Positions 1-51,553 of a DNA stretch of 51,553 nucleotides are shown piece by piece; within the stretch, counting starts at the first letter, position 1, and every line of letters starts with the position of its first letter. The position numbers and the translations under genes were made by a program. This DNA is from Gemmatimonadota bacterium (GTDB lineage: Bacteria; Gemmatimonadota; Gemmatimonadetes; Gemmatimonadales; GWC2-71-9), in assembly GCA_040389605.1 (NCBI GenBank), contig JAZJZU010000019.1:1-51553 (forward strand), read 5' to 3'. The notes beneath the pieces are model-generated. The model ran no database searches and was not told the origin of the DNA. It worked only from the letters and a program-made list of their open reading frames with translations.

Positions 1-224
1 CGCGTGAACTGCACCGTCCCGATGGTCGCGACCAGCAGATTGAGCAGTAACGCGGTCGGGCGCATCTCGGCGGGAGCCGTGCCGAGAAAGGCCATCACCG
101 CGAGGTAGCCGGAGGCACCTGCGTGACCCACCGCACTGTAGAGCAGCGCGGCCGCAAAGATCAGCGCGGCGCCGATCTGCCGGTCTCGTCGCAGGCGGCC
201 ACTGCCGTGATCTCGATGCGGCAA
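1..224 (-). CDS. TauE/SafE-type (UPF0721-like) membrane transporter; N-terminal part only, gene runs off the left edge
   Basis: My own minus-strand translation gives QIGAALIFAAALLYSAVGHAGASGYLAVMAFLGTAPAEMRPTALLLNLLVATIGTVQFTR. A first TM helix followed by GH(A/G)GASGY and a second TM helix is typical of TauE/SafE permeases. It is absent from the ORF track because it is truncated. The start is uncertain: the only in-frame candidates are TTG at 224 or CTG at 194, both overlapping the 3' end of the RidA gene. Confidence 0.45.
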   Translation of the reverse strand, partial: MPHRDHGSGRLRRDRQIGAALIFAAALLYSAVGHAGASGYLAVMAFLGTAPAEMRPTALLLNLLVATIGTVQFT

Positions 225-568
225 TCGGCCTTGAGGTTGGCGGCCCCGACGATGGCTCGCGCAGGCCGGTGTGCACCAAACCGTCGGACGCATACGGCAT
301 TCACCGCGGCCCAGTCATCACGGGTGAGGACAAAGACCGTGAGCATCAGGACCCGGTCGAGTCCGCTCCCTGCTGCGCCAAGAATCGCGGCCACATTGTC
401 GAGCGTCTGCTCGGTCTGCTGGGTGATGTCTCCGGCGATCACGAGTCCCGTCGCCGGGTCGATCGGTAGCTGTCCCGACACATACACCAGCCCCTCGTGC
501 ACCAGGGCCTGGCTGTAATGCCCGCCGGGCTGCGGGGCATCACCCGTGTGCACGGCACGGAATGTCAC
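161..568 (-). CDS. ridA: RidA/YjgF/L-PSP family reactive-intermediate deaminase
   Basis: 135 aa. GHYSQALVHEGLVYVSGQLPIDPATG...RPARAIVGAANLKADCRIEI is a classic YjgF/RidA signature. The GTG start overlaps the upstream stop (GTGA at 565-568). Confidence 0.9.
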   Translation of the reverse strand: MTFRAVHTGDAPQPGGHYSQALVHEGLVYVSGQLPIDPATGLVIAGDITQQTEQTLDNVAAILGAAGSGLDRVLMLTVFVLTRDDWAAVNAVCVRRFGAHRPARAIVGAANLKADCRIEITAVAACDETGRSAPR

Positions 569-1692
569 GGTGCCGGAATTCCTGATCGGCGCAGGATGGC
601 GCGTACGGAATCGATCGGGAGCGCGTTCAGCGTTCGCCCCCGTTGGGTCACCGATGTGGCCTTCAGCAGCGAGTTGTAAATCGCTTCCTCGGTGGCCTCG
701 ATGGTCGCCTCGAACACTGGCGACACGGCATCATCATCCAGCGTCTGCAGGCTGCGGTTGACGCCGGAACCCGGATGCCGGCGCACCAGCGGCGAAGTGG
801 AGAACGCGATGACGTAATCGCCTGAGCCGTTCGAACCGTCGGCGCCCGTCCGCGCCAGCCCCATCATTCCACGCGCTGCCACGCGCTCGAGCTGTCGCTC
901 CGAGAGCGGCGCGTCGGTGGCCACCACGATGATCACCGAGCCGTCTCCGCGCTCACGCAACAGGGAATTCCGGTACGAAAATCGTCCCAGCGCCTGGCCA
1001 ATCGGCGCGCCCATCATCTGCAGTATTCCGCCAAAATTGGTCTGGACCAGCACTCCGATGGTGTAGCCTCCGAGCGTCTTCGGGAGAACGCGTGACGACG
1101 TGCCGATCCCGCCTTTCCAGCCGAATGCGATCGTTCCGGCGCCAGCACCCACGCCCCCCTCGGCGACGGCTCCGTCGGATGCTGCCTCGAGTGCTGCCAC
1201 GACATCTGCCGGGGTGATCGGCCGGGAACGAATCGCGTTGAGGTTGCCATCATTCGTCTCGGCCACCACGGGATTGATCGAGCGCACCTGCTCCATTCCC
1301 GGCTTCGCGAGCAACCACGCAACCATCGCATCGGCCGCACGCCAGACACAGAGCGTACAGGTGAGCAGGATGGGGGTCTCGAGCTCACCAAGCTCGCCCA
1401 CCTGGGTGCTGCCGAGCAGCTTGCCGAACCCGTTGCCGACGTGAATGGCCGCCGGCACGCGTTCGTGGAAGAGATCGCCGCCGTGCGGCAGGATCGCCGT
1501 GATTCCGGTACGGATGCTGTCGCCCGAGATGATCGTGGAATGTCCGACTCGCACACCAGCCACGTCCGTGATCGCATTGCGCGCGCCCGGCGCGAAGATC
1601 CCGGGCGCAACGCCGAGGTCGCGCGCACGCGGACGCTCCTGCGCAACAATGGCCGTCGGCAGCAGCACGAGCAGGAGGGACAGGGTTCGCAT
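565..1692 (-). CDS. P1/S58 family peptidase (DmpA-like L-aminopeptidase/D-esterase), secreted
   Basis: 375 aa with a signal peptide (MRTLSLLLVLLPTAIVAQ). NAITDVAGVRVGH, GTIAFGWKGGIGTSS and VVATDAPL are typical of the DmpA/peptidase S58 family. Confidence 0.88.
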   Translation of the reverse strand: MRTLSLLLVLLPTAIVAQERPRARDLGVAPGIFAPGARNAITDVAGVRVGHSTIISGDSIRTGITAILPHGGDLFHERVPAAIHVGNGFGKLLGSTQVGELGELETPILLTCTLCVWRAADAMVAWLLAKPGMEQVRSINPVVAETNDGNLNAIRSRPITPADVVAALEAASDGAVAEGGVGAGAGTIAFGWKGGIGTSSRVLPKTLGGYTIGVLVQTNFGGILQMMGAPIGQALGRFSYRNSLLRERGDGSVIIVVATDAPLSERQLERVAARGMMGLARTGADGSNGSGDYVIAFSTSPLVRRHPGSGVNRSLQTLDDDAVSPVFEATIEATEEAIYNSLLKATSVTQRGRTLNALPIDSVRAILRRSGIPAP

Positions 1693-2030
1693 CAGCGCAC
1701 CGCGTTGGGTCCGGCGCCCAGCACAACACCGAGCCCGACCAGGGAGAGAGCGAGGATTGCGAGCGGCGGTGCGTCGAGATTCATCAGGGCGAGCGTGCAG
1801 CCGAGCGCGAGGCCCACAAAACCGCCGATCGATGCACCACGGCGACGGTCCGGGTCGAGCCAGCCACGATCGATCACCACATTGATCGCCACCAGCACCG
1901 CAAGCGTGCCGACAATGGTGGCGCCGAAGAAGAGGCCCCGGCGGCCAAAGAGCTCCCCGGCGAAGGCACCGAGTGCCGCGCCGAACGCGGCCAGCAGCCA
2001 GCTCAGGAGGACAACGCGAAGTAGGCGCAT
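1692..2030 (-). CDS. small integral membrane protein (about 4 TM), function unknown
   Basis: 112 aa, almost entirely hydrophobic Gly/Ala/Leu helices. ATG start. Its stop overlaps the DmpA-like start (TGATG at 1690-1694), which suggests co-translation. Confidence 0.6.
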   Translation of the reverse strand: MRLLRVVLLSWLLAAFGAALGAFAGELFGRRGLFFGATIVGTLAVLVAINVVIDRGWLDPDRRRGASIGGFVGLALGCTLALMNLDAPPLAILALSLVGLGVVLGAGPNAVR

Positions 2031-2112
2031 CCCGGGAAGATGGCCACCGATGGGGAGAAAGACGAGGGCGGCCCGATGAGAGGCCGCCCCGTCCTGCGGA
2101 AATCGCGGGAGA

Positions 2113-2898
2113 CTACCGGAGCGTGATCTCCTGCATCATCCCGTGATGAAAGTGTTCCTTCCCGTCCTTCGGATCGGGGAGGAAGCAGAACAACGCGTAC
2201 TTCCCGGCCGCGAGATCGAGCGTCTCGATGTTGGCCTCGCCGGTCTGCAGCGGCGACACGCCTCCGACCACGGTGGCCGGCGGGGGAGAATCGAGCTTCG
2301 CCGCCCACGCCGCCAGATCCTGGGCGGTCTTCCCGGGGTGCAGCTTCCAGATCACGAGCTCGTGGGGCTGGCCGGGCGCGGTGACGATCTTCACGACGTG
2401 CTTGCCCGCCGTAAGCGGTTTCGAGAATTCCCAGCCGTAATCCTTCATCGTCATCGTGATGTCCGGCACGGGCAGGGTGGCCGCAGCCTTGTTCGGCGTG
2501 ACCGTGAATCCCTTCATCATCCCCTTGGCGATGTGCGGTACGCCGTCGGGCCCGGGAATCATGCAGACCCAGGCATAGTCGCCAGGGGCCAGCGTGATGG
2601 TCACCGTCGATCCTTCCTGCGGGCCGCCCATCAGCGTGATCCAGGAGGGCGGTGGCCCGGGCTTGGCGACCGCAGCGGCAAGGTCCTGCACCGACTTGCC
2701 GGGAGCCAGGCGCACCAGGATGGCGTGGTGGGGTTGCTTCCCGGCGTTCACGGCTTGGAACGTGACCGGGCCTGCCGGCAAGGAGGCCGGGGCATCGAAA
2801 GCAAAATCGCGGAAAGTGATCGTGACAACCGGCGAACGGGGAGCGGGTCCCGCCAAGGGAAGCAGCAGCAATGCCGCAGCGGCGCGAAATCCGGGCAC
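2113..2898 (-). CDS. secreted protein made of two tandem cupredoxin-like domains (possible type-1 Cu sites)
   Basis: 261 aa. GTG start preceded by GGAGG 5 nt upstream; signal peptide present. The two halves align with each other: QPH..L.PGK..QDLAA..AK..PPP..GG...G.YA..C..P.P.DG..H...GMM. Each half has an upstream His plus a C-x(10-11)-H-x(4)-M pattern. Confidence 0.7.
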   Translation of the reverse strand: MPGFRAAAALLLLPLAGPAPRSPVVTITFRDFAFDAPASLPAGPVTFQAVNAGKQPHHAILVRLAPGKSVQDLAAAVAKPGPPPSWITLMGGPQEGSTVTITLAPGDYAWVCMIPGPDGVPHIAKGMMKGFTVTPNKAAATLPVPDITMTMKDYGWEFSKPLTAGKHVVKIVTAPGQPHELVIWKLHPGKTAQDLAAWAAKLDSPPPATVVGGVSPLQTGEANIETLDLAAGKYALFCFLPDPKDGKEHFHHGMMQEITLR

Positions 2899-3000
2899 AG
2901 AATCCTCCAGACAGGGATCGGGGTTGGGCCAGACAGCTGAACGAAATTACCAGCGGGAGACAGGTACGAAACGATGTCGCAAAACGTTTCAACCGGTCCG

Positions 3001-3414
3001 TTACCCCCGGATGGTGATCCCGTTTCCAGCGGCCCCGAGCGCGAGCAGCGGCACCCCGGCACACCCGGCGATCCACATCCAGGTCGGATGCGGGGCGCTG
3101 AGGAGGTTCATCACGACGACACCTGTGAACAGCAGCGCGAATCCCGACACTGCACCTCCCCGCCCACCCAGCCGGGCCGCGATGAGGCCACCCGCGTAGG
3201 CGGCGAGCCACCAGCCGCACAGGACCAGGATCAACGAAGCGAAGGGAATTTCTCCCGCCTCGAGCGCCTGCTTGAGTTCCTCGGCATCGAGCGGGTTCAC
3301 GCCTGCGGGGAGCGGCAACATCCGGGCGGCGAGGGTCTCGATCAGGAACACGATCGACCAGGCGACCGCGAGGGAAGCCAGGATAGCGTAGATGCGTCGG
3401 CCCAGACCGGACAT
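3001..3414 (-). CDS. small integral membrane protein, function unknown
   Basis: 137 aa with 4 predicted hydrophobic helices. ATG start with GGAGG 7 nt upstream. Confidence 0.6.
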   Translation of the reverse strand: MSGLGRRIYAILASLAVAWSIVFLIETLAARMLPLPAGVNPLDAEELKQALEAGEIPFASLILVLCGWWLAAYAGGLIAARLGGRGGAVSGFALLFTGVVVMNLLSAPHPTWMWIAGCAGVPLLALGAAGNGITIRG

Positions 3415-3459
3415 AGCCCAACCTCCTCTGCCGGACCAGCGCTGCGCAGCGAGTGAGCC

Positions 3460-4977
3460 TCAGCGCAACAGCGGTCCAATGAGCGATACCACGACGATGA
3501 TGACCACACTGCCCACCACATCCAGCACCAGCCCCGCGCGCATCATCCGGGAAAGCGGCACCACGCCTGAACCATAGACGATTGCGTTGCAGGGGGTCGA
3601 AACTGGCAGCATGAAGCCGAGCGAGGCCCCCATGGTCGCACCCAGTGCCGGCAGGAGGGGATCGACCGAGGCGGCGCGGGCGATCGCGATCACAACGGGG
3701 ACCACCATATTCGCAGACGCGGTGTTCGATGTAGTCTCGGACAGTAACACTGCAACCACAGTCGCGGCGATGAGGAGTGGCGTCGGACCCGACGGCAACA
3801 GGGCGGTGGCACTCCGGCCCATCGCTTCGGCGAGCCCGGTCTGGAAAGCCAGCGTGCCGAGCGCAAAGCCGCCGCCGTAGAGCAGGACCACTCCCCAGTC
3901 GATCCGCGACGCCTCGCGCCAGCTGATCGCACGGGCCCCAGGTTCACCCGGGAGCAGGAAGAGCAGGATGGCACCGAGCAGTGCCACGACCCCTTCCGGA
4001 AGGCGCGAGGCGACCTCGACCGTGACCGGATGCCGCGCCCCGAGCAGGATGGCGAGCACGCCCGGGAGCACCCAGAGCGCCACCGTCACCCCAAAGGCCA
4101 GCCGGGTCGAGCGCTGCCCCCGCGTCCAGGGGCCGAGCGCCGCGCGCCCGGCCCGGACCACTTCGGCACCGCCTGGCAGCACCTTCACTCCGGCGGGCGA
4201 CATCCGGTCGAGCACGAGAAAGAGCACGACGAAGAGCACCAGCACAGTGGGGACACCCAGCATCATCCAGGAGAAAAAGGGGATGTCGATACCGAGTTCA
4301 CCGCGAATGAACCCGAGCCCGATCACGTTCGGCGGAGTGCCCACGGGCGTGGCAAGTCCCCCGAGGGAGGCGGCGAACGAGGTCATCAGCATCAATCCCG
4401 CGGCCCATCGAGGGTCGAGCCGCACCGCGGTCTCATCGTCCTGTTGCTGGTAGAGCACCCGCAGGATCGACAGACCGATGCCGAACATCATCGCCGTCGT
4501 GGCCGTGTTCGAGATCCAGGCCGAGATCACCGCGGTGACCGCACCGAAGCCGAGCAGGAGGCGCGAAGGGCTGCCGCCAATCCAGGGACGGGAGAGCACC
4601 GCGAAGGCGACCCGGCGATCGAGTCCGTGGTGAAAAATGGCCTGCGCGAGAATGAACGAGCCGATGAAGAGGAACATCAGCGGATCGGCAAATGGCGCGA
4701 ACACCGCTTTCGCGGTGGCCACCTTCAGCACCACGCAGAGCGCCGCGCCGAGCAGGGCCGTTACCGGCATCGGCAGCGATTCGCTCATCCAGAGGACCAC
4801 GACCGCAATCATCACCGAGGCGAGGCGATGAGCTTCCGGGGACAGCGATGGGAAGGACGTGAGGGCCACGGCGATGGCCGCAGCCGGCGCAAGCACGAAG
4901 CCTGCCTTGTGACGCACCCGATCGAACGCCGCCTCCGCCGGACTGATGGCGAGGGCGATCGGTTCGTGCTCGCTCAA
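3460..4977 (-). CDS. DASS/SLC13-family anion:sodium symporter (di/tricarboxylate or sulfate type)
   Basis: 505 aa polytopic membrane protein. It has the two hairpin motifs ISNTATTAMM and SNTASANMVVPV that are characteristic of DASS transporters. The TTG start overlaps the upstream stop (TTGA at 4974-4977). Confidence 0.88.
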   Translation of the reverse strand: MSEHEPIALAISPAEAAFDRVRHKAGFVLAPAAAIAVALTSFPSLSPEAHRLASVMIAVVVLWMSESLPMPVTALLGAALCVVLKVATAKAVFAPFADPLMFLFIGSFILAQAIFHHGLDRRVAFAVLSRPWIGGSPSRLLLGFGAVTAVISAWISNTATTAMMFGIGLSILRVLYQQQDDETAVRLDPRWAAGLMLMTSFAASLGGLATPVGTPPNVIGLGFIRGELGIDIPFFSWMMLGVPTVLVLFVVLFLVLDRMSPAGVKVLPGGAEVVRAGRAALGPWTRGQRSTRLAFGVTVALWVLPGVLAILLGARHPVTVEVASRLPEGVVALLGAILLFLLPGEPGARAISWREASRIDWGVVLLYGGGFALGTLAFQTGLAEAMGRSATALLPSGPTPLLIAATVVAVLLSETTSNTASANMVVPVVIAIARAASVDPLLPALGATMGASLGFMLPVSTPCNAIVYGSGVVPLSRMMRAGLVLDVVGSVVIIVVVSLIGPLLR

Positions 4978-5825
4978 CGGGTACTGAGGGTGTTACACGC
5001 CGACATCTCGCCTCCATCGAAGCCGCGACGGAACCAGCTCGTCCGCTGCGCGGAGGAGCCGTGGGTCCAGCTCTCGGGCTGTACGGTGCCGCGACTCATC
5101 TTCTGAAGCCGGTCGTCTCCGACGGCAGCGGCCGCGCCAAGGCCCTCATCCACATCCCCTGCCTCAAGCCGCCCCTCCTGGGCCGCCTGATGCCCCCAGA
5201 CGCCGGCGAAGCAGTCGGCCTGCAATTCCATCGCAACCGACAGGGCGTTGGCACGCGACGGGTCCCGCTGCTGTGCCTCCCGGACCTGCGACTCGATCCC
5301 GAGCACCTTCTGCACGTGATGCCCGATCTCGTGCGCGAGCACATACGCCTCGGCGAAATCGCCGGGCGCACCAAAGCGCGACGAGAGCTCCTGATAGAAC
5401 CCGAGATCGATATAGACCTTCTCGTCGCCGGGACAGTAGAACGGGCCCGACGCCGCCTGCGCGAGGCCGCACGCCGACTCCACCTGATCGCGGAAGAGCA
5501 CGAGCCTGGCGTCACGCCAGTTACCGCCACTGGCGGCGCCCAGCTTCGTGGCCCACATCTGCTGGGCATCATCCAGCACGAACGAGACGAACTGCACCGT
5601 CTGTTCTTCCGCCGGGTCGCTCACGGCTGTCCCCGGCGCAGTCGCAGTGGTGCCATTCGCCTCCAGTGCGCCGAGCAGGGCCAAGGGATTCTGCTTGGTG
5701 ACCAGGGCCACGATCACCACGAGGACGATGCCCCCGATTCCCATTCCGCCCAGACTCGGGCCGCGACGGCCGCCCCCGCGCTGATCCTCGAGATTGGTCG
5801 ACCGACCACCAGGTGTCCAGCGCAT
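4974..5825 (-). CDS. YpfJ-like putative neutral zinc metallopeptidase (membrane-anchored)
   Basis: 283 aa. An N-terminal Gly-rich stretch and one TM helix are followed by FYCPGDEKVYIDLGF and AYVLAHEIGHHVQ (an HExxH motif). GGAG SD upstream. Confidence 0.85.
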   Translation of the reverse strand: MRWTPGGRSTNLEDQRGGGRRGPSLGGMGIGGIVLVVIVALVTKQNPLALLGALEANGTTATAPGTAVSDPAEEQTVQFVSFVLDDAQQMWATKLGAASGGNWRDARLVLFRDQVESACGLAQAASGPFYCPGDEKVYIDLGFYQELSSRFGAPGDFAEAYVLAHEIGHHVQKVLGIESQVREAQQRDPSRANALSVAMELQADCFAGVWGHQAAQEGRLEAGDVDEGLGAAAAVGDDRLQKMSRGTVQPESWTHGSSAQRTSWFRRGFDGGEMSACNTLSTR

Positions 5826-5906
5826 CGGAGGGCTCCTCCCGGCGGTGCGTGCCTCGCCGGATGTCAGGGATGTATTCGTGGAACGGCCAGCCAGGCCGCC
5901 TGACGA

Positions 5907-6599
5907 CTACCGCGGAATATGGAAGAGACGTCCCCACCGCGTTGCCGTGAAGAACGGAAACGGCCGGTAGCTCTGGGCGTCCCAGGAGTAGTAGATGATG
6001 ATCGGGGTTCCGCGGACGTTTTTCCGGGGAACAAACCCCCAGAAACGCGAATCCCTCGAGTGATCGCGGTTGTCGCCCATCATCCACATCGAATCTTTCG
6101 GGACGAGCAGGGGGCCCCACTCGTGCACATCGGGAAGGTAGCCCGCCGTATCCGGACCGATGTAGTGCGACAGCTGGAGCGCACGCATCTCGGCGCGCGT
6201 GCCCGGGTCCAGGCGATTGTCGGGTTCGAGGGACCGGGCGTACGGCTCCTCAAGCGCCTTGCCATTGCGGTACAACACGCCGGTATGCATCTCGAGGGTG
6301 TCGCCGGGAAGTCCGATCAGCCGCTTGACCAGCGTGGAGTCTTCGATTGGCGAAATGAACACCACGATGTCGCCGTGGCGCGGTTCGCGAACCGCCGGGA
6401 GGTGGGCGTCGATCAGTGGAATCTTTGCGCCGTACAGAAACTTGTTGACGAACAGGACGTCGCCCACCAGCAGCGTGTTTTCCATACTGGGAGAAGGGAT
6501 GAAGTAGGCCTGGACCAGGAAGGTGCTCAATACCAGCCAGATCCCGAGGGCCCACGCGAGCGCCCTGACCCACTCCAGCAACTTCTTCCCATTGCTCAT
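5907..6599 (-). CDS. lepB: signal peptidase I
   Basis: 230 aa. It has an N-terminal TM helix, the SPSMENTL catalytic-Ser box, GDIVVF, VKRLIGLPGD and GDNRDHSRDSRFWGFVP boxes. Confidence 0.92.
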   Translation of the reverse strand: MSNGKKLLEWVRALAWALGIWLVLSTFLVQAYFIPSPSMENTLLVGDVLFVNKFLYGAKIPLIDAHLPAVREPRHGDIVVFISPIEDSTLVKRLIGLPGDTLEMHTGVLYRNGKALEEPYARSLEPDNRLDPGTRAEMRALQLSHYIGPDTAGYLPDVHEWGPLLVPKDSMWMMGDNRDHSRDSRFWGFVPRKNVRGTPIIIYYSWDAQSYRPFPFFTATRWGRLFHIPR

Positions 6600-7141
6600 C
6601 AGCTCTTGACCACCGCGGCGTACCGCTGTCGGAGTTTTGCCACCTTCGGCGCGATCATCGCCGCGCAGTAGGCACGGCTGGGATTGCGCTGAAAATACTG
6701 CTGGTGGTACTCCTCCGCTGGCCAGAACCGGTCGAGCGGGGTGATCTCGGTCACGATCGGCCCGTCGAACACCCCCTCGGCCGTGAGTCCTGCCACCACT
6801 GCCTCGGCCGTGGCCTGCTGTTCCGGCGACGAGGTAAAGACCACCGACCGGTACTGCGTTCCGCTGTCGGGGCCCTGGCGGTTGAGCGTCGTCGGGTCGT
6901 GAAAGGCGAAGAACAGCTCGACCAGTTCCCGGTAGCTCCGGACGGCCGAATCGAACGTGACCTGAATTACCTCGGCGTGGCCGGTCGCTCCCGAACAGAC
7001 CTGCTCGTAGGTCGGCGCCGGTCGTGCACCACCCGAGTAGCCCGACACAACACGCTCAACACCCTGCAGCCGCTCGAAGACCGCCTCCAGGCACCAGAAG
7101 CACCCGCCGCCGAAGACCGCGGTTTCCAGTTTGCGCTCCAC
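6599..7141 (-). CDS. msrA: peptide-methionine (S)-S-oxide reductase MsrA
   Basis: AVFGGGCFWCLEAVF, GHAEVIQVTFD and HDPTTLNRQGPDSGTQYRS are MsrA signatures. The track ORF extends to 7243. I place the start at GTG 7141, which is preceded by AGGAAGAGG; the extension would overlap the upstream gene. The stop overlaps the lepB start (TGATG). Confidence 0.9.
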   Translation of the reverse strand: MERKLETAVFGGGCFWCLEAVFERLQGVERVVSGYSGGARPAPTYEQVCSGATGHAEVIQVTFDSAVRSYRELVELFFAFHDPTTLNRQGPDSGTQYRSVVFTSSPEQQATAEAVVAGLTAEGVFDGPIVTEITPLDRFWPAEEYHQQYFQRNPSRAYCAAMIAPKVAKLRQRYAAVVKS

Positions 7142-7221
7142 AATCCACCTCTTCCTGTCAACTCGTCCGGCACCACACCGGACGCAGTCACAACCTACGC
7201 CGCTGGCCGCTTTCCGGTTCC

Positions 7222-8073
7222 CTAGGGAAGCGAAAAGTCCCACGCGGCAACCCGGCCCGGGCCGAACCGCAGGCGCGAGTGCGCGCCGAATTTGAGACTC
7301 GGGTTCGCCGGCGCTTCCCGGAGCAGGCTGAATTCCAGCCGACGCAACCCCGGACGTTCCCAGGCCGGGAGCAAGCGCAGCGTAAAACCTGGTATGCGGA
7401 TGACGGCGCCTTCACCTTCCGTGAACACTTCTACGCCGAGGCGCTGCATCGTGCGCATCAGGGTGGCGATATCGGCCGCCGGGATCGCGACTGTCGCGGC
7501 GGTGAGGTCGCCGAGCAGCAGGGAATCGACGAACCGTGACGCCAGGAATCGGTCACGGCCGATGTCGCTCTCGGGCAGCGAGTCTCGCACCGACAACGAC
7601 CGGGCCGCTTCCGCGGCGTATTCCATCAGCCAGAAGGCCGAACGGGGAGACGTGGCGTCCCGGCCCGAGGGCTGCCAGCGGTGGAAGAACGCCTCGCTTT
7701 GCCGGGGAGTGCCTCGCCGCTCCGTCGTGGTGTCGAAAGTCGCACCGTAGCCGGACATCGCACGAGCCACAGCCGCGACGCCCCCGGGTGTTTCAGTGGC
7801 AAATGCAATCCCCACATCGCCATCACGCGCACCGTCAAACCCGCCGGGGTCGAACAACTCGAGGTAGGTGTGATGACCGAAAAACGTTGCGGGAGTCTTC
7901 GCCTTGAATCCAGCGAACTGGGTCGACAGGAAGGGTGAGGCGACGATCTCGGCATACGTCGCCGAATCGATCACGGCGTAGAGGTGATTCAGGAGCACGG
8001 GCGTAGCGGGTCGCTGCGCAGCCAGGGGAGCAACCAGCACGCCGAGTGCGGCGCAGAGTGCCAGCGGCTTCAC
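7222..8073 (-). CDS. secreted hypothetical protein
   Basis: Same frame as track ORF 7222..8151. I set the start at GTG 8073, which overlaps the upstream stop (GTGA) and yields a signal peptide (VKPLALCAALGVLVAPLAAQ). I recognise no motif; HLYAVID...HTYLELFDPGG is loosely VOC-like. Confidence 0.6.
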   Translation of the reverse strand: MKPLALCAALGVLVAPLAAQRPATPVLLNHLYAVIDSATYAEIVASPFLSTQFAGFKAKTPATFFGHHTYLELFDPGGFDGARDGDVGIAFATETPGGVAAVARAMSGYGATFDTTTERRGTPRQSEAFFHRWQPSGRDATSPRSAFWLMEYAAEAARSLSVRDSLPESDIGRDRFLASRFVDSLLLGDLTAATVAIPAADIATLMRTMQRLGVEVFTEGEGAVIRIPGFTLRLLPAWERPGLRRLEFSLLREAPANPSLKFGAHSRLRFGPGRVAAWDFSLP

Positions 8074-8552
8074 GAGGCCTCGGCGAGGAGTGCGCCGACA
8101 TCCAGTGGCTCCAGCAGCATCTGCAGCGTTCCATCTGCGGCTCGAGGCCATTCGGACTCCGGGCGATCGTAATACAGTTCCACACCATTCTGGTCGGGAT
8201 CGCGGAGGTAGAGCGCCTCACTCACGCCGTGGTCCGACGCCCCATCGAGGCGCACGCCGGCGTCGACGACGCGTCGCAGCGCCTGCGCGAGCGCCTTCCG
8301 GTCGGGATAGCGGATCGCTGCGTGGTACAGTCCCGTGCTCCCGCGGGGCGGCGGGCTTCCGCCGCGACTCTCCCAGACATTCAGCCCGATGTGATGATGG
8401 TAGCCACCGGCGCTGAGGAATGCTGCCGTGTCGCCCATTCGCTGCGTGATCTCGAAGCCGAGCACCCCGTGCCAGAAGGCGAGCGCCCGATCAAGGTCGG
8501 CCACCCGGAGGTGTACGTGGCCAATGTCAACGCGCGGATCGATTGCGGTCAT
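8070..8552 (-). CDS. VOC (glyoxalase/bleomycin-resistance/dioxygenase) family protein
   Basis: 160 aa. IGHVHLRVADLDRALAFWHGVLGFE...GYHHHIGLN...YLRDPDQNGVELY is a typical VOC/CatE-like pattern. Confidence 0.85.
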   Translation of the reverse strand: MTAIDPRVDIGHVHLRVADLDRALAFWHGVLGFEITQRMGDTAAFLSAGGYHHHIGLNVWESRGGSPPPRGSTGLYHAAIRYPDRKALAQALRRVVDAGVRLDGASDHGVSEALYLRDPDQNGVELYYDRPESEWPRAADGTLQMLLEPLDVGALLAEAS

Positions 8553-8603
8553 CGGTGATTGCTGCCCTGGTGAAGAGTTCCCGGAGCGTTGGCTCGCGGC
8601 CGT

Positions 8604-8978
8604 TCAGGGTGCCGCAGCGGGCTCTCGCGCGCCGCGCGCGAGAAACGCGACCAGTGCGGTTGCGAGCCCTTCCAGCCGGACATCGGAGAGATCGTGGTTG
8701 GGCGGGAGCCGCTCGCCCGCCGTGACCCACTCGATGTCGGTCCAGCGACTGACCACGGCACCGCCCGATTGCCGCGCCGCCTCGATCCAGAGCATCCGCT
8801 CCGTCCCGTCCCAGGCGAGCCGCAGCCGCACGTCTCCCAGTGAGTACTCGGCCAGCGCGCTCGCCTCGCTGCCAGGTTCGTACTCGCGCACCACGGCCCG
8901 GAAGCCGTGCGCCTCGATCAGCGGACCGAGATAGATCGATGCGCGTGTGAACGGCTCCGACGGGACGGGCGTGCTCAA
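8604..8978 (-). CDS. hypothetical protein (124 aa)
   Basis: This is the C-terminal part of track ORF 8604..9134. A TTG start at 8978 overlaps the stop of the upstream FMN reductase (TTGA). Its composition is protein-like (YLGPLIEAHGFRAVVREYEPGSE...), unlike the competing Arg-rich ORF 8527..9051. Confidence 0.5.
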   Translation of the reverse strand: MSTPVPSEPFTRASIYLGPLIEAHGFRAVVREYEPGSEASALAEYSLGDVRLRLAWDGTERMLWIEAARQSGGAVVSRWTDIEWVTAGERLPPNHDLSDVRLEGLATALVAFLARGAREPAAAP

Positions 8979-9556
8979 CTCGCGACGGCTCCGCGCTCGC
9001 TCCGGGGGAACCGTCGCATCCACTGCTCCACGTGCACCATCCAGCTCGCAATGAACTTCTGCGTCGATTCGTCGGTCAGCACGCCCTGCTCGTCGATCTT
9101 GTTCTGCACGTGCGATACCAGCACCTGGGGCCACGGCAGGCAGGGCGAGTTGAGTGTCGCGAGCGTCTGCCGCACCGCGGCCTGGGATCGCGTGGTGCCG
9201 ATCAAGCCGTTGCTCCCTCCCAGGATGGCAGTGGGCACGCCAAAGAACGCGTGCGGCACGCCGCGCGACAGCCAGTCGAGGGTGTTCTTGAGCACACCCG
9301 GAATCCCGTGGTTGTATTCCGGCGTGGCCAGGATCACCCCGTCGGACTCGCGGATCGCCTGATGCAGTCGTGTCACCGCTTCGGGATTGCCCTCCGCCTC
9401 GACATCCTCATTGAAGAGCGGAATGTCGAGGATCGAATGGACCGTGAGGTTGACGCTCCCGGGGAGCGCTCCCTGCACGTGACGGAGCAATGCCGAGTTG
9501 TAGGAGGCGGCGCGCAACGACCCAGAGAAACCCACGAGGTTCAGCACTTCCGGCAT
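8975..9556 (-). CDS. NAD(P)H-dependent FMN reductase (ChrR/YieF-like)
   Basis: 193 aa. LVGFSGSLRAASYNSALL and ILATPEYNHGIPGVLKNTLDWLS are the family signatures. The ATG start overlaps the upstream stop (TGATG). Confidence 0.85.
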   Translation of the reverse strand: MPEVLNLVGFSGSLRAASYNSALLRHVQGALPGSVNLTVHSILDIPLFNEDVEAEGNPEAVTRLHQAIRESDGVILATPEYNHGIPGVLKNTLDWLSRGVPHAFFGVPTAILGGSNGLIGTTRSQAAVRQTLATLNSPCLPWPQVLVSHVQNKIDEQGVLTDESTQKFIASWMVHVEQWMRRFPRSERGAVAS

Positions 9557-10491
9557 CAGGTACTCCAGTCGGCCCGGGGATCGGGCAAGGGGGTCAGTCG
9601 CGCCTCGATCGCAGCACGCTGCGACTCGAACTGCGGGGGAAGAATGATCCGCTTGCCGAGTTCGGCAACCGGAGAATCCACGGTAAAGCCGGGGCCCTTC
9701 GACGCCAGCTCGAACAGCACACCGCTCGGCTCACGATAGTAGATCGAGCGGAAGTAATGCCGATCAATCACCGGCGTAGAGGATACACCGGCCTGATGCA
9801 GACGCTGCAGCCAGGCATCGTGCTCTTCCATTTCGGTGGCCCACGCCACGTGATGCACCGTCCCGCCCCCCTGTCGACCGGGAAGATCCGGGGGCGGATC
9901 GTATGCGATCGTGCCGCTACGCGAACTCCCCTCGAGTTCCCACTCCTGCTCGCCGACCAGCTCGGCGCCCATCACACCTTCAAGCAGCTGCCGCGTGGCC
10001 GTGGTCCGCGCGCCATAGGCCCGCACCCCCTCGAAACCGACCAGGGCAAAGGCGTGTGGAATCTCCCGGTGCTCCGCAATCAGCGGGGCGTCGGTGACGT
10101 CCTGCACCACCAGTTCCAGCCCCAGCCCCTCGGGGTCGGCAAACCGGAGATGGCGTCCGTGCCGCTCGGTGGCAATTCCCTCGGCGGCGAGGCGTGTGGC
10201 CCAGAAGTCGAGCGCAGCATCGGAGGTCACGCGGAAGGTGATGCGATGCACCATCCCTGCTCCCGCCCTCCCGGGGAGTGCACCGGGATACTCGAAGAAG
10301 GTCAGGTCGGAGCCGGGTGAACCCACCTCGTCCGCGTAGAAGAGGTGGTAGACGCTGGGGTCGTCCTGATTCACCGACTTCGCCACCAGCCGCAGGCCCA
10401 TCACGCGGGTGTAGAAGTCAAGATTGCCCCGGGAATCACCAGTGATGCAGGAGATGTGATGAATCCCGTCGAGTCGCATATTGTTTTCCAT
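9556..10491 (-). CDS. two-domain ring-cleaving (hydroquinone-type, MhqO/MhqA-like) VOC dioxygenase
   Basis: GIHHISCITGDSRGNLDFYTRVMGLRLV...HLFYADE...GTVHHVAW...DRHYFRSIYYREPSGVLFELA. The start is set at ATG 10491 (MENNMRLDGIHH) with GGAG 9 nt upstream; the track ORF is over-extended to 10575. Confidence 0.85.
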   Translation of the reverse strand: MENNMRLDGIHHISCITGDSRGNLDFYTRVMGLRLVAKSVNQDDPSVYHLFYADEVGSPGSDLTFFEYPGALPGRAGAGMVHRITFRVTSDAALDFWATRLAAEGIATERHGRHLRFADPEGLGLELVVQDVTDAPLIAEHREIPHAFALVGFEGVRAYGARTTATRQLLEGVMGAELVGEQEWELEGSSRSGTIAYDPPPDLPGRQGGGTVHHVAWATEMEEHDAWLQRLHQAGVSSTPVIDRHYFRSIYYREPSGVLFELASKGPGFTVDSPVAELGKRIILPPQFESQRAAIEARLTPLPDPRADWST

Positions 10492-10511
10492 CGTTTCGTG
10501 CTCCAGGTCCG

Positions 10512-10862
10512 TCAGGACCGCTTCTTCTTCTTGGCTGGAGCTCGCTGGGCCGCCTCCCGGGCCAGCAGCACCCACGGAGCCAACACCTCGACGTCCTCCA
10601 GTAGTTCCCCGGGGACGGCGTAGTACCCCATCGACGACCCCTCCGCGCCAAAGGGCTTGAACGCGGGCCAGCCCTCTGCCAGGAAGCGCTCTCGATTCTG
10701 AGCATCGCCCTTGAGGTAGACCACGTCATCAGCCAGCAGGGCGAAGGTCCCCTCCGGGCCGGCGATGCTCACCCCCCCGAACATCGCCCGGGCGGCGGCC
10801 CCTGGGACGAGGCGGCGGAGCTGCTCCAGTATGAAGTCTCGAAAACCCGGCGATACCGGCAT
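10512..10862 (-). CDS. TfoX/Sxy N-terminal-domain family protein
   Basis: FRDFILEQLRRL...RAMFGGVSI...FALLADDVVYLKGD...YYAVPGELLED matches the TfoX_N pattern. ATG 10862 has GGAGG 6 nt upstream. Confidence 0.75.
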   Translation of the reverse strand: MPVSPGFRDFILEQLRRLVPGAAARAMFGGVSIAGPEGTFALLADDVVYLKGDAQNRERFLAEGWPAFKPFGAEGSSMGYYAVPGELLEDVEVLAPWVLLAREAAQRAPAKKKKRS

Positions 10863-11204
10863 CCCTGTCCTCCCGATTCTGGCCTCCCGGAACGTACCCC
10901 CGGCGGGCACCCCCGACACCCCTTGCCGGTCGGGAGACCCCCTCCCCTATTGCGCAAACCCGCAATCTGGTGTTCCTTTGGGGCTACGGTCGCTTCACCC
11001 GACGGGGTGGAGGCAGGCTTCAGGGACGCTGTGAAGGGATCGGCGTTGAGCCGGTCCCTTTCTGATTTCCCGACCGTACGCACCGAACGGCAGGAGCTGT
11101 TCACTGTGGAGGCCGCCCCCGCCGCGAGGGTATGATCGCGAACCTGTAGTCGGTCAGCACGGCATCGTCCGGACTCCGATTACACCATCCAGGAGTAGGA
11201 CAGT

Positions 11205-11417
11205 ATGCGTACGACCGGCACTGTGAAGTGGTTCAACGACGCGAAGGGCTTTGGATTCATCACCCCCGAGAATGGCGAAAAGGATTGCTTCGTCCATCAC
11301 TCGGCCATCCAGGCTCAGGGCTTCAAGTCGCTTACCGAAGGTGAGCGCGTTGAGTTCGATATCGTTCAGGGCCAGAAGGGCCCGGCGGCAGAGAACGTCG
11401 TGAAGCTCGGCCGCTAA
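11205..11417 (+). CDS. cold-shock protein, CspA family
   Basis: 70 aa. [31 protein letters not shown] contains the RNP1/RNP2 motifs. AGGAG SD upstream. It is preceded by a 285-nt gene-free region, so a long leader is possible (a TATGAT hexamer lies at 11131-11136). Confidence 0.95.
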
Positions 11418-11453
11418 GGCCAAGCGTCGGGGCCTTCGAGCCACGACACCGGG

Positions 11454-11491
11454 ACGGGCGCCTCACGAAAGTGGGGCGCCCGTTTCGTTTC
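11454..11491 (+). terminator. rho-independent terminator of the csp gene
   Basis: ACGGGCGCCTCAC-GAAA-GTGGGGCGCCCGT forms a 13-bp stem (one T.G wobble) with a GAAA tetraloop, followed by TTCGTTTC. It begins 37 nt after the csp stop. Confidence 0.65.
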
Positions 11492-11507
11492 TGGCCCTTC
11501 CGTCGGG

Positions 11508-14500
11508 TCAGCCCCCGGCGCGGAGAAGCGCGGCCCGGGAATGGAGCGCGTGCCAGCGGGCGAGCAGCCGCTGCAGCGAATCCAGCGCAGCGAGTGCACC
11601 GCGACGTGCCGTCAGCGTGGGCGAGGCATCGGACTCCTGCAGCAGCCCCATCATCGAGGTCAGTTCGCCACTCACCCGCGAGAATGTGGCGCTCGTGTCC
11701 CCTCCTCCACCGCCTCCGCCCCGGCCGCCGCGCCCGCTTCCCGCGAGTGCCGCCAGTTCACGGTCGAGGGCATCGGCAGCAGGCGTCCCCTTCTGGCGAG
11801 CCAGCGCCGTCCGCGCCCTGGCGATCCCCTCGAGCGCCGTGTGCGCCGAATCAATGCCATCGTACAGCCGCAGGGAAAGTGACGACTGCTGCTGCAGGGC
11901 AACGGCCGGGGTATGGACCCGGGGGTCGAGCTTCACGATCAGGGGCTGTTCCTGGCGCACGGAGCCGACGGTCAGGCGCACGGTGTACCGACCCGGGGTG
12001 GCCCACGGTCCGATCGGCAGCGGAGCGGTGTTGTGGGGCACCGCAGACATCGGATAGCTGAACGACGTGGTCCCTGCGGGGGGACCGTAGTGCACATCCC
12101 ACAGGAAGCGATGCAGCCCTGCCCCGGCGCTCAGGAGCAGAGTCGGGCGCATCCAGTAGGCGGGAGTGTTGCCCTGATCGGCAATCGTGAGGGCCGTGTC
12201 GCTACTGGCGTAGTGTCGCACGATCCGGCCCGCAGCATCCAGGATGTCGAGCGTCACCGGGCCCGTGGCGTCGGACTTGAGCCAGTAATCGATCACGGCT
12301 CCGTCCGGCGGGTTCTCGCCAGCTGGCTCGTCGGGCGGGAGCGGCGTGTCGGTGTTCGTGCTCCAGCGTACCCGCCAGGCATTGGCCGGCGCGAACAGAT
12401 GCACGGCCTTCGCGGTGATCATCGGCGTGGCCTGTCGCAGCGGCGTGACGTCATCGAGGATCCAGAAGCCCCGGCCGTGCGTCCCGATGACGAGGTCGTT
12501 GTCCTTCACCACCACATCGCGGATCGAGGTGATCGGGAGGTTATTCCGCAACGAAAACCAGTGATCGCCATCGTCGAGCGATGCGTACACGGTGCGTTCG
12601 GTGGCGGCATAGAGCAGCCCCTTCCGCTTCGGATCCTCCCGGACAGCATTCACCGTCTCCCCATCGGGAATTCCGGTAGTGATCTGCGTCCACGTGGCTC
12701 CGCCATCGTGGGTCCGGTAGATGTGCGGCCTGAGATCGTCGAGCCGGATCGTGTTGATCGCCGCGTAGGCCGTCGCGGGATCACTGCGCCCGGCATCGAT
12801 GAGCGACACCTTCGCCCAGGGCGTCAGCGCTGGTGGCGTCACATTCGTCCAGTGCAGGCCGCCGTCACGCGTCACCTGAATCAGCCCGTCGTCGGTGCCG
12901 GCCCAGATGGTCCTGATGTCGACATACGATGGTGCCAGCGTATACACCACACCGCGCTGCGTCGGCCTGGCGGCCGGCGTATCGCGGTACACGCCCACGC
13001 TCGCGGGAACGTCCCAGCTCTTCCGCGTCAGGTCAGGCGAGATCTGCGTCCAGCTCGAGCCGCCGTTAAGCGTCTTCCACACCACGTTCTGGCCGAAGTA
13101 GAGCGTGTGGGGATCAACGGGCGAAAAGAGGAGCGGCGCTGTCCGGACTGCGCGATAGCCGCCGCCGCGCTGGGCCGTGGGTCCCACCTGCTGGGTCTGC
13201 CCCGTGCGCCGGTCGTACCGCGACACCTTTCCGCCATATACGACATCGGGGTCGAGCGGGTCCGCCGCGACATAGCCGTACTCCTCGACGCCAACCGGGT
13301 GCCATTCGCGGAACGTGATCTGGCCATCGTTGCCACGGCTCGCGACGCACGCCGAGCCGCTCTCCTGCTGGCCGCCGCAGACGCGATAGGGAAAGGCATT
13401 GTCAGTCGAGACGTGGTAGAACTGGGCCGTGGGCTGATTGTACCACGAACTCCAGCTCTCCCCGCCGTTGGGGGTGATCACTGCGCCCTGATCGGCGGCG
13501 ATGATGATGATCTCGGGGTGAAGCGGATTGATCCAGATTCGCTGATAGTCATCGCCCCCCGGCGCCCCGCGGAATGCCGTGAAGGTCTTGCCGCCATCGA
13601 CTGACTTCCACGCGACGATGCTGGCCGTGAAGATGATGTCGGGGTTATTCGGGTGCACCTTGATCTCGGCCATATCGGAGCCACGCGAAACCACGCGCTG
13701 GTCCTCGGTCACGCGAGTCCAGCTCTCACCAGCGTCGTCGGAGCGATAGAGCCCGGGATTCCGGTTGGCATCGACCGATGCATACATCCGCTTCGGATCA
13801 CTCGGCGCAATCGCGATGCCGATCCGGCCGAGGCCGTCGTTCGCAAAGTCCGGCAGCCCCCGCGTCAGCTGGCGCCAGGTCGTGCCACCGTCGGTCGACT
13901 TGAACAGCCCGCTGTTCGCCCCGTTCCACGCGGCATTCTCCCAGGGGCCCTGGCGGGCTTCCCACAGCACGGCGAACACCGTATTCGCGTCAGTAGGATC
14001 AAAGGCGAGGTCAACGCCGCCGGTGTTGTCGTCGCGCCCCAGCACCTTCGTAAACGTCGCGCCGCCGTCGAGCGATCGATAGATCCCGCGTTCCGCGTTG
14101 GGGCCGTAGGGGTGCCCGAGGACGGCCACGAAGAGCCGATCCGGATTGCGCGGATCGACAATGATCTGGGGAATCTGCTGGCCGTCGCGCAAGCCGAGAT
14201 GCGTCCAGTGCTTGCCTGCATCGACCGACTTGTACATCCCGTCACCAGTCGAAAGATCGGGACGCTGCAGTCCTTCGCCACTGCCGACATAGAGGATGTC
14301 GGGGTTGGACGGCGCCACTGCGATCGCTCCGATGGAGCCCGTGGGCTGATCATCGAAGATCGGCTTCCAGGTGATGCCGTAGTCGGTGGTCTTCCACACG
14401 CCACCATTGGTGACACCGATATAGAAGAGATTCGGTTGCGTGGGCACGCCGACGGCCGACTTGGTGCGCCCGCCGCGGAAGGGGCCGATCATTCGCCAGC

Positions 14501-14609
14501 GAAGCGCCCCGAAGGTTCCCTCCGGCATCGCCTGCGCGACCGCGGCGGTCGCGCCCGCGCCCAGGAGCAGGACCAGAACAACGAGACCACGGGCAATGCG
14601 TGTCAGCAT
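11508..14609 (-). CDS. large secreted BNR/Asp-box repeat protein (sortilin/VPS10- or xyloglucanase-like double propeller)
   Basis: 1033 aa with a signal peptide. It has at least 10 Asp-box motifs (SVDAGKHWT, SLDGGATFT, STDGGTTWR, SDDAGESWT, SVDGGKTFT, TRDGGLHWT, THDGGATWT and others). A Gly-rich linker (GSGRGGRGGGGGGGD) precedes a helical tail. Confidence 0.85.
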   Translation of the reverse strand: MLTRIARGLVVLVLLLGAGATAAVAQAMPEGTFGALRWRMIGPFRGGRTKSAVGVPTQPNLFYIGVTNGGVWKTTDYGITWKPIFDDQPTGSIGAIAVAPSNPDILYVGSGEGLQRPDLSTGDGMYKSVDAGKHWTHLGLRDGQQIPQIIVDPRNPDRLFVAVLGHPYGPNAERGIYRSLDGGATFTKVLGRDDNTGGVDLAFDPTDANTVFAVLWEARQGPWENAAWNGANSGLFKSTDGGTTWRQLTRGLPDFANDGLGRIGIAIAPSDPKRMYASVDANRNPGLYRSDDAGESWTRVTEDQRVVSRGSDMAEIKVHPNNPDIIFTASIVAWKSVDGGKTFTAFRGAPGGDDYQRIWINPLHPEIIIIAADQGAVITPNGGESWSSWYNQPTAQFYHVSTDNAFPYRVCGGQQESGSACVASRGNDGQITFREWHPVGVEEYGYVAADPLDPDVVYGGKVSRYDRRTGQTQQVGPTAQRGGGYRAVRTAPLLFSPVDPHTLYFGQNVVWKTLNGGSSWTQISPDLTRKSWDVPASVGVYRDTPAARPTQRGVVYTLAPSYVDIRTIWAGTDDGLIQVTRDGGLHWTNVTPPALTPWAKVSLIDAGRSDPATAYAAINTIRLDDLRPHIYRTHDGGATWTQITTGIPDGETVNAVREDPKRKGLLYAATERTVYASLDDGDHWFSLRNNLPITSIRDVVVKDNDLVIGTHGRGFWILDDVTPLRQATPMITAKAVHLFAPANAWRVRWSTNTDTPLPPDEPAGENPPDGAVIDYWLKSDATGPVTLDILDAAGRIVRHYASSDTALTIADQGNTPAYWMRPTLLLSAGAGLHRFLWDVHYGPPAGTTSFSYPMSAVPHNTAPLPIGPWATPGRYTVRLTVGSVRQEQPLIVKLDPRVHTPAVALQQQSSLSLRLYDGIDSAHTALEGIARARTALARQKGTPAADALDRELAALAGSGRGGRGGGGGGGDTSATFSRVSGELTSMMGLLQESDASPTLTARRGALAALDSLQRLLARWHALHSRAALLRAGG

Positions 14610-14630
14610 CGGTGTGCTCCAGCGGTAAGG

Positions 14631-15764
14631 TTAGTCGAGAAAGTCGCGAAGCAGTGCGGTGTCGCCCGTCGTGACCAGTTGCGCCACACCCCGGCCACAG
14701 ACGGCCCCCACCACGTTGCCGGTGCCATTGTATCCACCCAGTGCCCAGACCCTCGGGCGAACCTCGGCCACGAGCGGCAGCCCCGAGGCGGTGTAGCTCA
14801 CGACCCCGGCCCAGCGGTGCGTGATCGGCGCTCGCACGTGCAGCTGCTCGCGCAGCAGTCCTTCGAGCAGTCCTTGAAGTTCCGGGCTGGTACTGGGGTC
14901 ATCCGTCCATTCGGCGTCGCCACCGGCGTCGCGAAATCCGCCGATGGCAATCGACTGGTCGGGAAGCTGCTGGAAATATTCGAAGCCATAACGCAGGTAC
15001 ACCGGCCGCGGAAACGTCACCTCCGGCGCGGGCGCTGTCGCGAGCATCTGCAGGCGGACGCTGCGCACCTGGTCGGCAATCTCGGGGAATAGCAGGGCCA
15101 GTCCGCCATCGACCGCCACGATCACGCGTGGCGCGCGAATGGTTCCGTTGGCGGTGACCACGGCCCCACCCTGCACATCGATTGCGGCGGTGCCCTCAAA
15201 GAGTCGCGCACCCGCGAGACTCGCGCGCGTCGCGAGGTCGCGACAACGCAAGAGCGGGTTGAACACGCCGTCGGCCGGGAAGAGCAGCCCATCGCCCTCC
15301 GGGCCGTGGTAGCGCTCCACCGGCAGGCCGTCGGCGATCATCACCCCGTACTGCGCCTCACAGTCCTTCAGCTCGTCGTCAGAGGCCGCGATGCGCAGCG
15401 AGCCCACGCGTCGAATCAGCGCGGGCGTCTCGGCGGTCATTCGATCCATCTCCGCGAGCGTGCGGCGATAGAGTGCGGTCGCGCGATCGTGGCCGAGTGC
15501 GGCCGCTGCATCGTGGTGGAAGGCCGCGACGCCCGCGAGGAAGAAGCCGCCGTTCCGGCCGCCAGCGCCTCCACCAACCGCGCCGGCATCGACTCCCGCG
15601 ACCCGCGCACCTTGCGTCAGCAGTTCGTGAATGCAGGCGAGGCCCGAACCTCCGAGTCCCACCACGCACACATCGGCTGTCGTGTCGCCGCGCAACGGCG
15701 AATAGCCGAGCCAGTGTCCGTCGTCCCAGATCGGCGTGCTGCTCGCGAGCGCGGCGTCGGTCAC
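14631..15764 (-). CDS. FAD-dependent oxidoreductase (DAO family)
   Basis: DVCVVGLGGSGLACIHELLTQGARVAGVDAG is a Rossmann GxGxxG motif. The start is set at GTG 15764, 9 nt after GAGGAG. The track ORF (to 16331) runs into the M24 peptidase gene in another frame. Confidence 0.8.
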   Translation of the reverse strand: MTDAALASSTPIWDDGHWLGYSPLRGDTTADVCVVGLGGSGLACIHELLTQGARVAGVDAGAVGGGAGGRNGGFFLAGVAAFHHDAAAALGHDRATALYRRTLAEMDRMTAETPALIRRVGSLRIAASDDELKDCEAQYGVMIADGLPVERYHGPEGDGLLFPADGVFNPLLRCRDLATRASLAGARLFEGTAAIDVQGGAVVTANGTIRAPRVIVAVDGGLALLFPEIADQVRSVRLQMLATAPAPEVTFPRPVYLRYGFEYFQQLPDQSIAIGGFRDAGGDAEWTDDPSTSPELQGLLEGLLREQLHVRAPITHRWAGVVSYTASGLPLVAEVRPRVWALGGYNGTGNVVGAVCGRGVAQLVTTGDTALLRDFLD

Positions 15765-15777
15765 GTTCCGAGGCTCC

Positions 15778-17073
15778 TCACGGGAACGGTTGTTCGATGG
15801 ACGGGCTCTGGGGCGAGAAGAAATGCGGGCCGTCGTCACCGATGTACAGGCAGTCCTCAAGCCGGATGCCGAACTCGCCATAGATCGCAATCGTCGGCTC
15901 GTCGCTGAAGCACATCCCGGGGCGAATCGGGGTGGTGTTGCCCTTGACGAAGTTGGTCCATTCGTGACCGTCCATTCCGATACCGTGACCGGTGCGGTGC
16001 GGCAGGCCAGGCACCTTGTAGCCAGGGCCAAAGCCGGCATCGACCAGCACCTTGCGGGCGGCGTCATCGACCGAGCCACAGGTGGCCCCGATCCGTGCGG
16101 CGGCAAAGGCCGCGCTCTGCGCCCGGTGCTCAAGATTCCAGATCTCGGTCTGACGCGCCGTGGGCCTGCCGAATACCGTGGTCCTCGTGATGTCGGACTG
16201 ATACCCCTCGACGGCACAGCCCGAATCGAGCAGCACGATGTTGCCGTCGCGCAGCTGCTGGGGCTGGATGGTGCCGTGCGGAAAGGCAGACGCGGCACCA
16301 AAGCCCGCGAGCGACCAGGTGTCCTGTCCACCCAGCCGGGCCATCGCTGCCGTCATATTGCCGGTGAGATCGTGTTGCGACATCCCCTCGCGCAGCGTCG
16401 CGAACACGGCCTTGAACGCGGCCACGGTGATGTCGGTCGCGCGCTGCATCAGGGCGAGTTCGGCTGGCGACTTGTACATCCGGCAGCCTGCGGTCACCGG
16501 GTCGGCACTCCGCCACTCAAGCGCCGGTGCGACCTGACGGACGCCATCCATCACGAAGAAGCGCATCCGTTCTTCCACGCCCACACGACCCGCCCGGACA
16601 CCGCGATCACGCAGCACCCCGTTGATCACGCGGTAGGGGCTCTCGTCTTCCTGCCAGGCCCGCACTTCGGCCGGGAAGCTCAGGAGCTCGCGCGCACGCG
16701 CCTCCTCGAAGCCGGGGCAGATGAACGCGACCTCACCCCGCGCCGGCATCACGGCAACAAAGGGACGCTCCGAGAGCGACCACGGCCGCTTCATTCCCAG
16801 GAAGTAATCCAGGCTCGACCCCGGCTCGAGCAGGATGGCCGCGAGACCGTTCTCGCGCATCAGTCGCTGCGCCTTCTCCCGCCGCGCTTCCCGCTCCGAC
16901 AGTGAAATCGGCACGATCCCGTCGGTCATCGGCTTGAGCGACCGGATCGGCTCCGGGAGATTGCAGGGGTCTGGTGTGGCGGGGGCTTCTGCGAGGAGGG
17001 CCGAAGCAGGGAGGGCGCTGGCGCCGACCAGCCCGGCACAGAGGCCGGTGAATCGACGGCGGTCAATACGCAT
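15778..17073 (-). CDS. M24-family metallopeptidase (Xaa-Pro aminopeptidase/prolidase-like) with a twin-arginine signal
   Basis: DSGCAVEGYQSDITRT, HRTGHGIGMDGHEW and IRLED are M24 metal-ligand motifs. The start is set at ATG 17073, giving MRIDRRRFTGLCAGLVGASALPASALLA, which is Tat-like. Confidence 0.85.
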   Translation of the reverse strand: MRIDRRRFTGLCAGLVGASALPASALLAEAPATPDPCNLPEPIRSLKPMTDGIVPISLSEREARREKAQRLMRENGLAAILLEPGSSLDYFLGMKRPWSLSERPFVAVMPARGEVAFICPGFEEARARELLSFPAEVRAWQEDESPYRVINGVLRDRGVRAGRVGVEERMRFFVMDGVRQVAPALEWRSADPVTAGCRMYKSPAELALMQRATDITVAAFKAVFATLREGMSQHDLTGNMTAAMARLGGQDTWSLAGFGAASAFPHGTIQPQQLRDGNIVLLDSGCAVEGYQSDITRTTVFGRPTARQTEIWNLEHRAQSAAFAAARIGATCGSVDDAARKVLVDAGFGPGYKVPGLPHRTGHGIGMDGHEWTNFVKGNTTPIRPGMCFSDEPTIAIYGEFGIRLEDCLYIGDDGPHFFSPQSPSIEQPFP

Positions 17074-17193
17074 ACTGGTGGCTCGCGGGTGAGGTCTTCC
17101 TGAAGATAGACCACCCTGCCCGTTGCGCCACGCAGCAGACCCCGCCCCGGTGAACACCGGAGCGGGGTCAGGCGCGCTGCCAGTGCACCGCAA

Positions 17194-17532
17194 CTATTCG
17201 CGGTCGATCGTCAGGACAACCGGAGAACCGGCCGTGGCCACGATGGTATAGTTGTCGGTGCCGACCGCCACGAAGGTCGTCCCGGTCACGTCGGCACCAG
17301 TGCCGCTGCCGGTCACGGTATACGAGCCGAGGGGCAGGTCGACGAAGTCGGAGGTCGCTCCGGCGGCCACCGAGCTGATGGTCACCGCACCGCCAGCGGA
17401 GTTGGTCACCACCACGCTGATCGCCGAGGAGCTCTCGTTCCGCACGCGGACTTCGGAGGAGTCGGTATGGGCGCAGCTCATCAGGGTGAAGGCGCTGAGC
17501 ACTGCTGCGAGACGTAGACCAACGGTACGCAT
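17194..17532 (-). CDS. small Ser/Thr/Gly/Val-rich lipoprotein, function unknown
   Basis: Start at ATG 17532 with a GAGG SD. Signal peptide with lipobox: MRTVGLRLAAVLSAFTLMSC. The mature part is beta-rich. Confidence 0.55.
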   Translation of the reverse strand: MRTVGLRLAAVLSAFTLMSCAHTDSSEVRVRNESSSAISVVVTNSAGGAVTISSVAAGATSDFVDLPLGSYTVTGSGTGADVTGTTFVAVGTDNYTIVATAGSPVVLTIDRE

Positions 17533-17773
17533 AGAAACCTCTGGTTCGGGTGAGGGCGCGGCGGCCTGGTCAGTTTGCCCCAGAGCGCCGCACCTGCAGA
17601 GAAGATGACGCCTGAGTCGGTCGGCGTGCCACATCGTGACGCCGGGGCCTCCTGCCGCGGCCTCCCGGGGGAGGGCCGGAGGCTTGCTCCGCTCCCTCGC
17701 CCCGATATTGTTTACGGCTCCCCCCAGCACTCGCCCTTCCCACTCCGATTCAGACCACGACCCGGGAATCCCT

Positions 17774-20140
17774 ATGCGTGCCGCTGTTGCCACCGCCCGT
17801 TCCTCTGCCCTCACCCTCGCGCTGCTGGGCCTGCTGGCCGCCCCTGGTGCGGCCCAGCAGCACCCGGCCACCGCCGCGGATTATGCGAGGGCGGAACAGT
17901 TCCTTGCCCCGGCGGTGGCCCCGCTGATCAGCGGGACCTCCGTGAATCCCACCTGGTTCGGCGGCGACCACCTCTGGTACCGGAACACCACAGCGGAGGG
18001 CAGCGAATTCATCCTGGTCGACGCCGCCCGCAAGCGCCGGAGCCGGGCGTTCGATCAGGCCAGGGTTGCGGTCGCGCTGTCGGCGGCCACGGGCAATAGC
18101 TACGACCCGGCCCACCTGCCGTTCACCGCCATCACGATGGCCGACGACGGGAAGAGCTTCACGGTCAACCTGGCCGGCAAGCGGTACTCGTGTGATGTCC
18201 AGGGAATCAGTTGTGTCTCGGTGGCGGGTGTGGCATCGACCCAGGCGCCAGCGGGCCGCCGGGGGGCCACTCTTGCCGTCACTTCTCCCGACGGCAAGCG
18301 CTCCGCCTTCATCCGCGACTGGAACCTCTGGATTCGTGATGTCACGACAGGAGACGAGAGCCAGCTGACCACCGACGGCGTCACCGACTTTGGCTACGCC
18401 ACCGACAACGCGGGCTGGACCAACAGCGACCGCGCGATCCTGCTCTGGTCACCTGATTCCCGGAAGATCGCCACGTACCAGCAGGATCAACGCAACGTCG
18501 GCGAGATGTACCTCGTCTCGACGGCCGTCGGGCATCCCACGCTCCGGCAGTGGAAATACCCGCTCCCGGGCGACAGCGTCATCACGATGATCCAGCGCGT
18601 GGTGATCGACGTCGACAGCAAGCAGGTGGTCCGGTTCCAGATGCCGCCCGACCAGCACCGCTCCACCAACGGCGACGACATCAGTATGAGCGATGTACAG
18701 TGGAGCCCCGACGCCCGGCAGGTGGCGTTCGTGTCGGTGACACGCGATCACAAGACGGCAACGCTGCGAGTGGCCGATGCCGCGACGGGAACGGTGCGGA
18801 CCGTGATGAGCGAATCGGTTCCCAACTCGCATTACGAATCAGGGATCGGCAAGATCAACTGGCAGATGCTCTGGGGCAGCAACGAAGTCCTCTGGTGGTC
18901 GCAGCGCAGCAACTGGGGGCAGCTCTACCTCTACGATGCCACCACGGGCGCACTCAAGCACCAGATCACCAGCGGCGATGGCAACGTCGCCACCGTCGTG
19001 CGAGTCGACGAGCCACACCGGCAGCTCTGGTTCACCGGAATGGGAAAGGAGCCGGGCCGGGATCCCTACTTCCGCCATTTCTACCGGATCGGACTCGACG
19101 GCAAGGGGTTCGCGCTCCTGACGCCGGATGACGGCGATCACACCGTCTCGCTCTCGCCCGATGGCACGGCGTTCGTCGACACCTGGTCCCGTCCCGACAA
19201 GCCGCAGGTGTCCGTGCTGCGCAGCGCCGTCACGGGCAAGCAGCTCGTGGCGCTCGAACAGGCCGACATCTCGAAGCTGGTGGCGACCGGCTGGAAGGCG
19301 CCGATTCCGATCACGGTGAAGGGACGTGATGGTACCACTGACATCTACGGCCTGATGTTCCGGCCAACGAATTTTGATTCCACCGCCAAGTATCCCATCA
19401 TCAACAACATCTACCCTGGCCCGCAGACCGGATCGGTCGGTGGGCGTTCCTTTACCCCCGCGCGCGGCGATGCGCAGGCGCTCGCCGAGCTCGGCTTCAT
19501 CGTGATCCAGCTCGACGGGATGGGCACGCCCGGACGGTCGAAGGCGTTCCAGGATGCTTACTACGGCAATATGGGCGACAACACGCTGCCCGATCAGATC
19601 GCGGGAATGAAGGACCTCGCTGCGCGCTATCACTGGATTGACCTGTCGCGCGCCGGCATCTGGGGACATTCGGGCGGCGGCTTTGCCACGGCCGACGCGA
19701 TGTTCCGCTACCCCGACTTCTTCAAGGTCGGAATCGCGGAGTCGGGCAATCACGACAATCGGGAGTACGAGGACGACTGGGGTGAGCGCTACCAGGGACT
19801 GGAAGTCCGCAAGGCCGACGGCACCAGCAACTACGACGACCAGGCCAACCAGAACCTCGCGAAGAACCTCAAGGGGCACTTGCTGCTGGCGCACGGCACG
19901 ATGGACAACAACGTGCCGCCCTACAACACGCTGCTCGTGGTCGACGCGCTGATCAAGGCCAACAAGGACTTCGACCTGCTGCTCCTGCCGAACCAGCCGC
20001 ACGGCTACGGTGCGATGTCGACCTATATGATGCGCCGTCGCTGGGATTACTTCGTGCGCTGGCTGCAAGGAGTCGAGCCGCCCAAGGAATTCACCTTCAA
20101 GCCGCCGACACCGGCGGCGGGTCGGCCGGGCGGCAACTAG
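17774..20140 (+). CDS. S9B dipeptidyl-peptidase IV family serine peptidase, secreted
   Basis: A DPP-IV N-terminal propeller region is followed by an alpha/beta hydrolase domain with GIWGHSGGGF (GxSxGG), a later Asp and the LPNQPHGY His. The start is set at ATG 17774, giving a signal peptide (MRAAVATARSSALTLALLGLLAAPGAAQQ). Confidence 0.9.
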   Translation: MRAAVATARSSALTLALLGLLAAPGAAQQHPATAADYARAEQFLAPAVAPLISGTSVNPTWFGGDHLWYRNTTAEGSEFILVDAARKRRSRAFDQARVAVALSAATGNSYDPAHLPFTAITMADDGKSFTVNLAGKRYSCDVQGISCVSVAGVASTQAPAGRRGATLAVTSPDGKRSAFIRDWNLWIRDVTTGDESQLTTDGVTDFGYATDNAGWTNSDRAILLWSPDSRKIATYQQDQRNVGEMYLVSTAVGHPTLRQWKYPLPGDSVITMIQRVVIDVDSKQVVRFQMPPDQHRSTNGDDISMSDVQWSPDARQVAFVSVTRDHKTATLRVADAATGTVRTVMSESVPNSHYESGIGKINWQMLWGSNEVLWWSQRSNWGQLYLYDATTGALKHQITSGDGNVATVVRVDEPHRQLWFTGMGKEPGRDPYFRHFYRIGLDGKGFALLTPDDGDHTVSLSPDGTAFVDTWSRPDKPQVSVLRSAVTGKQLVALEQADISKLVATGWKAPIPITVKGRDGTTDIYGLMFRPTNFDSTAKYPIINNIYPGPQTGSVGGRSFTPARGDAQALAELGFIVIQLDGMGTPGRSKAFQDAYYGNMGDNTLPDQIAGMKDLAARYHWIDLSRAGIWGHSGGGFATADAMFRYPDFFKVGIAESGNHDNREYEDDWGERYQGLEVRKADGTSNYDDQANQNLAKNLKGHLLLAHGTMDNNVPPYNTLLVVDALIKANKDFDLLLLPNQPHGYGAMSTYMMRRRWDYFVRWLQGVEPPKEFTFKPPTPAAGRPGGN

Positions 20141-20182
20141 CAGTCGTGATGCCGAGCCACCAAGATTGCTCAGGATGACAGG

Positions 20183-20218
20183 CCGGGTGACCTCTCAGTG
20201 GAGCGAGGGGTCACCCGG
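20183..20218 (+). terminator. hairpin downstream of the DPP-IV gene (possible terminator, no T-tract)
   Basis: CCGGGTGACC (20183-20192) and GGTCACCCGG (20209-20218) form a perfect 10-bp inverted repeat. It starts 43 nt after the stop codon. Confidence 0.4.
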
Positions 20219-20257
20219 TACTGGCGCTCTCCGCGCCAGCCGCCCCCAGGAGGAATT

Positions 20258-20737
20258 ATGCGCCCCCAGACGTTGTTGATGTCCTGCGCAGTTCTCGCTT
20301 TGGCAGCCTGCTCCAATCCGGTCTCCTCGGACGCTACCGCCCGCTGGATCGCCGTATTCGATCACGTGCCAACCGCGGCCGACCAACAGGCGCTTACACA
20401 AGCCGGCGCCGCCCATCAGATCGTTTACCCCATCGCGCACTCGGTAGGCTTCGATGGCGCCGGGAGTGGCCAAAAGTATTTCGAGACGCCGGGGGTCACG
20501 GTCGCGTTCGCCATCTCCAGCGTCGATGCGCTCAGGCCGGCCGAGTTCCGGACGAGTGCGCCTCCAACGCTAGCGGATCAACAGGCCATCCTCGCCGCGG
20601 GCGGCACCATCGACAAAATTGACCCGGTCAAGTGGAGCATCACTGGGCGGCTCGCCTTCAGCAAACTCTCCGCGCTGTCGAATACTCCGAGTATCACGCT
20701 CGTCGTAGTCGGCTGTGATTGCAGCAGGGTTCTCTGA
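20258..20737 (+). CDS. lipoprotein paralogue A: two tandem I9/propeptide-like units, C-terminal CDCS motif
   Basis: ATG 20258 follows AGGAGGAATT. Signal peptide with lipobox: MRPQTLLMSCAVLALAAC. It aligns end-to-end with the product of 22545..23021. Confidence 0.7.
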   Translation: MRPQTLLMSCAVLALAACSNPVSSDATARWIAVFDHVPTAADQQALTQAGAAHQIVYPIAHSVGFDGAGSGQKYFETPGVTVAFAISSVDALRPAEFRTSAPPTLADQQAILAAGGTIDKIDPVKWSITGRLAFSKLSALSNTPSITLVVVGCDCSRVL

Positions 20738-20780
20738 ACCGATCTGCCTCATTCTTGAGCGCGATGGGAGGCAGAAGCAA

Positions 20781-20812
20781 GCTGGCCCCGAGTCGCAAGA
20801 CTCGGGGCCAGC
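20781..20812. terminator. bidirectional hairpin terminator between convergent genes
   Basis: GCTGGCCCCGAGTC-GCAA-GACTCGGGGCCAGC is a perfect 14-bp stem with a tetraloop. It lies in the 98-nt gap between the stops at 20737 (+) and 20836 (-). Confidence 0.65.
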
Positions 20813-20835
20813 CTCTACGGCTCAGGTACTATTGA

Positions 20836-22458
20836 TCAGGGACAAATGGCATCCAAGTGCGCACCACCGCCGTCCGATCGGAGCGACGCGCGCAAATCAT
20901 CACCACCCGGGCAAACGGGATATTGCCTGGAGTCCGAAATACTCGTCCTGTTACGCGGGCTGTAGCCCGACTTTTCCCGAATTGTCGTAACAACCGTGAT
21001 CGTATATTCACCGCTAGGAACAGGCAAGTTATAGGTCGAGTCTGTTCCATAGCCAGTGTCGATCGAAGAATGGGCCCCGTCAGTGTAGCTAACCTCCCAT
21101 CGATACTCGAGGGTCTGTAGCCCCCATTGACGTTGCGGGCTTAGTAGACAGCTGCTGGCGTGCAGTGGAGGAGTGTAGCAAGCAGTTACATCCGTAATCT
21201 GGGGACCAGGAACGACCGCAGCCAAGGCATCGATAAAGCCATAGCCATAATATCCGTCGAGGCCGCTTGCACCCCGATCCCGTGCCGAAGATGTGAGTCG
21301 GGTATACACATTTGATCCCGTCCATCCGGCGCTCACTAGAAGCGCGACTGCGCCTGTGACGTGAGGCGCTGCGGCCGAGCTTCCATCGAGCGTCTGAGTC
21401 GAATTGCCTAGTGCTGAAGTCAGGACCACAGTGGGCGCAGAAAGGTCTAGTCCAGTGCCATGCTGATTCGAACTAACATAGCTACCATTCTCCGTGTTTC
21501 CACCGACGCCAATCACACCGGTTACTTGTGCATAGCCGGAGACTGGATTGCTAGAATTACAGCCAGAATCGTTACCGTTCCCGGTTGCCGCGACGACGAT
21601 AATTCCCGCGGTGACCGCGTCCTCCACCGCATCGAGAACCGCACCAGTGAGAGCGCTCCCACAGTTGCCGTAGCTCAAATTAATCACATCCATTCCGTTG
21701 CTAATTGCCCAGTTGATGCCATTCGCCGAGCGCGTGTCGGAGCAATCGCCGGCAGAATCGCAGACTTGCACAGAGTAGAGGGAAGCCGACGGCGCCATTC
21801 CGATCACCCCAGATCCGTTCGCCGTAGCGAGTGCAATACCCGCAACACCGGTCCCGTGCCCGACTTGATCGTTGCAGGCCGCCCCAGACTGCAAGTGCAC
21901 ATAGTCGTGGCCCCCCGCCAATCGATCCTCAAGGTCGTCGTGTGTGCACTCGACTCCGGTATCGAGCACACCCACCTTCACGCCGCTCCCCGAATAGCCA
22001 ATCCCTTGCACATAGTCGGCATCTGTGGAGTCGACCCCCCAAGGCTTCGTATCCGTCCTTCGCGCCGTTACGAAATTTGTGGCTCGATGAAGCTTACCGA
22101 AGATATGAGAATTATCCTCTCCTAGTACCACTTGCTCCACCCAGGGAAGTGCTCGCAACCGCCTTACCGTAGCGTCGACACGGGCTTCTTGGACATCCAT
22201 TGTGAGCCAGCGATGTTTCGGCCAGTCAGTGACGCTCCGTACTCCCACCCCGTTCGAGGAAGCAGTGCGCGCGAAGGGTGCTGAGTTCTTGTATTTGATG
22301 CTTAGCGACCGAAGCGGGCCTGTGACCGAGGGGTCGACGATAGCGGCGGAAGCAGGAAGCGCTTCTGTCTCTGCAGTTGGAGAAGACGAATCGGTCAGGG
22401 GCGAACAGGCGGCTGCGAAGCTGCCGACCACGAGGGCGACGTAGGTGCGATAGTTCAT
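20836..22458 (-). CDS. S8 (subtilisin-like) serine peptidase lipoprotein with an N-terminal pro-region and a C-terminal beta-rich Cys-containing domain
   Basis: Catalytic motifs are VGVLDTGVECTHDDL (Asp), VGHGTGVAGIA (His), ATGNGN (oxyanion Asn) and GSSAAAPHVTGAVALL (Ser). The signal peptide with lipobox is MNYRTYVALVVGSFAAAC. The start is ATG 22458; an alternative GTG lies at 22470, as in the ORF track. Confidence 0.9.
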   Translation of the reverse strand: MNYRTYVALVVGSFAAACSPLTDSSSPTAETEALPASAAIVDPSVTGPLRSLSIKYKNSAPFARTASSNGVGVRSVTDWPKHRWLTMDVQEARVDATVRRLRALPWVEQVVLGEDNSHIFGKLHRATNFVTARRTDTKPWGVDSTDADYVQGIGYSGSGVKVGVLDTGVECTHDDLEDRLAGGHDYVHLQSGAACNDQVGHGTGVAGIALATANGSGVIGMAPSASLYSVQVCDSAGDCSDTRSANGINWAISNGMDVINLSYGNCGSALTGAVLDAVEDAVTAGIIVVAATGNGNDSGCNSSNPVSGYAQVTGVIGVGGNTENGSYVSSNQHGTGLDLSAPTVVLTSALGNSTQTLDGSSAAAPHVTGAVALLVSAGWTGSNVYTRLTSSARDRGASGLDGYYGYGFIDALAAVVPGPQITDVTACYTPPLHASSCLLSPQRQWGLQTLEYRWEVSYTDGAHSSIDTGYGTDSTYNLPVPSGEYTITVVTTIREKSGYSPRNRTSISDSRQYPVCPGGDDLRASLRSDGGGAHLDAICP

Positions 22459-22544
22459 AAGAAGGCTCACAGGTCAGGGGGACTGGGCATTCCAATTGAA
22501 TCGGACGAATTGGGCGTGAACGAAACGGTCGCCTCCCTCCGAGG

Positions 22545-23021
22545 CTACATGGGGTAACTGCAATCGCAAGCGATCACTACGAGCGTGAAGTTGGGATTTG
22601 ATGAAAGCAGGTTGATTCCACTGAGGGGGATTCTCACCGTAATTCGCCGATCCTCCTGGTTGACTTTCGTTACTACACCGCCAGCTGAGACCACAGCCGC
22701 ACTGTCGGTTCCTGCGGGCTCGCTTTCAGTGTGGACATCCATCTCCCGTGGTTCTGTCGGATTTCGTACCAGGAATACGTACTTGACACCAGGAATTCGA
22801 CTGAAGGGGACTCCGTCAGGGGCCGCCCGAAAGCCGATCGACCGTGCGATGGGGAATGCCTGAATGCTCGAGCCGCCGGTGGCACGAAGTGCGTTCTCGT
22901 CAGCTTCGTTTGGCGCCCGATCATAGCCGGCGATCCAGTATGTCGACGTATCTGCTGAGGTAGGTGTGCCGCAAGCGGCGAGTCCAACAAACAGCGAGGC
23001 AAATGTGGCGATGCGGAGCAT
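22545..23021 (-). CDS. lipoprotein paralogue B: two tandem I9/propeptide-like units, C-terminal CDCS motif
   Basis: ATG 23021 with a GAGG SD. Signal peptide with lipobox: MLRIATFASLFVGLAAC. It is a paralogue of 20258..20737 (WIAxxD, PIAxSxGF, PGV, AGG, NPxxTLVVxxCDCS). Confidence 0.7.
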   Translation of the reverse strand: MLRIATFASLFVGLAACGTPTSADTSTYWIAGYDRAPNEADENALRATGGSSIQAFPIARSIGFRAAPDGVPFSRIPGVKYVFLVRNPTEPREMDVHTESEPAGTDSAAVVSAGGVVTKVNQEDRRITVRIPLSGINLLSSNPNFTLVVIACDCSYPM

Positions 23022-23395
23022 GGAGGCCTCGGGGGAAGGTCCATTATTGAAGCGGTTCCAAAAAGATTCGCATTGGGCGCAGGTAGAAGCACCAACACTT
23101 TGACAGTAATTCTACTTCGGAAGGAAATCAAGGATGCAGCGTGCCATGCGCCACAAATGCTGCCATGTCCACACCTGTCCGCTGTCAGCCAAGTCTATTG
23201 AGTGGAAACAGTTGCCATCCCTCCGCAGTATGCGATTGAGTGGTGAGCGAGGCGCATTGTTCCCATTTGAAATTATGTAGGCTCTCGAAATCATGCGAAG
23301 GCCCATGTTCGATTCCGGCCCATAAAGCGCTCAAGTCGCAGGATCCGGGGCCTCGTGTTGCCCCTACTGCCAGAACCGAACCCTGAAGCGTCCCG

Positions 23396-24142
23396 TCAGG
23401 GCGTCCTTCCGATGTCCCGCAACCGGCCCTTCGGCTCGGGATTGGTGCCGTCGCGCTGAATCGCTTCGCGGAACGCTGCAGCGGCCGCCGTGGTGTCGCC
23501 GCGCAGCAGCTCAATATTCCCCCGCATTACCGCGGCGGCCGAGGAGGCCGGGAAGAATTCCTCGTTGAGCTTGATCAGAGAGAATGCTTCACTGAACTTG
23601 CTCGCGCGCCCCACACGCAATGCAGCGTTGTTGAGCGAGGGCTCACTGAAGTCGTAGGTGTCGCGGCCATAGAACCGCTCACGCAGGGCGCGATAGGCGC
23701 GCACCGCTGAGTCCGCGCCGCTGCCGATTGCCGCCTCACTAATGATCGCGGCCAGTGGCACCGGACGGTTGGTGCCGCGATGGCAGGTGGCGCAGGTCAC
23801 CTGCACGCCGCTGCTCACGCGGCCTGGCAACGTATCGAGTCGCCGGTTGACTTCCGCCACCATCAGCATCATCTGCCGGGCCACGCGCTTGGTGCGCTTC
23901 TGATCACTCGCAAAATCAAATTTGTCGAGCGGCATCCCTTCTTCGCCGACGTGGCAGAACTGGCAGCGCACGCCCAGCGCCCCACTGAAATTCCGCATCT
24001 GGCCAATGACCTGCATCACCGGAGTACCGTGGGCGAGCACCTGGGTGTTGATCAGCGAATCGGGAGGGAACTTTCCTCCTGCCTGCGCGACGAGCCCAAC
24101 GGGGAGCAGCAGGGCACTCAGTAAAACCAGCAATCGACGCAT
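23396..24142 (-). CDS. secreted dihaem c-type cytochrome (reaction-centre cytochrome-c-subunit-like) with a helical/TPR-like C-terminal half
   Basis: Two CxxCH motifs (CQFCH, CATCH). The start is set at ATG 24142, giving the signal peptide MRRLLVLLSALLLPVGLVAQA. The track ORF is over-extended to 24352. Confidence 0.8.
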   Translation of the reverse strand: MRRLLVLLSALLLPVGLVAQAGGKFPPDSLINTQVLAHGTPVMQVIGQMRNFSGALGVRCQFCHVGEEGMPLDKFDFASDQKRTKRVARQMMLMVAEVNRRLDTLPGRVSSGVQVTCATCHRGTNRPVPLAAIISEAAIGSGADSAVRAYRALRERFYGRDTYDFSEPSLNNAALRVGRASKFSEAFSLIKLNEEFFPASSAAAVMRGNIELLRGDTTAAAAAFREAIQRDGTNPEPKGRLRDIGRTP

Positions 24143-24221
24143 CGGACGGACTCCCGGCAGGAGGGTGAGCAATTTCAACTCCCAGAGTCTAGCAGCCAAA
24201 CCGGGAAACCGGCGAAACGAG

Positions 24222-24809
24222 TCAGTTCCCTGACAGTTTGTTGACCGGAAACGAGGGCAACTCCGCTTGGGTAGCCACCGCGGCCACCAACTCGGCGAGC
24301 GATTCGCGAAGAATCGCCGCAAGCGTGCTGTTGGCTGCGATCTCCTCGGCACTCAGTCGCCGCCCCGACAAGGGTAACGTGAGCGAGGCCGCCGGAATCA
24401 CCCGGGTCGACATCGTCGTCAGGGTTTCGCGCAACGAGTCCTGTGCATGGATCGAGCGGGGAGAGAGATTCAGCAGCGCGATCGGCTTCCCCGGCAAGTC
24501 GAGATCGCTCACCATCCAGTCGAGCGCATTCTTGAGCGAGCCAGGTACGCCGTGAGCGTACTCTGGTGAACAGATGACCACTGCATCGGCCGCCGCGAAC
24601 GCTGCACGAAGTGCCGCGACTGACGCGGCCGGAGTCATCCCCTCGGCGTCGAGATCGGGATTGAAGTGGGGCAACTCGCCCAGGTCGCGGTAATGCGTGA
24701 CGTGGACGCCTGAAGGAGCCACCAACTCGAGTGCTACGAGCGCGCTGGTGTTCGATGATTCCGCGCGCAGGCTCCCCGAGATGGTCAGCAACCGGATGGT
24801 GCGTCCCAC
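24222..24809 (-). CDS. NAD(P)H-dependent FMN reductase (second copy)
   Basis: 195 aa. LLTISGSLRAESSNTSAL and VICSPEYAHGVPGSLKNALDWMV. It is a paralogue of 8975..9556. GTG start. Confidence 0.85.
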   Translation of the reverse strand: MGRTIRLLTISGSLRAESSNTSALVALELVAPSGVHVTHYRDLGELPHFNPDLDAEGMTPAASVAALRAAFAAADAVVICSPEYAHGVPGSLKNALDWMVSDLDLPGKPIALLNLSPRSIHAQDSLRETLTTMSTRVIPAASLTLPLSGRRLSAEEIAANSTLAAILRESLAELVAAVATQAELPSFPVNKLSGN

Positions 24810-24817
24810 GACGACGG

Positions 24818-25315
24818 TTACTTCACCTTGAGGGCGCGTCGCAGCAGAAACAGCTGCCCGACGTGGTAGGCGTCGTGCTGCGCCAGACCGATGAGTGTAC
24901 CTGCCACCGTTGTGCCAGTGCCGAGCGACGGTGAAGGCACCTCCCCAATCACTTCACCCAGCCGAGCCGGAGAGCAGGCCTTCGCCGAGTCCAGCAGTTC
25001 CCGGTGCACGACCCGGAGCGCCGCGCACGCCGCGGCCCAGGCATCTTCGTCCGAGTCGACCACCGCAGGCCAGTCACCCTCGAGCGGCGCCCCCGGCTTG
25101 GCACCACCGAGCCGTCGGGTCACCTCACCCGTCCAGGCGGTCATGTGCAGCACCTCCTCCCAGATCGACGGTGCGCCGGCGATGGGGTGGGCCAACGCCT
25201 GCTCTGCCGTCACCCCGCTCAAGGCTGCCTCGCGCGCCGAACCGAACCACGGCTCCCCATCCTGGGTCCGCTCGATCTGCAGCAGCAGGCTCTCGAACAC
25301 CGATTCCTGAGTCAT
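24818..25315 (-). CDS. DinB-family (DinB_2-like) metal-dependent four-helix-bundle protein
   Basis: Start at ATG 25315 with a GGAG SD. The histidines in EEVLHMTAW...VVHREL...GLAQHDAYHVGQL are spaced as in the DinB His triad. Confidence 0.8.
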   Translation of the reverse strand: MTQESVFESLLLQIERTQDGEPWFGSAREAALSGVTAEQALAHPIAGAPSIWEEVLHMTAWTGEVTRRLGGAKPGAPLEGDWPAVVDSDEDAWAAACAALRVVHRELLDSAKACSPARLGEVIGEVPSPSLGTGTTVAGTLIGLAQHDAYHVGQLFLLRRALKVK

Positions 25316-25352
25316 CGACTGAGCTCCTATGGTCGGAATGGACTGCGAGAGG

Positions 25353-25862
25353 TCATCGGACGTCGTGGTAACGCCCGAAACCCGAGCCGATGAGTGCGCC
25401 AATCCCTGCGAAGAAAAGTCCGGTCCCGAGTCCAACTCCGATCGCGCCGCGCGTGGGTCCCCCGCAGGGGGCGTCGCACAATCCGGTCAGCAGATAGCCC
25501 AGGTAGCCCCCGCCAACGGCGCCGATGACCCCCGCGATCATTGCCCCTCGACCCGCGTAGCTGCCCACCTGACGCTCAAGGCGCGTCAACCGGGCAACCT
25601 CGAGGCTCCGCGCCGCGCTGGTATCGGCATTCACCCGGCAGGGGAGCGCAGGGTAACGGCAATAATGAAGCACCGGCTGACCCGGAAGGAGGGGGGTCAA
25701 CAGTCTACCGCGAAAGGCGGGCGCACCAGTGACCGTCATCCTCACGAGGGCCCCGCTGTCGATCCGCTCCCGCTGCACCAACTGCGCGCGCGCCTGCCGA
25801 GCGCCACCCAGGCACAGGAACAGCAGGAGGCTCACGAACGCGGGGAGGATTTTCAGTCGCAC
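25353..25862 (-). CDS. secreted/membrane hypothetical protein with a C-terminal glycine-zipper segment
   Basis: 169 aa, GTG start, signal peptide. The C-terminus (GAMIAGVIGAVGGGYLGYLL...GVGLGTGLFFAGIGALIGSGFG) is glycine-zipper-like. Confidence 0.55.
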   Translation of the reverse strand: MRLKILPAFVSLLLFLCLGGARQARAQLVQRERIDSGALVRMTVTGAPAFRGRLLTPLLPGQPVLHYCRYPALPCRVNADTSAARSLEVARLTRLERQVGSYAGRGAMIAGVIGAVGGGYLGYLLTGLCDAPCGGPTRGAIGVGLGTGLFFAGIGALIGSGFGRYHDVR

Positions 25863-25942
25863 AGGACACTCAAGATCTGAAGGTCGAAACAGAAACGGGG
25901 GCCGATTCGGCCCCCCGTCCCCAACTTGCGGATTCTGCTGCG

Positions 25943-27085
25943 CTACATCGCGAGCAGCGCGCGGGCGATCACCATCCGCTGAATCTCACTGGTGCCTTCG
26001 CCAATGGTGCAGAGCATCACATCGCGATAGAACTTCTCGGCCGGATATTCCTTGATGAAGCCGTATCCGCCGAAGATCTGCACCGTCTTCTGGGTCGCCC
26101 GTACCGCCGTTTCCGAGGCGTAGAGCTTCGCCATCGACGACCAGTGGGTGGTCTTCTCGCCGGCATCCTTCATGGCCGCCGCCCGATAACAGAGCAACCG
26201 CGCCGCCTCGATCTCGGTAGCCATATCGGAGAGCATGAACTGGATGGCCTGGAAGCCCGCAATCGGCTGCCCGAACGCCGTGCGTTCCTTGGCGTACTTG
26301 AGCGCCGACTCATAGGCACCCCGCGCAATACCCACCGCGAGTGCGCCGATGGAAATGCGGCCGCCGTCCAGCACCTTCATCGCATCGATGAATCCGTAGC
26401 CCACCTTGCCAAGCACATTCTCCGCCGGCACGCGGCAATTCTCGAGCACCAGCTCGGCCGTGTCGGAGGTTCGCATGCCGAGCTTGTTCTCTTTCTTCCC
26501 GGCGCGAATGCCGGGGCGATCCATCTCGATCACGAACGCCGTGATGCCGTGACGCTTGTCGTTCTTGTCGGTGACGGCCAGCACCACCGCGACCTGGGCG
26601 TAGGTCGTGTTGGTAATGAAGTTCTTGGTGCCGTTGAGCACCCACTCGTCGCCGTCCTTCACCGCGCTGCAGCGCAGTCCTGCCGCATCGCTTCCGGAGG
26701 CGGGCTCAGTCAGCGCCCAGCAGCCGATCCATTCCCCGCTCGTGAGCTTGGGGAGGTACCGCATCCGCTGTTCCTCGTTGCCGCCGAGAAAGATGTGCCC
26801 GGAGCAGAGCGAGTTGTGCGCGGCCACCGCGAGGGCAACGCCTGACTCGACCGCAGCAAGCTCTTCGATGATGTTGACGTAGTCGACGTAGCTCAGTCCT
26901 GCGCCGCCATATTGCTCAGGAAAGATCGCGCCGAGCATTCCCAGCTCGCCGAGCTTCTTGATGGTCTCCAGCGGAAAATGCTGCGCCTCATCCCATTCCA
27001 TCACGTGCGGCTGAATCTCACGCTCGGCGAAATCTCGCACCATCTGCTTGACCTGCTCCTGCTCTTCCGTCAACCTGAAATCCAT
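25943..27085 (-). CDS. acyl-CoA dehydrogenase (short/medium-chain type)
   Basis: MDFRLTEEQ start, WALTEPASGSDAAG, FGQPIAGFQAIQFMLSDM and IGEGTSEIQRMVIAR. The start is set at ATG 27085. Confidence 0.9.
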   Translation of the reverse strand: MDFRLTEEQEQVKQMVRDFAEREIQPHVMEWDEAQHFPLETIKKLGELGMLGAIFPEQYGGAGLSYVDYVNIIEELAAVESGVALAVAAHNSLCSGHIFLGGNEEQRMRYLPKLTSGEWIGCWALTEPASGSDAAGLRCSAVKDGDEWVLNGTKNFITNTTYAQVAVVLAVTDKNDKRHGITAFVIEMDRPGIRAGKKENKLGMRTSDTAELVLENCRVPAENVLGKVGYGFIDAMKVLDGGRISIGALAVGIARGAYESALKYAKERTAFGQPIAGFQAIQFMLSDMATEIEAARLLCYRAAAMKDAGEKTTHWSSMAKLYASETAVRATQKTVQIFGGYGFIKEYPAEKFYRDVMLCTIGEGTSEIQRMVIARALLAM

Positions 27086-27173
27086 CAGCTCGTCACTCCC
27101 ACGCTGGTGATGAGGCACGCTTTTGCTGGTGCCAATCTAGCTTGCCGTGCTGCCGCCCCGGGTACTGCTGGAC

Positions 27174-27578
27174 TCAGCCTGACAGCATCGCTGACGGAAT
27201 CCGGACACCCCGGCCAGCGATCCAGCCACCGAAGACCGCCGACTCCAGTCGGCCGAAATTGCCGGCAATGTGCATCCAGTGGAACTCCGTCCCGTTCCCG
27301 ACCAAGAGGGCCACGTCGAGGGCGATGACGAGCACCCCTACGATCAGGCCGTGCAGCACCCGATGGCTAGGCAGAGGCCGCGCCACCCAGTAGGCCGCAC
27401 CCAGGGCCGCGAAGCCTGCCACGAACGCCTCAACCCAGCGCAGCAGGGTCGAAGGGTCGCGCGCCACCGCTGCCGCGTCGGCCGATCCCTGTGAGCCCAT
27501 CAGCAACGCCATCGCAGCCAACGGAACCACCGCCGCCACTGCCGCCGCCACCGAAATTCGTCCCCAATGCAATGCCAT
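27174..27578 (-). CDS. small integral membrane protein, function unknown
   Basis: Four hydrophobic segments. The start is set at ATG 27578 with GGAGG 5 nt upstream; the first codon of the track ORF is TTG at 27641. Confidence 0.5.
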   Translation of the reverse strand: MALHWGRISVAAAVAAVVPLAAMALLMGSQGSADAAAVARDPSTLLRWVEAFVAGFAALGAAYWVARPLPSHRVLHGLIVGVLVIALDVALLVGNGTEFHWMHIAGNFGRLESAVFGGWIAGRGVRIPSAMLSG

Positions 27579-27694
27579 CGAATCCTCCAGCTGGGTCGCC
27601 GAGCCGGTGCCCATTATGACAGGGTCAGGACGATCCGCCAACCTCCGCCACTCGCGCGCATCCGGGTTAATACTGTTCCCGAACGAAACGTGAC

Positions 27695-28243
27695 CTACGC
27701 CTCGGCTGGGGCTGGCGACGCGTTCAGGCGATAGACCACGATCGGTGCGCCATTGAGCACGGTCTCGCGATCGAAGTGCATCCCCACCTTTTCCATCACT
27801 TTCCGCGATCCGATGTTCTCGGGATGCGTGAGCGCGATGAGCGACTCCGCGCCGAGGACCTCGAACCCCATTCGAAGACAGGCCCGGGCCACCTCGCTCG
27901 CGAGACCCTGGCCCCAGTATGGCTTGAAGAAGAGGTAGCCGATCTCGATCTCGTCGCGTCCATCGAGCTGCAATCCCCGCAGGCAGCCGAGCCCGATCAC
28001 AGCGTCGTCGTCCTGTCCGGTGAGCAGGTACACGCCGTAACCGAACTCGTCCCAGTGGCGCAGGTTGCGTTCGAAGTAGGCCGCGGTCTGTTCCGCGTCC
28101 CGGACCCCACCGAGATGCGCCATCACATCGGGATCGCTGTGGAGTCGCTGCACATCCGCCACGTGACTTGGCAGCAGACGATATCCCCGCAGTCGCGGGG
28201 TCTCGAAAGCGTCGAGATCGTGCTGCGCGCTATCGCGAGACAT
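27695..28243 (-). CDS. GNAT-family N-acetyltransferase (RimJ/RimL-like)
   Basis: IGYLFFKPYWGQGLASEVARACLRMGF is the acetyl-CoA binding motif, followed by HPENIGSRKVMEKVGM. The start at ATG 28243 lies 14 nt inside the 3' end of the upstream LtaS-like gene. Confidence 0.85.
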   Translation of the reverse strand: MSRDSAQHDLDAFETPRLRGYRLLPSHVADVQRLHSDPDVMAHLGGVRDAEQTAAYFERNLRHWDEFGYGVYLLTGQDDDAVIGLGCLRGLQLDGRDEIEIGYLFFKPYWGQGLASEVARACLRMGFEVLGAESLIALTHPENIGSRKVMEKVGMHFDRETVLNGAPIVVYRLNASPAPAEA

Positions 28244-30143
28244 AGTCCTCCACCAGCAGTTGCAAGAGCGATTGGCCTGCCTGAACACCGGTTGAGTCAA
28301 TCCTGCCGAGGCTGGCGATCCGTCTCCGGCCGATATTGTCCCACGCGACCGCCCCGGAATCAGTGACCAGCCCCCAGCCGTCGGTAAAGGTGAACCAGGC
28401 CCACGACGACGCGTTGCGGGCCAGGAGGTTTCGGCTCCAGCGATAGGCGGTACCATCGAACCCGAGTTGCGCGAGCAGGGTACGCGGAATGTCGACTTGG
28501 CCTCCGACCCCGTGGATGACAGTGTCTCGCCGGGCAAGCGCGCCACCGACCCACAACATCGGAATGGAGAAAGTCTCCCACTTCCTCGACGACTGCAGCG
28601 AGTCAAGCTCGGGGAGTCGATGTCCGTGGTCGGCCACGATCACGATGAGCGTGCTGTCCCACCACGACTGTTGCCGAGCCCGGCGCACAAACGCACCGAT
28701 GCTCTGGTCGGTGTACAAGTGCGAATTGAGAAAGCGGCTTCGTTCGTCCGAACCCGGAATCCGTGTTTCCATGGGCACAATGAACGGCTCGTGGCTGCTC
28801 AGGGTAAACAGGGTCACGAAAAACGGCCGCGGCATCGCCGCGAGGTCACCCTCGAGTCGGCCCAGCACCACGTGGTCGTCGGCGCCCCAGGACGAATGCC
28901 GGTCCTCGGGTCGGAATGCGCTCGCCGTCACGAGGGAATCGAAGCCGGCTTGCAACAGATACGACTTGAAGTTGGTGAACTCGGGGTCGCCCCCGTAGTA
29001 GAAGCGACTGTGGTATCCGGCCCTTGCGAAGTCGTGCGGAAGCGCCGGCAGCGTGGCGCTCTTGCGCGGATGCTGAATGATTTCCGTCGCCGGCTGCGCC
29101 GGATAGCCGCTCAGAACGCCGGTGAGCCCCTCGGGGCTGCGGTCGCCGGTGGCAAAGAAATGATCAAATAGCACGCCATCGTGGATCAGCGAATCGAATT
29201 GCGGCGTGACGCCAGGTACTCCGCCAAGTCGTTCCACGACCTTGGACGTCAGACTCTCCCACAAGATGATGATCACATTGGGTCGCGCGATCCGCAGCAG
29301 CTCGACCTCCGGCACTGGCTCGCTCGCGAGGAGGGAGCCCACCGTGGCCTTCGCCTGCTCCGGTGGGAGCACCCGGTAGGCGTTGGTCGTATCGTAGGTT
29401 CGCCACCAGATCGAATCAAAAAAATTCCAGTCAGCATTGATCGCCGCCTGGTTCGCGAAGGCGTCCCGCGAGAAGTACACCGTGCTCTGCGTCATCGGCT
29501 GTTTCTGAAAGCCGCCGCGCGCCGGGTAGTAGAGAAACCAGCAGAGCCCGCCAAGCAGGGCGAATGTCGGCAAGGCGGCATACCAGCGAATGCGCTGCCA
29601 GCCCGCAAGCTCGGATAAAAAGAGGTGCGTGAACCACCACGCCGCCAGTGCCAGCAGCAAAACCAGGATCAGCACCAGCAACACCATCGGCGACGCGCCT
29701 GCCGACGCAAACATCTCGCGCGGCATGTTCAGGTAGCGCAGGATGGCGCCGTCGATCCGGAAGCCCCAGACCCGGAACAACTCCAGGTCGATCACGGCAA
29801 TCAGGGTCAGCAGCAGGAGCATTCCGCCCGTCACCAGCTTCACCACCACCCGACCAACCGCAGGGAGAAAGAGCGAAACGGCCGTGAACGCAAAGACGAC
29901 CACCGCGGGGTAGGCGGTCGCGGCCATATCCATCCGGGCACCGTAGCCGAGTGCCCGCGCCGCAGCACCGAATCCGCTCTGCTCGGTTTCGCGCAAGTGA
30001 TACCAGAGGAAGGCAAGCCGAAGGACGCCGAAGTAGAGCATCCACGCAGCGAAATACGCGACGCAGAAGCCGATCCGTCGACCGGCCGCCGCCCAGCCGT
30101 CGTGACCCGTCAGAGTCGTTGCATCTGCCCTGCTTGTCGACAT
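28230..30143 (-). CDS. LTA-synthase/phosphoglycerol-transferase family protein (membrane-anchored sulfatase-fold enzyme)
   Basis: 637 aa with 5 N-terminal TM helices, then NVIIILWESLT, GDRSPEGLTGVLSG and VIVADHGH, which are motifs of the alkaline-phosphatase superfamily. Confidence 0.85.
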   Translation of the reverse strand: MSTSRADATTLTGHDGWAAAGRRIGFCVAYFAAWMLYFGVLRLAFLWYHLRETEQSGFGAAARALGYGARMDMAATAYPAVVVFAFTAVSLFLPAVGRVVVKLVTGGMLLLLTLIAVIDLELFRVWGFRIDGAILRYLNMPREMFASAGASPMVLLVLILVLLLALAAWWFTHLFLSELAGWQRIRWYAALPTFALLGGLCWFLYYPARGGFQKQPMTQSTVYFSRDAFANQAAINADWNFFDSIWWRTYDTTNAYRVLPPEQAKATVGSLLASEPVPEVELLRIARPNVIIILWESLTSKVVERLGGVPGVTPQFDSLIHDGVLFDHFFATGDRSPEGLTGVLSGYPAQPATEIIQHPRKSATLPALPHDFARAGYHSRFYYGGDPEFTNFKSYLLQAGFDSLVTASAFRPEDRHSSWGADDHVVLGRLEGDLAAMPRPFFVTLFTLSSHEPFIVPMETRIPGSDERSRFLNSHLYTDQSIGAFVRRARQQSWWDSTLIVIVADHGHRLPELDSLQSSRKWETFSIPMLWVGGALARRDTVIHGVGGQVDIPRTLLAQLGFDGTAYRWSRNLLARNASSWAWFTFTDGWGLVTDSGAVAWDNIGRRRIASLGRIDSTGVQAGQSLLQLLVEDYVSR

Positions 30144-30326
30144 GCCACTCCCTTGCTGGTAGCTCGACCCGCCCCAGTTGCCACGCGCGCACCGAAACTA
30201 GGCGGAATTCCCCTGCCGGTCCATCACGCCGCCAGCGAATCCGCTACTTTTCGTCCAGAAGAACTGGCAAACGTGCGCACGCTGGCGCCCGGAGCCGTCC
30301 CCGCTCAGACGGACCGGAGCCCGCTT

Positions 30327-31037
30327 ATGGCGAAGCGTCAAAATTACGGATTCGAAAAGCGTCAGAAGGACCTCAAGAAGCAGCAGAAGCGGGACGACAA
30401 GGCCGAGAAGAAGCGGCTCCGTGAGCTGCTGGTCGACCCGACCGCGCCGCTCTCCGACGAAGCCCAGGAACAGGTGCGTGCCCTGCTTGCGGAGGGGTGG
30501 TCGATCTGGGAGGAGTTCAGCGAGAAGAACGCACCAGGCGAGTTCCATCCCTTCATTGCGGCCGACTACGAGACCGTCCTCGCTGCCCTGCTCCCGCGGC
30601 GAGGCCCAGGTCTCAAGTTTCTGGAGTGGGGTTCGGCAACCGGCGTGATCACCGTAATGGCCGATATGCTAGGGTTTGAGGCATTCGGCATCGAGCTCGA
30701 CACCCAGCTCGTCCAGACCGCTCGCGGGCTTGCTGCGCGGCACTTTTCGGAAGCACGCTTTGCGGAAGGCTCGTTCCTCCCGAACGGGTATCAGTACAAG
30801 CCGGCGAGCGGCGACGGCAGGATCGCCACCATCGGCACTGGCTCCTCGGGGTACCTCGAACTCGCTCACCCACTGGACGAGTTCGACGTGGTGTTCGCCT
30901 TCCCCTGGGGCGGCGAGGAGCCGATGATGCTCGACCTGATGGCGGCCTACGGCCGTCCCGACGCGTATCTCCTGCTGAACACGGTCAACAACGGCGTCCA
31001 GACCTACCAGGGCGGCAAGCTCCTCCCTGCGGAGTGA
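30327..31037 (+). CDS. class-I SAM-methyltransferase-like protein with a Lys/Arg-rich N-terminal tail
   Basis: ATG 30327 lies in the frame of track ORF 29625..31037. FLEWGSATGVITV resembles methyltransferase motif I. The N-terminus is MAKRQNYGFEKRQKDLKKQQKRDDKAEKKRLRE. Confidence 0.6.
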   Translation: MAKRQNYGFEKRQKDLKKQQKRDDKAEKKRLRELLVDPTAPLSDEAQEQVRALLAEGWSIWEEFSEKNAPGEFHPFIAADYETVLAALLPRRGPGLKFLEWGSATGVITVMADMLGFEAFGIELDTQLVQTARGLAARHFSEARFAEGSFLPNGYQYKPASGDGRIATIGTGSSGYLELAHPLDEFDVVFAFPWGGEEPMMLDLMAAYGRPDAYLLLNTVNNGVQTYQGGKLLPAE

Positions 31038-31043
31038 CCGCCC

Positions 31044-32189
31044 CTATTTCGGAAAACCGGCGCGAGCGATGCCAGGAATAATACGGAGCGCATTGCCGTA
31101 GTAGAGCTGCCTCAGCACGGGATCGGGCAAACCGATCCCATAGAGTTTCCAGAAGGCGTGATAATCGCGGTAGTAGTCGAAGTAATCATCGTTGGTCTCG
31201 AACACACGCCAGTAGTAGGGATACTCATCGGGCTGATAGCTGTCTTTCCCAAACAGCAACCGGTCCTGATACTTCACGAAGAAGTCGTGCGCACTCCGCG
31301 GCTGTCTCCCAATGTCATACAGCACCGCTCCCACTTCGGCATACAGATTCGGCATCGCATCGAACATCCGGCCGAGCCGCGCGAGATCCTGCGCGTGCCA
31401 ACCCAGGTGCGCCAGCACCCAGATGGTATTGGGATGCTTCCGCAGCATCCGATCGCGCTCGGCCATCAACTCTTCGAATGCCGGATAGCGGGTGCTGTCC
31501 TGATACCGGCGCTCGGGATAGATGGCCTGTTCCAGCCAGCGCTCATTGTGAAAATCGAGCGGCGCCCAGAACTCCGCCGGATCACCGGTGTGAATGAACA
31601 CCGGGATCTTCAGTCGTGCCGCCGTTTCCCAGACAATGTCGAGCTCGGGATCATCGAGATGCAACCTGCTGCCGTCGCTGCGGCGGGAGCTCATCCCGAA
31701 ACCCTTCATGATCTCGCCCACTCCCACAGCGCCCGCCTTCACGTCGGCCTCGAGCTGTGCGGCGATGCGCGCGCCCGATCCCGCGCCAACGTCGCGCAGG
31801 TTGAGCGTCGTGAACATCACGAAGCGATCGGCGTACCTGCTCCCCTTGATGGCGGCGAGCTGCTGCACCAGGCGATCGCCCGAGGTGCCGTTGGCATTCA
31901 CCATCACCTGCAGGTTGAGCGAATCCATTCCTGCCCCGACGCGCTCGATGATGTCGTTGGTCAGCAGCGCCGGCGGATGGCCATGGATGTCGATGACGGG
32001 ATACTTCGCCCGTGGCACGAGGTGCACTGGAACCACCAGCGTTGACCTCGGCTGGTACTCCACGATGGTTGGGGCGGGAAGTTGTGGAACCCGACCCTGC
32101 GCGGGGCGAGGAACGATCTGCCCAGGCGTCTGCTGCGCCGCGGCCGGCAACACGATCAGGGAGAGCAGGCAGCTGAGCCACGCACGCAT
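31044..32189 (-). CDS. secreted amidohydrolase-family (TIM-barrel metal hydrolase) protein
   Basis: VIDIHGHP (the HxH metal motif), IPVFIHTGD and WVLAHLGW. Start at ATG 32189 with a GGAG SD and the signal peptide MRAWLSCLLSLIVLPAAAQQ. Confidence 0.8.
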   Translation of the reverse strand: MRAWLSCLLSLIVLPAAAQQTPGQIVPRPAQGRVPQLPAPTIVEYQPRSTLVVPVHLVPRAKYPVIDIHGHPPALLTNDIIERVGAGMDSLNLQVMVNANGTSGDRLVQQLAAIKGSRYADRFVMFTTLNLRDVGAGSGARIAAQLEADVKAGAVGVGEIMKGFGMSSRRSDGSRLHLDDPELDIVWETAARLKIPVFIHTGDPAEFWAPLDFHNERWLEQAIYPERRYQDSTRYPAFEELMAERDRMLRKHPNTIWVLAHLGWHAQDLARLGRMFDAMPNLYAEVGAVLYDIGRQPRSAHDFFVKYQDRLLFGKDSYQPDEYPYYWRVFETNDDYFDYYRDYHAFWKLYGIGLPDPVLRQLYYGNALRIIPGIARAGFPK

Positions 32190-32276
32190 CGACAACTCCG
32201 GGAGGTGGGTTAGCCGTGAAGTCGGCACCAGCAAGTAGTACGGTCCGGCGGACGGTGGAGTTCCGCCCGGTGGCCG

Positions 32277-33857
32277 TTACCAGTCAGTGGGCTTGTAGTC
32301 CTTGAGAAACTGACCCCAGATATGCACGCCGGTATTGAAGCCGGCGATGATCGGATCCACGATTCGCGCCGCCCCGTCCACAATATCCAGCGGCGGATGG
32401 AACCGGTGTTCCGCGGTCTTCCGCGCAGCAATCTCGACCGGATCCTCGTCGGTCACCCATCCGGTATCGATGGCATTCATATGAATGCCATCGCCGTGAT
32501 AGTCGGTGGCCGCCGTCCGCGTCATCATGTTGAGCGCGGCCTTTGCCATATTGGTGTGCGGGTGCCGCGTGGTCTTCCAGCGCCGGTAGAATTGCCCTTC
32601 CACGGCAGACACATTCACAATGTGCTTGTCGCGTTCCGGCGTGCGCATCATCAGCGGCTTCAGTCGCGCGTTGATGATGAATGGTGCAATGGCATTGACG
32701 AGCTGCACCTCGAGCAACTCGACCGATGGCACCTCCGCCATCAGCAGCCGCCACGAATTGCGCCCGCGCAAATCCACCTGCTGCAGGTCCTGGTCGAGCC
32801 GCCCCTGTGGAAAGAGCGCGCCCTGTGCCTCCAGTTCCTCCGGCAACAGCGGTACCTGAGACAGCTCGGCCGCGTGCGTGAGCCCCGCCACCGCCGAGAT
32901 CTGGCGATCGAACGTGGCTGGCAGGACACCACCAGCCTCCGCCTCTGGAAGCATGTGGTACCCGCGCAGCCCCTCGTAGCGACCGAGCAAGCGGCGAACC
33001 GGTTCACTCATCTCCTGGATCGCGGCCGTCTCGCCGTCCATCATATGCTGATAGAAGTCGGGGGGGCGTCGCACCGTCTGGCAGGCGTTATTGACGATGA
33101 AGTCGAGTCGATCACGAGTCTCCAGCAGCTCGTGACAGAACGCCTCGACGCTCGGTGTGTGGCGCAAGTCGAGGCCGAAAATCTCCAGCCGATGACCCCA
33201 CTCCCCAAAGTCCGGCTCCTGCGCGTAGCGCATCGCGGAATCGCGTGGGAAGCGGGTGGTGACGATCAGCGACGCCCCCGCGCGGAGCAATTTGAGACCG
33301 GCCTGATAGCCGATCTTCACCCGCCCACCGGTGAGCAGTGCCACCCGTCCGCTCAGGTCGGCCAGTTCGGTCCGCTTGCGGAAGTTCAACTCGGCACAGC
33401 TCGGACAGAGCTGGTCGTAGAAGTGGTGCACTTCAGTGAAATCCTGCTTGCAGACATAGCAATGCAGTCGTTCCATTGGCTCCCGGAAGTCCGGGTCGCC
33501 CTCGACGTCACCCTGCTCGAAATCGGCAGGCGGGAAGAAATTCGGAGTCGTGAAGACGGTCTGCCGCCGAAGGGCACGGATGCCCGTCTCGGAGAGGACC
33601 TTCTCCTCGCGTCCCACGCGGTCGGCCTTGCGCTGCTTGATGGTCGCCTTGACCATCCGGCGGCGCGCGCTGGTATCGGGGTTGTAGACCAGCCCGGCGG
33701 CATTGATCAGCCGGTGGCGCTCGGCGTCTGGCATCGAGGTGAGCACCCCCCTGTCGGCCACGATGGCCTCGAGGGCCTCGAGGGCAATGCGGAGGCGCTC
33801 AAGGTCAGTGGAATCACCATTCGGGTCAGGCGGGCTGGTATGTTCGGACGTCGTCAT
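32277..33857 (-). CDS. long SDR-family oxidoreductase with an N-terminal extension containing a CxxC...CxxC zinc-ribbon-like element
   Basis: 526 aa. [22 protein letters not shown] is followed by [31 protein letters not shown] (Rossmann) and a catalytic Y/K region ([20 protein letters not shown]). Confidence 0.8.
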
Positions 33858-33933
33858 GGGGCCAAGGGTAATCCCTCGGCCCCTGAGGTCAACGACCCCA
33901 TACAGGTGGGGTCATCATCTTCGGGGGCCCCCG

Positions 33934-34560
33934 ATGCTGGCCAACTGGATCACGCTCTCGCGTTTCCCACTGCTGCTCCTGATCGCCCTCATCCTCTATC
34001 AGGGCAGCCCGACGCTGCGGCTTCTGGGCGTCGGCCTCCTCTTCGTGGGCCTGATGCTCGATACGGTGGACGGTGTGGTCGCGCGCCGGAGCGGCCAGAC
34101 CTCGCTCTTCGGCAGCGTACTCGATATTGCGGCCGACCGGACCTACGAACTGGTGCTCTGGGTCGTGTTTGCCGACCTCGCGATGATTCCGGTCATCATC
34201 CCGCTCGTGGTCGTGGCCCGTACGACGCTCACCGATGCCTTCCGGAGCATCGGCGTGGCCCAGGGAATTCCCCCGTTCGACCAGCACCGCTCGCGGCTGG
34301 GTCGCTTCCTGGTCGGCTCACCGCCGATGCGGATCGGCTATTCGGTCAGCAAGGTGGTGACCTTCTGCGGCCTGGCACTCGCGCAGGCGCTCGCCGGCGG
34401 AAATCCGGACTCGCGCTCTACGTCGCTCGCCTCCGACTTGCTGCGGATATTTCAGGCCACAGCGTGGGTCGCCCTCGCCTTCTGCGTCTTTCGCGGCTTG
34501 CCGGTGATCGTGGCGAACCTCAGGCGCTACTGGGGCACGCCGGCAGATGCCAGGACGTGA
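33934..34560 (+). CDS. CDP-alcohol phosphatidyltransferase family protein
   Basis: DTVDGVVARRSGQTSLFGSVLDIAADR matches D(x)2DG(x)2AR...G(x)3D(x)3D. It has multiple TM helices. ATG 33934. Confidence 0.8.
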   Translation: MLANWITLSRFPLLLLIALILYQGSPTLRLLGVGLLFVGLMLDTVDGVVARRSGQTSLFGSVLDIAADRTYELVLWVVFADLAMIPVIIPLVVVARTTLTDAFRSIGVAQGIPPFDQHRSRLGRFLVGSPPMRIGYSVSKVVTFCGLALAQALAGGNPDSRSTSLASDLLRIFQATAWVALAFCVFRGLPVIVANLRRYWGTPADART

Positions 34561-34570
34561 TGGGGTGTCT

Positions 34571-35077
34571 TCAGGGCCTGGCGGGCAGGGAGTAGCTGAA
34601 TTCGTAGGAGTGGTCCTTCCCCGCAATGATGATCACGAACGTGCCCTTCAGGCCCGTGAGGGCTTCGGTCCCTGAATCGGGAATCACCGTGACCGTGAGC
34701 GACTGCTCGCCACCCGCCATCCAGGCGGAGTGCTGCAGGGAGAAGGAGCCGTACCGGCCATTGAGCGTCCCGGTCACTCGCTCGATCGCCACGTAGGCGG
34801 CCGAGCCAGTGACCAGCGTCCCGCTGGCCAGCATCTGCCCCTTGCTGGTGCCCTCAAGATCGCCGTGCAGGGTCTTCTCGATCGACATCCGGCCAAGCTG
34901 CGCAGCATCCGCAATCTCGTCCGAAGGCAGCCGGTCCATCGTCACGTCGAACGTGCCCCTGGCAATCGCTGTCACACGGTTCTCCTGGTGAATGGTGCTC
35001 GAGGGTCGGTTCGTGCCCTGAGCCGCCGCCGGTCCGGCGAGCATACACGCCAGGCCGATGGAACATTGTATTCGCAT
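34571..35077 (-). CDS. secreted DUF3224-like beta-barrel protein
   Basis: Start at ATG 35077, signal peptide MRIQCSIGLACMLAGPAAAQG. TLHGDLEGTSKGQML...YVAIERVTGTLNGRYGSFSLQH...GTGxLxGLKG resembles DUF3224. The family call is from memory. Confidence 0.65.
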   Translation of the reverse strand: MRIQCSIGLACMLAGPAAAQGTNRPSSTIHQENRVTAIARGTFDVTMDRLPSDEIADAAQLGRMSIEKTLHGDLEGTSKGQMLASGTLVTGSAAYVAIERVTGTLNGRYGSFSLQHSAWMAGGEQSLTVTVIPDSGTEALTGLKGTFVIIIAGKDHSYEFSYSLPARP

Positions 35078-35160
35078 TGGTTGGTCCCTGAGGGGTGCAT
35101 ACGACACACGGCAGGCCGGTGCGCTGGCCTGCCGTGTGTCGCAAAGGTAACTGGCCGAGC

Positions 35161-37203
35161 TTACTGCGTCGCGTCGGCCAGGGCGTTGATGGAACCAGCC
35201 ATCGTGTGCGCCTTCTTCGAGTCGCTGGCGCTTGCCGCGGCCGTGTGCATCTCCGTGGCCAGCGCGTTTAGTGCCGACTTGCGTGCGCTGCCGCTGCTCT
35301 TCTCGGCGCTTGAGAGCCCCGCGCGAGCCGCGGCAATCTTGTCGGCCGCCATCCCGCCCGACCGCTCCAGCTGGTCGAGGTAGGCGCGCGTCAGGGAGAA
35401 GCTCGCGGGCCACACGAACTTCGGCTGCCCCTGCGCGTTCAGGTAATCGAGCTTCACCGACTTCGCCGCATCGATTTCGTTGCGCGACAGGAACGCGCTC
35501 GGCTGCAGTTCGAGGATGTCGAGTCCACGGCCGATTTCAGACGAAACCATCGCGCCGTTGTACCAGTACACCGACCACGACCCTGCGTTGCCCTGCCGGG
35601 TGCCATCGATCGGCCCGCGATCGAAGAACGCGATTTCCTTCGGGTGGTTGGCGTCAGTCCAGTCGAACACCGACAGCCCGCCCTGATACCAGGCCTGCAC
35701 CATCACGTCGCGGCCCGGGATCGGGATCAGCGAGCCGTTGTGCGCCACACAATTCTCCAGCGTGGTCTGTGCCGCCGGCATCTTGTAGTAGCTCTGCATC
35801 TGCATCTTGCGATTGTTCAGCGTGAAGATCGCGTCGGCACCCCATTCCATCTTGTCGGTGGCACGGCACTTCGGCTGGCCGCCGCCGCCCCACTCGTCGG
35901 AGAAGAGGATCTTGGTGCCCTCGTTGTTGAACGTCGCCGAATGCCAGTAGGAGAAGTTGGAGTCGGCGGCCGCGTCGATCCGCTTCGGGTTTGCCGGATC
36001 ACTGATGTCGAGCAGCAGGCCGTAGCCGCCGCAGGCACCACCCGCCAGGCCGATGGCCGGATAGACGGTGATGTCGTGGCACTGGTTCGGTCCGGTCGGG
36101 GCCGGGCGGGCGCCGCCGCGACCGCGCGGAGCGCCGGTCATCGTGGCGATCATATCGGGCAGGGCTGCGCGCAGTGCTGCGCTGTCCGCACCGGTCGGTC
36201 CGCCACTGCCACCGCGAGCCTTCACGATGCTGTCCAGCATCGGCCGGGTGAAGTTGGCCGGGAGCACCATCTCGTTCCCGCCGATCGTGGCGGTGAAGGC
36301 GCCCGATTTCTTGGCAGCGGCCAGCGCCGCGGCGCGAGCCGCCGCATCTGCCGCTCCTTCGCCGTGGGTCGGCGGTGCCGCAAGATCATTGAAGATGCGC
36401 GGCGACGCCACGATCGCGGCCTGCTCCGGGTGCGCCAACGGCACCTTGATCACTTCAATGCGGAACAAGGCCGAGTTGGGATCCTCGCTCGGGGCAAGCC
36501 GGGAGCAGCCGGGAAGCTCACTCGGTGAACGGACACTCGAGGAGCCCGAGATGTAGACGTACACATTCTCCTTGTCCTTCGGATCCACCAGCACCGTGTG
36601 CGTGTGCGAACCGCGGCAGGTCTGCACGTTGCCGACGTTCTTCGGATTGTTGATGTCGGTGATGTCGAAGATCCGGATGCCGCGCAGGCGGATCTTGCTC
36701 ACCGAGTCGGGCACGCCCTGGGCGCCGCAGTCGATCCGGCCCGTGAGGCCCTCGCCCGAAACGAACAGGAGGTTGCCGTACACCGAGACGTCGCTCTGGG
36801 AGGCCGGGCAGAAGTACGCCGTCTTCAAGGTCGGCTTCGTCAGGTTGGAGATGTCCCAGATCTGATAGCCGCTGTAGCTGCCCTGGATCGCCAGATTGCC
36901 CTTGAAGGCGAGGTCGGAATTGGTGGCCCCGACGAACTGGTCGCTCGGCGGCGTGTTCGAGAGGAGTCGCATATTCCACGACGCCTCGGCAGCCGGCTGC
37001 CCGATCACCATCTTGGTGCTGTCCTTCGTCCAGCGCACCATCGTGCCGGGGCGAAGACCCACACGCGGATCCGGCGAGGGCGCAGACATCGACATGTTGC
37101 TGGAGGCGGGCGCCGGCATGCTGCCGGCCGTCGAGGACGACGACGCACACGCCGCGAGGGCGAGGGTGCCGGTCACGAGCGTGGCACGATACAGGAGTGT
37201 CAT
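35161..37203 (-). CDS. large beta-propeller lipoprotein (LVIVD-repeat-like) with a helical C-terminal tail
   Basis: ATG 37203 gives the signal peptide with lipobox MTLLYRATLVTGTLALAAC. It has repeated units of the type AFKGNLAIQGSYSGYQIWDISN, YGNLLFVSGEG and IRIFDITDINNP. An alternative GTG at 37257 overlaps the DUF305 stop. Confidence 0.72.
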   Translation of the reverse strand: MTLLYRATLVTGTLALAACASSSSTAGSMPAPASSNMSMSAPSPDPRVGLRPGTMVRWTKDSTKMVIGQPAAEASWNMRLLSNTPPSDQFVGATNSDLAFKGNLAIQGSYSGYQIWDISNLTKPTLKTAYFCPASQSDVSVYGNLLFVSGEGLTGRIDCGAQGVPDSVSKIRLRGIRIFDITDINNPKNVGNVQTCRGSHTHTVLVDPKDKENVYVYISGSSSVRSPSELPGCSRLAPSEDPNSALFRIEVIKVPLAHPEQAAIVASPRIFNDLAAPPTHGEGAADAAARAAALAAAKKSGAFTATIGGNEMVLPANFTRPMLDSIVKARGGSGGPTGADSAALRAALPDMIATMTGAPRGRGGARPAPTGPNQCHDITVYPAIGLAGGACGGYGLLLDISDPANPKRIDAAADSNFSYWHSATFNNEGTKILFSDEWGGGGQPKCRATDKMEWGADAIFTLNNRKMQMQSYYKMPAAQTTLENCVAHNGSLIPIPGRDVMVQAWYQGGLSVFDWTDANHPKEIAFFDRGPIDGTRQGNAGSWSVYWYNGAMVSSEIGRGLDILELQPSAFLSRNEIDAAKSVKLDYLNAQGQPKFVWPASFSLTRAYLDQLERSGGMAADKIAAARAGLSSAEKSSGSARKSALNALATEMHTAAASASDSKKAHTMAGSINALADATQ

Positions 37204-37253
37204 TGATGCTTCCGGTGAAGGGACGGTGAGAAGAAAACGCGGCATCGGACGGG

Positions 37254-37895
37254 TCACGGCGCGGTCTGCGCCGGCGGAAGAGTGTCGAGCATCTTGTGCA
37301 TCCGATCAATCTCGGAGCCCTGATCGGCGTTCACGTCATTCGCAAACTTGAACACGATTTCATCCTGCGCGCCGCCGTAGCTCCCGAAGAGCTTGTCGAC
37401 CATCGTCAGCGCGCCGGTGTGGTGCTGGATCATATAGGTCAGGAAGAGACGATCGAATTCCACGCCTCGTGCGGCATCGAGCTGCGCCATCTGCTCGTCC
37501 GTCAGCATACCGGGCATCAGCATCGTGTGCTCCATCCCGTTCATCTTCATCTTCATTCCGTGCGCGTTGCGATCGGGAATCGGAATGTTGTGGTCGCGCA
37601 GCCAGCGTTCCATCGTCGCGATTTCGTCTTCCTGCGCGTTGATGATTCGCGCGGCCATGATCTGCAAGGAGGGGCTGGCTCCGTGCGTCGGCGCCCACTT
37701 CGACATCGTGATCGCCTGCGCGTGGTGGCCGATCATCCCGGTCATGAATTCCAGGTCGGGGGCGGCGGGGGGCGGCAGCGCCGGACGAGACGACACTGGA
37801 GCGGGTGCGGGCGAAACCGGTGCGGCGTGCGAGCAGGCCGCAGTGGCGAGCGCCCAGCAGAGGGCGGCGCGACAGCGCGGAGACGGAAGCATCAT
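37254..37895 (-). CDS. DUF305-family (ferritin-like four-helix, metal/copper-stress-associated) lipoprotein
   Basis: 213 aa with lipobox ALATAAC. The duplicated DUF305 motifs are FMTGMIGHHAQAITM and FLTYMIQHHTGALTM. Confidence 0.85.
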   Translation of the reverse strand: MMLPSPRCRAALCWALATAACSHAAPVSPAPAPVSSRPALPPPAAPDLEFMTGMIGHHAQAITMSKWAPTHGASPSLQIMAARIINAQEDEIATMERWLRDHNIPIPDRNAHGMKMKMNGMEHTMLMPGMLTDEQMAQLDAARGVEFDRLFLTYMIQHHTGALTMVDKLFGSYGGAQDEIVFKFANDVNADQGSEIDRMHKMLDTLPPAQTAP

Positions 37896-38036
37896 GGATT
37901 CCTGACCTTGGGTTGGGCGGTGCGGGATGCTTCATATTACGGCCACTCTCCAGCGGGTGCCAACTTTCGGGCGCCGGTCATCCATCCAGACCCTGTCCTC
38001 ACTTCCCCGTTCGGGGCGCCCCGGAACCCGAAAGGG

Positions 38037-38069
38037 TTGACTTTTATTACTACGACTGTAGATCTACGG
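38037..38069 (+). promoter_or_regulatory. candidate promoter/operator in the divergent region between the DUF305 and DUF5916 genes
   Basis: TTGACT (38037-38042), a 16-nt spacer, then TAGATC. This overlaps a perfect 10-bp palindrome GTAGATCTAC (38058-38067), which is flanked by CTGTAG...CTGTAG direct repeats. Confidence 0.3.
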
Positions 38070-38171
38070 CTGTAGTTTCGACCTGCACCCGCCACTCCCG
38101 GGTCGGTCGCCCTGCAACCATTCGACAACTACGGGTGTCGAAGCACTACATCATTTCCGACGGAGCCCTAC

Positions 38172-40691
38172 GTGCTGATCCCCCTCGGCTTGCTGCTCGC
38201 CGCCCAGGTGCAGACACCCCAGTCCCTTCCGGCCGCTCCCCCGTCGGTACGTGCCGTCCGGGCCGACCGGCCGCCGCTCCTCGACGGAAGGGGCGACGAA
38301 CCGGCCTGGCAGCTCGCCACGCCGGTCAGCCAGTTCCTCGAGGCACGTCCCTCCGAGGGTGCAGCGCCAATGCAGGCCACCGAGTTCCGCGTGCTCTACG
38401 ACGAACGGAATCTCTACGTCCTGGTTCACGCCTTCGACACCAGGCCCGACAGCATTGTGGGATTGCTCTCGCGTCGCGACGACCAGACGGCCTCTGACCA
38501 GTTGACGGTGCTGATCGACTCCTACCACGACCGCCGCACTGGCTTCGAGTTCACCGTGAACCCCGCAGGCGTGAAAGCCGACTACGCCATCTTCAACGAC
38601 GGCGACGAAGACCCCGCGTGGGATGGTGTCTGGGACGTCGCAACCAGCATCGATGCGACGGGATGGACGGCCGAATTCCGGATTCCCTTTTCGCAACTCC
38701 GCTTCGCGCCGGAACCGAGCGTGACCTTTGGGTTCGCCGTAACGCGCGCGATCCAGCGCCACACGGCAATGGTCACCTGGCCGCTGCAACGGCGCTCACG
38801 GCCCGGGTTCGTGTCGCAGTTCGGCGTCCTGACCGGACTCGAACAACTGGCCACGCCGCGCCGGGCCGAACTCGCGCCCTACCTGGTCACTCGGAACGAG
38901 CCGCGACCCACTGGCATCGGCATCGATCGCCGGCAGGCGCTCTCCGTGGGCGGCGACCTCAAATACGCGGTCGCATCCAACCTCACGCTCAACGCGACCG
39001 TGAATCCGGACTTCGGTCAGGTCGAGGCCGATCCTGCCGAATTGAACCTCTCCGCCTTCGAAACCTTCTTCAGCGAACGGCGACCCTTCTTCGTCGAGGG
39101 AAAAGGGTTGTTCACGATGAACCTGAATTGCTTTGTGGTGGTCGACTGCCAGACGGGCGAAGGGCTGTTCTATTCCCGGCGCATCGGCCGATCGCCGCAA
39201 CTCGCTGGTCGCTACGGCGACGTGACGTCCCCAACGTCCACCCGGATCCTCGGTGCCGCAAAGCTGACCGGTCGGCTCCCGGGCGGATTGTCGGTTGGCG
39301 TAGTGGATGCGTTCACGGATCGCGTCGATGGCCCGGCAGGCCGGACCCTTGAGCCCTCCACCAACTATGCCGTGGTGCGGGCCAACCAGGACTTCACCGG
39401 AGGGCGGACGAGCATCGGCGTGATGCTGACTGGCGTCAATCGCTCACTCGACGCTTCCACGGAAGATTTCCTCCATCGCTCGGCCAATGTGCTCGGCGTC
39501 GATGCGCGCCACCGGTTCGGGCGCTTCGAGGTATCAGGCTCCGTGGCGGAGAGTCGCGTGGCCGGGAGTGCCGAGGCGATCGCGGCCACCCAGCGCTCGC
39601 CGGTGCATTATTTCCAGCGTCCCGATGACGACCTTGCCTATGATCCCACTCGTACCTCCCTCACCGGCCACTCCGAGGAGTTCCGGTTCGCGAAGGTCGG
39701 CGGGCAGCGGACGCATTTCGAGACCGGATACGGTCGCAAGTCGGCGGGGTTCGAGGTCAACGATCTCGGCTTCCTGCAACAGGCCGACAAGGTCAGCTGG
39801 ACCAACTGGTTCGCCCTGCAGTTCAACAAGCCGAACCGTGTCTACCAGCGGCTGAACTGGAACTTCAACTACTGGCACTACTGGACCACCGGTGGGCTGA
39901 CCACCGACAATGCCTTCAACACCAACGTGCACACGCAGCTCACGAACCGCTGGTGGTTCCATCTCGGTGGCACCCTGGGCTCACTCGGCGATGTCTACTG
40001 CGATCACGACTGTACTCGCGGCGGGCCTGCACTCCGCGTGGAGCCCTACTTTGCCCCCTGGGGCGGAATCCAGGGCGACGACCGCAATCGCATCGTGCCG
40101 GGCATCTGGTTCAACTACTCGCGCACCGACGGCGGACGCACCCACCGCTTCAACCTCTCTCCCTCGGTCACGATCAAGCTGAGTTCGCAGTTCTCGAGTT
40201 CGATCGGGGTGGATCGCACCATTCGCACCGACGATACCCAGTGGTTCGGCAATTTCACCGACGCGCAGGGCACGACGCATTACACCTTCGCGCATCTCGA
40301 TCAGCGGACGCTGGGAATGACCTGGCGATTGAACTACACCTTCTCGCCCACGGCCTCCCTTCAGCTCTACGCCAATCCGTATGTCTCGAAGGGGACCTAC
40401 ACGAATGTCCGTGAACTGCGCGACCCGCGCGCGGCACAGTACGATGATCGCTTCCAGGCCTATGCCTACGGCGATGCGGGCGGGTTCAACTTCAAGCAGT
40501 TCCGGTCCAACGCCGTCTTCCGGTGGGAATACCGCCCGGGCTCGACCCTCTTCGTGGTCTGGAGCCAGGGCCGCGAGGGGTACCGGCCGCTCGAGGGCGG
40601 CGAATCATTCGGGGGCGACCTCGATCAACTCTTCTCCCAGCGAGCCAACGACACCTTCCTCGTGAAGCTGTCCTACTGGCTGAATCGCTGA
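38172..40691 (+). CDS. CBM9-like/DOMON-like domain plus DUF5916 outer-membrane beta-barrel protein
   Basis: 839 aa. The N-terminus (IDGRGDEPAWQLA...FRVLYDERNLYVLVHAFD) is CBM9-like. A long alternating beta-strand region follows, ending LSYWLNR. GTG start. Confidence 0.78.
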   Translation: MLIPLGLLLAAQVQTPQSLPAAPPSVRAVRADRPPLLDGRGDEPAWQLATPVSQFLEARPSEGAAPMQATEFRVLYDERNLYVLVHAFDTRPDSIVGLLSRRDDQTASDQLTVLIDSYHDRRTGFEFTVNPAGVKADYAIFNDGDEDPAWDGVWDVATSIDATGWTAEFRIPFSQLRFAPEPSVTFGFAVTRAIQRHTAMVTWPLQRRSRPGFVSQFGVLTGLEQLATPRRAELAPYLVTRNEPRPTGIGIDRRQALSVGGDLKYAVASNLTLNATVNPDFGQVEADPAELNLSAFETFFSERRPFFVEGKGLFTMNLNCFVVVDCQTGEGLFYSRRIGRSPQLAGRYGDVTSPTSTRILGAAKLTGRLPGGLSVGVVDAFTDRVDGPAGRTLEPSTNYAVVRANQDFTGGRTSIGVMLTGVNRSLDASTEDFLHRSANVLGVDARHRFGRFEVSGSVAESRVAGSAEAIAATQRSPVHYFQRPDDDLAYDPTRTSLTGHSEEFRFAKVGGQRTHFETGYGRKSAGFEVNDLGFLQQADKVSWTNWFALQFNKPNRVYQRLNWNFNYWHYWTTGGLTTDNAFNTNVHTQLTNRWWFHLGGTLGSLGDVYCDHDCTRGGPALRVEPYFAPWGGIQGDDRNRIVPGIWFNYSRTDGGRTHRFNLSPSVTIKLSSQFSSSIGVDRTIRTDDTQWFGNFTDAQGTTHYTFAHLDQRTLGMTWRLNYTFSPTASLQLYANPYVSKGTYTNVRELRDPRAAQYDDRFQAYAYGDAGGFNFKQFRSNAVFRWEYRPGSTLFVVWSQGREGYRPLEGGESFGGDLDQLFSQRANDTFLVKLSYWLNR

Positions 40692-40710
40692 CCCGATCGG
40701 GGCCAGCCGC

Positions 40711-43149
40711 CTAGCTGGCCCTGAGTGACTCCCCCGGGTCGATGCGCGAGGCCCGGAGGGCGGGCAGCCAGCTGGCGGTGATGCCAACCATCGCCATCAG
40801 CAGGATCACGGTGAGAAGCGTCACGGGATCGTAGGGTTCCACGCCAAAGAGCAATCCGCGCATCACGCGCGCGAGGAACAGCGATCCCAGCACGCCGAGT
40901 GCGAGTCCTGCGCCGATCAGGACACCCCCCTCACCGAGAATCATCCGCTGCACGCGTGATGCATCGGCCCCGAGACTCATCCGGATTCCGATCTCGTTGG
41001 TGCGGGCACTCACGGAGAATGCCAGCACGCCTGCGATGCCGATCGCGGCCACGATCAGCGCGAGCAGGCCAAAAGAACTCACCAGCACGGCATTCAGGCG
41101 GCGCGGGGCCACGCTCTCATCGCGGATCTGGTCGAGCGTGAGCAGCTTCTCCACCGGTTGCTGCGGAGCCACCGCGCGCAGGGTGCGCAACGCCGCCGGC
41201 CCCAACGCGGCCACGTCCCCGCGAGCCCGGATGACAAAGCCTCCCGTCGGGAAGTCTCCCTGAGAAAACGGAATGAAGAGCGCCGGCATCGCCGCGCCGT
41301 CGAGTCCACCATCGCGGGTATTGCCCACCACACCCACGACGGTCCGCCATTCATCAGAGACACCAATGAACTTCAGGACCTCGCCAGTCCACGCCACGTG
41401 CCGGCCAATCGGATCCTTGCCCGGAAAGAGCAGGTCGGCGAGGGTCTTGTTGATCACCACGACCTTCGCGGACGTGGCGTTGTCGGTGGCCGCAAATGGT
41501 CGCCCGGCGAGCAGCGGAATCCCCGCCGCCGAGAAGTACTCCGGCCCGGCGGTGCGGTACTCCGACTGCGGAGCGGGCTCACCCGGTGCAATCGCGCGCC
41601 CTTCGCCCTTGACATCGAGGAAGATGCCGGCCGTCCGCAATGGAATGGTGGAGCCGAGCCCCACTTGCTCCACCCCCGGGATGGCGGCGAGTTCCTGGCG
41701 CATCCGTTCGTACTGGGCGACAGCGGTCGGGTTGTCACTGCCGCCGAAATCGCGGGGAACCTCGACCGTCAACATCTTGTCGGTGGTCAGCCCCGTGTCG
41801 ACGTCGGCAAGCCGCTGCATCGTGCGCGTGAGCAGCCCGGCGCCGGTGAGCAGCACCACCGATACCGCGACCTGCGCAATCACCAACCCCTGCTGCAGGC
41901 GCTGGCGTCGCTGCCCGCCGTTCGAACGGCGAGCCCCGGCACTGAGGGCGGCGCCGAGCTCGCCCTCCCGCGTCAGTCGTGGCGCAAAGGAGAGCAGGAC
42001 GGCCACCAGCAGTACCAGGAGGAGCGTGAAGCCGAGCACCACACCGTCGATCCGGATTTCGTCGGCCCGGGCACTGTAGCGCGCGGCGAAGACACTGAGC
42101 ATTCCCACGCCCGCGTATGCGAGGATCAGTCCCAGGACACCGCCGAACGCTGCCAGCAACAGGTTCTCGACCAGCAGCAGGCGCCGCAGCCGAGAGGCGC
42201 CAGCGCCGAGGGCCGCACGGACCACGAGTTCGTGCTCGCGTCGCACGGCGCGCATCAGGGTGAGGTTGGTCACATTGGCGCAGGCGATCACCAGCACGAA
42301 CGCAGCGGCACCCATCAGCAGCCAGAGTGTCGTGCGCGCCTTTTCACCCAGGACTTCCTGAAACGGGGTGAGCGTGACGCGATATCCCGACGCCGCATCG
42401 TAGGCCTCGGGATGATCGGCGTGCGCCGTGGCCGTGATCCGTGCCACCTCGGCGCGCGCTGCCTCCACTGTGGCCCCGGGGGCAAGACGGGCAATCATCT
42501 GCGTCATTCGATGCGTACGTCCCGTCACCATCATCGCGCTGAGGTGATGCTCGCTGTTCACCATATTCATCAGCGCATCGATCCGTGCCGGGAAATTGGG
42601 AGCAGGCTGCAGAACGCCTACCACCGTCACCGACTTGCCACCGACCCGGAGCGACTTGCCGACGATGCTCGAGTCGCCATTGAAGCGCTTGAGCCAGAAG
42701 TCGTGCGTGAGGATCATCACCGGCGCCGCGCTGCGGCCGTCATCTCCTGCGTCGAACGCACGCCCCAGGATCGGCGTGAGCCCCATCACGGAGAAGTAGT
42801 TGCCGGTGACCAGTCCGGCATCGATCCGGGTGGCATCCGTTTCGCCCAGCATCGTGAAGGTGATGGGTGAATATTCGGCGATCCCGCCGAGCGTTCTGGA
42901 TGCTTCGCGGAAATCATTGATTTCGGGAACCGAAAACGCCACATCTTCCCGGCCCGGACCAGTGGCCGACTGCTTCAGGTACATCAGCCGGTCGCCGTCG
43001 CGGTGTGGAAGCGGTCGGAGCATTACGCCGCGGATGACCGAGAAAATGGCGGTGTTGGCACCGATGCCCAGACCGAGCGTGACCACGACGGCGAGGGCAA
43101 AGCCGCGGGCCCGCGACAGGGAATACAGCGCGTAACGGAAAGCCGACAT
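40711..43149 (-). CDS. ADOP-type duplicated MacB/FtsX-family ABC transporter permease
   Basis: 812 aa. Two units of MacB periplasmic domain plus FtsX 4-TM (ANTAIFSVIRGVMLRPLP..., IGIRMSLGA...). The N-terminus (MSAFRYALYSLSRARGFA) is typical of the acidobacterial duplicated orphan permease family. Confidence 0.9.
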   Translation of the reverse strand: MSAFRYALYSLSRARGFALAVVVTLGLGIGANTAIFSVIRGVMLRPLPHRDGDRLMYLKQSATGPGREDVAFSVPEINDFREASRTLGGIAEYSPITFTMLGETDATRIDAGLVTGNYFSVMGLTPILGRAFDAGDDGRSAAPVMILTHDFWLKRFNGDSSIVGKSLRVGGKSVTVVGVLQPAPNFPARIDALMNMVNSEHHLSAMMVTGRTHRMTQMIARLAPGATVEAARAEVARITATAHADHPEAYDAASGYRVTLTPFQEVLGEKARTTLWLLMGAAAFVLVIACANVTNLTLMRAVRREHELVVRAALGAGASRLRRLLLVENLLLAAFGGVLGLILAYAGVGMLSVFAARYSARADEIRIDGVVLGFTLLLVLLVAVLLSFAPRLTREGELGAALSAGARRSNGGQRRQRLQQGLVIAQVAVSVVLLTGAGLLTRTMQRLADVDTGLTTDKMLTVEVPRDFGGSDNPTAVAQYERMRQELAAIPGVEQVGLGSTIPLRTAGIFLDVKGEGRAIAPGEPAPQSEYRTAGPEYFSAAGIPLLAGRPFAATDNATSAKVVVINKTLADLLFPGKDPIGRHVAWTGEVLKFIGVSDEWRTVVGVVGNTRDGGLDGAAMPALFIPFSQGDFPTGGFVIRARGDVAALGPAALRTLRAVAPQQPVEKLLTLDQIRDESVAPRRLNAVLVSSFGLLALIVAAIGIAGVLAFSVSARTNEIGIRMSLGADASRVQRMILGEGGVLIGAGLALGVLGSLFLARVMRGLLFGVEPYDPVTLLTVILLMAMVGITASWLPALRASRIDPGESLRAS

Positions 43150-43287
43150 CGGGATGGTCCCTCAGTCCTGTGCAAGTGATGCAGCGGTTCGAATGCTCCG
43201 GGTGCGACAAAGGTACGGCGGGACCCCTTCCAGAGCCACCGGGGCAGTGGCTATGCTATTCCTGCCCTCTTCCCGGAGCCGGACTCG

Positions 43288-44403
43288 ATGCCTGGCGTTC
43301 GCCTGCTGGTCGGTACCCGCAAGGGTGCCTTCGTGATCACCTCGGATGAAAAGCGTGAGAAGTGGGACGTGGCCGGCCCGCACTTTCCGGGCTGGGAGGT
43401 GTATCACGTCAAGGGATGCCCGACCAATCCCGACCGGATCTATGCCTCGCAGTCCAGCGCCTGGTTCGGACAGCTGATCCAGCGTTCCGATGATGGCGGC
43501 AAGAGCTGGAACCCGGTTGGCAACCAGTTCACCTACGACGGGGAGCCGGGTACACACCAGTGGTACGATGGCACCCCGCATCCGTGGGAATTCAAGCGTG
43601 TCTGGCACCTCGAACCGTCGCTCACGGATCCCGATACGGTCTACGCGGGGGTGGAAGACGCGGCGCTCTTCCGCTCGACCGATGGCGGCGCGACCTGGGC
43701 GGAGCTCCCCGGCCTGCGCAAGCACGGCACGGGGCCGCAGTGGGCCCCCGGCGCAGGGGGAATGTGCCTCCACACGATCATCCTCGACCCGGCGAACCCC
43801 GAACGCATCTATATCGCGATCTCGGCCGCTGGCGCGTTCCGGAGCGACGATGGCGGCGCCAGCTGGCACACGATCACCCGGGGTCTCAATTCGCTCTACA
43901 TCCCGAACCCGACCGCCGAGGTCGGGCATTGTGTTCACCATATGGCGATGCATCCGTCCAGGCCGGGCGTGCTCTATATGCAGAAGCACTGGGATGTGAT
44001 GCGCAGCGATGACAGCGGCGACCTCTGGCGCGAAGTGAGTGGCAACCTGCCGAGCGACTTCGGGTTCGTCATCGATGTGCACGCGCACGAACCGGAGACG
44101 ATTTATGTCGTCCCGATCAAGAGCGACGCGGAGCACTATCCCCCCGATGGCAAGCTCAGGGTTTACCGGAGCCGGAGCGGCGGAAATGAGTGGGAGGCAC
44201 TGACGCACGGACTGCCGCAATCCGATTGCTACGTCAACGTGCTGCGCGACGCGATGAGCGTCGATGCTCTCGAGACGTGCGGAGTCTACTTCGGCACCAC
44301 CGGCGGGCAGGTGTATGGCTCACGGGATGCGGGCGACCACTGGGAGGCCATCGTCCGGGATCTGCCAGCGGTGCTCTCGGTCGAGGCACAGACGCTGCCG
44401 TGA
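43288..44403 (+). CDS. cytoplasmic BNR/Asp-box beta-propeller protein (sialidase-fold, Ycf48-like)
   Basis: 371 aa with no signal peptide. Asp-boxes: [54 protein letters not shown]. Confidence 0.85.
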
Positions 44404-44696
44404 TTCGCGTCCAGCTACCGGCGCCGTTGCTGGCATTGGCGCGACTCGAAGGCGAGCTCGCCATCGACATCGACGGCCCGGCCTCTCCCGCTCTCGTCCT
44501 CGATGCGATCGAGGCGCGCTATCCCATGCTGCGCGGCACGGTTCGCGATGGCGTCACCGGCAAGCGGCGGGCATTCGTCCGCTACTATGCCTGCGAGCGG
44601 GACATCTCCCACGATCCCGCCACGACACCGTTTCCCCCAGCTGTGCAGCGGGGAGAAGAGCCATTCCTGGTCATCGGAGCGATGTCGGGGGGCTGA
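44400..44696 (+). CDS. MoaD/ThiS-like ubiquitin-fold (beta-grasp) protein ending in Gly-Gly
   Basis: The GTG at 44400 overlaps the BNR stop (GTGA). 98 aa: [10 protein letters not shown]...[12 protein letters not shown]-stop. The length, the hydrophobic pattern and the C-terminal GG match MoaD/ThiS sulfur carriers. Confidence 0.72.
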
Positions 44697-44697
44697 T

Positions 44698-45171
44698 TCA
44701 GCTGGTGGGGAACACCGGCTCGCACCGCACCTCGCTGCGGACCGAAGCGGCGATGAAACAGGTGTCGTGCGCCTCGTGATGCAGCGCCTCGATCTCATCA
44801 CGAGTGGGAACCAGCGCTCCCGAGAACACCACATCGGGTCGCAGGGTGACCACGCTGATCCAGTCGCGACCGGCGTCATCGCGTGCCATTACGCCAACGG
44901 CGTCATCGCGATACCGGTCAACACGGTAGCCACGCCTGGCCGCGGCATAGAGGAACGTAAGCAGGTGACAGCTCGCGAGCGCCGCCACAAACGCTTCCTC
45001 CGGATCGATCGCCGCCGGATCGGACCAGGGGAGCCGGACGTGCAGCGGGGACGACGACCCGGCCACCTCAATCCCCCCATCGAAGCGCAGGAGATGCCGC
45101 CGACTGTATCGCTTGTCGGTAAACACCGCCTCCCCGCGCTGCCATTCCACCTCGGCGTGATACTCGGCCAT
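44698..45171 (-). CDS. OsmC/Ohr-family peroxiredoxin-like protein
   Basis: Start at ATG 45171 (alternative at 45192). PEEAFVAALASCHLLTF and HHEAHDTCFIAASV carry the two conserved Cys residues of OsmC. Confidence 0.85.
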   Translation of the reverse strand: MAEYHAEVEWQRGEAVFTDKRYSRRHLLRFDGGIEVAGSSSPLHVRLPWSDPAAIDPEEAFVAALASCHLLTFLYAAARRGYRVDRYRDDAVGVMARDDAGRDWISVVTLRPDVVFSGALVPTRDEIEALHHEAHDTCFIAASVRSEVRCEPVFPTS

Positions 45172-45280
45172 ACGCTCCTTACCACCGGGCATTGTGCCTT
45201 CGCCCGGAGTGGGTCTCACGGCGCGACCATCCCCTGACGCAAGATCGCGCCGATGGCCCGCGGCCGCTACCCTCGGAGCA

Positions 45281-45841
45281 TCAGGGCTTTCGCGTCGGTG
45301 CCGATGGATGCGCCGCCTGCCACTTCTCGGCGGCCGCAAGATGGCTGTGCAATAGCGGGAGCTGCTGTGCCAGGAACTGACGCACTTCCGGCCGCGTTGC
45401 CGTGCTGCCCAGCGAGCCTTCCAGCAACTTGATGACCGTCTGGTGCTCCGCAATGATGCACTGGATGAACCGCGCATCGAAGGCGCTGCCACTCAGCAGA
45501 TTGAGTTCGTGCATCGCGGTTTCGTGCGCGTGCGTCAGGACCGTGTCGGTCGGGAGCGCGCGCGTGATGCCAAGGGCCTTCGCCAGCCGCCCGCCCTCCG
45601 TGAGTGATTTCCGGTGGTCGGTCACCATTGTGCTGGCGAGGGAGCGCACATCGCCCCCGCCTGCCTTCGTGCTGGCCAGCTTCGCGGCTTCCGTAATGCT
45701 CGCATCGGCTGCGTTGATGGCTCCCAGGACCGCGGCGTCACCCGTTCGGGGCTGGACCGGGGCGGTGCGCGCCTCGCTCACGGGACGCCCCTGCACCGGC
45801 GCCTGGACCATCAGAAAAATCGACAGAATTCCCGTCAGCAT
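45281..45841 (-). CDS. DUF4142-domain secreted protein (ferritin-like helical)
   Basis: 186 aa, GGAG SD, signal peptide. AAVLGAINAADASITEAAKLA...MVTDHRKS...FDARFIQCIIAEHQTVIKLL is the DUF4142 pattern. Confidence 0.8.
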   Translation of the reverse strand: MLTGILSIFLMVQAPVQGRPVSEARTAPVQPRTGDAAVLGAINAADASITEAAKLASTKAGGGDVRSLASTMVTDHRKSLTEGGRLAKALGITRALPTDTVLTHAHETAMHELNLLSGSAFDARFIQCIIAEHQTVIKLLEGSLGSTATRPEVRQFLAQQLPLLHSHLAAAEKWQAAHPSAPTRKP

Positions 45842-45868
45842 AGTGTACTCCTTACAGCAGCGTGGGCC

Positions 45869-46861
45869 CTATTTGACAGCCGTAGCGGTCGAGTCCTGAT
45901 GGCACTTTCCGCCGGCGGGATCCCAGACGCGTCCCGTCACATCGAGGAAGGCCGAGCGATACTCGCCCTTGCCAAGCGTGAGCTTCAGGACGCCGAAATA
46001 TCCCTGGACACGCGCCGCGCTGGTGGTCCGGGGGTTGTTGCGGAAGCCGCGCATATCGCCACCTCCCGTGCCGACGACGTACTCCACTATCCCGCCCGTA
46101 GAGTCCACCACACCGAGCGAGTTCTGCGGGAGAAACCGCTCGTAGTCGTGGTCGTGGCCATTCAGGATCACGTCGACCCCTCCGGCCTGCAGGATCTCCC
46201 AGAGCGAGCGAGTGGCCGGCGACTCGCCGTGCCAGCCGGAACTGAAGAGCGGATGATGCCAGTAGGCCAGCGTGCAGAGCGCTTGCGGCTTCTTGAGCTC
46301 GGCACGGAGCCAGTCTTCCTGCGCCTGGCGGTCGGCCGCCGAGAAGCTCCCGTTGACGATCATCTCGCTGTTGAGCGCAATCATATGCCAGGCCCCGACA
46401 TCGTAGCTGTAATAGCCCTTGTTGGGCGAGCCGGCCTTGCTTCCGAAGTATTCATAGTACGGCGCGGCACCCACGGTGAGGTGCTCGTGATTGCCAGGCG
46501 AGGGGTGGATCTTCTTCATGATCATCTTGTTCGAGTCACCCCAGGAAGGCGCGAAGCACAGCGCGAAATTGCTGGCGCTGCCACTGGGATACGCATTGTC
46601 TCCGAGGGTGGCGACCTCGCTCGTGACCTTGGCGGCGCTGTCTGCGCGGAGCAGGCTGTCGGTGAGGGCCGCCGTCTGTTCGTCGCCATCTGTCCCGCAG
46701 ACTGCGATGTCCCCCACGGCGATCAGCACCGAGGCACCCGTGAGCGCAACTTCCTTGGCCGTGGCGGTGGCCGGCGCTGGCGTGATCTGCACTGGAATCT
46801 TGCAGGCCACGGCCACGACCAGCCCTGTCAACGCGAGTGCTACCAGACCGTTTCTTTTCAT
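45869..46861 (-). CDS. calcineurin-like metallophosphoesterase lipoprotein
   Basis: ATG 46861 gives the signal peptide with lipobox MKRNGLVALALTGLVVAVAC. Motifs GDIAVCG, GDNAY, GNHE and GHDHDYER are present. Confidence 0.85.
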   Translation of the reverse strand: MKRNGLVALALTGLVVAVACKIPVQITPAPATATAKEVALTGASVLIAVGDIAVCGTDGDEQTAALTDSLLRADSAAKVTSEVATLGDNAYPSGSASNFALCFAPSWGDSNKMIMKKIHPSPGNHEHLTVGAAPYYEYFGSKAGSPNKGYYSYDVGAWHMIALNSEMIVNGSFSAADRQAQEDWLRAELKKPQALCTLAYWHHPLFSSGWHGESPATRSLWEILQAGGVDVILNGHDHDYERFLPQNSLGVVDSTGGIVEYVVGTGGGDMRGFRNNPRTTSAARVQGYFGVLKLTLGKGEYRSAFLDVTGRVWDPAGGKCHQDSTATAVK

Positions 46862-46863
46862 GG

Positions 46864-49476
46864 TCAAATCCCCAGATGTGCGAGGCGAAGCGCGATCACC
46901 GACGTCTGGCCGGTCTCATTGGCGCGCAGGACTCTGATATCGATGGACAGTTCGTGGTACGCCACCCAGAAACCTGCACCGAAGGCATTGTGCCATCCGC
47001 CGGGAGACTCTCCCTTCACGTACACGCGGCCGATGTCGCCGGTGCCGAGGAGTCCGACGTTGAGTGGAAGCACGAACAGGAATTTCGCAACCGGAACCCG
47101 CAGTTCCGCGGTGGCGTAGAGCGAGGCATCACCCGCGTATCGCTGCAGGTCGAGCGTTCGCACGTCGGTTCGGCCGCCGATGAAGGCGGATTCCTGGAAC
47201 GGGAAGTCGCCGAACACCTTTTTTCCGCCCGCTCGCAGGCCGAGGTACGGATGCAGCGGCACCGGAACCGGGAAGTAGACGGCCCCCGAGGCGCTGACCG
47301 AACCGAATCCGCTGCGCACGTCCCAGACGGCCGGGAAGTAGGTCCCGGTAAGCTCCAGCTCGGTTCCGTGGTGCGGATGGCGCTTGGGAACGCGGTCGAC
47401 GTGCAGAAGCGAGAGGCGCAGGCCTGCTTCGCCGAAGCGCCCCGACCCGTACGGCATCGTCGCCGAGATGGCGCGATCGGGGGTGCTGTCGGTCACCGAG
47501 TACTGCAGCACCGGCCCGAAGGAGAGTTCGGTCGTGCGCCCGAGCGTCCGCGCGAGGGCCGGGCGGAACAGCCACTGCCGCTGATTGATGGCGAAGTAGT
47601 CGTCCCGGGGCGTCGATACACCCACCACCGTGCCCGGGCTCTGCGGAGACTGGTTGCCGAGCCCGTGATAATTGACCATCTCGAGCTGGGACATCCGCGC
47701 GAGCGCCGTGAAGTGGAGTGGCGAGGCCTCGTGACGCTGGTCGAGGGTCAGCGCGACGGAGTTGCCCCCGATCTTGAACGAGTGCCGGGCCTCGATGGCG
47801 ATCATTCGCGAATAGGGTTCCTGCCTGAAGCCGTACTGGTACCACGACATTCCGATGCGCGGCTCGATGCCGTAGTCGTGGTTGATGCTCGCCCCGACGA
47901 TCGGCGCGCTCTTGTGGCCCTGGTCACGGCCCGCGGGATGGAGGTGCCCCGCCCTGCCGGTCAGCGGACGCCGATTGAAGAGGGTGTCCTTGCCGTATTC
48001 AACGTTCGTCACGAGACCCTGATCGTACAGATGCGCCTCGCCCTGATGCCCGTCGACTCGCGACGAATCGACGAGCGCATTGCGGCCATTCCCGCCGATG
48101 ATCCAGACCGGGATGCTCTTCGCAACATCGCCACGGACCTCGGCGTGATCATCGCCCCCGTGGAGGTAGAGCCGGATGGCCGTCGTTTCATCGGCGTGGA
48201 ACCGCCGGTCGAAATACGCCGTGCCATCGGGTCCTGTCAGTTGCACGGCCACGGTGTTCGAGTCTGCTCGCGTCACCACGGCGTGATCGGCGGCGTCGGT
48301 TGCGTGGATATCCACCACTCCCGCGAGGTAGGCGTAAAAGCGGTTGGCCACTGCTGGCAGGCTGTCCCGTCGCACGCGCAGCCGGGCCATCAGCTCGGGA
48401 GCAGTCGCGGAGTATTCCGGCGGCATTGCGGCACCGACCGAGGCGATGACCGAGTCGGTCAGGCGCCGCGCGAGGGCAGCTGCCACGGAGTCCCAGGTCG
48501 GCTTCTCCAGTCCATCGAGTAGTCGGTGGTCGAAGTCCAGGCTGTTCCAGGTCAGTCCGCGCATCCCCGCGTAACTGCTGTCGAAGATCATCAGGTTCGC
48601 CGATACCGCGCGACCGATCTTCGGCAGGAAGCCGCTCACCGAGATGAAGGCCTTGTCGTAATCGCGGGAGATCGGCTCCCATCTGGCATTCGGTGAGCCA
48701 CTGAACCTGGCCCACTTCCACTGCCCCGGGTGCCGGTCCCAGTTGTTGACCATCATATCGACCAGTCGCGCTGCCAGAAAAGCGCGGGTGTCGATCTGCA
48801 CCGTGGGATCGCGGTTCAGGAGTCGAAGCAGGGAGTCGCTGTCGATGATGTCGGTCGCCCCGCCGAATCCTCCCTTCGCCTGATGGCCCTCGTCCGGATA
48901 CTGTCCAAAGCCGCCAAGGCGCCCGGCATAGACTTTCCGGAACTCGCCGAGACGCGGGTCGTCCGGCATCGCCACGATGACCACGTTCTCGTGCAGAACC
49001 CCGGCGGCCTCGAGGAGCGGCGGCACCAGGACCCCGGCCGCCGGGTGAGAACTGCTCACCTGATCGCGTGCGAGGTGCTCCACGAGCGGAATGCCGCTCA
49101 ACGACTTGGGAGTCTCGGCCTTTTCCTTGTCAATCGAACGGAAGACGTATTCCACATCGCGCGCCGTCGTGAAGCGCAGCGATTTGGTCTGGTTTCCGCC
49201 GCCTTCCTTCTCGGGTGACAGGCCACCACCAAAACGGCCAAGGTCGAGCACGGGAACGCGGATCGGCGTGAGCCAGAGATCACGATAGGTTCCGCCAAAC
49301 AACGAGCGATGGAATCCGCCTGCCTTGTAGTGCGCCCCTGCCGGCCTGGTCACGCTGTCGCGCGTGTTCAGCACGGGGGCCGTCTGCTGCGCTGACAACG
49401 CGGCAGGAGCGAGCAGGGTCAGGAGGAGGAGCGCTGCGCGGGGTGCAGCGCCTGGAGTCGGTTTCGTGACAGGCAT
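46864..49476 (-). CDS. Omp85/BamA-TamA-type outer-membrane barrel protein with a large N-terminal domain carrying a DRH...D-x-D motif
   Basis: It has a signal peptide (...LLLLTLLAPAALSAQQ). The C-terminal roughly 350 aa are alternating beta strands ending GGRTDVRTLDLQRYAGDASLYATAELRVPV...AFGAGFWVAY, which is surface-antigen/Omp85-like. ATG 49476 overlaps the upstream stop (TGATG); the track ORF starts at GTG 49485. Confidence 0.72.
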   Translation of the reverse strand: MPVTKPTPGAAPRAALLLLTLLAPAALSAQQTAPVLNTRDSVTRPAGAHYKAGGFHRSLFGGTYRDLWLTPIRVPVLDLGRFGGGLSPEKEGGGNQTKSLRFTTARDVEYVFRSIDKEKAETPKSLSGIPLVEHLARDQVSSSHPAAGVLVPPLLEAAGVLHENVVIVAMPDDPRLGEFRKVYAGRLGGFGQYPDEGHQAKGGFGGATDIIDSDSLLRLLNRDPTVQIDTRAFLAARLVDMMVNNWDRHPGQWKWARFSGSPNARWEPISRDYDKAFISVSGFLPKIGRAVSANLMIFDSSYAGMRGLTWNSLDFDHRLLDGLEKPTWDSVAAALARRLTDSVIASVGAAMPPEYSATAPELMARLRVRRDSLPAVANRFYAYLAGVVDIHATDAADHAVVTRADSNTVAVQLTGPDGTAYFDRRFHADETTAIRLYLHGGDDHAEVRGDVAKSIPVWIIGGNGRNALVDSSRVDGHQGEAHLYDQGLVTNVEYGKDTLFNRRPLTGRAGHLHPAGRDQGHKSAPIVGASINHDYGIEPRIGMSWYQYGFRQEPYSRMIAIEARHSFKIGGNSVALTLDQRHEASPLHFTALARMSQLEMVNYHGLGNQSPQSPGTVVGVSTPRDDYFAINQRQWLFRPALARTLGRTTELSFGPVLQYSVTDSTPDRAISATMPYGSGRFGEAGLRLSLLHVDRVPKRHPHHGTELELTGTYFPAVWDVRSGFGSVSASGAVYFPVPVPLHPYLGLRAGGKKVFGDFPFQESAFIGGRTDVRTLDLQRYAGDASLYATAELRVPVAKFLFVLPLNVGLLGTGDIGRVYVKGESPGGWHNAFGAGFWVAYHELSIDIRVLRANETGQTSVIALRLAHLGI

Positions 49477-50381
49477 CAGGGCCACCGGTACAGGGTAAGG
49501 CGTGCCTGGCTGCCCTTTGCCTCGTCACTGATGATCAGGATGTGATCACCGGTGATGGCAATGCCTTCCGGTTGCGGATGATTCGGCGGCAGCGGACGGG
49601 AAAACACGACGTCACCCGCAGGAGTGATTTCCACGATCCCCTTTTCCAGGGAGGAGAGCAAAACGTAGTTCCCGCTCGCCGGGTCGACGGTGATGTCCGA
49701 TGGCGAGAAGTCATCCCACTTGTTCGCGCCAATCACGCGATCCACGGGAATCAGCATCGGAACCAGGGATTGTCCTTCAAGGCTGCCATTGGCGCCCACG
49801 GTCGCGCGGAAGATCACCACGTTGCCCTTGAGGTCCTTGTCGTGCGTCTTCTTGCAGGCAAACAACAGCTGGCTCGCGGTCGAATCGTAGGCCATTCCCT
49901 CGAACTCGCACTTCGAGCCCAGGTCGGTGTCGTATTTTTCATACGCCACCGAGGCACCATCGGCCCCTTGCCGGAAGCGGTAGAGCAGTCCGTCGCTGGT
50001 GAACAGCAGCAACAGGTTGCCGATCCGGGTGATCGACTCGAAGTCACCGTGGACAGGGGGCGACCCGAGCGTGAACTCTCCGGTGATCCGGCCGCGTCGG
50101 TAGTCAATCTCGAAGATCTTCCCGCGCTCATCGCCGTGCGCGAGCAACCGGCCGTTTGGGGTCACGACCATTCCCGAAATTTCGTTCAGCTTTTCGGGGA
50201 GCTTCCATAGCGCGACGGGACCCTGCGACCCGGCCTGGGTCGTGTCCTGCAACGACTGCACCAGGCGAGCCTCACGCGCCGCAAGCAGCGCACTGTCGCT
50301 GGCAGCCGCGTCAGCCGCGTCACCACGCGCGCAGCCGGTGCCGAGCGCACCGAGCAGCAGGAGTGCGAGTCGACCCCTCAC
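49476..50381 (-). CDS. SdiA-regulated-domain (YjiK-like) beta-propeller protein, probably a lipoprotein
   Basis: 301 aa. The GTG start overlaps the upstream stop (GTGA). Signal peptide RGRLALLLLGALGTGC. LNEISGMVVTPNGRLLAHGDERGKIFEID and PEGIAITGDHILIISDE resemble PF06977. Confidence 0.72.
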   Translation of the reverse strand: MRGRLALLLLGALGTGCARGDAADAAASDSALLAAREARLVQSLQDTTQAGSQGPVALWKLPEKLNEISGMVVTPNGRLLAHGDERGKIFEIDYRRGRITGEFTLGSPPVHGDFESITRIGNLLLLFTSDGLLYRFRQGADGASVAYEKYDTDLGSKCEFEGMAYDSTASQLLFACKKTHDKDLKGNVVIFRATVGANGSLEGQSLVPMLIPVDRVIGANKWDDFSPSDITVDPASGNYVLLSSLEKGIVEITPAGDVVFSRPLPPNHPQPEGIAITGDHILIISDEAKGSQARLTLYRWP

Positions 50382-51463
50382 GATGCGCGCTTCTCGAGTG
50401 CGGCGCCCTCACCCATCTCGAGGTCGGCCGACAGGACCGTGTTGCCCGCACTCTCGTGGAGTGCGGTCATGAACTGTTCGCGACTCACGCTCTTCCGCAC
50501 ACCCACGAGATAGTAGATCTCGCCCGGCTTCCCCTCTGTCGTAATGACCTGGTCGAGCCGCCAGCGGCGAGCCAGCCGGTCGAGCACCAGCTCGATCCGC
50601 TTCTGGGCTTCGCCCACCATCTCCGAGGTCACCATCAGCACGGCATTGAATCGGGGCTTCTTCTGTTTCGTGCCCAGCAGCTTTTCGATCTTCTCGAATC
50701 GCTTCGCCAGCCGGGCGGCCTTCTTCGGCGAGAGCGCCAGCACCAGGTCGCGGTCGGGAATGCTCGCCTCAATATCCTTCTCGGCCAGGTCACCCAGCGG
50801 CTCGGCCCACTGTGACGCGGCCGTCGGCTCGAGCACGTTCCGGCCGAAGTCGTACCGCCAGATCAGCAGGACCACGAAATTGAACGTGATCGACAGCACC
50901 GCGGCCACCAGCAGCGACTGCACGCCGGCCGCCAGGCCAACCCCGATGCCAAGGAAGATGTAGACCATATCCCGGACATCGAGCGTCGTGGTGCGGAAGC
51001 GGAGTCCCGCCACGATGCCACCGAGCGAGAACGCGAGTGCGAGCGAGGACCGCACGACCAGGACGATGCCGGCGACCACCAGCGGCAGGATGATCAGCGT
51101 CTGCACAATGCTCTGGTCAGCATCGCGGTGCCGCCGGGCCGACATGAAGACCCAGCTGACTGGCAGCATCAGGGCCAGGGTGGTCAGCATCACTCCGAAC
51201 GACATCACCACCAGCGAGAGTCCGGATTCCGCAGGGACCGCAGCAATCCGTTCCTGATTCTTCGAGAGGCCATCCTGCAGCAGCTGGGAGTCGTTCACCA
51301 GTGCACTCGCGTGATCGCCCTGAATCACGTGGCCGACTGGCGGAACGAAATAGATCAGTGCCGCCACGACGACGGCCAGCGCGATGTAGTACGCGGCAAG
51401 CCGCCGAAGCGGCTTGTCCGACCCAAGGGTCAGGATGTCGATCGAGTGCTTGAAGAACCCCAT
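50378..51463 (-). CDS. DUF4956-domain membrane protein with an extra C-terminal soluble domain of about 140 aa
   Basis: 361 aa. The core LALAFSLGGIVAGLRFRTTTLDVRDMVYIFLGIGVGLAAGV matches my memory of the DUF4956 motif (..RFRT.i.D.rD..f.F..i..G...G). The C-terminal half is charged and soluble. Confidence 0.62.
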   Translation of the reverse strand: MGFFKHSIDILTLGSDKPLRRLAAYYIALAVVVAALIYFVPPVGHVIQGDHASALVNDSQLLQDGLSKNQERIAAVPAESGLSLVVMSFGVMLTTLALMLPVSWVFMSARRHRDADQSIVQTLIILPLVVAGIVLVVRSSLALAFSLGGIVAGLRFRTTTLDVRDMVYIFLGIGVGLAAGVQSLLVAAVLSITFNFVVLLIWRYDFGRNVLEPTAASQWAEPLGDLAEKDIEASIPDRDLVLALSPKKAARLAKRFEKIEKLLGTKQKKPRFNAVLMVTSEMVGEAQKRIELVLDRLARRWRLDQVITTEGKPGEIYYLVGVRKSVSREQFMTALHESAGNTVLSADLEMGEGAALEKRAS

Positions 51464-51553
51464 GGACCCGCCGGAAGAGGGTAAGGCGCTACATCCTGCC
51501 TCGGGGGAAGACGGTCAAGTCGCTCCCTGCAACACCCGGGGGGCTTCGGGGTG

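Follow-up and report, generated by a model that had tools for sequence, protein, structure and literature searches.

What are two small lipoproteins doing on either side of a subtilase that is itself a lipoprotein? This question is raised by positions 20258-23021 of the window, by which we mean the whole stretch of 51,553 nucleotides of Gemmatimonadota DNA that was analyzed. Here three consecutive genes encode paralogue A (159 aa), an S8 subtilase (544 aa; S8 in what follows) and paralogue B (158 aa), and each begins, as the initial annotation had read, with a lipoprotein signal peptide containing a lipobox Cys (LALAAC in A, SFAAAC in S8 and VGLAAC in B). The parts of the locus are as follows.

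20258-20737, plus strand: paralogue A, 159-aa lipoprotein gene convergent with the S8 gene
20258-20308, plus strand: signal peptide of A, followed by lipobox Cys18 at 20309-20311
20339-20515 and 20534-20710, plus strand: propeptide-like units 1 and 2 of A
20711-20734, plus strand: C-terminal tail of A, GCDCSRVL
20781-20812: hairpin between the convergent 3′ ends of A and S8 (arms 20781-20794 and 20799-20812)
20836-22470, minus strand: S8 subtilase lipoprotein, 544 aa from GTG or 540 aa from the ATG at 22458
22408-22458, minus strand: signal peptide of S8, followed by lipobox Cys22 at 22405-22407
22099-22407, minus strand: S8's own propeptide, residues 22-124, predicted P1 Phe124
22045-22098, minus strand: 18-residue insertion/linker of S8
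21238-21990, minus strand: S8 catalytic domain, residues 161-411
20839-21213, minus strand: Cys-containing C-terminal domain of S8, residues 420-544
22545-23021, minus strand: paralogue B, 158-aa lipoprotein gene upstream of S8 on the same strand
22974-23021, minus strand: signal peptide of B, followed by lipobox Cys17 at 22971-22973
22767-22943 and 22572-22748, minus strand: propeptide-like units 1 and 2 of B
22548-22571, minus strand: C-terminal tail of B, ACDCSYPM
23022-23395, minus strand: non-coding region of 374 bp (54% GC) upstream of B, at the upper edge of the low-GC segment

The B stop codon and the S8 ATG are 86 nt apart, as had been noted, and the region at 23022-23395 is presumed to be the promoter region of what we infer to be a B-S8 operon; one weak sigma-70-like site (23299-23272, minus strand) is no better than chance expectation. 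A has a Shine-Dalgarno sequence, AGGAGG, 4 nt 5′ of its ATG. The earlier description of the whole unit as a low-GC island holds for S8 and B, whose GC3 values are 0.587 and 0.591 relative to 0.74-0.85 in the neighboring genes, and the island also takes in the intergenic region upstream of B, but A (GC3 0.756) is near-host in composition. Likewise, the perfect 14-bp bidirectional terminator assigned to the space between A and S8 is real as an inverted repeat, which is GC-rich with a 4-nt loop (-35.3 kcal/mol, z -5.6), but it has no U-tract and the intrinsic-terminator scan made no call there. It may be a bidirectional transcript-end or stabilizer element. No att-like repeats flanking the module were found in the window. 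Three other identities considered for the locus were rejected: an RNA element, there being zero Rfam or tRNA matches; a defense system, the PADLOC matches being to generic S8 alone; and, for A and B, pseudogene remnants of the S8 N-terminus, as their ORFs are intact and conserved, with a confident fold, lipoboxes and Shine-Dalgarno sequences.

The middle gene is the complete S8 peptidase that it was taken for. Residues 161-411 match Pfam Peptidase_S8 (E 4e-43), Asp170, His205, Asn298 and Ser365 are conserved in an orthologue, and the nearest solved structures are subtilisin E, Carlsberg and BPN′ (E ~1e-44), with an alignment that extends into the subtilisin E propeptide. The N-terminal pro-region of its own that had been proposed is indeed present: it comprises ~100 residues, its EDN-SHIF aligns with EEDHIAHEY of pro-subtilisin E, and a combined profile gave the Tk-subtilisin propeptide as a weak best match in the PDB (E 0.097). 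The N- and C-terminal regions of S8 are common to its orthologues, at 35-46% identity, and the C-terminal domain, which ends in …AICP, has zero Pfam matches. S8 is not a PrtP equivalog: NF033595 denti_PrtP, which has a cut-off of 300 bits, matches it with 33.9 bits and over residues 263-419 alone.

A and B are paralogues, as annotated, with 37% identity over 144 aa (BLASTP, E 5e-35), and A matches the HMM of their family at E 1.5e-44; one of the motifs listed as shared by them, NP[SN][IF]TLVV, was misread, since A has NTPSITLVV. The family is very rare (15 matches at E ≤ 1e-3 among 1.84 billion representative proteins). Twelve of the 15 members are 157-165 aa long, the others being 141, 180 and 220 aa, and the lipobox Cys is almost invariant. 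There is no Pfam or NCBIfam model for the family, and an NCBIfam scan of A and B gave nothing relevant. In a word-indexed homology search B alone retrieved nothing but itself, and with the 15-sequence alignment as query the search was swamped by signal-peptide words and returned four proteins. A 4-member alignment searched against a metagenome collection added one further real locus, L096 (L097 is identical in sequence); a UxuA-like ORF from the same search, L098, was discarded as a false positive. Scanning GTDB genomes with an S8 alignment gave only generic S8s, with catalytic domains of at most 40% identity and no family member nearby, and therefore both families seem absent from species representatives.

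Are A and B related to subtilase propeptides? From the 15-sequence alignment AF2 predicted two tandem beta-alpha-beta-beta-alpha-beta units (pLDDT 91.8, pTM 0.82), in agreement with the two alpha/beta units initially seen; an earlier model from a 2-sequence alignment had a pLDDT of 69.6. In Foldseek a single unit of that earlier model matched the BPN′ prosegment 1spb_P (TMt 0.73, rmsd 1.7 Å, prob 1.0), and both models matched pro-subtilisin E 3whi_B (prob 1.0 for the first and 0.99 for the final one). The predicted units have the sandwich of a prosegment, although this is a generic fold, for which tandem ACT and RRM domains have similar scores. The structural comparison proposed in the initial annotation succeeded for prosegments but not for the model as a whole, which Foldseek did not separate from tandem RRM or ACT domains and for which its result is uninformative beyond “tandem ferredoxin-like”.

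By sequence profile, unit 2 and the N-terminal propeptide of the neighboring subtilase are homologous. The family aligned with four S8 pro-regions in hhalign (Prob 95.4, E 1.9e-8, score 50.7; shuffled controls 10.8 ± 2.3, maximum 21.4), and unit 1 with unit 2 (Prob 96.3, score 47.2; column-shuffled controls 9.6 ± 2.2, maximum 20.8); unit 1 against the propeptide alone was not significant (score 22 vs. a shuffled maximum of 21). When the family HMM was run against 4,101 ORFs from 91 loci and the window, the only matches outside the family were the N-terminal pro-regions of the adjacent S8s at L003 (E 9e-6) and L007 (E 7e-5). Homology was also found pairwise with BLASTP, P0004 of L007 having 44% identity to its cognate S8 pro-region over 66 aa (E 2e-10) and P0011 matching its own at E 2e-4, and at L003, L007 and L009 the cognate pair outscored every non-cognate pair. 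In the window, A and B have no significant similarity to their own S8 pro-region, with pairwise scores at noise level, and the family profile against that pro-region alone gave E 0.039. The propeptide/I9 resemblance first suggested for A and B is thus borne out as homology to the subtilase propeptide but not as a sequence match to Pfam Inhibitor_I9 (PF05922), for which there was no match at E ≤ 1 with A and B, nor at E ≤ 10 among all 15 family members and eight S8 pro-regions. One family member had a weak match to PF22148, Fervidolysin_NPro-like (E 0.066), and with a profile of the whole family no match was found among PDB sequences. The C-termini of the small proteins are 0-1 residue off the P1-equivalent position, and because A and B end at the residue aligned with P1 of the predicted cleavage site they resemble a propeptide that has already been cleaved.

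Does the arrangement occur elsewhere? A small lipoprotein gene followed on the same strand by an S8 orthologue, 40-170 nt apart, is present in the window and in three divergent metagenomic loci (L003, L007 and L009), even though identity across the four is only 23-26% for the small proteins and ~40% for the S8s. An unannotated gene of 161 aa lies 45 nt upstream of a fifth S8 orthologue. The co-occurrence that had been anticipated is therefore conserved as gene order, but on the few informative loci the pairing of lipoprotein and S8 is not obligatory: three of the seven resolvable family loci (L002, L008 and L096) have no S8 neighbor, and three S8 orthologues (at L092, L093 and L094) are accompanied by a different small lipoprotein instead of an A/B family member. 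Bracketing of S8 by two paralogues is unique to the window, there being a single upstream copy elsewhere. As to the surroundings of the cassettes, a Mutator-family transposase is found beside the one at L009, and the one at L092 is in a ~4 kb island bounded by a repeat of the 3′ end of tRNA-Lys.

The explanation we favor, with a probability of roughly 0.55, is that A and B are lipid-anchored, trans-acting propeptide mimics that inhibit or retain the S8 protease. Both would be secreted and lipid-anchored, each with the subtilase propeptide fold present twice in tandem, and their family would have originated by duplication of the propeptide in this S8 subfamily. The lipid of S8 is predicted to be on the N-terminus of its own propeptide, so that autoprocessing after Phe124, the predicted site, would cut the catalytic domain off its lipid anchor and, in the end, release it from its own propeptide as well. 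B, presumably co-transcribed upstream, and probably A too, would then associate in trans with the mature catalytic domain, binding it as a cleaved propeptide would: unit 2 would be packed against the surface of the protease, and the tail at the free C-terminus (…SYPM or …SRVL) would lie product-like in the S4-S1 subsites. The enzyme would in this way remain inhibited or latent and be retained at the membrane, and the cell's own envelope would be shielded. There are precedents for propeptide-like inhibitors acting in trans (PMC6993865), for outer-membrane-protecting lipoprotein inhibitors whose genes are upstream of those of peptidases (PMC9890683), for a subtilase, PrtP, which loses its lipidated N-terminal fragment and whose complex is anchored by partner lipoproteins (PMC8167434), and for an S8 active site occupied by the C-terminal tail of a partner (PMC5638518). 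Several results count against our explanation: A and B lack significant similarity to their own S8 pro-region and a Pfam I9 match, whole-model Foldseek does not set their fold apart from tandem RRM or ACT domains, unit 1 is not significant against the propeptide by itself, and the pairing with S8 is not obligatory on the few informative loci. S8 moreover retains its own propeptide, so that the need for a second one is not demonstrated.

How novel would such a system be? The initial annotation knew of no described system that pairs a subtilase with two separately encoded, lipid-anchored tandem-I9 proteins, but functional analogues exist in the potempins, SUB1-ProM and other I9 proteins, dentilisin PrcB/PrcA and Aeromonas ORF2. 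Stand-alone propeptide-like inhibitors include the MEROPS I9 proteins POIA1 of Pleurotus, PBI2 of yeast and SPI-1 of Arabidopsis, as well as Toxoplasma MIC5 and Plasmodium SUB1-ProM, the last of which is encoded beside subtilase genes and inhibits its cognate subtilase (PMC6993865). Like A and B, these proteins are small, are encoded by genes of their own and reproduce the fold of the propeptide, and the A/B family has direct homology to the cognate propeptide, albeit weak for A and B against their own S8. However, the characterized examples named in that paper are all eukaryotic, single-unit and soluble, whereas A and B are bacterial, tandem, predicted to be lipid-anchored and without a PF05922 match. 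The potempins of the KLIKK peptidases of Tannerella forsythia are small lipoproteins co-transcribed with a secreted peptidase directly downstream, of which they are specific, outer-membrane-protecting inhibitors; PotC is described as an inhibitor of subtilases, one potempin pair includes a subtilase, and PotB1 and PotB2 are paralogues (PMC9890683). B is similarly placed directly upstream of and co-oriented with S8, as are the small genes at L003, L007 and L009, although the convergent A is not. Potempins are beta-barrels (OB or eight-stranded) unrelated to propeptides that insert loops into the active-site cleft, whereas A and B are modeled as tandem alpha/beta sandwiches. In addition, potempin genes are at most 5 bp from their partners or overlap them, in contrast to the 86 nt between B and S8, and KLIKK peptidases carry a T9SS C-terminal domain that S8 is without.

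The two remaining analogues share other features with the locus. Dentilisin of Treponema denticola has an acylated S8 peptidase, PrtP, whose lipidated N-terminal fragment is removed on activation, and accessory lipoproteins of the same operon which interact with mature PrtP and anchor it (PMC8167434). PrcB and PrcA are, however, reported to occur in oral treponemes alone, where nothing propeptide-like is described for them (PMC8167434), and both are encoded upstream in one operon, whereas here only B is upstream and A is convergent. In Aeromonas sobria the kexin-like S8 protease ASP has a separately encoded partner, ORF2, whose C-terminal residues occupy the active site and which is both a temporary inhibitor and a folding helper (PMC5638518 and references therein). 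Unlike S8, ASP has no propeptide of its own; orf2 is downstream of the ASP gene on the same strand, whereas here B is upstream and A, while downstream, is convergent; and ORF2 is not a lipoprotein as described in PMC5638518, in contrast to the predictions for A and B.

Would A and B have to act at the active site at all? As a membrane tether or stabilizer resembling dentilisin PrcB they would bind the mature protease elsewhere on its surface, the active enzyme would stay on the envelope after self-cleavage, and they would be needed for stability and not for inhibition. We regard this as possible, if on balance unlikely. The S8 lipobox precedes the propeptide, so processing should release the catalytic domain; the dentilisin complex contains no acylated N-terminal PrtP fragment and has PrcB and PrcA1 as its anchors, and PrtP protein is undetected without PrcB (PMC8167434); and, like prcB, the small gene precedes that of the protease on the same strand. 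The propeptide homology and the C-termini at the P1-equivalent position, on the other hand, point to occupancy of the active site, and S8 orthologues occur without the A/B family. The latter orthologues (three in all) also argue against a trans-acting foldase, or “external intramolecular chaperone”, that would promote productive folding of S8 and then be degraded, as ORF2 does for ASP. Propeptides do catalyze folding (PMC6993865), ORF2, the product of a gene of its own, is a chaperone and at the same time a temporary inhibitor with its C-terminus in the active site (PMC5638518), and the small proteins are propeptide homologues, but S8 has a full propeptide where ASP has none, and the compact, confidently predicted two-unit fold (pTM 0.82) suggests a stable and not a sacrificial protein. 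A foldase role is, in our estimation, improbable.

Could the compositional difference between A and the other two genes be informative? S8 and B appear foreign and A host-like, mobility genes adjoin S8 cassettes elsewhere (the L009 transposase and the L092 island), some family members have no S8 neighbor, and PotA also inhibits a foreign protease (PMC9890683), all of which would suit defensive or immunity-like inhibitors directed at subtilases of other cells, kin or competitors, with S8 and its partner as a mobile protease/antidote cassette and the orphan copies as stand-alone protection. We give this little credence, as the module has neither a secretion system nor toxin genes around it, PADLOC found generic S8 only, the best matches are cognate pairs, which fits self-regulation, and the loci are very few. 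A related scenario, which we consider doubtful, is that S8 and a small lipoprotein form a horizontally mobile cassette of a protease with its cognate antidote or holder, in which the partner has been recruited repeatedly from different folds, the tandem propeptide would take over the self-cleaved catalytic domain, and host-like A would be resident protection against an acquired enzyme. The partner folds so envisaged are the duplicated propeptide here and an unrelated ~135-aa lipoprotein in sister loci. Finally, A and B may have no functional tie to the protease, being ferredoxin-like (ACT- or RRM-like) envelope lipoproteins with another ligand-binding role that adjoin S8 only through common descent from a duplicated segment. 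The best whole-model Foldseek matches are indeed tandem ACT and RRM domains, and three of the seven resolvable family loci are without S8, but those structural matches have a TM of ~0.3 and an rmsd above 11 Å, the homology is specific to propeptides of this S8 subfamily (no other ORF among the 4,101 scored), order and strand are conserved in pairs only ~25% and ~40% identical, and the C-termini track the cognate cleavage region. We consider this reading very improbable.

We conclude that A and B together with S8 are most likely a new bacterial version of a known protease-control strategy, and our literature searches found no earlier bacterial example of a propeptide freed in this way. If our interpretation is true, the propeptide of a bacterial subtilase has been duplicated, lipid-anchored and freed as an independent gene that controls the parent enzyme in trans, bridging the stand-alone I9 inhibitors of eukaryotes and the bacterial lipoprotein inhibitors that are encoded beside their proteases. 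It would also offer a simple answer to how a lipoprotein protease anchored through its propeptide could stay controlled or attached after activation. A profile built from the A/B family would annotate a set of “hypothetical” lipoproteins, and proteins of this type are candidates for specific, stable inhibitors of subtilases.

The three genes of the module, which the initial annotation had described as a subtilase bracketed by two small tandem lipoproteins, are placed by the ORF list as follows:

20258-20737, plus strand, A, small lipoprotein
20836-22470, minus strand, S8 peptidase
22545-23021, minus strand, B, small lipoprotein

That description of three consecutive lipoprotein genes stands, since A, S8 and B all carry an N-terminal signal peptide that closes with a lipobox cysteine, and so does the claim that A and B are paralogous from end to end (37% identity, E 5e-35). 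Their Shine-Dalgarno sequences are AGGAGG, 4 nt before the ATG of A, and GAGG, 5 nt before that of B. The middle gene was also rightly recognized as an S8 peptidase with Asp/His/Asn/Ser motifs: residues 161-411 match Pfam Peptidase_S8 (E 4e-43), among solved structures it is nearest to the true subtilisins E, Carlsberg and BPN' (E ~1e-44), and Asp170, His205, Asn298 and Ser365 are invariant relative to one orthologue. The C-terminal domain of ~125 residues (20839-21213, minus strand) is kept in the closest S8 orthologues and has no match in Pfam; four Cys are invariant between the window and the related locus L009, and the protein ends in ...CP in the window, in L009 and in the orthologue P0017.

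Around the module lie ordinary genes, metabolic ones and peptidases (DPP-IV/S9, M24, a cytochrome c/TPR protein, FMN reductase, DinB and acyl-CoA dehydrogenase). The low-GC island proposed for this region comprises S8 and B (GC3 0.587 and 0.591, neighbouring genes 0.74-0.85) together with 374 bp upstream of B (54% GC), but not A, whose GC3 of 0.756 is like that of its neighbours. Composition splits the module into a host-like A and a foreign-looking B and S8, despite the paralogy of A and B, and we found no flanking direct repeats around it in the window; staggered acquisition, replacement of a cassette beside a resident paralogue, or differing expression constraints may lie behind this split. 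The suggested terminator shared by A and S8 is a perfect 14-bp inverted repeat between their convergent ends that folds strongly (-35.3 kcal/mol, z -5.6 vs shuffled sequence), but it has no U-tract and an intrinsic-terminator scan gives no call for it. Between the S9/DPP-IV gene and A lies a second GC-rich hairpin (20183-20218), with 14-nt arms that are 93% complementary and a loop of 8 nt; S9 transcripts may end there.

Neither A nor B matches any model in Pfam, NCBIfam or PADLOC, and the family they belong to is not described in Pfam or NCBIfam. An A+B profile searched with HMMER against 1.84 billion representative proteins gave 15 proteins at E<=1e-3, A and B included; 12 of the 15 are 157-165 aa long, the lipobox Cys is nearly invariant, and the odd lengths look like start-codon or truncation artefacts. 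Both this family and that of the S8 orthologues are extremely rare.

How closely is the small family tied to the protease? In four loci (the window with B, L003, L007 and L009) the small gene comes first and an S8 orthologue follows 40-170 nt downstream on the same strand, the S8 being frameshifted in the assembly in L003 and cut by the contig end in L007. The L009 S8 is a 521-aa lipoprotein with 40% identity across pro-region, catalytic domain and C-terminal domain, and 45 nt upstream of P0019, another S8 orthologue, there is an unannotated gene of 161 aa. The anticipated co-occurrence with S8 genes thus recurs in one order, but it is not obligatory: family members in L002 (from a Gemmatimonadota MAG), L008 and L096 have no S8 nearby, and no family member accompanies the S8 orthologues of L092, L093 and L094. 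The related loci are all short metagenomic contigs, and two more family loci, cut by the contig end, count neither for nor against linkage; among 80 loci with generic S8s from GTDB genomes, none has a family member nearby. The second, convergent paralogue, A, was seen in the window only. Four independent co-occurrences in one fixed order, albeit in a small sample, cannot be chance, the small proteins being only ~25% and the S8s 40-46% identical from pair to pair.

Two of the loci lacking an S8 have neighbourhoods of their own. In L096 (123-3689) an M28 metallopeptidase gene precedes the family member by 1.1 kb in the same orientation, separated from it by an unannotated ORF; this may be a coincidence or a switch of partner. 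In L002 (8630-9783), no gene is called in the 2.1 kb after the member P0014, where two overlapping ORFs, without Pfam match, seem to be one frameshifted gene for a Cys-rich lipoprotein.

An HMM of the mature family, searched against 4,101 ORFs of 91 loci and the window, recovered all family members, and its only other matches were the S8 pro-regions (N-terminal propeptides) adjoining family members in L003 (E 9e-6) and L007 (E 7e-5). When the family was compared profile to profile with four S8 pro-regions, unit 2, the second of its tandem halves, matched with Prob 95.4, E 1.9e-8 and score 50.7; 100 column-shuffled controls scored 10.8±2.3 (max 21.4) and the reversed alignment 12.4. Small protein and neighbouring pro-region are 44% identical over 66 residues in L007 (BLASTP E 2e-10) and 30% over 71 residues in L003 (E 2e-4), and in L003, L007 and L009 the cognate pair outscores every non-cognate pair; A and B have diverged from their own S8 pro-region past pairwise recognition. 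Judged by their profiles, units 1 and 2 are mutually homologous (Prob 96.3, score 47.2; shuffled controls 9.6±2.2), the score of 22 for unit 1 against the propeptide being non-significant taken alone. The likeness to inhibitor I9 that had been suspected fails in Pfam, where Inhibitor_I9 matched none of the family members and S8 pro-regions scanned, but holds as the homology of unit 2 to those pro-regions. From the latter to the canonical I9 propeptide the link is weaker but consistent: the phmmer alignment of the window S8 to unprocessed pro-subtilisin E reaches into the propeptide, and one profile built from 8 pro-regions together with 11 unit-2 segments gives four PDB matches, with the Tk-subtilisin propeptide chain at the top (E 0.097) and another subtilase pro-domain among them.

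Structure prediction agrees with the propeptide-like fold guessed initially. AF2 gave a mediocre model from the A+B-only alignment (pLDDT 69.6) and, from 15 sequences, one with pLDDT 91.8 and pTM 0.82 composed of two consecutive beta-alpha-beta-beta-alpha-beta units. In Foldseek a single unit matched the subtilisin BPN' prosegment (1spb_P; TMt 0.73, rmsd 1.7 A, prob 1.0; lower-confidence first model only), and both models matched pro-subtilisin E (3whi_B; prob 1.0 for the first and 0.99 for the final one). The predicted fold by itself would not point to the propeptide family alone, because over the whole length the PDB matches are tandem ferredoxin-like proteins (ACT-ACT, RRM-RRM), in poor superposition (TM ~0.3, rmsd >11 A).

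When the pro-regions are aligned with unit-2 segments, nearly without gaps, the small proteins end at the expected propeptide cut, a coincidence whose exactness rests on the pro-subtilisin E alignment and the PWG spacing, the pro-region truncation points having been chosen partly by hand. The window S8 '...EDNSHIF' aligns onto '...EEDHIAHEY' of pro-subtilisin E, the last Tyr of which is the autoprocessing P1, and in L003, L007 and L009 the predicted cut falls four residues before a conserved PWG/TWG motif, the same spacing as in subtilisin BPN'.

Ends of the small proteins and predicted cuts (/) in the neighbouring S8
Window, B: ...CDCSYPM; S8 ...EDNSHIF / GKLH...
Window, A: ...CDCSRVL; S8 ...EDNSHIF / GKLH...
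L003, P0011: ...PLRPE; S8 ...DNRPE / EELVPWG
L007, P0004: ...EPLRPQL; S8 ...EPLRPM / ADLVTWG
L009, P0008: ...DDNVPQP; S8 ...DDNVVQ / ADILPWG

Locus for locus the tails resemble the cognate propeptide, and the terminal Met of B and Leu of A are hydrophobic, as is the predicted P1 Phe. Ending where they do, the small proteins thus mimic a propeptide after cleavage; the C-terminus of such a propeptide remains bound in subsites S1-S4 and inhibits in a product-like way. CDCS is found in no family member but A and B: C-D-C occurs in the window only (B, ACDCSYPM, 22548-22571; A, GCDCSRVL, 20711-20734), at a position occupied in the S8 propeptide and the rest of the family by acidic or amide residues (EDN, DDN), and a disulfide, metal binding and a redox switch are possibilities for it. 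The window S8 has an 18-residue insertion (GKLHRATNFVTARRTDTK; 22045-22098, minus strand) between the predicted P1 Phe124 and the PWG motif; it is missing in the L003, L007 and L009 orthologues, whereas the linkers of P0017, P0018 and P0020 are longer here too. A role as a second processing site or as a tether is possible for the insertion.

What would such mimics do beside a subtilase? The lipid anchor sits on the N-terminus of the S8 propeptide, so autoprocessing should leave the catalytic domain detached from the membrane. A copy of the cleaved propeptide with a lipid anchor of its own would then rebind the freed domain, block its active site with the C-terminal tail and keep it at the membrane. 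We favour, at slightly better than even odds (roughly 0.55), small lipoproteins that serve as tethered inhibitors or latency keepers, for which we infer binding, inhibition, co-transcription, the cleavage site and cellular location. A pure tether or stabiliser, holding the protease without inhibiting it, is conceivable if rather doubtful. A foldase is unlikely, the reading being weakened because S8 has its own propeptide and orthologues do without the family, and a defensive or immunity-like role is improbable too. That the proteins have no functional link to the protease at all, set beside the fixed gene order, seems very improbable.

By analogy, every element of this tethered-inhibitor mechanism has precedent. 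Propeptide-like inhibitors exist as stand-alone proteins, one of them in synteny with genes for subtilases (PMC6993865); lipoproteins whose genes lie upstream of those for the peptidases they inhibit protect the outer membrane (PMC9890683); PrtP loses its acylated N-terminal fragment, and PrcB and PrcA1 serve as anchors (PMC8167434); and an S8 active site can be occupied by a partner's C-terminus (PMC5638518). The statement that no such system had been described accordingly needs narrowing: our literature searches found no bacterial, lipidated or tandem stand-alone propeptide-like protein, but the principle of a separately encoded partner controlling a neighbouring subtilase is already well known.

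Signs of mobility were seen at two S8 orthologues. In L092 an exact 34-nt duplicate of the tRNA-Lys 3' part (2666-2700) lies upstream of the S8 gene, and the intact tRNA-Lys (6630-6703; repeat 6640-6674) stands in a four-tRNA cluster ~4 kb downstream; between the repeats lie the genes for S8 and its lipoprotein (150 aa) and an ORF of 102 aa that by eye is similar to an integrase end and has no Pfam match, and the segment looks like a small integrated island. In L009 a Mutator-family (IS256-like) transposase fragment (2949-3374, minus strand; Pfam E 2.5e-27) directly follows the S8 orthologue, convergent with it, a further hint of a cassette in mobile DNA.

Behind the S8 orthologues of L092, L093 and L094, which lack the propeptide-like family, lie members of another conserved lipoprotein family of ~135 aa, in the same orientation:

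L092, 4984-5436, same strand as S8, ~135-aa lipoprotein family
L093, 1850-2254 and 2331-2735, same strand as S8, two tandem paralogues (67% identity)
L094, 4054-4461, same strand as S8, ~135-aa lipoprotein family

Pairwise E values among them are 1e-4 to 1e-13, and three of the four end in GGGCII or GGGCIV, that of L094 in GLPCQN; no Pfam model matches the family, and the window encodes no homologue of it. By analogy with the potempins, the S8 protease may recruit partners of unrelated fold.

Follow-up and report, generated by a model that had tools for sequence, protein, structure and literature searches.

A conserved Gemmatimonadota operon combines DUF4956, a kinase-like domain on an Omp85-type barrel and two phosphoesterase-type lipoproteins, with a likely role in envelope phosphoryl chemistry

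In a window of 51,553 nucleotides from a Gemmatimonadota bacterium (the whole stretch of DNA that was analysed), we found that the four overlapping genes are a genuine operon, which is conserved among Gemmatimonadota. It probably serves to transfer phosphoryl groups and process phosphoesters in the envelope, from an anchor in the outer membrane. Our best explanation, to which we assign a probability of roughly 0.55, is that an outer-membrane-anchored kinase-fold enzyme works with phosphoesterases and a DUF4956 partner in envelope phosphoryl chemistry. In that explanation, the locus is a translationally coupled and self-contained envelope operon. The genes and their flanks are:

50378 to 51463, minus strand: gene 1, DUF4956 inner-membrane protein, 361 aa
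49476 to 50381, minus strand: gene 2, propeller lipoprotein, 301 aa, GTG start
46864 to 49476, minus strand: gene 3, kinase-like domain and Omp85 barrel, 870 aa from the ATG
45869 to 46861, minus strand: gene 4, metallophosphoesterase lipoprotein, 330 aa from the ATG
45281 to 45841, minus strand: DUF4142 secreted protein (PF13628, E 1.5e-25)
51464 to 51553, minus strand: upstream intergenic region, first 90 nt of about 200 nt, presumed promoter and 5' UTR

At the level of gene organization, the preliminary description had given four minus-strand open reading frames with these coordinates, joined by GTGA, TGATG and a 2-nt gap, and a DUF4142 gene 27 nt downstream; all of this was confirmed. The GTG start of gene 2 lies over the stop of gene 1 (GTGA, 50381-50378), genes 2 and 3 overlap in TGATG (49478-49474, read from the sequence), and genes 3 and 4 are joined as TGA-cc-ATG (gap at 46863-46862). 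The 27-nt gap between gene 4 and the DUF4142 ATG (45841) contains an AAGGAG Shine-Dalgarno sequence. Upstream of the operon there is a carbonic anhydrase gene, with its terminator hairpin at contig positions 51575-51596, past the window end, and the intergenic region is broken by a run of 10 N, with no sigma-70-like promoter scored in it. In other genomes, the tight four-gene cassette recurs amid variable flanks. The overlapping or near-abutting junctions, the terminator after the upstream gene and the maintenance of the cassette within variable flanks thus identify the four genes as an operon.

For synteny, we sampled 80 loci, with denominators that vary with the flanking DNA present. The propeller gene was immediately upstream of the barrel gene in 60 of 71 loci, DUF4956 was present at 54 of 60, and the metallophosphoesterase gene was immediately downstream at 51 of 70. 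The full order DUF4956 - propeller - barrel - metallophosphoesterase was found in 35 of the 55 related loci with enough flank, with barrel identities down to 40%, and the four-gene cluster was also found in a Krumholzibacteriia MAG (L063). The gene order is therefore not unique to one genome; it is kept in dozens of them, and chance is a poor explanation for the arrangement. A downstream DUF4142 gene was seen at only 7 of 65 related loci; it is a lineage-specific passenger outside the conserved core. Among 301 genomes of the phylum, 72 carried both DUF4956 and the kinase-barrel gene, 30 the kinase-barrel gene only, 59 DUF4956 only, and 140 neither (odds ratio 5.7, Fisher p 1.4e-11, with no phylogeny correction). 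The partnership is not obligate, since the kinase-barrel was not detected in 59 genomes with DUF4956 and the reverse was true in 30. In KSB1 and at certain paralogous loci, the barrel protein is alone. Two CotH genes and one PAP-domain gene were observed near the KSB1 homologue.

The gene 3 product begins with a signal peptide, which is followed by the kinase-like domain, then by an all-beta linker domain and last by a 16-strand Omp85 barrel (AlphaFold2 model of the full protein: pLDDT 86.4, pTM 0.81). Its features are:

48319 to 49386, minus strand: kinase-like domain (HipA/CtkA/Fam20C/CotH-like), gene 3 residues ~31-386
49186 to 49203, minus strand: Gly-rich loop GGGNQT, residues 92-97, between model strands E87-93 and E98-103
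49126 to 49128, minus strand: K117, candidate ATP-binding lysine, conserved to at least 97% across 405 homologues of several phyla
48712 to 48738, minus strand: catalytic-loop motif D247-R248-H249-P-G-Q-W253-K-W255, aligned by HMM profile to CtkA
48655 to 48663, minus strand: D272-Y-D274, candidate metal-binding (DFG-equivalent) aspartates, D272 and D274 each at least 97% conserved
47917 to 48318, minus strand: all-beta linker domain, residues 387-520, with strands and zero helices by DSSP on the model
46867 to 47916, minus strand: Omp85 barrel, residues 521-870, with 16 strands in the AlphaFold model (521-866)

According to its model (pLDDT 88.8, pTM 0.90), the kinase-like domain is predicted to fold as a protein kinase with an intact putative catalytic set. 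Foldseek matched it to CtkA (E 6.6e-6), Fam20C (2.1e-5), HipA (3.6e-5), CotH (1.8e-4) and PI4K-IIalpha (5.4e-4). The probability was 1.00 for the first four, in agreement with a bilobal kinase fold, and the TM-scores of the fold matches were modest (0.3-0.55). A helical C-lobe at residues 305-385 is additional. Residues 1-526 matched no Pfam family up to E 10, HipA_C, PI3_PI4_kinase and CotH included, and the PDB profile match to CtkA, via the catalytic loop, was weak (E 0.11-0.4). In that alignment, the DRHPGQW stretch of gene 3 falls on the CtkA catalytic loop NFDRHNGNW, with Q in place of the N found in HipA and PI3/4-kinases. More than 870 homologues of gene 3 were found, and residue conservation was computed over 405 homologues. 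D247, R248, W253 and W255 were each at least 97% conserved, K117 was invariant in three homologue alignments, and the metal-binding motif has the counterpart RDRDQAF in a Spirosoma homologue. In the Gly-rich loop, which we take to resemble the HipA-type P-loop GxQxK, conservation was at least 97% for T97 and 90-97% for G93 and G94. A protein that joins a kinase-fold enzyme domain to an Omp85 barrel has apparently not been described before.

The C-terminal part of gene 3 is, as modelled, an Omp85-superfamily 16-strand barrel without POTRA. The Omp85-type assignment of the preliminary description was upheld by the AlphaFold model and by Foldseek, where the top 50 PDB matches were BamA, TamA and other Omp85-superfamily proteins (CdiB, Sam50) with E from 7e-10 to 1e-7. 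A Pfam match was lacking: PF01103 was not listed for the barrel in the Pfam scan of its own genome, and it is carried by many gene 3 homologues. The NCBIfam model Omp85_fam (NF047779) gave a sub-threshold match at residues 695-842 (44 bits vs. a cut-off of 200, E 1.9e-11). Omp85 proteins have the motifs (V/I)RG(Y/F) in loop 6 and (F/G)xDxG in beta-13. Here, GGRTDVRTL and GDIGRVY are the candidate L6-type and beta-13-type motifs, with G767, G768, R773, G816 and R817 as conserved residues of the barrel. The residues aligned with them in the Spirosoma homologue are the canonical LRGF and FNDVG. The linker domain sits where Omp85 proteins normally carry POTRA; no Pfam POTRA match was obtained in gene 3, and residues 387-520 lack POTRA-type helices in the model.

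The closest architectural parallel is PlpD of Pseudomonas aeruginosa, which also has an N-terminal enzyme domain fused to a 16-strand Omp85 barrel. Its enzyme domain is experimentally periplasmic, and the barrel is a scaffold or anchor and not an insertase (PMC11116518). However, PlpD has a patatin lipase fold, whereas gene 3 has a predicted protein-kinase fold, an all-beta domain in place of POTRA, and an operon with two putative phosphoesterases and an inner-membrane protein. PlpD was originally classed as type Vd (PMC11116518). We considered type Vd membership for gene 3 and rejected it, as it contains no patatin or POTRA domain and has the barrel alone in common.

Regarding the two lipoproteins, their sequences allowed family assignments that agree with the preliminary description, and both obtained the corresponding Pfam matches. 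Gene 2 is a YjiK/SdiA-regulated-type, phytase-like beta-propeller lipoprotein: it matched SdiA-regulated (PF06977, 26.5 bits vs. a cut-off of 21) and Phytase-like (PF13449, E 1.4e-5), and the profile of its orthologues matched Escherichia coli YjiK (3QQZ) almost over the full length (residues 67-285, E 1.5e-6). Its lipobox is LGTG-C17, with C17 almost invariant. Gene 4 is a predicted purple-acid-phosphatase-like metallophosphoesterase lipoprotein (Metallophos, PF00149, E 4.4e-12). Its closest PDB sequence matches were purple acid phosphatases (E 3e-6), the plant entries 6git/6gja included. In 17 orthologues, five metal-binding motifs (D51, GD88xxY91, GNH125, H202 and GH236xH238), the lipobox C20 and four other Cys were invariant.

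Gene 1 is the sole DUF4956 copy in the genome, and its assignment was likewise obtained by Pfam (PF16316, E 6.7e-12, 45.9 bits vs. a cut-off of 30.6, residues 102-202), with a match that covers only model positions 7-107 of 169. DUF4956 was matched in 20 of 20 gene 1 orthologues, and their alignment contains the invariant motif LRFRTxxxDxRD. From hydrophobic stretches and the positive-inside rule, we predict about six transmembrane helices with both termini cytoplasmic. An extra, unannotated C-terminal domain of about 160 aa, predicted to be cytoplasmic, makes this a "long form"; for residues 202-361 there was no Pfam or PDB match, and no homologue of the C-terminal domain was detected. Long-form DUF4956 paralogues are paired with a PafA-like alkaline phosphatase in three loci.

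DUF4956 was said to be usually seen beside VTC and CotH genes, and our comparisons agree with this. In 14 control genomes, DUF4956 and VTC were in the same three, and CotH was in those three and Bacillus subtilis. Other Gemmatimonadota have canonical CotH-VTC-DUF4956 and VTC-DUF4956 clusters with a short-form DUF4956. In Gram-positive bacteria, such CotH-VTC-DUF4956 genes also accompany Pel loci in an accessory capacity (bioRxiv 10.1101/768473). The reported absence of VTC and CotH here stands at the Pfam level, as neither VTC (PF09359) nor CotH (PF08757) was found in this 91%-complete genome. However, "CotH kinase absent" is misleading in function, because a kinase-fold domain, which the preliminary description did not mention, makes up about 40% of the barrel protein. 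VTC is truly absent, and a CotH-like kinase fold is present at the locus after all. The operon thus resembles the CotH-VTC-DUF4956 clusters in encoding a DUF4956 membrane protein with a signal-peptide-bearing kinase-fold protein that has a CotH fold match. It differs from them in the long-form DUF4956, the barrel-anchored kinase fold, the two extra phosphoesterases, and the lack of VTC and PF08757.

The suggested fusion of a calcineurin-like phosphoesterase to an Omp85 barrel in Bacteroidota does exist: about 70 proteins of 1206-1268 aa, from Spirosoma, Larkinella, Pedobacter, Desertivirga and other genera, contain Metallophos, kinase-like and Omp85 parts in one chain and are homologous to the window barrel protein. 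The Spirosoma homologue and gene 3 are 29% identical over 805 residues (E 4e-94). An orthologous propeller gene was immediately upstream of the fusion in five of the six Bacteroidota loci examined, and the Pedobacter one is 26% identical to gene 2 (E 6e-23). These fusions (e.g., Spirosoma radiotolerans, CP010429.1) share with our operon the kinase-like, beta and Omp85 module, the YjiK-like propeller upstream, and a calcineurin-like phosphoesterase within the unit. The idea that the operon is their split version is too simple, since the phosphoesterase is N-terminal in the fusions and a separate downstream gene in the window, and the two have only the metal-binding motifs in common (E 0.03). 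Moreover, the membrane neighbour at the fusion loci is an HD-PycTM protein unrelated to DUF4956. PPK1 adjoins the fusion locus in two of the six Bacteroidota, with an inorganic pyrophosphatase directly downstream in one. Overall, the interpretation in the preliminary description is supported, and the operon may act, as it proposed, on a phosphorylated envelope substrate.

In the best explanation, the kinase-fold domain would be tethered to the POTRA-less barrel via the all-beta domain, with K117, D247-R-H and D272/D274 as its catalytic set. The PlpD analogy makes it most likely that the barrel anchors this domain to the outer membrane on its periplasmic side. The kinase-fold enzyme would there partner two lipoprotein phosphoesterases, the YjiK/phytase-like propeller and the purple-acid-phosphatase-like protein, and together they may attach phosphoryl groups to an envelope or extracytoplasmic substrate, take them off or process them. 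The target could be a hydroxyl on a protein, lipid or glycan; polyphosphate- and nucleotide-type compounds are the other candidates. The long-form DUF4956 is probably the inner-membrane partner that delivers or senses the phosphoanhydride used by the periplasmic enzymes, in a role that would parallel that of its short-form relatives, which accompany the polyphosphate polymerase VTC and the secreted kinase CotH. This phosphoanhydride link is drawn from DUF4956 in CotH-VTC clusters, the PPK1 and pyrophosphatase neighbours, the KSB1 CotH genes and the PafA-like pairings. Points against the best explanation are the lack of VTC in the genome, the Q in the loop, the modest TM-scores, the lack of a kinase Pfam match, the failure to detect a homologue of the DUF4956 C-terminal domain, the non-obligate partnership, the loci with the barrel protein alone and the HD-PycTM protein in Bacteroidota.

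Known kinases give partial precedents. The atypical Ser/Thr kinases HipA and CtkA share with gene 3 the fold, the DRHxx[NQ]W loop (also PI3/4-kinase-like), a later Asp and a Gly-rich GxQ loop. However, gene 3 has no Pfam HipA or PI3_PI4 match, Q for the loop Asn, and the additional C-lobe, and it carries a signal peptide and an outer-membrane barrel anchor, whereas HipA/CtkA are a cytoplasmic toxin or secreted and soluble. Fam20C and the secretory-pathway kinases are examples of the kinase fold outside the cytosol (fold match E 2e-5), although they have no sequence relationship with gene 3. Fam20C is eukaryotic and receives its ATP within the Golgi lumen. The periplasm is not known to contain ATP, which counts against the best explanation. 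We consider it unlikely that the operon is a widespread extracytoplasmic phosphorylation system, in which an active barrel-anchored kinase would use a polyphosphate or NTP donor, DUF4956 would move this donor across the inner membrane, and the phosphoesterases would reverse or recycle the modification. If true, there would be a periplasmic kinase/phosphatase cycle on envelope components, and DUF4956 would be functionally analogous, in bacteria, to the VTC channel of eukaryotes.

A possible though doubtful alternative is the scavenging of organic phosphorus or polyphosphate. The phosphatase and the propeller would free phosphate from external organophosphates, the barrel would be an uptake pore or anchor, the kinase fold would bind or hydrolyse nucleotides or polyanionic phosphorus compounds with no target phosphorylation, and DUF4956 would serve inner-membrane uptake or sensing. 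The purple-acid-phosphatase-type matches of gene 4, with the plant entries among them, the Phytase-like signal in the propeller, the PafA-like phosphatases beside long-form DUF4956 paralogues, the PPK1 and pyrophosphatase neighbours, and the soil or sediment MAG hosts are all consistent with it. However, Pst, PhoU and PhoBR genes were absent from every flank examined, a binding module would not need a strictly conserved kinase catalytic set, and we know of no Omp85 barrels that act as nutrient pores.

Two further roles for the barrel appear highly improbable. It could export its own kinase domain to the surface or medium in a type V-like manner, in Bacteroidota together with the phosphoesterase fused to it. 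Other cells or external substrates would then be the targets of the exported kinase, an action that has been proposed for CtkA. This secreted Helicobacter pylori kinase is the top structural match, and the passenger-then-barrel layout is like that of type Vd proteins (PMC6555100). Nevertheless, gene 3 lacks POTRA, the passenger of the prototype PlpD is periplasmic (PMC11116518), the organisms that carry it live freely in soil and are not associated with a host, and the tight coupling with an inner-membrane protein and two lipoproteins favours an envelope-internal role. With as little probability, gene 3 would be a BamA/TamA-type insertase or a lipoprotein handler for the two co-encoded lipoproteins, with the kinase fold as a non-catalytic chaperone or scaffold in place of POTRA. 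The NCBI name of the homologues ("BamA/TamA family outer membrane protein"), the apparently kept L6 and beta-13 Omp85 motifs, and the lipoprotein nature of the partners point in that direction, whereas near-invariant catalytic Lys and Asp across phyla are unexpected in a scaffold, a canonical BamA-like gene (151.9 bits) is present elsewhere in the genome, and an active-site-intact phosphoesterase fused in the same chain points to enzymology.

Finally, when grouped at 50% identity, the kinase-like domain family falls into about 3,700 clusters.

At the end of the window, four minus-strand genes form a conserved operon. Its products are a DUF4956 protein of the inner membrane, a propeller lipoprotein like YjiK, a protein that joins a kinase fold to an Omp85 barrel (the kinase-barrel), and a phosphoesterase lipoprotein resembling purple acid phosphatases. 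Direct reading of the sequence of this Gemmatimonadota MAG confirmed the four reading frames and the tight junctions of the preliminary description. The upstream features lie on L002, the contig stretch running past the window end (the window is bases 1-51,553 of a 57,535-base contig).

Features of the operon and its flanks
51575-51596 of the contig (L002:576-597), minus: intrinsic-terminator-like hairpin AGCGCGCCG-AAAC-CGGCGCGCT, then TTGACTTTCC, 3' of a beta-carbonic anhydrase gene
50378-51463, minus: gene 1, DUF4956
49476-50381, minus: gene 2, propeller lipoprotein; GTGA junction with gene 1 at 50381-50378
46864-49476, minus: gene 3, kinase-barrel (870 aa); TGATG junction with gene 2 at 49478-49474
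45869-46861, minus: gene 4, metallophosphoesterase lipoprotein; TGA-cc-ATG after gene 3, a 2-nt gap at 46863-46862
45841: ATG of a downstream DUF4142 gene, preceded by 27 nt with an AAGGAG Shine-Dalgarno

Upstream on the same strand, a gene for a beta-carbonic anhydrase (by sequence motif) stops some 200 nt short of gene 1, with the GC-rich hairpin and a T-tract after it; thus, the four genes begin their own transcription unit. A simple scan of the 200-nt upstream region, which has 10 N inside, scored no sigma-70-like promoter. This run of N (L002:561-570, contig 51560-51569), just beyond the window, breaks the presumed promoter region and leaves a promoter or Pho box partly unreadable; it represents a gap in the scaffold or bases that were withheld. 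Downstream of DUF4142, an ORF at 44698-45492 (minus), OsmC-like by eye only, converges on a BNR-propeller/MoaD-like pair at 43288-44696 (plus), and neither is kept beside the operon in related loci.

For gene 3, the Omp85 barrel suggested earlier stood as a fold, but not as a Pfam assignment of the protein itself. AlphaFold2 (pLDDT 86, pTM 0.81) predicted a barrel of 16 strands, and the 50 best PDB matches to the model are barrels of the Omp85 superfamily, BamA and TamA among them. By sequence, gene 3 matched no Pfam family and its C-terminus gave only a sub-threshold Omp85_fam match, while PF01103 is carried by homologues. POTRA domains normally define Omp85 proteins; in the model, the all-beta residues 387-520 take their place. 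Searching with the barrel alone (residues 535-870) for other N-terminal architectures returned the same family only. The window's own genome holds six further PF01103 matches (G000:C91:28497-29663 and on five other contigs), including a canonical BamA-like gene with 151.9 bits, so the kinase-Omp85 protein is an extra, specialised paralogue.

The N-terminal 60% of gene 3 contains, in alignments, the invariant block NDWDRHPGQWKW...RDxDKAF. No Pfam family matched residues 1-526 even at E 10, and a PDB-sequence profile search gave a single weak match, which coincides exactly with the catalytic loop of CtkA, a kinase of H. pylori. We modelled residues 28-520 separately from an alignment of 73 orthologues (pLDDT 88.8, pTM 0.90), and Foldseek retrieved kinases only: CtkA (6.6e-6), Fam20C (2.1e-5), HipA (3.6e-5), CotH (1.8e-4), and PI4K-IIalpha (5.4e-4). 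Among 405 homologues from several phyla, conservation is 97% or higher at each of K117, D247, R248, W253, W255, D272, and D274. This pattern fits an active enzyme, not a decayed pseudokinase.

A profile of the kinase-like domain retrieved 3,702 clusters (50% identity) from Gemmatimonadota, Bacteroidota, KSB1, and Krumholzibacteriota, and 1,775 of these matches lie below 1e-30. NCBI currently calls members of the family 'BamA/TamA family outer membrane protein', labels others 'metallophosphoesterase', and leaves some as 'hypothetical'. Several Gemmatimonadota genomes carry two to four kinase-Omp85 paralogues; two such genes lie in tandem or close together at G130:C5:472133-476281, G083:C32:296232-300324, and G294:C14:8453-14657, and paralogues without the other three genes were seen at six loci (L091, L093-L095, L100, and L105). 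The phylum scan also gave open frames of 1150-1460 aa, which were rejected as fusions: in high-GC DNA the frame stays open upstream of the gene, and inspection placed the true starts at signal peptides.

The other three domain assignments held. Gene 1 matched DUF4956 above threshold, limited to residues 102-202. Hydrophobic stretches and the positive-inside rule indicate six transmembrane helices with both termini cytoplasmic, and the C-terminal part, a cytoplasmic domain of roughly 160 aa, is conserved; neither sequence nor profile searches linked it to anything in Pfam or the PDB. Gene 2 exceeded the SdiA-regulated threshold and also gave a Phytase-like signal; the profile of its orthologues matched E. 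coli YjiK (3QQZ) over near full length (E 1.5e-6), and it has a lipobox with a nearly invariant C17. Gene 4 encodes a Metallophos protein, and its nearest solved relatives are purple acid phosphatases; in 17 orthologues every one of the five motifs for metal binding is invariant, as are the lipobox Cys and another four Cys. PADLOC matched none of the four products to a defence system.

The gene order extends beyond this genome. In a synteny set of 80 genome loci with homologues at 40-79% identity, the propeller lies immediately upstream in 60 of 71 loci, DUF4956 lies upstream in 54 of 60, the phosphoesterase is immediately downstream in 51 of 70, and the complete four-gene order is kept in 35 of 55. 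DUF4142 comes next in only 7 of 65. The cassette, also found in one Krumholzibacteriia MAG, keeps its tight junctions while its flanks are otherwise unrelated. Among 301 genomes of the phylum, 72 have both kinase-barrel and DUF4956, 140 neither, 30 the kinase-barrel only, and 59 DUF4956 only (odds ratio 5.7, Fisher p 1.4e-11, with no correction for phylogeny). In the genus to which the window belongs, the two genes occur in the same 7 genomes and are missing from the same 5.

The preliminary description mentioned Bacteroidota proteins fusing a metallophosphoesterase to an Omp85 barrel, and these proved to be real. One domain-profile match of 1,335 aa combines Metallophos, the kinase-like domain, and Omp85 in one chain, and used as a query it retrieved some 70 proteins from Bacteroidota, 1206-1268 aa long, that carry PF00149 and PF01103 (Spirosoma, Larkinella, Pedobacter, Desertivirga, Fulvivirgaceae, Ferruginibacter, and Microscillaceae), all with the kinase-like domain. 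The alignment between the Spirosoma radiotolerans fusion and the gene 3 product spans 805 residues at 29% identity (E 4e-94) and covers the GGGxQT, DRH, and RDxD motifs. The operon is not simply the split version of the fusion: the phosphoesterase of the S. radiotolerans protein is N-terminal and has only metal motifs in common with gene 4, which makes this an independent association. Arguably, this independence strengthens the functional link. An SdiA-regulated propeller gene lies directly upstream, often overlapping, in five of six Bacteroidota loci, and the Pedobacter propeller shares 26% identity with gene 2 from end to end. Kinase-barrel, propeller, and a metallophosphoesterase constitute a module common to several phyla. 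The Riemerella metallophosphoesterase was rejected as a fusion precedent, since the published enzyme is T9SS-secreted with no Omp85 fusion.

Omp85 proteins are known as insertases and translocases and, in PlpD, as the anchor of a lipase. An Omp85 scaffold bearing an enzyme domain was known before, and what is added here is a kinase-fold version; its operon partnership is multi-phylum and uncharacterised. The Omp85 survey of Heinz & Lithgow 2014 mentions no phosphoesterase or kinase architectures. Within an incomplete literature coverage –absence of evidence only– we found no description of a kinase-fold domain on a POTRA-less Omp85 barrel and no paper having both 'Omp85' and 'kinase-like'.

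In PlpD, the enzyme domain is periplasmic and the barrel is a scaffold (PMC11116518). By analogy, we infer that the Omp85 barrel may anchor the kinase-fold enzyme to the outer membrane on its periplasmic side. The anchored enzyme and the two phosphoesterases would act on a phosphorylated substrate, either of the envelope or extracytoplasmic, and DUF4956 might supply or sense a phosphoanhydride donor. The main rival is scavenging of organophosphate or polyphosphate, with the kinase fold binding or hydrolysing its substrate without phosphorylating a target. Surface display and a dedicated assembly factor are less likely readings. If the kinase-like domain is active, which donor drives periplasmic phosphoryl transfer becomes directly testable, and DUF4956, an orphan family, gains a concrete functional context, as do the CotH-VTC-DUF4956 clusters. 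The fused version occurs in cultured Bacteroidota (Spirosoma, Larkinella, Pedobacter), which makes experiments feasible.

DUF4956 was expected to accompany VTC and CotH genes, and to lack them here; both points were borne out. DUF4956 and VTC match the same three of 14 control genomes, and CotH those three and Bacillus subtilis. The window's own genome, 91% complete, has one DUF4956 gene and, by family searches, neither VTC nor CotH anywhere. Other Gemmatimonadota carry canonical short-form CotH-VTC-DUF4956 and VTC-DUF4956 clusters, and the CotH-VTC-DUF4956 accessory set has also been described beside Gram-positive Pel loci (bioRxiv 10.1101/768473).

Neighbours of DUF4956, fusion, and kinase-Omp85 genes (L-numbers are examined loci)
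L117:4297-5949, L121:8066-9865, L125:7447-9096 (other Gemmatimonadota): PF01663 phosphodiesterases, divergent to long-form DUF4956 paralogues
L107:6541-7839, L108:5796-7004, L112:2498-3715, L113:2702-3907, L114:10777-12039, L115:2639-3880 (Bacteroidota): HD-domain + PycTM membrane proteins, 400-430 aa
L114:8731-10773, L115:591-2642 (2 of 6 Bacteroidota loci): polyphosphate kinase 1 (PPK1), beside the HD-PycTM gene
L115:8735-9256 (one locus): inorganic pyrophosphatase, directly downstream of the fusion gene
L110:3191-6430 (KSB1 contig): two CotH-domain genes, one also with a purple-acid-phosphatase N-terminal domain

Across these neighbourhoods, the recurring theme is extracytoplasmic chemistry of phosphoanhydrides and phosphoesters. 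The long-form DUF4956 paralogues stand without a kinase-barrel, and with the PF01663 phosphodiesterases they form a second recurrent DUF4956-phosphatase partnership; the L117 protein, the only one of the three scanned, resembles alkaline phosphatase PafA (NCBIfam, E 2e-82). The KSB1 CotH genes lie 1.6-4.8 kb upstream of a kinase-Omp85 homologue, with a divergent MFS gene in between.

The HD-PycTM gene adjoins the propeller and fusion genes in all six Bacteroidota loci (PycTM by PADLOC, E 1e-19); as a DUF4956 homologue it was rejected (hhalign probability 0.3). The HD-PycTM gene and its cyclase-like neighbour resemble a Pycsar-type cyclase/effector pair, yet their synteny with the envelope module holds across bacterial families. 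A nucleotide-cyclase-like gene is often nearby: Guanylate_cyc in L107, and DUF2652, which we take to be cyclase-like, in L108, L113, and L114.
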